A DNA stretch of 64,000 nucleotides from Aplysia californica (Eukaryota), in assembly GCF_000002075.1 (NCBI RefSeq), contig NW_004797437.1, positions 696,152-760,151 of the forward strand. Reading direction: 5' to 3'. Of the stretch, positions 1-64,000 are shown piece by piece (position 1 is the first letter of the stretch; every line of letters begins with the position of its first letter). The translations under genes were made by a program, and so were the position numbers. The notes beneath the pieces are model-generated. The model made no database searches. It saw only the letters and a list, made by a program, of their open reading frames with translations, and was not told the origin of the DNA.

Positions 1-13100: not shown

Positions 13101-14000
13101 TCCGGTCACCAGGCCCGAGAAGTCCGCTGCAGTCACTCTCCTGACTGGATGACCAGATGGGGTATTTTGTACTGATGACGGTGTGATTGCAAAGTGTTTA
13201 AGAAACAGTGAGAGAAGGCAGAGGAAAGAACAATGAAAAAAAAAATAACGCTGAGAAGATGGGGATAGATTAAATCTATGGAAAATCTGTGACAAATGTA
13301 ACCCAAAAGGCTTTGAGATGGAATCTTTAGGGTCAGAGGAACAAAGGCCAAAACCAGCATGATGGAGAAAGGTGGAGGTAGAGATGCTGAGAAATTGAAC
13401 AAAATTTGGATACAGCTTGAAAAAGATGTTCAGAAAAGACAATATTTAAAGATAAATTTTCAGCATCCTATGTTTTTTAGGGAGTTACAAGACGAGAGAG
13501 AGAGAGAAGTGCCTATGCCCCCATCATCTGTCCACAGCATTAGATGAGTAGCCATGTTTTCCGTAAGCTGACAAAACGCCTTTTTCAATTTTAGCACCGA
13601 TATTTTTTATTTGCTAAATCCAAAGCCAGATCAGGTATCCTACTTGTGTGAAAAAATCAAATTGAAACTATAACTAGATTTTGAATAAATTAGTATTCAA
13701 ATTTCAGAATTACTCTATTTTTGAATGATTACGCTAACAAAAATCCTCTTTTTCTTGAAACTGCTCTGAAAGAAAAAAGGCATTTTGCCAGCTTACGGCT
13801 GATGTATCTGTGTACTTCAAATGCTTGTCTTTACCTATACCTTCAGCCTCACACTCACAATGTTTCTCGCTACCTCCCCAGATTTTGGTATGAAATGGGG
13901 TCTGGCGGAAGAGTTACCCACTGTGGACAGCAACTACAATGTGACCAGGATGAGGCACCCAAACTTTGATGACAGCGACGGCGGTGATGTCGTCTTTTAG
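2781..14000 (+). CDS. ARL13B: ADP-ribosylation factor-like protein 13B (ciliary GTPase), 9 coding exons, 2409 nt, 802 aa
   Basis: join(2781..2827,3301..3371,5087..5339,5868..5973,6509..6711,7200..7326,8965..10204,11195..11437,13882..14000). All introns GT-AG and phase-consistent. Motifs: P-loop GLDNAGKT, PTVGF, DVGGG (Gly in place of the catalytic Gln, an ARL13 hallmark), LANKVD, coiled coil ..EERKARVQRQREER, LPPLEPLG. Confidence 0.93.
3301..3371 (+). CDS. ARL13B: ARL13B coding exon 2 (P-loop, AITLAIIGLDNAGKTTLCSVFTG)
   Basis: cccccag acceptor, G|GTAAGA donor, G1 motif. Confidence 0.95.
4132..4557. mobile_element. MITE copy 1 (TIR ..GGTGGAAACAGGTGCTCGTCAA / TTGATGAGCGCCTGATTTCACC..)
   Basis: Terminal inverted repeats; homologous inverted copy at 14606-15058. 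Confidence 0.75.
5087..5339 (+). CDS. ARL13B: ARL13B coding exon 3 (switch I/II)
   Basis: APTVGF...FDVGGGKSIRPIWKTYF...GKPILV; gacag acceptor, GT|GTGAGT donor. Confidence 0.96.
5520..5700. repeat. (TG)n/(AG)n microsatellite; similar (CA)n tracts at 7034-7107 and 58985-59160
   Basis: Direct inspection. Confidence 0.95.
5868..5973 (+). CDS. ARL13B: ARL13B coding exon 4 (G4 NKxD)
   Basis: LANKVDKDDHLEEVDIVHGLKLEETAN; ttttag acceptor, GTCAGT donor. Confidence 0.94.
6509..6711 (+). CDS. ARL13B: ARL13B coding exon 5 (G5 and coiled coil)
   Basis: SALVGVGTKMDKELQDGLQWLL...REERKARVQRQREE; ccccag acceptor, AG|GTGACT donor. Confidence 0.94.
7200..7326 (+). CDS. ARL13B: ARL13B coding exon 6
   Basis: EKEEERERRRLG...DDDIVDGNPFKALD; cctcag acceptor, AAG|GTAAGC donor. 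Confidence 0.9.
7586..8636. mobile_element. Non-autonomous piggyBac-like element
   Basis: Perfect 13-bp TIR CTCATTCGCTACG/CGTAGCGAATGAG flanked by ATAA (7582-7585) and TTAA (8637-8640). Confidence 0.75.
8965..10204 (+). CDS. ARL13B: ARL13B coding exon 7 (1240-nt charged low-complexity exon)
   Basis: 425-aa ORF in track; ttccag acceptor in phase with exon 6; G|GTTTGT donor; contains LPPLEPLG. Confidence 0.85.
11195..11437 (+). CDS. ARL13B: ARL13B coding exon 8
   Basis: DFNSVRHSGQSETRRKKKKNLLRSNKLAPSDD..; tcacag acceptor, G|GTAAGC donor, phase 1-1. Confidence 0.85.
11713..11808. repeat. 24-bp minisatellite x4 (AGGCAWACTAAATACTGGTCTAAC), decaying into related repeats to ~12110
   Basis: Direct inspection. 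Confidence 0.85.
12117..12375. mobile_element. MITE with 17-bp perfect TIR AATTGGTCGCTTTTAAG
   Basis: 12117-12133 vs 12359-12375; extends imperfectly to ~34 bp. Confidence 0.75.
12685..13798. mobile_element. Two inverted copies of a ~235-bp MITE (12685-12916, 13561-13798; TIR CCGTAAGCTGACAAAA)
   Basis: Each copy has TIRs; the copies are reverse complements of each other. Confidence 0.75.
13882..14000 (+). CDS. ARL13B: ARL13B last coding exon
   Basis: FGMKWGLAEELP...RHPNFDDSDGGDVVF*; ctccccag acceptor, TAG 13998-14000; AATAAA at 14267-14272. Confidence 0.83.
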
Positions 14001-14605
14001 CACGTCACTTACACAGAGTCCAGCGGGGTGGATGATGTGTTTTTTCTGTGATAAACAAAAGGAGGACCCTCCAAACTGAAGACAACTTTACGGCTCATCC
14101 AACAAATTTTCATTAGAGCTTTGAGTTTTTGAAATTGTTCTTTTAGAGTCACTTTTTTTTTTGCTGTGCTGTTCAATCTGCTTTTTATGCAAAATTGTCC
14201 TTCTGGTATAAGGGAAGAGGAAACATTTTTTAAAAGTTATCTAGCGATAAGTCAAATGTTTACATAAATAAAGTTTATTTTTATAGTCCTCGCAGTGGAA
14301 CACGCTTTTTTAAAACGTTAGTCAGATAATTTTTTCAATGTTCAACAATTTACTACACATAATTTGTAAAAGAAGAAAAAAAATCCCATCCATTATCGTT
14401 CATATTTATGAAATAAAGAGTAATGAGGAGTTCTTGGAATATTTGTGAACTGGAAAATAATTTTTTCTGTTCCGGGTGATATTTAGGGCTAAAATTGCTC
14501 AGATTGAATGAGCTCTCTGGAGGGGAGGCTGAGAGAGTGAAAGTAAAATGCTCATTTGCTCAATTTGAGGGCACTTTGCTCATCCTCACTAAATAGTAAA
14601 ACTGA

Positions 14606-15058
14606 TGTGTGAGGCTTCGTGGTGAAATCAGGTGCTCGTCAAAACAATGAAAAATGAAATCAAAGAAATCTTCTTTTTTCTGGCGGCCTGGTAATTTGTG
14701 TCGAATTTTTGTTTTTTGGCTCACCACCTTTTACGTCCTTTTGAAAATACATTTCTGTGTGGGTTTTACTGAAAAACGTTGATTAAACGCAGAGAAATGT
14801 AAATTTTCAGTTTCCAAGTACTCTCAAGCTTTGGAAATCACCAAACTTTGATGGCCATTTTCTCACTTATTTTACCTCTAAGAGTAAAACCAGGCGATCT
14901 TCATTTCCTTCAATGCAAATATCTCGACTTTAGCTTAAGATAGATGGGTATTTTTTTCACCGAAAGCAAGATAAATGAACAAGCTTTAAGATGATACCAA
15001 TAACTCCACAAGCCCAAAAATTTATGAGCGCCTGATTCCACCATGTCATGACACATAT
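14606..15058. mobile_element. MITE copy 2, inverted relative to 4132-4557
   Basis: GGTGAAATCAGGTGCTCGTCAA ... TTATGAGCGCCTGATTCCACC; internal sequence is the reverse complement of copy 1. Confidence 0.75.
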
Positions 15059-15719
15059 CATTGTGCCAGAGTGGAAATGGTACATCTCTGTGTTGGAGTG
15101 TGTCAATTGATTGTTAACCCTTTATTGCATAGTGTTGCCCTCAGGCAACATACCAAAATTAGAACTGCAGTTCCCAAAACTTTTCCATGGTTGTTTCCCC
15201 TGCTCTGAGTGTTTGAATTTGAAAGTAGTTAGTTTCCAGCAGTCTGACACCAGAGGCAATGCTTGGGTGCCCTGAGCCTTCGTTTACAAGCACTCTTTTG
15301 ACAAGAAGAATATCAGATGGAATGTTTCATACTACCATCAAAGCCATTAAGACTAAGACCATGTAGGAGACGATTTAGGAGAAAAAGAAGAAGATGGGCT
15401 GCTTTGGCTTGACCCTGCTTGTCAGGGACAAGCTGGGCTGAGTGGGGTATAACATCACAGCAGACAGATGGGCTGAGATACTCAATAAAATATCTTTCCC
15501 TCACAGATATCTTACTCATGTATTGTACATGCAAGGAGTATGTTGTAAAAGAAGTGGTATGTTGTTGAGTAAAGATCTAGGGGAAGACCGAGTGGAATCT
15601 GGAGAAAAATTACAGAAATTGATGTACAGAAAAGTGGGAAGACATGAAATAACATCACAAAAGGCTAGCCCAGATTAAAGAAAGGTGGAAAATGTTTGTT
15701 TGTGTCCTATACCCTGGTG

Positions 15720-16217
15720 CGGGGTGAGAAAGGCAATGGGGATGATGATTTTGTTGAGTGTTTACGAGTGCCTTCCAACGCTCACATATCTGTGCCAGAC
15801 ATGGTCCCTAACAAAAGCCCTAGAGAGGAAACTGGTCACATGTGAGATGAAATGCATAAGAAGAGCGGTCAACAGAACAAGAAGAGACAAAATTAAAAGT
15901 GAAGTCATAAGGGACACCGTGGGAGCAACACCAGTCCTACCACACATTGAAAAACAAGGTCAAGTGGTTCGGACACCTCAGGCGGATGCCCTCAAACCAT
16001 CCAGCTCTGAGAGCATACAACACTAAATATTCTGGATGGAGAGCCAGAGGAAGACCAAGGCGACGATGGAGTGAATCTGTGGCAGACACCCTTAGAGCTC
16101 ATGGGATGTCCCTCCTACAGGCCACATGACTTGCTGCAGACAGACGCCTGTGTCTCCCCGCAACACCCCAGGGTACAAGCGGAAGAAAAAAGTAAAAGTA
16201 AGCAAAGTAAAGTAAGT
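15720..16217 (+). mobile_element. RTE-clade LINE 3' fragment (frameshifted), (AAAGT)n tail
   Basis: PTLTYLCQTWSL..CEMKCIRR..TRRDKI / KWFGHLRRM..RARGRPRRRW is a typical RTE C-terminus; short-repeat tail 16189-16217. Confidence 0.85.
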
Positions 16218-19200
16218 TTATGAGTGCATAGCATTGCGAGAAGAATAATCACCTTGAGATTGAAAACAAAATGGTTTGTAAAGATTATGTGTATTGCTTT
16301 GGGATGAAAAGTGATAGATGTGGATGAGTGAGAAGTGACACTGTAAAGTGTTTGACTTGTGTGCATTTTGACTGATACAACATTAGGCTTGAGCACATAA
16401 ATTAATGAAAGGTTTGCAGACTACAAACATATACATAAGACAGTTGTTGCGTTTGATATTTTCAACATTTGTCTCAATCATCTGATATTACTGCCTGTTT
16501 TCTTACTTTTCTCCACACTTTGTTTCTACTTTCGTTTTAAACTCGAACACTCAAAAACGTACGTATTTTGTGTGGGGGAGGAGGGGGGGAGGTGGTAAGC
16601 CTGCAGTGTGAAATATGAAATAACTGTTGAAATGGGAAAGACAGGCAAAAAAACAATTGCTTGATAACTTAACACCCCCCCCCATTTGCGAAAGGGCCAC
16701 AATCAATACTTATTGGTGTTTGGGACTTATTATGTCATGGGCAAAGTGAGGGATTTGGAATACATGTGGATAACATTCCAAGAGCAATGTACTTGTAAGA
16801 GGAACATCAGCTTTGGGAAGATGGTAACTTTGTTGTTACCAGTTCTTCCTCAATGGATGCCTTATTGTTACTGCTGTATTTCTGCTGTGGTTCTTTTTGT
16901 CCACAAACATGCCTGTCTTGTTGTGTTGTTCGATTGTACTGTTAAAAATGTTGCTTTTGAAAATAGCATTCGCAGACATTTCCAATTGATGAATGCGTTG
17001 AAGGGATGTTAGGGAGGAGGGGGGGGGGAAGGGAGGGGTGAGAGAGAGAGGGGGGGTGTAGGAGAAGAGGGAGGGGTGAGGGGGGGGGGGAATGTACAAC
17101 AGGGTGTATTCTGAAAAACATTTCATTCAAATGATTGTGAACGTTGTGGCTTTGTTCAAAGCACTGAAAAGGCCCATGGTTTGGGAAAAAAGAGCTGCCT
17201 CTTTGGTGACTTTCATCAATTTTGTGCACATGTAAACTAAATGTGTTGATATGTATGGTTATTTATATTGCCTTGAAAACTTACAATAATGGAATGCTGC
17301 ATATAAACTTTTATAAAATTCTCTACTTTTAGGTACTGTAATCGACTCATATTGGTTCTTCAATTGAAGTCTTGAAGGATATTTTTGGTCCTGTTTGAAA
17401 GCAATGAGTTGACTGGTACGGTAAAGAGTAGCAATGTTTCTGTCTTTCTGTAACTAGTTCATCACTTGCTGACTTGTAGGTGGATTACAAACTCCATGTC
17501 TGAATTAATTTCATGTGAAGTTGAAAGTGTTGTAGATTTTCAGTCCATTCCCTACTCACAATACGTGATTGTATTCTCATCTCATTTATTTATAATGCGG
17601 GTCTCAAACTTTTCCCTTTGTAGTGAACATTTTTGTCTCCTTGTTCGCAAACCAGACCAAAATATTTATGTCAAATGGCCTCCTTGTATAAAATACTCTT
17701 GTGATCTTTTCCTGTGGTACTAGTAACTGGAAACATGTGCTTGGTAGTGTTAGTTCACCTGAACAACAGAAGAATGGATTTGAAGCAAAGCCAAAAACCA
17801 ACTTTTTTTTGAAAGGTTGTGATGTTTTTTCTTTATCATTGGCTACAAATATTAAGAGCAAGAAATTAAATTTACTAAGAAAGGTTTGAGTTTGAATATT
17901 CTTGTATTACAATTATTCATGACACATGTACACACAGACCTGCAGGTTGTTAAGTCCCAGATTTTCTTATACTCAGGTTGCTGATCAATGAAGTTGTTTA
18001 CTGCAGTTTTGTGGCAGTTGAAATGGGTTTTTTCTTTTAGGAAGTTTCAAATATTTACTGACCTTTGTCTGTTATTACTGTATGATTTTTGTATACTCAA
18101 GAGACCTGTTTTGAAAAGGAGTAGTCTTAAATTGCAGCAATTTTGTAACGCTTTTGTAAATACCACTCTCTTTTTTATTTTTGTCTGATTACGAATGTCG
18201 ATATGCATCTATACATATTTATCAAATTACGTCCGTCCTTAGCATCTGAAACTATGAAATTATGAGTGTTTTGTGCAACTTTTATATTTTGAGGGACTCC
18301 TCATGTATTATTTACTCTATATCATATAATAAATGATTTCATGTACTTTTGAATTTAATTTTTATTCGTGATAATTTTCACAGGAGGAAAAAGACAGTGT
18401 AGATAAACTTTAGATTACTACTTTGTACAGTAGTAGAAGAGGAAAGTCAAAATCCACTGCAGAAATTGTTTCAAAATTTTACTGGTATTGGTTAAAGCAA
18501 AATTATATTATAACTTCAGAAAACTTAAGTTTGCCTCTGCTTGGCTCATCGAAAGAAAGAACTTTGATGTTTGATTAATTTATTTGCCAGTTATCACCCC
18601 TCTTGTAAATGTCAGACACAGAGGAGAGAAATGGATGCCATCTTTTGTACATGATGATCATGATTGAAACTTAGTTATATGAAATTGAAGTGTCCATAAA
18701 ATGCATTGCCTTTGTTAAAATACAGTATAAGTTATAACACGGAGAGGCCGAACACAGCAGACTCGAAATCATGCATCCTTTGAACTGTACAAAATGTACC
18801 TGTTGTCCTGGGGTTTTTTTTCTTGTTTATCTTTGCAAGATATCCCTAGAAGCGCCAAGGCTGGTCCCGGCGAATTCGAGCTATCCATGTTATACTGTAG
18901 TTGTCTTTTCTGGGGTTAATATTAATTCACTACAGTTTTGTGTCGAAAGCTCAAATCTATCAGGGAATCAAAATTGTATTAAAAAATTGTACGAAACAAA
19001 ACAAAGGAAGTGTAAGTAAAGTGGCTGTTACTAACAGATCGAGCAGTGTATTCATGAGTACTTGTACTTAGTCAACTTTGTTTCAAATTTTTTTAGCCCC
19101 TCTGGCTTTTACTTTTAAACTAAATGTCAAACTTTGATATTAAAAAAGTGAAAAGAAAAAAAAGTACTCCAATGCTTCTTTGCTGGTCCCGTAATTATTG

Positions 19201-19940
19201 CAAAGAGGGTGAAACAGATAGGCCTACTCAAGTTTCTTGTGACAGTGATGATTTGTAGCAATTCAGGAAAACCCTCCAGTTGTTGCCGTTTGCTCGTGTG
19301 AGCCAGAAGGCAAAATGGTTTAAACTCCAGTGCTTGTGGTGAAAAACCCTTAAAATGGTGTGTCGTTTATGCAGTTTCTGAATCTAAAAGAATAAAAAAA
19401 ATGTAGCAGCATTGCAGTGCCTTTGTAGTCATCTCTTTCATTTAAAAGTCTATACAAAAATGATTGTGTGAAGAGTTTTCTTGGACTGGCTCACATATTT
19501 GTTTCTATTTTCAGCATAAAAAACCTTGATTTTGCCATGTTACTGTGCTGTAATTTTGGCCATGTGTGTAGTTTTTACAGTTGGGTGTGGATAACTCAAA
19601 CTCATTGGGAATTGGTGACTGTATTTAACACATCCATTATAATTCGATAGCAAAAATTGAAGGGGTGCCAGTTGGGGAATGGCAAATTGTAGGACCCATT
19701 GGTGATTTTACGTTTTTCATGTTCATGTTATCTGTGTCCGACTACCGTACTTTGAAATGTTCCTGTGTGACCTGTGGTGAGTGTTTCCACTGGACAGCTT
19801 CCTTCCCTGCTTCTCTGTTACATCATGTCAACTCCGTCCATTTTTTTTCCAGATCTGACAATCTTTATAATTTATGCTATTTACAATATGTCTTTGTTTT
19901 TTATTCTGCATAATTTGAATGAGGTTAACATATCATCTTC

Positions 19941-20247
19941 TCAGTGTAATACCGGGTGCCCGTTGGCGCGACGTGGTCGAGTCGGACACAAAGTAATCGC
20001 CCAACTCGTCGCCTCAAATACAAACGCGTTTGTTTTCAGCCGACGAGTCGGGCGATCGACCCAACCCAACCTGATCCCATCGACAATGGGCTCTCGGTGT
20101 AAGAAGAAGAATCTGTTATACGTCACTTGTCAAAATGGCATATGGTGGACGTCTTACACAAGGCAGTCGATGTGGCGACATCTCAACATGTGACACACTA
20201 CACCCACCCATCCTCGACTGAGTCCCGGGTTGTTTGAGTTACACTGA
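19941..20247. mobile_element. CpG-rich MITE (TCAGTGTAA..TTACACTGA ends)
   Basis: Short TIR, internal CGAC/GTCG palindromic motifs, sharp compositional contrast with flanks. Confidence 0.45.
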
Positions 20248-22009
20248 AGAGAAACATGTATCAACACAAAATTAGTCATTTCATATTGGGGAAAAAGTAA
20301 GATGGACAGGGACACCAGAGAGATAGGAAAGGAGTAGGACTACCAGTGTCGCCCTCCAGCAACCATCGGCTGGTCGAGTCAAGTATGGAGGTGAGCCACC
20401 AAAAGTCAGAGGTCTTGAAGAGGCACTATCGAAACAAGGGAAATAGATCTGATGTAAAGCTTTCCCAGCAAGCAATTTAAGACTGTTTAGCAGCTGGCCT
20501 AAATCTATGACCGTGTTATTTCTGTTACTCGCGATATAAGCTTTCTTCCTGGCAGTGAAAATGAACAGTTTATTGGTTATCATGCACTCTTTTCTTTCAC
20601 TGAATTTTATGTGAAGATTGTTTTTGCTTTGACGGGTGTTGCCTTTGCTTAAAAGTGTGAAGATATTGAAAATTGATGAAGTTGAAGTGTGAATCTTTTA
20701 TGTAATGCGTATTTTTAAGGAATGGCAATGTATTCAGATTCAGATTCACGTTTAACTTTTTTTCTTTTTTTGGGTTATCTTCATTTTTCTTTGTGCCTTG
20801 AATCTGATGTTTTCCTAGTGATCTCAACTGTACATCAGCTCTCCACAAAGCACAGCAGTTTCTTATGCTTTATTTTGTTGTGCTTCTGCACGTCCATAGC
20901 AAGGATGAGTCAAGGACATAGGACTTTGACTCACTGCGTTTCTCAGCTACAGGTTCTTGCTAAGATAAAAGTGAAAGATGACTAAGTTTTCACAGAGTAT
21001 TTGCTCACATTTTAGGGGAAGAGCTTTCGTTATGTTATTTGTCTGCAAGTTGGAACTGAAACACATTTTAATGCAACTTATGTTCAGGGCTGTAACCATT
21101 GCAGAAAACCTTGTGTTCAAAATATTCCTTGGTTCTAAAGTTTTAAATTCACTTTGTCACAGATTTAGTGTAATGAATCTGGAGGGTTTTTTTTAGATCA
21201 AATATAGTACGAGCAAGTCCGTCCTATATCAGGGTGCTTACACCATTTTTGCAACAAGTATTTGCTTAACTTTTGTTCATACCCCCTTTCGACTTTCCCA
21301 ATCAAATGTTCTGTGGGTTCAAATGTTGGACATTTTTTCCTTGTTACCTTTGTGGACAAGAAGCATAGGAATAGGACTACTATTAACTATATTATGTACA
21401 CTGAAAATCTAAAGCGACTGGATTAGATTTAGAAGCAAGGTTTCAACTTTCCTTAGAACAAATGAGTATGCGTCCTGCTTCATTTCACTTGCTGTGTGTC
21501 TCTGAACAATTTGCTGACTGCCATTCTCTCTTTTAGGAGGATGAAACATAGGCCTATATATAATATATATCTCTAAATATGTATACACTTTTAATGATAA
21601 AGTTTTATTTCCTGTTCAGCCTTGAAAATAATTCACAAATGGGGTCTAATTAAAATTTATGTAAATGTGGTTGTAGTTGTCCTTAAGATTTGTGCAAACT
21701 TGGAAACGGTTGTCAAATGGTTCGTGCATACCATACTAATGCCAATAGTCCCGTCAGTCTTTATGACACACAATGTCTGCATTTAGTAACATACTTTTCT
21801 CTTTCACTTTCAGCCAGGTTACATCAAGTCCTTCGTATCTACAATACTAACTGGTGCAGTTCTATAGAGTCGTATTATATCATACTTATTGAAATCAACA
21901 TGTGATGGGAATATTATAAGTAGACCATATATATATATATATATAGTAAATACTGTCATATTAAAAAGCTTCGAAAGCATTGCCTTCAATTTCTTTTTTT
22001 TTCTTCCAT

Positions 22010-22720
22010 TTTCTAGCATCTGCAATTGTCTGACATTTTTTGGTCCGCAAATCGCGGCTGCGATTTTTGCATTTTTTCCAACAAAAATCCGCCGACGGGA
22101 AGAAAAAATAATTTAAAAACCACAACAAAAACGGGGAATAATACTATTCATGAAAAAAAAAGAAACCGAACCTCTTTACTTTTAGAAAGAAAGTTTATTT
22201 TCACTTTCGCTTCACTTCGTCTCTTTCTCACTTGTTAACGCGTTGATTTGTAATTTTCGTGTGAAGAATATAAGTAAGCTACATTACATACTATTTATAT
22301 TGCTGTTCGGTTTTGGTGGAGACACGCTCTAACATAACTCATTTATATATAAAAAAAGGTAGGAACAACATCAAATTAAATTACATTTACGCTCTATATA
22401 AAAACAAAAATATAGAAAAACAACACACCAGAACGATAACAAGAAAACAAAATTAACACACCAACAAAGTAAAACCCGACAAAGAGGGAAAAATAAAAGA
22501 GAAAAAGCAATATAATATATATACAAATCTAAAAGTAAAAGGATGTAATGTAGTAATGTTTTTCTCATGAAAATAACAAATCAACGTGGTGTCAACAAGT
22601 GAGAAAGCGACAACAAAGGGAAGTGAAGGTGAAAATAAACTTAATTTCTAAAAGTAAAGAGGTTCAATTTCTTTTTCTTTTTTTTTCACGATATTTGTTC
22701 CCTTTTTTCTAGATCCCCCC
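22010..22720. mobile_element. Fold-back-like element with long imperfect inverted arms; relative at ~49218-49430
   Basis: ~22150-22300 is the reverse complement of ~22540-22690; TTCTAGCATCTGC..CGCAAATCGCGG end shared with 49218. Confidence 0.6.
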
Positions 22721-25700
22721 CCCCCCCCCAATGTTATTTTATTTATTTAAAATTTTTTATTTTTTTTAACAATGCAAAAGTAAGAGAGAGAGAGAGGGAG
22801 GGAGAGAGAGTAACGCAGTGATGGAGCAAGCCACGCCACTACAAGCACACGCAGCGGGTGAAGCATGCGAGGGCTGCGGTGTGCTGCAGACTTCGATCTA
22901 GCCCTAAGCTTAGCTACACGCACGCGCAATGTGTCATGTATCCCTGTTCGTGGTTACTTGTGGCAAGGGAAACTACCTATGAATAAATACAGCTGGATTA
23001 GTGCACAAATGCTTACTTCCCTTGCATTTTTGATTTAACAGGGATCTGATATAACAACAGGACTTTTTCTCGGGTCTCACCATCCCTATTATATCAGGTT
23101 TCCACTGTACTTCACAAATGAGCTGTACCTCTTATTTACATTCTTATTTCTGAAATGTAAAGGTTTAAGTCCTTTACTTGCTTTGTTTGCCTATGCTCAA
23201 GCATTTTCCAACATAATTTTAGTATTATGGTGAAATGATATAATTTCCCTGAGACATTACAGGCTATTTGATAGCAACATTTGAAGGGTTAAAGACTGGT
23301 TTAAAGTCTTGATTGCAAGTAGTGAGACAGGACTGATAATAATAAATGATATATATATATTCAGCAAGTTCTGAGCAATGAGATCGGGTTTGCTTGGAAA
23401 TATCATTCATGAAACTTGTGAAGTACAAAAATGTTCCACTTTATGACTCAGAATTAATTTGGGTAACTGGAATGATGTTGACAACATGAACACAGATAAG
23501 CAGATGTTATACTATCCAATGACTCGATATGGATGAGCAAGCTTCAGCACTTTAGAATAGACTCTTGAGTGATTTTACTACTACCTGTACTATAATCTTG
23601 TTTACTAAGGTTACTGACAAAATCAGCTTTCTTGTGTTTACATAAGCCAAGTGTCATCAAAAAGGATAAAAACCCCAAATCTGGTCAACAAAACAGCAAC
23701 TAAGACACGGACTGAGAGTTGAAAGTGCAATAGCACCTGGACCTTTATTGCAGGAAAATATAGACATATAGTGTATTCCCAAGAAACCCGAGGCTGTTAG
23801 AAGGACAGAACAAAAAACTGCTTGCATGATGACAAAATATGGGCTTTCTAATTATGGAGTGATTGTAGTTCTGGGTTGTAAAATACAGGGTCAAAAAGTA
23901 CATCAGTGTTACAAGGTACAGGTGTGGGAAAAACACTGTACACATGATGTTTTAATGCAGTAACTGTAAAGAAAGATTTTGGTAGATGGATTGAAAATTT
24001 GTATTTAATAATAGTAATAATAATAATAGAGCATGTATAGTGGAAATTCCCACTCAGCAGCAAGCTCCATGAGCTTTACACTCTATACTATTACCACAGC
24101 AGACCTGATAGCACACAAAAAATCTCAACTTCCTGGGAAGCATACAGTGCAAGCTGCTATTTAATTAAAGGCATTAAAATACTGACAAGATCTTTCGCTG
24201 CAAACTCCCACCTGGGTGAAGTAAGGAAAATTCGTATACAGTGCCTTTCCCAAGGATACAACTCATTGAGAGGAATAAGATTTTTCTCTGGGTAAAATCC
24301 AATCACACAAGCCCCCATGGATGTGTCAAGATGACAGCAGTTGAGGACTGGAATCTCTGAAAGTCCATTTCTTGTGGCTGAAACAGAGCAGTTTCTTCTT
24401 CTACACACTTATAAAAGTAAGAAGCAAGAATACAGACAACTGGCAGGGAGACAGAGGAGTGTAATGAGGGAAACAGGATAGACGCTCAGATAAAGGTAAA
24501 AATATGAAAACAAGCCAACACTTTTTGAGACACTGATGGCCAGAGTATTGAAAAAAAGTTAAGCCATACACATGAATAGTAATGTAATAAACAATTGTAT
24601 GAGAACTATTGGCCACCATTTCAAAACCAGTAGAATAAAGAAAAACATTGAAGGGCAGTCAAAGTAAGGGTCGTACCGGGGGAAGAGAGATTAGACTACA
24701 TCTTCGTTACCGGAGAACAGAGACTACATTTTTACTACATTTCTGTATTACAGGTAAACTTGGTAGGCCTATTATGGCTAATCGTACTGAAGAAGGAAGT
24801 TGATTATTTTTTTACATTTTTTGGCAAATTCCAACCCATAAAATCTCAACACAAAAATATACGAATATAATATGCCCCTCACCCTTTTCCCAAACTTAGA
24901 CACAGTGGTTGTAAGTAAATATTTTACTATATCAGTCAAAGGTGTATTACATCCAGTTGCTAGTCAAAGGTGTGTAAATATGTTGCCAGGGAAAGGGTTA
25001 ATCTGTAAGGACGATTTTTTAAAAAAATGCTACCAGCGCAGTCTTAAGTCTGAAAATGCTGAGGGTAAGATATTGAGTCTATATTCAGTCGCACACCTGA
25101 AAACGCAAGAGGGAAAAATATTGAGTCTATTTTAATGTCAGCTGCAAAACTCAACAAAAAAAGAGTACATCTTGATCAATATCAACATGAGGAGGTATTC
25201 GTTGGGCAGTCTCTGTTCCACAGACAGATCTTTTTCCCGTTATTGAAAATACAGTCACTCTTCCCCGGTCCTCTGAAAGTAAGGCTTATCTATTATGTTT
25301 TCCTATGTACACTGAGGCAGATCATGAATGAAACTGGACCAACCTTGAGGACGATTGGTCCTACTTTGTCAGTCAGTGAGTTTCGATAACAGTCCATGTC
25401 AGTTTTCGGAAAATTTAAAACGGACCCACAACCGCATTCTCTGCAATTTTTGCAATTGTGGGTGTTTTTAGCCCCCATCGACATTATCTAAATTTTACAG
25501 GAGGAGACGGGTGGCTTCTGCCTTACTTGTCAGGGCCAAACCAGGCTGATAAGGACACAAGGTCCTAAGTCAGAGATGGAGAAGATATTCAATAAAAAAA
25601 ATCTTTCTACACAAGAAGTCAACTCCCATCTTTCTCACATGGCGGCAAAGCACCGATACAGACACGTTCTCTATGCAATGGACTACCGCTTTGTTACCAA

Positions 25701-26036
25701 ATGGTGTAAAATGCCGCATCAAATTTCTAATTCTAAAAAAGGTGACGAGTTAAGAAAAAAGGAAATTTTTTTTTCACAAGCCATGAAAAACAACATGGAC
25801 CATTATCAATATACACTAACGACTGGCAACAAAGACAATCATACCCCAAGAAAGAGAGTAGAAGGCAGAACACAGTATGGTACATAACATGGATTCAGTA
25901 CATTTCAACAACAGTACACATCAAATGACCAAAGTGAGAAATGGTGATAAATATTCACAGTGAGGATGATAACAGACTCTATGTACATTGCCACACATAG
26001 GATTGAAAGGGGAGGGACGTAACGGTCAAGGTCAGT

Positions 26037-26168
26037 TCACTGAAGTCTCGCTAGGGTCTGCGACAATTGTTTGTCTCTGATGTGAGCCTCCTCCTTTAGC
26101 CTGTCCAGTCTTTGGTCCATCTCTCTGTCCACAGTTTCCAGACGTCGGACAAACATTGCCATCTGGTT
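26037..26168 (-). CDS. NDC80: NDC80 last coding exon
   Basis: NQMAMFVRRLETVDREMDQRLDRLKEEAHIRDKQLSQTLARLQ*; ttccag acceptor, TGA 26039-26037. Confidence 0.85.
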   Translation of the reverse strand, partial: NQMAMFVRRLETVDREMDQRLDRLKEEAHIRDKQLSQTLARLQ

Positions 26169-28964
26169 CTGGAAAGGAGGAGCAATAGAATATTTAGCGA
26201 TACTGGTGTTTACAGCACTTGCAACACAATAAGGTCATATAAATGCTGAAGATTAGAGGCGTTACAAGATAGTAACAAACACAAAAAAGGAGGAGAGATC
26301 AGGATGATAGATGTTTGCCGACCTGCCCCTCTATGAACTCTAAAAATCAGGATTTCAGAGTGATAAATCAGGATCTCGAGAAAAAAATCGGGATCAATGG
26401 AAAATCAGTCATAAGGGCACTGGGGAGGGGTCACAGTTCCCTTTTATGAGGCAAGCGTACAAGACAAAACTTCTGCAGGAATAAGTTCACATTTGGGCCT
26501 CAAAATAGAGGGAAAAAACTGATAGAGAGCATGTACTCGAGTCAAGACTTGGATAGACAGAGGGAGTGCAGGTTGCAGTGATGCTGAAACTCTCGTATCA
26601 CAGCACAGCCAAGTGTCAAAACAATACCCCCATCCCCTCCCCCGGGTTAAGTCCCGAAAAACACCTCAACCAAAGCGACCAGTGGGAGTGAACTTTGTCG
26701 ACCCCAGCAGCCGACGGTCCCGACACACGCGCTACTCAGACGTACGGGGTCATGTCACGTGATGTGAACGAGTGTTTGAAAGTTCCACCACAGACAGGTC
26801 TTGATGATTGGCCTGACTGACCAGAACACGAACGAAGCTTGATTAATTTTAGACCCATGTCATAATTGTTACAATAATCAGGCCATCATCGGAAAATTCT
26901 GGGTAGGCCAACAAAAGTGAAAGGGGGAGGGGAGGAAGTGATTGGAAGGCACCACTTTGTGGACTGCTGGTCTCAGTGAAGGGTATACATGATTACAGTT
27001 CTTGCACCATACCTTAAAAATCTCCTTGTGAGCTGTGACGGCTTCGGTGACTTTTTTCTTCAGCTCTTGTAAGTCACTTAGCTCCTTGCTGGCCTCCTGC
27101 CTCCTCCCTTCAAGCCTGCAATGAAAATGTTCATTTGTCATTGCAAAGGTTTAATGTCCCTGAGGATGTCTAAGAGGTGGGACCTCAAAATTTCAAGCCC
27201 TTCTCCGATAGGACCAAGCCAAATAGGTGGAGAGAAATGTAGGGCTAGACTACCATGCATAGCGTTTATCTCATCTTGCCGTTCTGAACTGGATGACCTC
27301 GTGTGAGCGTGTGCTTCTGTCGCTTTGTTGTGTGTTGATGAAGCTGTGCCTTGTATTTGCTTCTGTGTTCAGTTACAATAGTGGAATTGACTGGAATTCT
27401 CAGTGATGATATGTCGTGTTATTAACGTGATTTTCTTGTGCGAGCTGTTCTAAACGGAAAACTACTGCTTTCCATAATTGATTTGCCCTTTTTAAAACCA
27501 GACTATAAGGATAAGTTATCAATGCAAAAGTGGCCATTTTGTTTAGTTTTAGTAAGAGTTTTACGGCACTTGCAACACAATAAGGTCATATATGCGCCAA
27601 AGATGTTACAAGAGAGTAATAAACACAAAAAAGGAGGAGAGATAAGGACGATAGATGTTCGATGGGAAAGACGGAATAAACCTCACCAGAGCACCCATCA
27701 ACCACCCACACATACAGACAGTGTCTTGTACAACAGACTTACAGACAGTGTCAAAGACTTACAGACGGTGTGCCTCCTTATAGTCCTTCTCCGCTTCTGT
27801 CCTAGCCGCCTCGAGTGCGGCTCTTTCAGATTCACGCTGTGCCAGATCTTGTTGCACCGACTCCATCTCACTGGAGACTGACTTTTTGTCCGAATGGATC
27901 ATCTGAAAGGAGAAGTCATCGGAGAACAAGAGCATTAATAACTTATCATTTGAATTGAAAACCTAGTATCTGACAAAAATCACGATTTTAAAAAAAAGTT
28001 TTCACCTATATGTTCTGTTCAAATTTTACTATTTCAATAACATTTGTATATTCCTTGAATATAAAGACAACTAATCTCCATTACTCCTGACTTTTCCTTT
28101 CGATACTCCAGGCTCCTTTTTACTGCTATCTTCATCCAAATCCCTGATCTTCAGGAAAGTAAACCACGAGACAGTCACTATCATAAGGTGTACATAGATT
28201 TTTTAATTCAAATGCTGTTTCCACTATTCCCACACTCAATAACCAACAATTCAGCCAGCTGACCCATTAAAAGCTGTTTATAACAAGGGAGCCTGCAAGC
28301 TGTTCAAAATCTGATCATTTGAATTTTCTGATCCCTAGGCTCTCAGTATGAAACATTTTCTAACATTACTTATTTGTCAATACTACCTGTTTGACAGAGT
28401 TGATTTCTCCCTCCAGGCTTGCCAACTTTTTCTCCTGTTGAACCATTTGCTCCGTTTGTTCGTGCACAGACTCTTCCAACTACAAAAGATGAAAGTAGAT
28501 ATTAGTAGTGAACACAAGAGTAGAACAATCAGTAACACCATAAACAACTGAAGTACACACGAGTCTGAAAACCTGCAAAAAAAAAGTCCTGCTGTTTCCA
28601 AACCAAAATCTAGTTAACAAGGTAGGCCAATACAAACCCACCAATAGAATAAGCTGTATTAATGAGTCACAATATTGTAGTTCTTTACGCGAAAGAAGCA
28701 GCAGAATAGTGTTTATTCATAATGGTAACATAAAGTTACATGAAGAACACTTGTGAAAAGAAAGAAAAAAAATGTCAGATTTTCTTAAAGGGTTTCAATA
28801 AAGAGATGCACATTGATACGATTACAACCATGTATTGCAGGGAAAAAGCAAAGCAGACAAGAAAAAGTAGGACCTATCAGTGGTGACCTACAAACTCTCA
28901 AATTTCTATAAAAAAATGTCCAGAAACCATTCGGAAGTAAATAACCTTTGATTTCTCCCTCCCT

Positions 28965-28995
<31 letters not shown>

Positions 28996-31900
28996 TAAAC
29001 AAAACCAGGACAAAATAAATGGGAGAACTTTGTTCAGATAACATTATCACTTTCCCGTCCAGAGAGTTTTTCCACGTTTGTGCCTAGCCATCATCTTGTA
29101 CTGAGAATGAGAGGTAGGAAAAGGCTAAATACGAGAATGATTTCATCCCACCAATTTAGACCAATACATGTTTGCAATGTGAGGTTTAGACAACAGTTTG
29201 CATTGAAATATTTCATGGTGTGAATCTGATAGACCTTGAACACCCAGAGTTGAGCCATTGAACATCAACAATATATATAGCAGACTGGCATGGAAAGAGT
29301 CTACTGATCAGCAAAATGTAAGTAGGAAGCAACAAAATCAGTCTGAGATATTACCTTCTCCAATTCACATTGCAGCTGGAACATTTCCTTGTCCTTCCTC
29401 CGCGCCTCTTCCATGCACTCGTTCTTAATGGATTTGAGCATCGGCTGTGGAAGACAAGAAATTGAGTTTGAGTAAAAAGAAAGATGGACAGATAGAAAGA
29501 ATATAAGGGGGTAAAAAATAAAGGACCTACCAATGGCGCTCTCTGAACAACTCACTAGCTATAAGTCAAGAGAAGAAAAAAACCAACTTGGAGAAACTTT
29601 AGACCAGACACTATACCGCGAATGAACTGGGCAAAGATTACAGAAACTCAGAGGTATTGATAAGAACATGAAATATAGGATTAGCATTGTAGTAAAAGCA
29701 CAAGAAAAGTTTATATTCTATTTACACACGAAACCTCATTTTTCCGGTTAGGTTAGGTTTTACTAGAGGTTTTACGGGGCTCGCAAATGCATAAGGTCAT
29801 ATAAATGCCAAGGGGTGGATGTCAACAGAGAAGTCCTTACAGGGAATCACACTCTGCTCCCCTCTTTAGCTTCAACAGCACAAAGTCTGCTTCGACGACT
29901 ATCAAGGCACCCCGGAAATAGCGGGTCACAAGAGTGTGACAAACACACAAAAGAAGTTAGAGTAAAAAATGACGATAGTAAGGATTGGGAAAGAAAAAGC
30001 GGCAGTTCTCTGTTGCAGTTCAGGCAGTTATGAGCAAGACATCGATGGATCAGCCCATTTACAATTCTCTGTGCATAAGAACAGGTTAATATCCCCCCTT
30101 TGGGAATGGCCTAAACTTAAGCGTAAAGACACTTCAGTCAGTAGCACCGCCCCGGGGTAGGGGTGGGGGTATTTTCCTGTTATGAATCCTATCAAGTTAC
30201 AAAGAATTTATAATTTAAATACACAAAGATAAAACGTAAAAAGCACAACTGTATTCTTAATTGAAAATGGTGGAACTGTATGATGCACAATACTCCAAAC
30301 TTTTTAAGCAATGTGCAAAATCAAGGTAAACACAACAACCCCTCCCCAACCTGCAGTTGATCCAGAGCGACTGGGAGCAAGTTTTCTCTCAGTTGACTCA
30401 AAAGAGTGAGTAAACAGAGACTTTTGAGAAAAGGTGAAAAGAGATAAAGAAAGAAATTTATAACAATAGTCCAAACCTTGATGGTGCTTTCAAATTTGCC
30501 TACAATATCAGCACTGAAGCCAGCAAACAGCCGGAAGTCGATGCCGTTGGCAAGTTCTGCAGTCTCGGGCACCAGTTTCAACACGATGGCTAGTCTGTTA
30601 TATGTTGCCACTTCATTCTCAACCTGGTGGGTAGAAAACATACAAATACCAAGTGGTTAGTGAGCTTAGGCTCGCAACAAGGGTCAAGTGGTCACTGGGT
30701 GTGTCCTTGTGCAAGACATACATACCTGTTGTTATTGCTATGTTACAATGGTGTCCGCCTAACAGCAAACTCCTTAATAGGAAGCAAGCCTTGGTTGCTT
30801 TCAGGATGAGGTTGCTGCATACAGAATTTTCCAAAGGGGGTATCTAGCCCCCCATTTTTTATTTTTCAGCTTGCCACAACCGACGACCATGGGAAATGTT
30901 ACATCCAGAATCTAGATATCAGAGTGAAACTTTTTTTGTGAATGGCAAATTACCCTCAGTACTAGTATTGGTACCGGGGTGGCTACCTCAATTTTCTGTG
31001 CATTTTAAAAACTTTTGTACATTGGTTTATATTTTTTTATGAAACTGGTTTGTTTCTAAATGGGACAAGTCAAAGTAACTTACTAAAATTTCAAGATCTC
31101 TTGTTCTTTTATTCACTGAAGGAGAAATAAAACAGATTTGTTCCTACTAGTACAGAAGTATGAGGTTGAATGTGCCCCACCCCCCTATTGATTTTGGACC
31201 ACTTGTCCACACCCCCCTTTTATTCGATACTTTAGAGTGGCAGCATAGTAGATGAGGTTCCACAAGAGTGTGTCCTTCCTTTCAAGTAAACAGATGCTCA
31301 ATCAGGGCTCCCCTTTACGCACAAATGTGCATATATTACACATTAAACCTGCAGATTACCCCCCTTTAAGTTTTGGTTGTGCGTGAGCTTTACTCTTTAT
31401 AATTTATAATTTCATTTTGGGGGTTTGCATACGCTTTAAAACGTAGGTGGTGTGCGTCTGGCAAGCATCATTTCCCCCTTCTCTTTCCAAAAGCCGAGTC
31501 AATGATTTGACGACACACCCACACACATGAACGACAGTCACCTTCTGTGTCAGAAGAAGTCTACTAGTTGAGCTACTTATTCAGCAGCGCGCAGTTTCCA
31601 GCAACACAGGCATGCTTCAGCACAGAAGCTCCGCCCACATTCTGGTCGCTCACATTTCCCAGTGTTGTGCCTTGAGTTAACCCCTGCCGTGAGATTACCC
31701 CCATCCTTCTTTAACCCACTAGTAAACATGAATTGTCCGTCTTCGAAAGTGTGGAAAGACTGGAATGCGAACCCTGGGATGGCTTTGAAGAATAATGAAT
31801 CAGTTTATATTCCAAACCTGTCACTAATCCCTGCCCTAAATCTCAAGCATCCCGATTTTCCCCATTTTGATCTGCGTGTACTCTGATTTTTTTGTTAAAT

Positions 31901-34900
31901 TTTTTGTTCCGCCTGTTGCGCCGGATTTTTCTAAAATATTACTCTTGCCTTCTTTTCTGTCGTGGGAAGCACTCGTTAAACTTTTTGTCACCAAAAACTT
32001 GGGGCACTTTTTTCCAAAATGTCTATGTCGAATTTAGTAGTTGACTCACCAAAAGTTGTCTTGAATCTTTGCTCACACGTGTTATTTCAACTATAATGGA
32101 TTGAAAGTAGTAGTGATTTGGCATTCCGACTTAAGACATTCTCAAGATATACTTTCGCCAAAACATGCTTTGTCCAGTTTTGGTTAGTCGGGCCCGTCAT
32201 CAAGACCCGTCAGTAAAACTGTTTCAATCGTGCGTTTGCACCACGTGACAAGACTTGGCGTGTGAGTTCCGCGTGTGTCGGGGACCGTCATTGACAGGGT
32301 CAATTTAAGTTCTTGCACACTGATTGAAGAGTCTTTCTGGACTTATCCGAGGGGGGGGNNNNNNNNNNNNNNNNNNNNNNNNNNNNNNNNNNNNNNNNNN
32401 NNNNNNNNNNNNNNNNNNNNNNNNNNNNNNNNNNNNNNNNNNNNNNNNNNNNNNNNNNATCATCATCATCATCATTATCATTGCGTTTTTCACCATCCAC
32501 CAGGATATCTGCCACAAACAAACACCTTCCAGCCCCCCTCTCTTGGGCTTCCCTCTTGATGTTATTCCACGTGTTCCCAGTTGTCTGTACATCCAGTCTA
32601 CGATCTGTCACAATTATTGACACCCTCTCGCTTCTCAGTTTGTGATGACGTCATCTGTTTCTTCCACCAGTTGTGATGACGTCATCTGTTTCTTCCACCA
32701 GTTGTGATCGTCTGCTGCTGCCACGACTTCCGGGTGCCCAGAACGAGACATGAAATAGAAGAGAATTACCGGAAGTGCATGATGAACAAACAATACCTCC
32801 AGATCCTGGAGAGGAGGCCCGACGAGCTGCTTAGGAAGCAGCCAGGTAAGTTATAGGGGGTGTGTGCGTGTAAAACACTTGGACTAGGAGACCTTGACAG
32901 GATACTTCAGGATAAAAAAAAGATAAAAAACACACACACAGGCGCACGCACGCTCACACACATACACCACACACACACACGCGCGCAGAGGGAATATACA
33001 GTGGAAACCTAATATAACAGGGATAGCGGGACCAGAGAAAAAGTCCTGTTATATCAGATCCCTGCTAAATCAGAAAAGCAAGGGAAGTAAGCAATTGTGG
33101 GCTAATCCAGCTGTATTTATTCCCATGGCCTGCGCATGCCACATTACGCGTGCGTGTTGCTAGGTTTAGGGCTAGATCTAAGTCTACAGCACACCGCAAC
33201 CCCCTCTCGCTTCACCCGCTGTGGGTGTCTGTCCCTCTCTCTTACTTTTTACACATTGTTAAGGAGCCTGTCTCCCTGCTATAACCGATTGGGCTCCGAT
33301 GAGGCCCTGTTATTGCTGATAACTTTTAACAGAGACAAAGAGTAGGAAAAAAACGGGGATATAAAAAATCCCTGTTATTACCGGATCCCTGTCATTACCG
33401 GGCCGGTTATATAAATATATGGTTTCCACTGTACATGGATATAGTAATGGACACCCCTGGAATTTCGTAAAGTCAGCTTGGCAGTGACCTAAGTGATTTG
33501 TCGTTGATCCCAATTTTTTTCCCCACTGAGATCCTGACTTTTAGATATCACAGAGTGGCAGGTCTATTTTTCTTGGAGTATTATAGTCGGAGTTGACCCC
33601 TTTTGGTTTGTCAACTTTATTTCATTTTTGATAGACTCAACTGCTCAACCACTACCACTCTTCCCCCCTCCAAATGGACACAACTGTAATTCTAGTCAAT
33701 ATTACTCATTTATTTTTTAAGTTGATTAAAATCGTTAGCATTCAATCATAGTCATGGTCACTCTATGTGTGTCTGTGCGAATATGCTTGTGAGTAAAATG
33801 TTTGCAAGCAAAACAAATCTTACGATAAAATTATGAGATATTGACTCTTACCCTTTAAGTTTCTAAAACAAGGGTTTAAATACCCCTTAAAATAGTACAC
33901 CGAAGGGTGAAGGAACCTCTTAAATTGGCCTGAAAAGGGGAGCCCTGTCAATGACAGCTAAGATGTTACAATGTTATGCATGGTGGCCAAGACCTCCCCC
34001 CAAAGCCGGAGACTCTCAGGGCACATCCAAACACACTTACACATACTTACCTTTTCATTGACGTTGGACATATCCATGGACACCTTCCAGTTATCCGCAT
34101 CAATTTCCTCCACTTGCTTTTGCACCATCTCCACCTGCAGACGCAGACGAGCTTGCTCAGCCTTGAGACGGTCCACGTCGGAGGGGGTCAGGTCCTGGCA
34201 CTGGTAGATCATCTGCATCTCCGCCACACGCGCTTTCTCGGACTCCAGATCAGAGCCTGAGGGGGGTAAAAGCACACGGGCATCTCAGTAATTTAAATTT
34301 AAAACTAGAACTTAATTGCTATTACAAACACGATTTCACACAATATGGAAAAATAAACAATTTCTCATTCTCAATTTAAAGGGATCTTGCCCGTGAGATT
34401 GCTGCTGTAAATCTTTTTGTATAAATTATAAATATTTGGAGGGATAGACAGAGGACAAATTTCTTTAAAATTTGAAACTGTTTACTTCAACAAATGGGCT
34501 CTGGTTTTTCAAGTGTGGTCCCCAACAGTAACATATAAAAAAAAGACTCCTACTGCTTTTCTGGGGAACCCAGAGCGTAAGAATATTGTAGCAGCTAAAA
34601 AACTCTGAAGAACTGCACATTTTCATTTCACACTTTACTCAGCCTCATTATGAAACATTTTTACAGCTGTTTTCACCCCCGGGGCGGTGCCACTGACTGA
34701 AGTGTCTTTAAACCATTCCCAAAGAGGGGACATTTCTCGTTCTAATGCACATTAGAATTGTAAATAGGCTGATCCAACAATGTCATGCTCATAACTGTAC
34801 CTGAACTACAACAGGGAACCGCTGCTTTTTCTTTCCTAATCCTTACTATCGTTATTTTCCTCTACTTGTTTTGTATGTTTGTCACACTCTTGTGACCCGA

Positions 34901-37900
34901 TATTTTCAGGGTGCCTTGATAGTCGAAGGAGGCTTTGTGCTGTTGAAGCTAGAGAGGTGAGCAGAGTAAGCCTGATTCCCTGTAAGGACTTCTCAGTTGA
35001 CATCCACCCCTTGGCGCCCGTATGACCTTATGCAGTTGCAAGCGCCGTAAAACCTCTACTAAAACTAAACAACTGTTTTCTCTAAACTTATTTTTTTATC
35101 ATTATGCTATTTGAAGTGCTCAAGAAAAGTAAATCTTTTGAAATGAGCACCAAAAAAAATCAATTTTGAAAATGTTAATCTTCTGACAAGTTTTCTTAGA
35201 GCTACTCACAAATAAAAAATGGTGAAATGGTACAGGTTTAACGTCTCTAACAACACTATGAGCTTATTTAAGACGCGGTACCTCCCAGTTAAATGTCCAT
35301 TTCCAAAAGGACAGAGCCAAATAAGTTTTGTATAAAGTGCCTTTCCAGGACACAACATCAGACCAATCTGGGGCTAGAACCCCTGAGTCCGCAATCTTAC
35401 AATTATGGGTCCGGTACTGTAAGGTATCGAATACCCCCCCCCTTTAATAGTTTTAATTTATTTTGCCCCCCCCCCCCCCCCCCATTTCATGCTCCCCGTT
35501 AATTTTTTTCCAGCTTGTCACGACCTACGATCATGTGAAACATATCTAGAATCTAGATATCTGAATGAAACTTCTTTTTTTTGTGTGTAAATGGCAAATT
35601 ACCCTCAGTATTAGTACCGGTACCGGGTTGCTACCTCCATTTTCTGTGCATTTACGTTTGTACATTGGTTTATATTTTCTTATGAAACTGGTTTGTTCGA
35701 AAAATGGGAAAAGTCACAGTAGCTTACTAAAATCACTAAAATTTCACGATCTCTTGTCCTTTTATTCACTAAATGAGAAATAAAGCAGATATGCTCTTAA
35801 TAGTAGGGGTATAAGGTTGAATGTGCACCCCTCCCCCTCCGTTTATTAATTTTGGACCACTTGCCCCCCACCCTATTCGATACCTTACGGTAGGCTACCA
35901 ACGCCACCACTCATAAATAGAAAACAAACACAATCAGCCCACCTATGAGCATAGAAATGCATTATGTTGAATTACTGTCTCATAGCGCGACTAAGCTTGC
36001 CACCTCCAAACTAACATCACAGGACCACTCACTCAGCATTTTGCACGACTCTTCGCACTCGCTGAGCTCTGTGCTCACGGATCTCTTGAACTTTTCCAGG
36101 TTTTCCAAGTACTGTAACGTGGTCTGCTCATCCTGCTTGAGGCAGGCAATTCCCTCACGAAGCTTCAGAATCCACTCCTTAAGACGAAAAAAGATGTAAC
36201 AGAGAAATTTAAGACAATTGGACCACAAATTTCACTAGAAAAAAAAATTAAAATTAAAATTATGAATTAATCAAAAAGTACCCGTACCTCTCCCTAAAAA
36301 AAATTGTGAAAGAAGTATAAACATTGTTGGAACAAAGGGCATGACAAAGTGTTGACATGGCCTTTAAAAAATGGAAATAGCTCTTGACGCCGGTGTTTGT
36401 GGTGCAATGTTTGGCTCCTTGCCTTGGTAAACAAAAGACATGAGTTCAATTCCCATATGAAGAAGTTCATGCTAAACAGTTTCTTCATCCGTCTGCTGGG
36501 ACGATTCAACATTTTACCATCTGGCCTTACAATCTATCGATATGGCAGTCCTTGGTTTGTCCTCTGCACCTAAGAACATGAGAAAAGGTCACTGACAAGC
36601 AGTCTGCAAAGTTAAATTTAATATGTCTATAACCCCAGCAAAGTATTTCGAGAGGTGTCCAATTACCACAAAAACAAACAATTTAGCAATGCCAATCGGG
36701 CTTTCCTGTGCGGCGAAAATTTGGTCCCCGTTTGCGGGTGAATTTTTGGACTGTAGCATAAGAGACTAACTTTCTCAACCTCTGTCTGCACTATTTCTGG
36801 ACCAATGTCAATGATATGTGGACGTTGAAGTTTTTACTTACTCTGCTTACATTAGCTATTATCCTCTTTGCATAATTTTTTTGGGGTGCAAAAACTACCC
36901 ATCACTGGCAACTGTTGTTTTGGTCAACCGCCAACCTGGTAAAATTTTCCTACTCTCACCTCATTTTGCTCCACAAGCTCCAACTCACTCTCCAACCTAC
37001 GGTTTTCCTCAACCATAGACTCCATGTTTTCACCCTGATACTTCTGCTCTGAAACACGCAGAAAAATGCACATGCAAATAATTTAAAAATGAAAACAAAC
37101 ATTACAAATCAAGCACCATTGCTCTCTCAGAAAAAGGTACAAGCATCATTTTCCAGTAACTGATCACTGACATGGTTCTCATGCTAAGAAAACACAGAAC
37201 ATTCCACTCAGCAGCTTTCAAACTTTTGCTTCTACGCACTTGAACTCTCCCCCCCTCTCAACAAACAAACAAAAAACAAGCAACACACACAAAAAAAACA
37301 ACCAGTATGACTCTTGTGATAACAAGTACTTTTTCTTTTTGTACACATTTACACATGGGGGTCAGATTCAATTTTTAAACTGTGACGGTCTTCAGTAAAA
37401 TATCCAGTGACCCGCACACGGTCTTCAGTAATATGTCCAGTGACCGGTACAATCTCTCCTGGAGAGAAACAACGAAACAAGGGTTGGCCAAATCTCCTCT
37501 CAAACTTTTGGGTGTTTTCTTAGTTTGGTTTTAGTACAGCTTTTACGGCGCTCGCAACTGCATAAGGTCATATGAGCGCCAGAAGATTAGAGGTGTTACA
37601 AGAGAGTAACACACATAAAAAAGAACAAGGGAAGATAAGGACGATAGATGTTTGATAGGAAAGAAGGAGCAAACCGCACAAGAGCACCCGCCAACCACCC
37701 ACGGGGTGTTTTCTGAAGGTCTAAAGGACATGCTCAGCTGTCTGTTTGGTTTCTCTGCTAGGGCAAGGCAGCCAATAAGTAAGTTTGCCCTATCTGTGTG
37801 ATGTTTTACAGTTGAGTTTTAGTAAAGAGAAACACATCGAAACAATAATAGTCACATAGTGCAGGGAAGAAGCAAGACAGATAGACAGAAACTACAGAGG

Positions 37901-40900
37901 AAAAATAAAAGTAGGACCTACCAGTGGTGCTCTTCAACCACACTTATGTTCAACAGTCCAACTGACACAGAATCATAATCTACACATCTTTGCTGTCGCA
38001 AACAATCCATACAAGTCCAAATTTTGATAATTTTTTAATTTTTACACCCTCCTATTGCTCTAACAAAGGTGCACCATTCAACATAATCAAAATGCAGTTA
38101 AATGCTTGAGCTTATAATTTTCTTGCATTTCATGATTTCTGATAGGAACAACACTCAGGTGTAAAAAGTACCCAAACAGGCATAAGTGGATTGCTCGAGA
38201 CAGCAACGACACAGAACTACATACGGGGATGATAAGAAAAACGTTTTGTTTTTAATCCTAAACTCACAAAATTACAATTCAAAAAGCAATATTTCAGTCA
38301 CTAACATTATGAGAAATAAGTGATGTATGGCACAATTGTCAAATTATGATTAAAGGAAAAAAACCTCATAAAACCATGGATGAGCAGACTTTCATGAATA
38401 AACTAGTTAAACAGAGAGCATGCACGATAATCTTAAATGAACAATTCATGACCACAATTAACAGTAATACTTACTAAGTAGAATGCGTAAGTCATTGTCA
38501 AACTCTTCAAATGTGTCTGCTCCACGCATGAAAGCAGCATAGGTTCCCTCACAATACTCGTATACAGTCTGCATAGAGAAAATAGTTAACTTAGATGTAA
38601 CATATGACTGAAGATCAAGTTATTCATATCTTCCGCGTTCACAAAATCCTGTTCCATGACTGACATACAAAGCAACAGAAAGAACTGATTCTCATTTCCG
38701 GGTAATATTTTCAAAGCATCTAACCAGTCATAAAATCTGTGCTTCTTTTGCAAAATAACACAAGCATACTCCTGTCTAATGTTTTCACAAAACCTTGCCT
38801 AACAGCAGTGTTTCCGTTCCAAATTTAATTAGAAAAACTTTTGAGCTTGAGTAAGGAGATTTTTTAGTTTAAGCAGAGGTTTTACTGCGCTCGCAACTGC
38901 ATACGGTCATATGAGCGCCAAGGGGGGGATGTCAACAGAGAAGTCCTCACAGGGAATCAGACTTACTCTGCTCACCTCTATAGCTTCAACAACACAAAGT
39001 CTGCTTTGACTATCAAGGCACCCCGGAAATAGCGGGTCACAAGAGCGTGACAAACATACAAAAGAAATAGAGGAAAATGACAATAGTAAGGATCTGGAAA
39101 AAAAAAAGCAGCAGTTCCCTATTGTAGTTCAGGCACAGTTATGAGCATGACATTGTTGAATCAGCCCATTTACAATTCTACTCTGCATAAGACCATGTTA
39201 ATATCCCCAGGGAATGGCCTAAAGACACTTCAGTCAGTGGCACTGCCCCAGGGGGTGTTGAGTAAGGAGAAGCACATCAACACAGCAATTATCTTCAAAA
39301 GCCTAAAACGTGTAGAAAACAACATAAAGATAAAATAAACACATAAGAGATAACAAAAGTGAATTGAAAAAATTCACAAGATAGGACAAAGAGAGAGTGA
39401 CATGAATACAGAAGATGAGAAAAATACTGTATTCAACATAAATGCATAATGAGATGAGAAATACAGTGAGCAACATGAATACACAAGATGAGAAATACAA
39501 AGAACAAAATAAATTCACCAGATGAGAAAAACAAATAACAGATTATATAAATATGTACCTGATCTTCTGACTTCACATCAAACTCCTCTCCATTGGCATC
39601 CCCAAATATAAATGCATCAATTCCTCCTTGACTGGGGATGTTACCTGCCATCTGGAGAAGCATGGAAATCCTTGTCATTTCATGAGAAAAAGCAAACCCA
39701 AACTAAAGCTGGCTAAAATCTTGAGCACTTACCAGTGTCGTGTTACATTCCTTTCCTTTCTGTACGCTTTTACTTTTAGGGGACAGATCTCGGGAAACAA
39801 AGGGCTGAGAAAATCCTGACATCAAAGGAAGTTTCCTTGTTATCCAAGTGTTGCATTTGATGATGTTCTTGACTGTCTGTTGTGATACTGGGTATTAGAT
39901 ATTGTGAATCATGTACCAATAGAAAATTATTTGCGTATTTCTGCATTGTACGAGAACTAGCCATTGTAATCCAAATTATCCCATTGGGATCAATATAAAT
40001 GGGTTTTAAGGGAGTTTTAAAAAAAGGATTTCCGCAGTACAAAAAGGTACCTCGATGAGATCGAGCATCCAAATGAGAGCACCAAGCAAGTGTGGCCAGG
40101 TATGAGGACTCCCCACAGAGTAAAGGTACGTCTTCGACAAACTGAAAGGGTATGCCATCATCTTGAGCACCCGAGGCACCTCTTCCTCCATCTTTGTAGC
40201 CATCTTGTAGCCAGGATGAAGCTTGCTGTAGATAAACTGGAAAAAAGAATGCAACAGAAGGAGGATAAAGAATTTTGGAGGACATAACTCTGGCTCTGGC
40301 TGAAGGAAAGAAACAAATAGCTTAGGTTTCTTAAGTACAAGAGAAAAGGTAAGGATGGATATTTACGGGGGAGGGAATTTAGCCCTTTCAACACCATAAC
40401 GATGTTTCTGATATGTCAAACAATTTCAGATTCTTCCACAGCTTGACGTACCGGGGAAAGCAAAAGACATAATATTGAAAAGGTTAACTTTTAACTTCAG
40501 CTCAGGAGTGTTTAACAAACAAATTACTGATGAGTGACATAAAAATGAAACGATAATTACTTTTGAAAACTTAGAAGAAGCGCAAACTGGGTTTTTTTAA
40601 TATACATCAAATTTGTAGCCCTTTACCTATAACCTGTGCTTCCACCACCAGCTGAAGCTGAAAAGTAAGGAAAATTCTGCAGGGGGTCCAGGGGGCTAAG
40701 CGCCCGAAGAAAATGAAATTTATTGCTTTTAGAGGGTTGAAAATGGCATTTGGGAGCCTGTTAGAAGAGATTGCCTGCAAACCATAACATTTATTTTTTC
40801 ACCAACATTTTGTCCTGTTTCATTTCTTCACCAAGATCTACATAATATATTTCCATTGATGGCTATGTTTAAAAGCAGGTTCCCCTTCAACTGCTACTAT

Positions 40901-43900
40901 ATTTTAATTAATTTGTCATCGCACCATTGAAAGAAGGCCAACCTGGGTATAATGAATAGATATGTACCTTCACAATAGTTACCCGGCGTATACCCTAATT
41001 TTTCTTAAATTTCACGCCTGAATGTCGCATATCACAACCTCGGAATCCCACTTCAAATTATTCTTGACTTTAGTAGTTTTAGGCTGGTTTTAGAATAAAT
41101 TTCTTTCATCGTGGCCCTTATCACGTTTCCGTGCCGTAAAATCTTCGTATTGATCATTTCTCTAGATCTAGAAAAATTTGTAAAAAAGTTTCTTTCTGAC
41201 AGTAATTTTCTGGCTAAGATCACAAGTCAATTTACTTGATCAACGCACAGATCTTCCAGCCGCGGCAACAATCCGAAGATAGACAGACGGAATGAGGGAA
41301 TGATAGAAAGGAGGAAATTGGCACAAAAAGTTCGCCAGATTTTGATCAACCTACAGGTAAAAATGTACTGCCAACAAGCCAGCAATGAATGCATGGGGCA
41401 TAGCGGAATAATGGCCAATTGCAGGAAATGCGCCATCTGGCCGGTTTCTATAACATTAACTTATTACAGAGAGAATTACCATAAATATCCGTAACTTATA
41501 CTAGTACTAGACGATACGAAGGCGAGTACGGATCTTTTGCTACGGAATTTCGGTAGTCCTACTCTGTGGCAGCTTTTTACGGACGGAGTTGAAAAAGATG
41601 GAGGAACAAGTACGGAATTGGCAGAAAGTACGGATTTCCGTAAAAATACGGAAGAGTGGAAGCACTGTATAACAAAAGCTGTTGCCATTTCAATTCAAGG
41701 TAACCTTTGATGCCCACAAACTTATTCTTACAGATTAAGCATCTCTTGGCCATAGCTAGCTGTAACTGTAAATTAAAAGAGTGGGTCTCAGTTCCACAAA
41801 GACATTCTTTTAAATTTAAGTTACAAGAAAAAATAATAGTTATAGTTACATTGACGGCAACCTGCATAGAAACACAAAAGATTCTGTTTTCCTGTTTCAA
41901 TAATTAGAGGGATGGGAAAGGTAGAAAAGTCACTAATCAAAGCAAATGATAGAAGAAAAATACTCACAGCAAAAATCTTGAAGAAGTCCTTGCTTGTTGG
42001 AGAAACCAACAGTTTTTGCGAGACAGCATGAGGATAGTTGTTGGCCATAAGAAACTGAAACAGTTGCAATGAATTCTTCATGAGGTCAAAAGAGAATAAA
42101 AAGAGAAAAGCATACAAATCAATTTTTTTTAAACCTCTTCCATTAGAAGTATCTATATTCTATCAGAGGTAACAATGTCCCATCAGAACAATATTCTATC
42201 AAAGGTTACAATAATCCATTTAAAATAATAAAATATTCCATTACAAGTAACAGTATTACAGGAGCATTAACATTCTGTTGAAATAATTCTATCAGAGGTA
42301 ATCAGGAAACCAGCATTTGATCAGAAACAATATGTTCTTTTTCAAGTAACTTTATCAAAAGTAACAATATTCTATTAGAGGAACGTGTATTCTATCACAA
42401 ATAACAGCATTCTGTGAGAAGTAACAAAATGTTAATCTATGAAAGTCAACAAAGATTTTAAATTCAAATGTGAAGAAAAAGCCTGGTTGTAACATACGTG
42501 AACTATTATGTCTAGATTTCTTGAGCACGCATACCTCTAGTAACTGCCTTATACATTGATTGTGGTACTTTTTGTCAGAAATGGGACGTGGATCTTTCGG
42601 AACATCTGTCCTCCCACGAACTCCAATTCCACTTGAAGGACGTCTGTGTTTTAAAAAAAAACTATTTTAAACAACCCCACATATTAATGGTTAAATGGTG
42701 AAATGGTATAGGTATTTACGCCCCCTATCAACACTGTTAGGTTATTTAAGAGGCGGGACCTCAGAGTACAACATCCAACTCCGAAAAAACAGAGCAAAGT
42801 GGGAAATTTGTGTAAAGTGCCTTTCCTAAGGATACAACATCGGACCGAGCTGAGGCTCAAACCCCCCCCCGAACCCACAATCTCATGATTACGAGTCCGG
42901 TACCCTAGCCTCTAGGCCACCGACGCTACTACATTTTAATAGAAATCCTTAAATTAAGTTGCAAAAACTGACAGGATCAGGTGCCAAAAACTTTTGAACA
43001 GCTGTACCTGACACTGATAAATGTCGCGTGCACAAAGCGAACAAAAGAATAAAAGATATAAGACAAACAAGTGTTGAGATACAAACTTATAGATGTAGGT
43101 AAAAGCATGCATGGTGAGAACCCTAAAAATCACATTGTACTCGTACCATGCAGATATCCTTTCTTTAGCCAAAGTGACTCTCACGGGTGTCTAAAAATGA
43201 GTACATCTCTAACTCTGATAAGTCTCTGATAAAGACAGAAGTTTGTTGTCAATGATTAATGGATTTAATAAAAACAAGTCACTGAAAAGGAAGGACAGAC
43301 AGAATGATCAAAGGAATGAATGAATCTGAGGGCACAGCCATGGGACAAAAAGACTGATCTTCTCTCACCGATGGAAGCGCAAAATTTGTCAGTCATTCGC
43401 AATCCATAGCTCTTAGGTGACATTCATACTTTTCAGCCATATTCTAAAAGTAAGTTATTCACTAATACATCCATAAATACTTCCACCTGTCTTTAATCAA
43501 TTATAATTAGTGTGATGTAATGCTTTGTGTAATGACAGATGGCAAGTTGGTAAAACCGACACATTTATTCTACTCTATTCTGTACATTGTTTTGTCTGTG
43601 CAACATCTAGGGATGGTACAGAAAAAAAACTCCCAACAAATCCCCCAGATACTTTTCTCAACATGAACTCCATAACAACCAAGCTGTAATAAAAGCTTGA
43701 ACACTGAATGGAAGCAACACAATTACATGACCTAGAAAAAGAAAAATAATAAAACATAATATTTTCTGTAAAATCTTTTACGCAGCATCAATTCTCCTTG
43801 ACCACAATTTCCCATCATCTTACATTGCTGTGTAAAACCAGTACTTTCCTTACCCCGATTTAGGCAAAAAAGACAACTGACTTCCTCCAGGCTTGTAACT

Positions 43901-44077
43901 GCTCACACCAATGGAACTTCGTGGTGCAAATGACAAACTCCTACTCTTTGTTTTGTCTTTTCCCTGAGTTGACTTCCGTCCACCGCGTTGACTCGTGTTG
44001 CTGTTTTCGTGACGGACTCGGAGTGGAGCCCCTGATGCCAAAGACGGCCTTCCTCCACCAAACGACGACTTCCTCAT
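26037..44077 (-). CDS. NDC80: Kinetochore protein NDC80/HEC1, 15 coding exons, 1938 nt, 645 aa
   Basis: complement join(43854..44077,42535..42643,41968..42054,40051..40236,39559..39651,38475..38568,36960..37048,36033..36177,34051..34256,30477..30623,29355..29444,28387..28479,27763..27902,27013..27115,26037..26168). All GT-AG and phase-consistent. Basic Ser-rich tail, KDPRP, CH domain (EEEVPRVLKMMAYPF..SVGSPHTWPHLLGALIWM), FMRGADTFEE, loop (YNRLAIVLKLVPETAELANGIDF), long coiled coil. Confidence 0.94.
27013..27115 (-). CDS. NDC80: NDC80 coding exon 14
   Basis: LEGRRQEASKELSDLQELKKKVTEAVTAHKEIFK; tgcag / GTATGG. Confidence 0.88.
27763..27902 (-). CDS. NDC80: NDC80 coding exon 13
   Basis: MIHSDKKSVSSEMESVQQDLAQRESERAALEAARTEAEKDYKEAHR; tttcag / GTAAGT. 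Confidence 0.87.
28387..28479 (-). CDS. NDC80: NDC80 coding exon 12
   Basis: LEESVHEQTEQMVQQEKKLASLEGEINSVKQ; ttgtag / GTAGTA. Confidence 0.88.
29355..29444 (-). CDS. NDC80: NDC80 coding exon 11
   Basis: PMLKSIKNECMEEARRKDKEMFQLQCELEK; ccacag / GTAATA. Confidence 0.9.
29750..30160 (-). mobile_element. Retroposon family A copy
   Basis: Colinear with 38860-39257. Confidence 0.8.
30477..30623 (-). CDS. NDC80: NDC80 coding exon 10 (loop region)
   Basis: VENEVATYNRLAIVLKLVPETAELANGIDFRL..; accag / GTTTGG. Confidence 0.93.
32359..32458. other. Assembly gap (100 N); further gaps 62295-62493 and 62647-62843
   Basis: N runs. Confidence 1.
32459..32615 (-). mobile_element. RTE LINE 3' end with (GAT)n tail abutting an assembly gap
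   Basis: TWNNIKREAQER.. RTE C-terminal-like translation; (ATC)n at 32459-32482. Confidence 0.6.
32702..32845 (+). CDS. TMIE: Isolated TMIE-like (transmembrane inner ear protein) internal exon, antisense inside an NDC80 intron; gene or pseudo-exon
   Basis: cttccaccag acceptor, CAG|GTAAGT donor, 144 nt, phase 1-1, open frame VIVCCCHDFRVPRTRHEIEENYRKCMMNKQYLQILERRPDELLRKQP. Resembles the TMIE core (CC..CRVPRTRKEIEARY..RK..Y..LE) from memory. No other TMIE exon found in the window. Confidence 0.65.
32999..33431. mobile_element. Tc1/mariner (pogo/Tigger-type) MITE, TA TSD; partial inverted copy ~22765-23107
   Basis: TA|CAGTGGAAACC ... GGTTTCCACTG|TA. Confidence 0.85.
34051..34256 (-). CDS. NDC80: NDC80 coding exon 9
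   Basis: ..QCQDLTPSDVDRLKAEQARL..DADNWKV..; cctcag / GTAAGT. Confidence 0.92.
34675..35068 (+). mobile_element. Retroposon family A copy
   Basis: TSD ACARCTGTTTTC (34663-34674/35069-35080); same 5' end ACCCCCGGGGCGGTGCC and same 3' hairpin/tail. Confidence 0.85.
35417..35890. mobile_element. TA-flanked MITE inserted in a SINE; partial copy ~30850-31235
   Basis: TIR CTGTAAGGTATCGAATA / TATTCGATACCTTACGG (16/17). Confidence 0.8.
36033..36177 (-). CDS. NDC80: NDC80 coding exon 8
   Basis: EWILKLREGIACLKQDEQTTLQYLENLEKF..; ttaag / GTGAGT. Confidence 0.88.
36960..37048 (-). CDS. NDC80: NDC80 coding exon 7
   Basis: QKYQGENMESMVEENRRLESELELVEQNE; tttcag / GTGAGA. Confidence 0.88.
37521..37703 (-). 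mobile_element. Short retroposon family B (~185 bp) sharing the 3' hairpin with family A; copies ~27545-27710 and ~26205-26318
   Basis: TSD GGGTGTTTTCT (37510-37520/37704-37714); same GGCGCTCATATGACCTTATGCAGTTGCGAGCGCCGTAAAA end. Confidence 0.8.
38475..38568 (-). CDS. NDC80: NDC80 coding exon 6
   Basis: TVYEYCEGTYAAFMRGADTFEEFDNDLRILL; tgcag / GTAAGT. Confidence 0.93.
38860..39257 (-). mobile_element. Short non-tRNA retroposon family A (~400 bp)
   Basis: Perfect 13-bp TSD TTGAGTAAGGAGA (38847-38859/39258-39270); 3' hairpin GGCGCTC..GAGCGC and CTAAA-like tail; homologous to 34675-35068 and ~29750-30160. Confidence 0.85.
39559..39651 (-). CDS. NDC80: NDC80 coding exon 5
   Basis: MAGNIPSQGGIDAFIFGDANGEEFDVKSEDQ; ctccag / GTACAT. 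Confidence 0.88.
40051..40236 (-). CDS. NDC80: NDC80 coding exon 4 (CH domain core)
   Basis: KMEEEVPRVLKMMAYPFSLSKTYLYSVGSPHTWPHLLGALIWMLDLIE. Confidence 0.96.
40634..41667. mobile_element. hAT-like non-autonomous element
   Basis: TIR C(T/A)GTGCTTCCAC / GTGGAAGCACTG, flanking direct repeat TATAAC, subterminal TACGGA repeats. Confidence 0.55.
41968..42054 (-). CDS. NDC80: NDC80 coding exon 3
   Basis: FLMANNYPHAVSQKLLVSPTSKDFFKIFA; tttcag / GTGAGT. Confidence 0.94.
42140..42430. repeat. Degenerate ~20-bp tandem repeat (TATTCTATCAGAGGTAACAA)
   Basis: Direct inspection. Confidence 0.65.
42535..42643 (-). CDS. NDC80: NDC80 coding exon 2 (KDPRPISDKKYHNQCIRQLLE)
   Basis: KDPRP signature; acag acceptor, GAG|GTATGC donor. 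Confidence 0.94.
42689..42930 (-). mobile_element. tRNA-derived SINE; second copy 35220-35908 (split by MITE), fragments ~24225-24262 and ~30650-30720
   Basis: A box TGGCCTAGAGG, B-box-like GGTTCG/GTTTGAGCC, core TGTATCCTTAGGAAAGGCACTT, (CCATTT)n tail; TSD ACATWTTAAT (42679-42688/42931-42940); copy 2 TSD ACTCAYAAATARAAAA. Confidence 0.8.
43854..44077 (-). CDS. NDC80: NDC80 coding exon 1 (N-terminal tail MRKSSFGGGRPSL..)
   Basis: ATG 44077; acceptor before 44111; donor GG|GTAAGG; many RxS/T Aurora-B-type sites. Confidence 0.85.
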
Positions 44078-45643
44078 ATTCTTCTCAGCTTCCCACACTA
44101 TTAATAATGACCTAAAGGAACAAAGATAAATTTTTTAAAGTGTAAGCTAAAGAAGAACAAAAAAGGGGGGTGGGGGTTAACAATCAATAATTTGATGTTT
44201 TGCAATTAGGTTAGGTTTGAAATTTTTTTGTCATAAAAATGATTTGCAAGTTTTAGTGGTCATATATGTGTGTTCTGCAGCAAAAATTACTGCAGTTTGA
44301 CCTCCAAATCAGAGCATCTGAGCGAGGGAGTGAAAGTAAATCTTTACCTTATATCAAAATCTTAATTTAGTGTCTCAGCTAAGTTTACAAGTAGACAAGG
44401 CCTAAGTTGGCCTAGTCTTCAGTGAGTAGGGCTGGGCAAGATGAAATGTCTAGCCTTCCACTTCTAGACTTTTGTGACCAGTTTGAGTAAAATAAAGAGA
44501 AGCACATCAGCACCATTTAGGCCTATGTAACATTCAAATAACAACAGTGCAGAAAAAGGCAACACAGATATTAGATCCCATGAAGCTACAGAAAGCACCT
44601 AGCACACCTCTGTGATTGGCCCTTCGGAGAAATAGAGCTGGCCAGAAAAAAAGACCTAAATCTAGATCTACTCATGCCAGTTGGCACCCTCCTACCGATA
44701 TATGGCGGATTATCCCCAATATATTATACTCCTAGTCAGTCCAAAGAATACCAGTCATTTCGTCACACCGGTGTAGTCAAGACGTCACAGTCATCTCGTC
44801 ACACTCCAAATCCACATGGTTGAATGGAGACGGTCATTTCATAGCACACTCGCGAACATCAAACATGCATTGTCATGATGGAAATTGCTCACGATTTTTG
44901 GGAGAGGGTTGTAAGGGTTGGGGCTGTGTGTGGAAGGATGGGAGGGGGCGGCTGTACGAGTCGTCGAGCCCACCTGATCAGCTACACCGTTCATTAATAT
45001 GTAGGCCTATTGACAATGAAATCTATCGAGTCAGATCAACAACACTTTTAAGTATTATTGGCGAAAGGTGTGGTTGGCAAGATCATATTAGTTATGTTAG
45101 AAATAAATTAGAATAGAAATTAATGTACGGTACTGCAATTTTGCTGAAAGCTAGACCCTTACTTTCAAACAAAGCCTTATTAACTCTTTACCAGACATTA
45201 TCGTTTCAAAGTGATTATTTCTCCGAATGCTCAGGAAAATAAACTTCATCTCTATTTCTCCGACCTGTTTCCGATATCGAGATTTTGGGGTCATTAGCGA
45301 GATTTAGGCGTCATCTCTCCTTCTGCCATTCTGCGAGGACTGGGAAGAAGCTTTTTTTGCATCGAATTCAATTTCTAGAGATTTAAAAATTTTTTTAATG
45401 TCTGAATATTCACATACTTCAGTTGTGATTGGGGCCACGTACCCGGCTATACTTCATTTGAAAATGCATTCAAAGGGTACTGCCAGAATTTGCATTTAGT
45501 CACCCCTAAATCTAAAGCAAAAACCAAAATCCTTCACGTAAACAAAAAAAAATCCCTTCACGCCCCCGTTCACACCTTACACACGCGAGCCACTCCATTC
45601 GCAAATTATAAACAAATCTCGAGAATGGAAACCGTGCAGAGAA

Positions 45644-47546
45644 CGAAGTGACTATTCGAATAGACAAAAATTATATTCGGACTCTGAATTGAGCCCAGCA
45701 TGACGTCTGTTCCAACTTCCAACCTCCAACCCTTGTTCCTAAATATTTCCAGTATAAATTAAGAAAATTGTTCGCCTTTTCTCCATTATAGGCCTTGATA
45801 ACAATCGAGACGTGAGTTTAAATATCCAGTTACTAGGTCTATTTAAACTGGCCCTCCGTGCATCATTAGTATGAACAGAACAACAAAGTTGAGTCAACTT
45901 TGCCCCAGGCAAAGTTAATTATGTCGACCAATGAGACTGCGCATAGCGATCACGCACTCTCGGCCTGCTGTGGGAAGAGGTGTTGGTAAGAGGCCACGGC
46001 TGTCGATTGTGTGCGATGTGATTTTAAAAAAAAATTAATTACAGAAACGGAGTGTCTACGTACATGGTAACTGGGCACCTAGTCTCAGTATCTACGTACA
46101 CGGTAACTGGGCACCTAGTCTCAGTATCTACGTACATGGTAACCGGAATGAAAATAAATCAATATTTGTCCTGTGCTGTCACTTGCTGAAAAAAAAGAGT
46201 TGTACAAGCGTCTTGTCGGGCTTGCCACTGTGACCGGTCAGTGAACCTGTGCGTGCGCATCACATTGTGAGTCCCCGCTTGGGGTCACCAAAGTTCATTC
46301 AAAGTATGTGCACTGCAAAGTATAGGGCTCCGGAATAGGGGGATTATTTATTTTTTTAAAAGGTCAGTCAGGGGAGGGGTGGGGATGAAGGCAACACCGG
46401 ATGACAAAAACTGAACTTGGAGTTCTGAACTGCCTGGTTACCGTGTTCGTGACATTGAGACTACGTACCCGGTTGCCGGTTACCATGTACGTAGATATTG
46501 AGGCTACATGCCCGGTTACCGTGTACATGACACTGAGACTACGTACCCGGTTGCCGGTTACCATGTACGTAGATATTGAGGCTACATGCCCGGTTACCGT
46601 GTACATGACACTGAGACTACGTGCCCGGTTGCCGTGTACGTAGATATTGAGGCTACATGCCCGGTTACCGTGTACATGACACTGAGACTACGTGCCCGGT
46701 TGCCGGTTACCATGTACGTAGATATTGAGGCTACATGCCCGGTTACCGTGTACATGACACTGAGACTACGTGCCCGGTTGCCGTGTACGTAGATATTGAG
46801 GCTACATGCCCGGTTACCGTGTACATGACACTGAGACTACGTGCCCGGTTGCCGGTTACCGTGTACGTAGATATTGAGGCTACATGCCCGGTTACCGTGT
46901 ACATGACACTGAGACTAAGTGCCCGGTTGCCGTGTACGTAGATATTGAGGCTACATGCCCGGTTACCGTGTACATGACACTGAGACTACGTGCCCGGTTG
47001 CCGGTTACCGTGTACGTAGATATTGAGGCTACATGCCCGGTTACCGTGTACATGACACTGAGACTACGTGCCCGGTTGCCGGTTACCGTGTACGTAGACA
47101 CTGAGACTAGGTGCCCAGTTACCGTGTACGTAGACAATCCGTTACAGAAAAACTATAACACAACAAAATGAAATTAAATATGTGGAAAGACAAATGGTGG
47201 TGGAAGTAATGATGATGTTGTAGTGGTGGTGGAAAGTGAGTTGTCGGTTACCGTGTACTTACATTACTGCCATTGGGCAAAGAGAGTGCAGTCTTTTGGC
47301 TTTTGGCACAATTACACAGTCGTAGTGGGTAATTAGTTCTAATTCTGGTTTTACGTAAAATCCCATGAAGACAGCTATTTTTATGTAACCTCCTTACACT
47401 CACATTTATAACTCACTTAGAAGCTGAGTGCGAATAAATAAAACATTTTTTTCGGACCCGACGTACGAATAGATAAAACCTATATTCCGACTCGAGTCCG
47501 AATAGATAAAAAATCTTATCGGACTCGAGTCCGAATAGAGCTGGCC
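45644..47546. mobile_element. Level-3 nested Mutator-like element (TSD TKCAGAGAA); inverted relative ~49470-49985
   Basis: TSD 45635-45643/47547-47555; CGAAGTG..GGCC ends; TATTCGGACTCGAGTCCGAATA-type palindromes. Confidence 0.8.
46048..47141. mobile_element. Level-4 nested fold-back element with tandem-repeat TIRs (TSD TTACAGAAA)
   Basis: Perfect TSD 46039-46047/47142-47150; TIR CGGAKTGTCTACGTAC; 36/42-bp subunit array 46430-47137. Confidence 0.88.
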
Positions 47547-48690
47547 TTCAGAGAAATAGAGTTCAAGTTTATTTTCCTGAGCGTTCGGAGAAATAGAGCC
47601 GACCTTATTGTTTTTTTGCCTTATTTTAAAAACTAAGCCTTTTGTTCAGCTATGGAACAGTTTAAACAAAGATTTAATTTGCATTAATAATTTATATAAC
47701 TTCAAACAAAGCTTTAACTTTAGATTTTTTAGTCTTTTAGTCTTTAGATCTAGGCTGATCCTCCAAAACTACTAGATCTAGATCTAGCATGGCTACCTAT
47801 AGACTTTAGATCTAGATCTAGGCCTAACAATTTTGGAGAGAAGATATTAAGCCAAGTCATCTCGTAGATGACCGGTTACCAGTCCAAACACCCGTTACAG
47901 TGGGGTACTGTTTTGATGACAAAGTACAAAACAACCACACACTGACACTGTGACAAAAAAAGTACAAGATCTAGTCTAGTATTTTTTTACTTTCCCTCCC
48001 GTCTCACACTTACTTACCAGTTGTCCATTTTCTGCTAAATATTGATGCGCTGAACAAGAATATCAATTTCATTTCCATCGCAAATAATAGTTTTTGAAAT
48101 ATATATCTGATTGTTCTTATCAACAACCGATTACGTCAGGCGTGCCGGGCAGGCCGCCGGGGTCACTCAGTGTGTACTGTTGGTGTACAGCGCGCGCGCC
48201 AGGAAACGTGTGTTTTCGCCATGAATACCGTGGGAGTGTGTTAATCGATGATGAAAATAATGCTCTATCTTTCATATCTTTCTACTTATAAAGTGTTACA
48301 AACACATGAATAACCCCCTCTCACAAGCTGATATGACATTACGAGTTACGCCCATTCGAATAACCTTTCTGGACGCTCTTGTTGTTATGAATGACCTGAG
48401 GTTCGAAAGGGGATAATAATATAGGTCAATTTCCGAATGTTTTACACTCAAATTGTTCTTTGTACCTGCACAATGGTATTCTTAACTATCAAACAAGCTT
48501 CTATTTTTTATCAGGTAGTATCATTTCATACAAAATCAAGCTCATTTGAAAGATTTTGTATAGAAAAATGGAAGTCTTGTCTCCTGACTACCCTTTCGAG
48601 CTCCTCATGTCTAAATTTCTTCCATAATTTCATTGGACAAACATCTACAGAGCTACCAACTTGGCGTGTTTTGAATGAGACCTATGCCTC

Positions 48691-50265
48691 TGTTGGGCGC
48701 GATCTGTCGATTTGCACGATCCATCAATCGCGCAGCGCATTTGGTTGATCGAGGAAACGCGCGACAATCCATCGATTGTTGCGCATTCTGATGATCAGCG
48801 GATCGCGCAGCGCTTTTTGTCGATCTGTGAAATATATATACTTACTGCACATTCTGTCGATAAACTATGATGATGAAGTAAATTTTTTAAAAAGAAGAAA
48901 ATTGGTTTACTGAGCATGTCAGTCATTGAGTTTGAGCGTCCTGTTGTTTGGTTTCCATGATGAGTTGTGTGTTGAACTTAAAGTGTTCACGGTTGAGTGA
49001 GGCAGATAAATTGACACGACGTTAAATCGAGCACCTGCACCCAGTATTTGGACAGATTTGATTGGCTGAGTACTTCACGTGGTATTCCAAATATGGTCAA
49101 GATTTACTGGCTTGTGATAAATTGTTGTGTTGATTAAAAATTTATTATATACAAGTATTATTTTCTTTATTGTTTCCCTGAACAAGAGCACCTCGAGCAC
49201 AACCAACCTCTCCATATTCTAGCATCTGCGTTTGTCGCGGCCGCGACCCGCAAATCGCGGCCGCGATTTTTGCATAATTTTTTTTAAAAGACAAAAACAA
49301 CAAAGCTACTTCCTAACATATTAGACATGTATTTTGATAAGTTTTAAGATGTCCATGTGTATCTATTTTCATGCGGAGAATATAAGTACATTACATACTA
49401 TATTGCGGTCTGCTGTCTTTTATTTTCCCCTCTTTTTGTGTTTTAATTTTACTAGGACTGTGTAATTGTTGAGTCAAAAGACTGCACTCTCATTAGATCT
49501 ACCCAACAGCAGTGTCTAAGTAGGCCTACACGGTAACCGACAACTCAGGGTTTTTCTACCACCACTGCAGCATCATCACTACTTCCACCACCATTTGTCT
49601 TTCCACATGTTGATTTTGTTGAGTATTGAATTTTTCTGTAATTTTTATCACATCGCACAAAACCGACAGCCGCAGCCTCTTCCCAACACCTCTTCCCCCA
49701 TCATAAGCCGAGAGTGCGATATCACAACGCGCAGTCTCATTTGGTCGACATAATTAACTTTGCCCCCGGCAAGGTCAACTCTAGGGCCTAGTTTTGTTCA
49801 TGAATACTAATGACGCAGGGAGGGCTAGTTTAGATAGATCTAGTAACTGGATATTAAAGCTCACATCTCAATTGTTATCATTATAATTTTTAAAATGTTC
49901 AGAAATGCTGGAAATATTTAGAAACAAGGGTCGGAAGTCTTACGGACATCATACTGGACTCAATTCAGAGTCCGAATAGTTCGTTATTGTGTAATCCTGA
50001 CTTCCAGTTACTTCCATTCAGTTTCGGTTTGACTTTGGAGAGTGAAACTAAATTATATGTATTACACTCGGGACGACAACAAAACATAACAAAACTCAGG
50101 GGTAAGATCTATAGAATGCGCAACCAAACGGATCGACAAAAAGCGCTGCACGATCCGCTGATCAACAGAATGCGAAATAATCGATGGATTGTCACGCATT
50201 TCCTCGATCAACCAAATGCGCTGCGCAATTGATGGATCGCGCAAATCGACAGATCGCGCCCAACA
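48691..50265. mobile_element. Ginger-like non-autonomous DNA transposon (TGT..ACA, ~140-bp TIRs, 4-bp TSD CCTC)
   Basis: 48691-48830 is the reverse complement of ~50130-50265; CCTC at 48687-48690 and 50266-50269. Confidence 0.8.
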
Positions 50266-51030
50266 CCTCCATTACGAACCAACGCAGGCGGTTCTAGAAG
50301 AAGGCCACAAGCGCACACAAACTCAAGCAGACTGACGCAAACACACTTGACCTGCGTGAATGGGGATCCGACTCGGGACCCGAATTTCACGTAAGATGTG
50401 CGCTGAGCCAGGGGCTACACTGATTCGGGACCAGAACGTAGGCGAGGTGCCGAAATAGGCTTATCGGGCGACATAAACCCGGCTCCCGCAGGACGAGGGT
50501 TAATGGAGATAGACATGCTTTGGACCAATCGGGGGGTTCCCTGCCCATCTGGGATAACAAAATCTGGGGGGTTACATTGGAGCATGTGCCCATTTTAAAC
50601 CATAATTTGATGTTATACAGTTGGATTTGAAATTTTCTTGAAAATAAATTGATTTGCGACAGTTTTAGAGGCTTTATCTTTATCATACTTTATACTTTGT
50701 ATTTGATCTGCAGCAAACAGTACTGCAGTTTGACCCCCGAAGCAGTGCATCTGTGCGCGGGAGCGAAAGTAAAAATTTGGGTACTTTTTTACTTTCCCTC
50801 CCGTCTCACACTCAGCTACCAGTTGTCTATTTTCTACTAAATATCGAAGCGCTGAACATGAATATCAACTTCATTTCCGTCGCAAATTAATAGTTTTTGA
50901 AATTTGATTGTTTTTAACCGAGATAGACATGCTTAGGACCAATCGGGGGGTTCCAGGGGGGCCTGCCCCACTGGGATAAAAGAAAATCTGGGAGGTTACA
51001 GGGGGGGGCGTGCCCCCATGTTTTTACCTA

Positions 51031-51998
51031 CGAAGTGATTATTCGGACTCGAGTCCGAATATGAAAAAATGTTATTCGGACTCTGATTCTTGTCCAGCAT
51101 GACATCACTTCCGACTTCCTGTGACCCGTGAATCCGGCTTCCTGTCCTGCCTCACTCGTGACTCGCCTCAGGCTGGGTAGAGACCGGGATCACTTCGGGC
51201 AAAAAGGCGTTTTGTGCAGGAGTCGAGTTTTAATTTTATGTTGAATTTGAGGCCGGCCTGAAAAGTTATAGCTCTTCTAAGAAATGTTTATTTGTCAAGA
51301 GGTCATCAGAAGCAATTAAAGATGGCTCGTTAGCGTGTGTCGGGGTCAGATGGGCGGCCTGCACACGTGTGGCTGTGTGCGTGTCGGGGAGGGTGGTGAG
51401 GGGGAGGGGGGGCACTATCGGTCCGGGCTTTGAACGTCGCATACGCGTCAGTCTTTTTCCCCCCGGCAACAGATCATTATTACAATAATAAGCTAGTCTT
51501 GACGTAGATCTACGTAATGAATTGTGCGCTGGTCTATGGAATCAAAAGTTGCTGTATGCTCAGCTCTACACAGCAACACAACTTTTTCTTGGTAAATAAT
51601 CGAATGACACAGGCTTGTGCATTTGAACGAATCGGTCTTTTTTTTTTTTACACAGCTCATAATATATGCAGGTGTCAGGTGGTCTGCTAATCTTCAATTT
51701 TACCTTTTTCTACAACAAAGAAAGTAGGAAATGTGGGGGGGGGGGGGGGGGGTCGTATCAATGAGGCCCGGCGGGCATTGGATCGGCAGATAAGGTGTGG
51801 GGGAAACTAAAAAATGGCGGAAAATTGGAAGCACTGAACGTTAGATCTATAGAACGAAGACACTTCCTTTTTTCCGGACCCGAGTCCGAATAACATTTTT
51901 TCATATTCGGATGGCGGAAAATTGGAAGCACTGAACGTTAGATCTATAGAACGAAGACACTTCCTTTTTTCCGGACCCGAGTCCGAATAATGACGGCC
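51031..51998. mobile_element. Mutator-like element, asymmetric ends CGAAGTG..GGCC, TSD TTTTACCTA
   Basis: Perfect 9-bp TSD 51022-51030/51999-52007; subterminal palindromes; internal ~80-bp duplication near the right end. Confidence 0.85.
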
Positions 51999-52138
51999 TT
52001 TTACCTATCTATAGGCTAACTTGATATTTTAGAGTTAGATTTTGAAATTGTCTTGAAAATAATTGATTTGCGACAGTTTTAGTGGCTTTATGTGTGATCT
52101 GCAGCAAACAGTACTGCAGATTGACCCCTGAAACAGTG

Positions 52139-52894
52139 GGAAGTGGCTATTCTCATCCGGGGTGAGAATAGAAAAACGATCTACCTCTCACCCCGGGTGA
52201 GACTTGCGTCCGTGTAGGCTATTCTCACCCGGTTTGAAACAAGACCTGTTTTTCCTCATTTCGGAATACTTTCTATCGATGTGGATGACCAAATTGATAA
52301 AAGCCAAGAAAAAATTACGTTATAGCACAAAAGTAAGCTAATTTGATCGTCTTCAAAGATGCTATGGCTATTTCACTGTTCGAATCGAGCCGAACTACGT
52401 GGGTCGCCATTTTGTTTTGCCCGGAAGTTCTCGCAAGATCTACTCCTCCCCTCTCTGTCTCTTTCTGAATACTGTCTATCGGTGTGGACGATCAAATTGA
52501 CCAAAACAAAGTTATAAAATGATGTTAAAACACAAAAGTAAATTAATTTAGTTGTCTACAAAGATGCTACGGCTATTTAACTTTTCGAATCGAGCCGAAC
52601 TACGCGGGTCGCCATTTTGTTTTGACCGGAAGTTCTCGTGCTACTCCTCTCTCTCTCTCTCCACTGCCCACAGACAAAATTGTACGCTTTTAATAGGCTA
52701 CAATTGTAATGGAACGTTTGTTCACGGCACAGAATTCTACAATTTTTCTGTTATCACAGTGTAGAATTCTGTGGTTTAGGGCGAACGCAAAATTTGTTGG
52801 CCTAGATCTAGGCTATAACGGTGAACGCGCACCGGGTGAGAATAGCCAAGACTCGCCTGCACTATTCTCACCCAGGGTGAGAATAGAGGTGGCC
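52139..52894. mobile_element. Mutator-like element, ends GGAAGTG..GGCC, TSD GAAACAGTG
   Basis: Perfect 9-bp TSD 52130-52138/52895-52903; CTATTCTCAYCC..GGTGAGAATAG palindromes at both ends. Confidence 0.88.
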
Positions 52895-52944
52895 GAAACA
52901 GTGCATCTGTGTGCGGGAGTGAAAGTAAAAATTTACCTCAATTT

Positions 52945-53075
52945 GGAAGGACTTCCGTAACGAGCGACCACCCCATCAAACACAATAAAGAAGAGGCCTA
53001 ACCCTAACCCTACCCCTACTCCAAGCCCTCAATTCTGCTCTGTCTCATAGTGGTCGCTAGTTACGGAAGTCCTCC
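52945..53075. mobile_element. Short MITE with internal telomere-like (TAACCC)n; second copy 56276-56427
   Basis: TIR GGARGGAMTTCCRTAACGAGCGACCAC; copy 2 has TSD AAAATTTC(G/A). Confidence 0.8.
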
Positions 53076-53378
53076 TAAAAATTTAGATCAGATCTAAATC
53101 TAGATCTATATCTAGATGTAGTGGTAGACTGAAGTGTGAAGTCCAGACCCAGTAGGCTGGCTGTTGGCTGTTGAAGGCCAAGAATATAATGTACGGAAGT
53201 GGCTATTCTCATCCGGGGTGAGAATAGAAAAACGATCTACCTCTCACCCCGGGTGAGACTTGCCAGCGTAGGCTATTCTCACCCGGTGCGAAACAAGACC
53301 TGCTTTTCCTCACTTTGGAATACTGTCTATCGGTGTGGATGATCAAATTGAAAAAAGCCAAGAAAAAATTACGTTATA

Positions 53379-54456
53379 GAGTAATCGTACCGGTTCGGGC
53401 AGCACGTTTTTTTTTTGCTGTCGGGCACTGGAGTACAAAAAGATCGTTTAAAACTTTGTTTTCAAATCTAGCCCCAAAAGAGTGGCACACAAACCTAAAG
53501 CAACCTCCCTTACTTTCGTTGAAACAACAGTTATGGCGATATTTTGCTAAAAATAGTCCTTAAGACAGCTTTTTCTTCATCAACTGAGCAAAACAGCGTG
53601 AAGCTCTTTCCCCGGAAGAGTTAACATTGGTTGTGGATGAAGGAGCCTGTGACCTAGATTCTACGTTTTGGTAGACTCTGAAGGCTGGAGAGTTATTTGC
53701 ATATGAGGCCCTGTCAAGGATGAAAGAGAATTTGCCGTTTAGTCTCGCCGTTTTTGCCCAAAGGGGGGGTGCCCGGATTGTAACATAAAATCCGTAGTTT
53801 CTCATCCTTCGGGCACATAAGATAATATAGAGCCAATGGTTTATATAACAAAGAATAAAGAATTTGTGCATAATTTAAATAATAGTAGAGTCAGATACAG
53901 CATATTAACTCAGTCAGACACCAGTAATAGAGTCAGATACCAGTGTGTAATACAGTCAGATATCAGTGTAGCAGAGTCAGATCCAGTGTAGTTGAGTGAG
54001 CCAGATGCCAGTGTAGTAGAGTCAGATACCACGTAGTAGAGTGGGTCAGATACATACTCATTAAAATAGCTATAAATGGTGAATACCACTTTAGACAAAC
54101 TATCATTGTGTCCAAGTGTTGATAACAAACATTAAAAATCATGTTATTAAGCTTGCAAAGAAACAAATGTGATAATAATTGAAAATGACCGAATGTCAAA
54201 ATACTGCCCGAATCCATGAGAAAACCAAAAAAATGCGACCGAACTCGTAAATAAATCGGGCGTCCTTTTGCACCCAGTAAGGGCCTCAAACATGAGAACA
54301 AGCTGAAACAGGTCATTCCTGGGGTCATCCAATCACATGACTTCCTGTAGCTGGTTTCGGTTTGTTTCTAGGGCAAGGCAGATATAGGAGATATAAAGCT
54401 TTAAAGTCGACGTGCCTGTTTTCGTCCTTATTTTGACCGAACCCGTAATATTACTC
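53379..54456. mobile_element. Nested TA-TSD element (GAGTAAT..ATTACTC) with ~21-bp GAGTCAGATAC satellite (53885-54055)
   Basis: The empty site ACGTTATAGCAC in the sister copy (52316-52327) shows the TA duplication. Confidence 0.8.
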
Positions 54457-54845
54457 TAGCACAAAAGTAAGCTAATTTGATCGTCTTCAAAGATGCTATG
54501 GCCATTTCACTTTCACTGTTCGAATCGAGCCGAACTACGCGGGTCGCCATTTTGTTTTGCCCGGAAGTTCTCGCAAGATCTACTCCTCCCCTCTCTCTGT
54601 CTCTTTCTGAATACTGTCTATCGGTGTGGACGATCAAATTGACCAAAATAAAGTTAAAAAATGATGTTAAAACACAAAGACAAAAGTATATTAATTTGGT
54701 TGTCTACAAAGATGCTACGGCTATTTAACTTTTCGAATCGAGCCGAACTACACGGGTCGCCATTTTGTTTTGACCGGAAGTTCTCGCGCTACTCCTCTCT
54801 CTGTCTCTTTCTCTCTCTCTCTCTCCACTGCCCACATACAAAATT

Positions 54846-55116
54846 GGGCGCTTTTTCGGTAGTTCCCACCCCGCAATTTTATTCACGGGATTGGGTCACA
54901 AGAGTAGGGGGGTTTCAGGGGGGCTTGCCCCCCTGACCTAATAAAAATAGGAAGGGGGGTTTCAGGGGGGCATGCCCATAATTTAATGTTTTGCAGTTGT
55001 TAGGTTTGATATCTTAGCTCACCGCGAATCAAACGTACAGATCTAGATCTAGATCTAGAGATATAGATGTAGGTCAGGCTCAAATAAGGGGGGTGGGAAC
55101 TACCGAAAAAGCACCC
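54846..55116. mobile_element. Nested MITE with 27-bp TIR and 6-bp TSD AAAATT
   Basis: GGGCGCTTTTTCGGTAGTTCCCACCCC / GGGGTGGGAACTACCGAAAAAGCACCC; single AAAATT at the empty site 52676-52681. Confidence 0.88.
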
Positions 55117-56109
55117 AAAATTGTACGCTTTTACTTTAGTAGGCTACAGTTGTAATGGAACGTTTGTTCACGGCACAGAAATCTACAATTTTTCTGTTAT
55201 CACAGTGTAGAATTCTGTGGTTTAGGGTGAACGCAAAATTTGTTGGCCTAGATCTAGGCTATAACGGTGAACGCGCACCGGGTGAGAATAGCCAAAAGAC
55301 TAGCCTGCACTATTCTCATCCCGGGTGAGAATAGAGGTGGCCATATATATAGACATAGATCTAGAGTACTGTTTGGCCATCTCGGCCCCCTAAGAAATAT
55401 TGTTTTTATTTCAACACTGTGAGAGCCTCAATTGTTGTTGACACACGGGAAACCACTTAAAAGAAGCAGAAAAGTATCCTCTACATGATGGTGGTAGTGG
55501 AATGAACTATCGTTTATTATTTTGTGGGTCACTCGGCAAAATTTCATTTCGCATTTTTGGCTCATTTTCGGCCGGGTCCGGACGGGTCGGCCAGAGGGGT
55601 CTGGGAAGGTCGGCCACCCATTTGGAAATGGTCCGGGAATGTCGGCCACCTAGAATTATGCTCTATAACACCCATGTTTATCTATCTAGTGAGAATTAAA
55701 ACCTTTAAGACTATTTTTACATTAAAAAGGGATAAATATTCTGACTTGGAGGAGTAATTAGGATGCTCTAATCATCATGATGTTCATTGTCATAGTTTTG
55801 TTACAAAGAGCAGAGACATTTTGAGAAGAAAAAAGAAGATAAAAAGACTCCACACCTGATAGAGACACAGAGAGAGAAGAGACAGAAATGCAGTCTGTAG
55901 CAGACACTTAGACCTAGATTCTAGATCTAGATCTAGTAGATATACAGACAGACAAGTGGACAAACAGAGTGACTGACATATTATATATAATATAGATCTA
56001 TATATGATGAATTTTCTTTTCACTCTCTTTCAATGAATGAAACAACGACACTTACTGGTATGTCCACACTTCTGTCCTGTATAAAAAGTGATCAAAAGAC
56101 AATTTTGTC

Positions 56110-56625
56110 TGAGGGAGCTATGCATTTTAAAGTTGATAAAACATTGATGTCCATATTCTATCATTCTACCCTAGAAAGTAAGATTAATTTTTGTATAACA
56201 GCATGGGCCGGGAACACAAGACAACAAGATAAAGAAAAATTAAACTGATTAATACGAAAAGCATGGAAAATTTCGGGAGGAATTCCATAACGAGCGACCA
56301 CCAAGGAACAGAGTAGATATAGAGGGTGAGGGATAGGATTAGGGTTTGGGATAAATGGTTAGGGTTAGGTCTCTTCTTTGTTGAGCTTGTTAATGTTGGG
56401 GTGGTCGCTCGTTATGGAAGTACTTCCAAAATTTCAAGATCTACATTCCCCTACTTCGATGAATTGTACCTTACAGCTTGCACTGAAATTTTTTTAAAAT
56501 TCCATCCCTCAAATTAAAACACAAGTTAGAAGTGTAAAAGACCTAGATCTAGGCTTCTGACCTGTAACAAAGAAAGATACTGCAGGTCATTTTTACCATC
56601 ATCCATCAAAATTCTTCCATCTTAA
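56110..56625 (+). mobile_element. L2/Crack/Rex-type LINE 3' remnant split by a MITE
   Basis: FYHSTLESKINFCITAWAGN..DKEKLN..IRKAWKI and ..ERYCRSFLPSSIKIL are typical C-terminal RT-downstream motifs. Confidence 0.65.
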
Positions 56626-57611
56626 CCATCTTGTTTCGAGTATTCATAAGACCTTTAGAGCATGCATCAGAATAACATTGAGTTACCGTCAGAATACTGA
56701 GTCTAGCTTAAGATTAATATTGTTGTATTACTGTTCATTTATATCATGCATGTGGCTGTAAACATAACATCAGACTCATCCATCACTCAAATGCATGTAT
56801 TTGCTTCACCCTCACTGCTACTAATTACCTAAAACCTCAAACGTTTTGCAGCCTTCCCCTTTCTTTTACCCCTCTTTTTTCTTATTTCATCCTTTTTTTC
56901 CTGCTCTCCTCAGTCTTTCTCTGCTTTTCTTTTCTGCATGTTTTCTTTTCTTCTCTTCTTCATTGGTTGCTTTCTTTTAGATTCCTACTTCCTCTCCTCA
57001 CTCTGTTTTGCTTCTTCCATTTCTTTAAAATAATATGTCATTGTTTCTTCACTGGTTCAAGCCACATATAGTTGGGGTAACCAGTCATTTCGTCAAACGG
57101 ATCTCGTCCCACCCCAATTATGTGTGACAAAATGACTTCGCTTATAAATATATATCTCTAAAATTGTTATGCTAGTAGAGTTTTGGAGGATCAGCCTAAA
57201 GCTTTTTTCGAAGTACATAAATTGTTATTAATGTAAATTAAATCTTCGTCCAAACTGTTCCATAGTTGAACAATAGTTTTCATTAAATAAGGCAAAAACA
57301 ATGTCTGGTAAAGAGTTAGTAAGGCTTTGTTTCAAAGTAAGGGTCTAGCTTTTAGCAAAATTGCAGTACCGTACATTTCTATTAACTAATTTATTTTTTA
57401 ACAGAACTAATATTATGATCTTGCCAATCACACCTTTCATCAATTATAGGCCTATTTGATCTGAATCGACAGATTTCAATATTGTCCGTAGAACGGTGTA
57501 GCTGATCAGGTAGGCACGACAACTCGCACTGCCCTCCCCCCGGTCCTTCCACACACAGCCCCCCAACCCTCCCCTGAAAATTGTGATTTGCGATTTCCAT
57601 GACTATGGGCG

Positions 57612-58533
57612 TTTGGGAGGTAAAGAGTTCCATCAAGAAGGACAAGAATACCTACCTGAATGACCTGGCCAAAAAGGTAGAGAAAGCAGCAACAGACGGA
57701 CACTTGCAGATTGTACACCAGACAACAAAAACTCTGTCAGGAAGGTTCAGCAAGCCTACTCAACCAGTGAAAGACAAGAGAGAAGGACTATCTTTTACCC
57801 AAAGCGGCAACTTAACCGAGGGAGAGAACACTGTGATCAACTCTTGAAAAGACCACCTCCAGAAAACCAACCAGAAATTCTTCCAGCCAGAAAAGACCCC
57901 ACAATAGTTATGGAATCACCTTCGAGAGAGGAAAATACGGCAGCTATAACATCAAGGCAGATGGTCCCGACCACACACCACCGGAGGCCCTTAAGGCAGC
58001 TAAAGATACATCAGGGGAAATTCTCTGTGCTCTATTTGAAAAGGTTTGGCAAAAGGAGGAAAAAGAGGGGTAAAGGAAGGGGAAGGCTGCAAAACTGACT
58101 TCAAAACTGCTTGTAGGTACCGCAAACTGGCCGTGCGCCCCCGTGGCGCACTGTCAAGGAGACCAAAAGGAGGAAATACCATCAGACTGGAAGGAAGGTC
58201 ACCTAATCAAGCTGTAAATGAAAGGAGACCTCAGCAACTGTAACAACTACAGAGGCATATAGTAGAAATAGGACTAAGAAAGTGGCGATGGATGGGACAC
58301 ACCTATTAAGAAAGCCCAACGGAAACATCACAAAACAGTCACTGCAGTGGAACCCACAGGGAGCACGAGGCAGGGGTAGGCCACGTGAACGAGGAGGAGA
58401 TGCGTGTGGAAAGGGACAAGAGATGAAGCTCACTTGGAACGAGCTTGGAAGGATGGCCCAGGACAGAGATGAATGGAAGGAGCTTGTGTGGCCTATGGGT
58501 ACCCTGCCAGGGGTGAAAGGCATTGATGATGAT
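57612..58533 (+). mobile_element. Internally deleted RTE-clade LINE remnant
   Basis: EVKSSIKKDK..LSG..PVKDK, RPPP, IPSDWKEG..KGDLSNCNNYRGI, WMGH..RK..ALQWNPQG-like, RGRPR, AQDRDEW, (GAT)n tail; multiple frameshifts. Confidence 0.85.
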
Positions 58534-59105
58534 TCATTAATCTCAGTCTCACCCCAATCACCCTCAAAACCACTCATTCAAATTATGAAATCCATTTTAC
58601 ACCCTTCTGTCAAATAAAAAGAAACAGATTTGCGGGATTTATGCATTATCTTTCATTCTGCCATTCAGCAAGGACTGGGAAGTAGCCTTTTTTTTTTTGC
58701 ATCGAATTCAATTTCTAGAGCTAGAATCTAGAGATTTTTGAATGTCTGACTATAATATTCAGATACTTCAGTTGTGGTCGGGGCAACGTTCCTGGACTAT
58801 ACTTCATTTGAAAATGCCTTCAAAAGGTACTGCAAGAAAACAGGACAGCTCGACCTTGGCAGTAACCTATTTTGCATTTAGTCAACCCTAAAGCAAAAGC
58901 TAAAATCCTTCATATGTATGTAGCCTAAACAAACAAAAAATCCGTCCACGCCCCGCCCCCACACGCCTCGTTCACACATTATTCACGCACGCAAACACGC
59001 AAACACACACACACACACACATACACACTGTCACACGCATGCACGCACGCACGCAACGCACTTTCACTTTCACTTACACACACAAACACACACACACACA
59101 CACTG

Positions 59106-59143
<38 letters not shown>

Positions 59144-60171
59144 ACGCGCGCGCGCGGGCACGGGTCACTCCATTCGTAAATTATCAACAGTTTATTAGGC
59201 CTAATCTCGAGAACGGAAACCGTTCGGAGAAACAGAGTTCAAGTTTATTTTCCCGAACGTTGGGAAAAATAGAACCAGCGCCTTAATAAAATTGTAACCT
59301 TACCTTGGTGCAAGCAACACACTCCATGAATATCACCAAATTTGGTATAATAATCCATTTAATCGAATTCACTGGCCACAAAAATAATTAATGTACGCAA
59401 CAAATGAAATAATAAAAATAAACAATAGGCCTAAACAATAAAAAAAAAATGGGTAGGTTAAGCTTGAAAATATATTTTAAAAACATATTGTGCACTAGGC
59501 CGATATGCGCGAACTGAGTCTACAAAGCTCGGCCAGCCCCGGCCGAACAACCCGGACACTTAACATTTTTAGTCCGGTTGACTCGACCACCCCACCACAT
59601 CCCTCCTCATGCAAGAAGGGCTTCCCCTTGTTCCCGGAATAGACAAAAAACTTCTTTGCCTTCCGTCCCAGGTCATATGACGTAGTAATATAGCATCTGC
59701 GCATGTCTATGACCTTATGAGTATGCATAGTTCAAGTTATGGAGACGATGAAAAAATGGTGGACCTACTTTCGATTTACCTGGCTCTGTCGCAAAAAGGA
59801 ACAAACATTCAGTGAAAACGGGTGAAAGGGAAACAAAACGTGCGAGATTGTTAGCATTACTTAACAAAGATTACATTGGTTTATAAATTAACAAAATATC
59901 CGAATAAGATTGGCTTTAAAACGAGTTGGAACAACACTCCCCTAGGCGGGCGGCCGACTTGTCCAGACGGCCGAGATGGCCAGACAGTACTGTAGATCTA
60001 ATGTACTACGCCTTGGCCTTGAGTGCAATAGACGAAGACAAGATTCCAGTCTGAGATCTAGGATCTAGACTCTAGAAAGCCGGAAATTGTGTGAACAGTG
60101 ACAAAAAGTCTCTGAAAGGTACAATAAAAGACAAGTTTTTTCCCCCACTACAACAACAACACTGACCGACG

Positions 60172-60260
60172 ACTCACCGGGCATACACAACCACAAACAA
60201 AATCTCTGCGTCAAGTTTGAATACTTCCGCCGCTTTGTTATTAAGCCAGGACTTCAAAGA
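60172..60260 (-). promoter_or_regulatory. Candidate NDC80 promoter / non-coding first exon (CHR-like TTTGAA, ETS/E2F-like GGCGGAAGT, donor CCG|GTGAGT)
   Basis: Minus-strand donor GTGAGT 60177-60172; TTTGAA/TTCAAA at 60216-60221 and 60253-60258; GGCGGAAGT at 60231-60223; unique sequence just beyond the transposon cluster. Confidence 0.4.

Positions 60261-64000: not shown

Follow-up and report, generated by a model that had tools for sequence, protein, structure and literature searches.

A TMIE coding exon on the strand opposite an NDC80 intron in the Aplysia californica assembly

Introduction

Does a short open stretch that lies antisense in an intron of the kinetochore gene NDC80 in the draft genome of Aplysia californica belong to a real gene for TMIE, and if so, where is the remainder of that gene? 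A first-pass annotation of the DNA had read the stretch as a TMIE-like exon and had offered three explanations for it: a nested antisense gene whose membrane-spanning exon was lost in an assembly gap, a duplicated or transduced pseudo-exon, or a mis-joined contig. TMC mechanosensory channels depend on TMIE for their function, and A. californica is a classic model of neurobiology with statocyst hair cells. A search of the literature on TMIE in molluscs or Aplysia, judged by titles, found nothing relevant. The window analysed here is the whole stretch of 64,000 nt from contig NW_004797437.1 (positions 696,152 to 760,151 of the forward strand; assembly GCF_000002075.1), to which all coordinates refer, and genome-wide searches covered the whole 927-Mb assembly.

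Reading frame, splice sites and identity

Translated from 32704 on the plus strand, the stretch at 32702–32845 consists of 47 stop-free codons with two bases (TT) before the frame and one base (G) after it, so that both flanking introns are of phase 1. The acceptor, ctgtttcttccaccag/TT at 32701/32702 (slash, splice junction), has a pyrimidine tract ending in CAG at 32699–32701, and the donor, CCAG/gtaagt at 32845/32846, is a full consensus; sequence and translation thus agree with the first description of an open 144-nt phase 1-1 exon with strong splice sites. The same description had the exon absent from the track of open reading frames (ORFs), which is incorrect at a threshold of 35 aa, where it appears as a GTG-started ORF of 50 aa (32704–32856); it is missed only under the default 60-aa threshold for ORF lists. 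The two features are:

32702..32845, plus strand: TMIE coding exon 3 (144 nt, phase 1-1), assigned from its translation, Pfam PF16038, uniqueness in the genome, and the exon start and size in relatives
32846..32851, plus strand: donor GTAAGT of TMIE intron 3, a consensus site read in the sequence

The 47-aa peptide matched the Pfam TMIE profile (PF16038) at 37.6 bits (E = 1.9e-9; profile positions 28–63 of 85), above the gathering cut-off of 27 bits for this family. When the same profile was run against all six frames of the 927-Mb assembly, the exon was recovered at 41.4 bits (E = 8.8e-8) and was the sole match above the cut-off, with all others at ≤20 bits, while a profile made from ten gastropod TMIE proteins matched it at 92 bits (E = 2e-23) in the genome search. 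A DNA search of the assembly with 32560–32900 returned only the self-match, up to 32855, the point at which a short repeat sets in; a second TMIE locus was therefore found at neither the protein nor the DNA level. A whole-library protein search with the exon 3 peptide gave 18 relatives, the best at 70% identity, from gastropods (Physella, Bulinus, Biomphalaria, Plakobranchus, Elysia, Batillaria, Lottia, Candidula, Babylonia, and Gigantopelta), several of them named ‘transmembrane inner ear expressed protein’. The closest were the TMIE proteins of Physella (70%), Bulinus, Biomphalaria, Plakobranchus, and Elysia. A word-based protein search with the 47-aa peptide, which covers only proteins of 26–82 aa, gave no match.

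The proposed TMIE-like identity is borne out by the Pfam match above the cut-off together with the gastropod TMIE relatives. A chance open frame unrelated to TMIE would have the short length of the exon in its favour and nothing else, and is already refuted by the profile matches (E-values 1e-9 to 1e-23) and the 70% identity to snail TMIE; with an exon start and size as in relatives also against it, its probability is practically nil. That 32702–32845 is a true piece of the only TMIE gene of the animal is close to certain.

Gene structure in other gastropods

Gastropod TMIE orthologues, among them those of Physella acuta (LOC131950170), Bulinus truncatus (Btru_001151), Biomphalaria glabrata (LOC106073812), Plakobranchus ocellatus (GFN86816.1), and Elysia chlorotica (RUS69852.1), are 52–70% identical to the window exon and have in common with it a CCC-x-D-F/Y-R-V/I-P-R-T/S-R motif and the helix that follows. 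When the proteins of Physella, Biomphalaria, and Bulinus were mapped on their loci, each gene resolved into four coding exons, with an exon 3 of 144 to 147 nt. Examined at base level, exon 3 of Physella starts cag/TTGTGAT, and its last base is the first of a codon, followed by GTAA; the acceptor of the window exon is the same base for base, and its phase-1 donor follows a P codon, as in Physella. The exon 3 starts of Biomphalaria and Bulinus agree by protein alignment. Exon 3 of human TMIE, too, probably follows a phase-1 intron, which lies three codons ahead of the CC pair.

The boundaries and phases shared with Physella argue against a retro-copy or a chance frame. The reading of the stretch as a duplicated or transduced pseudo-exon is disfavoured by the lack of a second locus, by an exon start as in relatives, and by an amino-acid divergence like that of orthologues.

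The relatives also indicate what should surround the exon. All five of these gastropod TMIE genes are compact (3.3–9 kb). Intron 2 ranges from 374 nt in Physella through about 900 nt in Bulinus to about 1140 nt in Biomphalaria, and intron 3 measures 0.7–1.45 kb in relatives. Exon 2 encodes a highly conserved I-E-x-E-x-L-G-P-L-R-x-W-H-I block and then the membrane helix, and exon 4 encodes a T-P-L-A-x-H/N-P-x-D-L-L motif that is kept in most of the aligned gastropods and is weakest in Lottia. The five gastropod proteins possess a conserved Trp-His transmembrane (TM) segment and a C-terminal T-P-L-A motif, neither of which was found in the window.

Conserved residues and constraint

The product of exon 3 comprises the last turn of the TM helix, a Cys cluster, an elbow, and a cytosolic helix. 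In the TMC-1 complex of Caenorhabditis elegans, TMIE is built from a single membrane helix, an elbow, and a helix in the cytosol (PMC9605866). The exon 3 peptide aligns to residues 41–68 of that TMIE chain (PDB 7USW chain D; 7usw_D), the direct match being weak (13.8 bits, E = 0.68 vs PDB), and Cys44, Arg49, and Arg52 of the worm protein (the arginines being human R81 and R84) are all conserved. Three features within the exon are relevant here:

32716..32718, plus strand: Cys codon aligned to C. elegans TMIE C44 (alignment to 7usw_D)
32731..32742, plus strand: R-V-P-R elbow, of which the two Arg (32731–32733 and 32740–32742) align to C. elegans R49 and R52
32749..32751, plus strand: His codon (CAT) at a near-invariant Gln position in the gastropod alignment

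Three consecutive Cys are encoded at 32713–32721, of which the second aligns to C44. The worm Cys44 is palmitoylated and sits where the TM helix reaches the cytosolic face of the membrane (PMC9605866). The elbow R-V-P-R aligns with worm R49-I-P-R52, and these two worm arginines, equivalent to human R81 and R84, which are both deafness sites, form hydrogen bonds with TM6 and TM8 of TMC-1 (PMC9605866). The juxtamembrane Cys cluster that the first description had named for vertebrate TMIE is present, together with the elbow in the form R-x-P-R-T-R. C. elegans TMIE further has a membrane helix with a Trp that contacts TMC-1 (worm W25, human W57), which is absent from the readable sequence of the window. 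Vertebrate TMIE, the product of the deafness gene DFNB6, belongs to the same Pfam family and has the C-R-V-P-R-T-R elbow of exon 3, but probably differs in the sequence of its cytosolic helix and has a Lys-rich tail not found in the window.

Among gastropods, 17 positions within exon 3 are invariant or near-invariant, and the window exon keeps 15 of them. The exceptions are a Cys at an invariant Arg position (32776–32778) and the His at 32749–32751. In an independent DNA run, however, a T>G change at 32751 converts the His codon to CAG (Gln), so the His/Gln site is either a polymorphism or an assembly error. Non-synonymous divergence of exon 3 from the three snails (Physella, Biomphalaria, and Bulinus) was 0.19–0.27, which is also the range found between Physella and the two planorbids, while synonymous sites were saturated. 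With amino-acid change no greater than between relatives and synonymous sites at saturation, the exon has been shaped by constraint on its protein through most of its evolution. The exon is also carried by a 173-nt contig (32679–32851) from what is probably a DNA run, of another haplotype that is about 1% different nearby.

The NDC80 host intron and its neighbourhood

The exon had been placed antisense within an intron of NDC80, and this position was examined through the following features:

30477..30623, minus strand: NDC80 loop-region exon with splice sites, bounding the host intron on its 3′ side (Pfam NDC80_loop, 29.2 bits; 27.1 bits genome-wide)
34051..34258, minus strand: coiled-coil exon with consensus splice sites and donor AAG/GTAAGT, bounding the host intron on its 5′ side, attributed to NDC80 by position and strand only
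40048..40248, minus strand: NDC80 calponin-homology exon (Ndc80_HEC, 81.4 bits)
41968..42069, minus strand: second NDC80 calponin-homology exon (29.1 bits)
4972..5343, plus strand: Arf-family exon, followed by a long charged open frame

All of the NDC80 parts found are on the minus strand and in the correct order, flanking the TMIE exon, and the host intron (30624–34050; 3.4 kb) contains exon 3 on the opposite strand, in the assembly as it stands. The loop and calponin-homology exons on the minus strand uphold the antisense position; the coiled-coil exon had no family match of its own, and a PDB search with it gave no NDC80. As exon 3 is the only TMIE exon located within the intron, this placement is compatible both with full nesting of the gene and with an interleaving of its exons with those of NDC80. 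Upstream, where ARL13B had been named on the plus strand, there is indeed an Arf-family gene, but it fits ARL3 about as well as ARL13B.

The nesting is not a feature of the relatives. TMIE does not lie inside NDC80 in any of the five gastropods (Physella, Biomphalaria, Bulinus, Plakobranchus, and Elysia), in which it stands alone with other neighbours, and when the window was compared with these five TMIE loci (tblastn, blastn, and tblastx), exon 3 alone matched. The neighbours of TMIE differ among the five gastropods as well, and for this reason the absence of synteny is weak evidence.

Three raw poly-A RNA runs that bear the same species label were aligned to 30200–36199 and had zero depth on the TMIE exon (32600–32799), covering only repeats. 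The NDC80 exons in the same interval likewise had zero depth, which makes these runs uninformative on expression of the TMIE exon.

Missing exons, the gap and repeats

A TMIE gene of the gastropod form requires an exon 2 upstream and an exon 4 downstream of exon 3, and the following features lie on the two sides:

32359..32458, no strand: assembly gap of 100 N, 244–343 nt upstream of exon 3, the candidate site of exon 2
32997..33437, no strand: discrete high-copy repeat of ~440 nt, with many copies having the same ends (2132 candidates at first look) and with high depth

The gap that had been described ~240 bp upstream of the exon is located at 32359–32458. Its flanks are of low complexity, consisting of a G run and an ATC microsatellite. 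On the other side of the exon, the ~440-nt repeat is inserted in the presumed TMIE intron 3. Overall, the unique island around exon 3 is about 400 nt long, with the gap on one side and repeats on the other.

In the readable part of the window, searches for exon 2 (a hidden Markov model of the N-terminal block, tblastn, regular expressions, motif, and three-frame reading) returned only noise, and no remnant of exon 2 was seen when the flanks of the gap were aligned locally at the DNA level. Individual candidates were rejected: a stretch at 14430 retained too few of the invariant residues, another at 16017 lies within the tail of a LINE reverse transcriptase, and an Ile-encoding hydrophobic run just after the gap is the ATC microsatellite and has no in-phase donor. 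Across the whole assembly, the ten-protein profile gave nothing usable for exon 2, its matches on C18, C997, and C958 being unrelated, and an exon 2 profile from three snails gave two matches, both with E above 2, of which the one on C50 had 9 of 11 invariant residues but was indistinguishable from chance. A degenerate DNA pattern for exon 2 had one match, on C338, which is not followed by a membrane helix. With an intron 2 of 374 to about 1140 nt in relatives, it is plausible that exon 2 falls in the 100-N gap, provided that the true size of the gap exceeds about 120 nt.

Exon 4 was not found in the 29 kb of gap-free sequence downstream of exon 3 by profile, tblastn, motif, or three-frame reading, and an exon 4 profile had no match in the whole assembly, a search of uncertain sensitivity for so short a motif. 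The exon 4 motif pattern had two one-mismatch matches genome-wide compared to six in a reversed control, and the match on C251 was in the wrong frame of a Pro/Tyr-rich gene. The absence of exon 4 is the real puzzle: intron 3 spans 0.7–1.45 kb in relatives and yet 29 kb hold no tail exon and no gap accounts for it.

A duplicated 3′ splice site

Immediately upstream of the exon, the 3′ splice site occurs in duplicate:

32640..32701, plus strand: two perfect copies of a 31-nt unit (Tandem Repeats Finder, TRF: period 31, 2.2 copies, 100% matches)

Each unit contains a branch-point-like ATGAC, a pyrimidine tract, and an acceptor AG, and a third, partial copy of 7 nt (TTGTGAT) is the start of TMIE exon 3 itself. 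A counterpart of ATGAC is present at a similar distance from the acceptor in the TMIE gene of Physella. Of the two duplicated acceptors, the proximal one (32701/32702) is presumably the one used; as read in the sequence, use of the upstream AG (32670/32671) adds 31 nt, shifts the frame, and brings a stop after 26 codons. In the independent DNA run, a contig built from 31-mers begins exactly at 32679, which is the first 31-mer that is unrepeated in the array. A start at this position is what a de Bruijn graph is expected to give when the duplication is present, and the animal sequenced in that run probably carries the 31-nt duplication as well.

Interpretation

The most probable reading, with some room left for others, is that the stretch is exon 3 of a single, intact TMIE gene that truly lies inside NDC80, with exon 2 in the gap and exon 4 diverged or missed by the searches. 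Under this reading the gene would be intact and expressed. Its product would be a small one-pass membrane protein beside the TMC mechanosensory channels, to which exon 3 would supply the cytosolic end of the membrane helix and the counterpart of the lipid-modified worm cysteine, then the arginine ‘elbow’ predicted to grip TMC helices 6 and 8, and then the cytosolic helix. A working protein would need splicing to an upstream exon for the Trp-His membrane helix, most likely in the 100-N gap, and to a downstream tail exon. Several observations count against an intact gene: exons 2 and 4 are missing, the island is small, the nesting is absent in five gastropods, Cys stands at an invariant Arg position, splicing at the duplicated acceptor could go wrong, and the poly-A runs have no reads.

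Some of these would be expected if the exon is real and the local assembly is wrong or incomplete, with the NDC80 nesting or layout an artefact. Either repeats would have served to attach the ~400-nt island, at the contig's left end, to the NDC80 intron, or the sequence with exons 2 and 4 would have been collapsed or left unassembled. Such a fault would provide one cause for both missing exons, for an island bounded by gap and repeats, and for the lack of nesting in five relatives, and low-complexity sequence like the G run and ATC microsatellite beside the gap is typical of assembly breaks. However, the island is joined without Ns to 30 kb of contig with ordered NDC80 exons, the adjoining 440-nt repeat is discrete and clean-ended, as expected for a normal intronic insertion, and TMIE microsynteny varies among the relatives themselves; an assembly fault is considered unlikely, though it is the most serious of the alternatives to an intact, nested gene. 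Far less probable is that the TMIE gene of this lineage has degenerated or been split, leaving exon 3 as its last recognisable piece, which would then no longer serve a functional gene. Exons 2 and 4 being found nowhere in the assembly, the change of an invariant Arg to Cys, the reference allele with His at a near-invariant Gln position, the frame-shifting duplicated acceptor, and the absence of RNA support in three poly-A runs would all suit a relic, but 47 codons have stayed open between two splice sites of consensus strength, 15 of 17 conserved positions are kept, and amino-acid divergence is not above that between functional orthologues. The missing exons themselves weigh less against the uncalibrated sensitivity of short-exon searches in a draft of 927 Mb, and TMIE is, as far as is known, retained across bilaterians that have TMC channels.

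The finding is an unremarkable piece of an orthologue in a draft assembly, a useful flag for annotation and assembly and not new biology, because TMIE orthologues have already been named in gastropods and genes nested antisense in introns are common. Its consequence is practical. With one visible TMIE exon in the assembly, gene catalogues built on it will probably miss or truncate TMIE, and work on mechanotransduction in A. californica will need cDNA or long reads for the full gene.

A more speculative version, which we regard as improbable, is that a remodelled TMIE moved into the NDC80 intron, lost its tail exon, and is perhaps gated by the duplicated 3′ splice site. If that were true, the frame shift from the upstream acceptor could act as an on/off splicing switch or yield a natural hypomorph of a mechanotransduction subunit. 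Apart from its splicing signals, the 31-nt unit also carries a 12-nt palindrome, GATGACGTCATC, with a CRE-like core.

Duplication and codon differences at TMIE exon 3

The acceptor of TMIE exon 3 (window 32702–32845, +), which is antisense inside an NDC80 intron, was found to be locally duplicated:

window 32640–32708: perfect tandem duplication of a 31-nt unit, 2.2 copies, at the acceptor of TMIE exon 3

The duplicated module comprises a putative branch point, the pyrimidine tract, and the AG; judged from the sequence, the reading frame would shift if the upstream AG were used. Each 31-nt unit includes a 12-nt palindrome, GATGACGTCATC, with a CRE-like core (TGACGTCA). In Physella acuta, the sequence encoding the exon-2 membrane helix is partly repeated in tandem within intron 2 of TMIE (L014:13292–13345, the TMIE locus of that species), ~65 nt past the real exon 2. 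In two lineages, therefore, TMIE intron 2 seems liable to duplicate locally.

Two codons within exon 3 were distinct. At window 32751, a T in the assembly produces CAT (His), while a G in an independent DNA run produces Gln, the near-invariant residue at this codon in the TMIE family; the difference reflects either a polymorphism or a wrong base in the assembly. At window 32776–32778, TGC (Cys) occupies a position that is Arg in the aligned gastropod TMIE proteins (10/10).

Candidate matches to the missing N-terminal and exon-2 sequence

Two candidates were examined:

G000:C50:46385–46435 (−), Aplysia assembly, locus L017: 19-aa open frame, L-L-R-Y-W-H then a hydrophobic run
window 15685–16100 (+): LINE reverse-transcriptase C-terminal fragment

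The open frame, on a ~1.8-kb island with N runs on either side, retained 9 of the 11 invariant exon-2 residues. As TMIE exon 2, it was indistinguishable from chance (18 bits, E = 2.45), and inspection for splice sites identified no good ones. The second matched the N-terminal end of a single snail TMIE, but this match was spurious, originating from the LINE fragment.

Transcription and repeats around the exon

Across three poly-A RNA runs, zero reads occurred on any NDC80 exon in window 30200–36199; the tissue sampled was therefore probably non-dividing, and these runs are unsuited to testing genes at the NDC80/TMIE locus. Two repeats were identified around the exon:

window 32997–33437: ~440-nt repeat with sharply bounded ends
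window 34800–35200: element of extremely high copy number, both strands abundantly transcribed

The ~440-nt repeat, with >2000 candidate genomic copies at first look (~75–91% identity), looks SINE- or MITE-like. Many reads of the high-copy element continue into poly-A at window 35053–35069, which suggests that the family it belongs to is SINE-like and is, or recently was, active.
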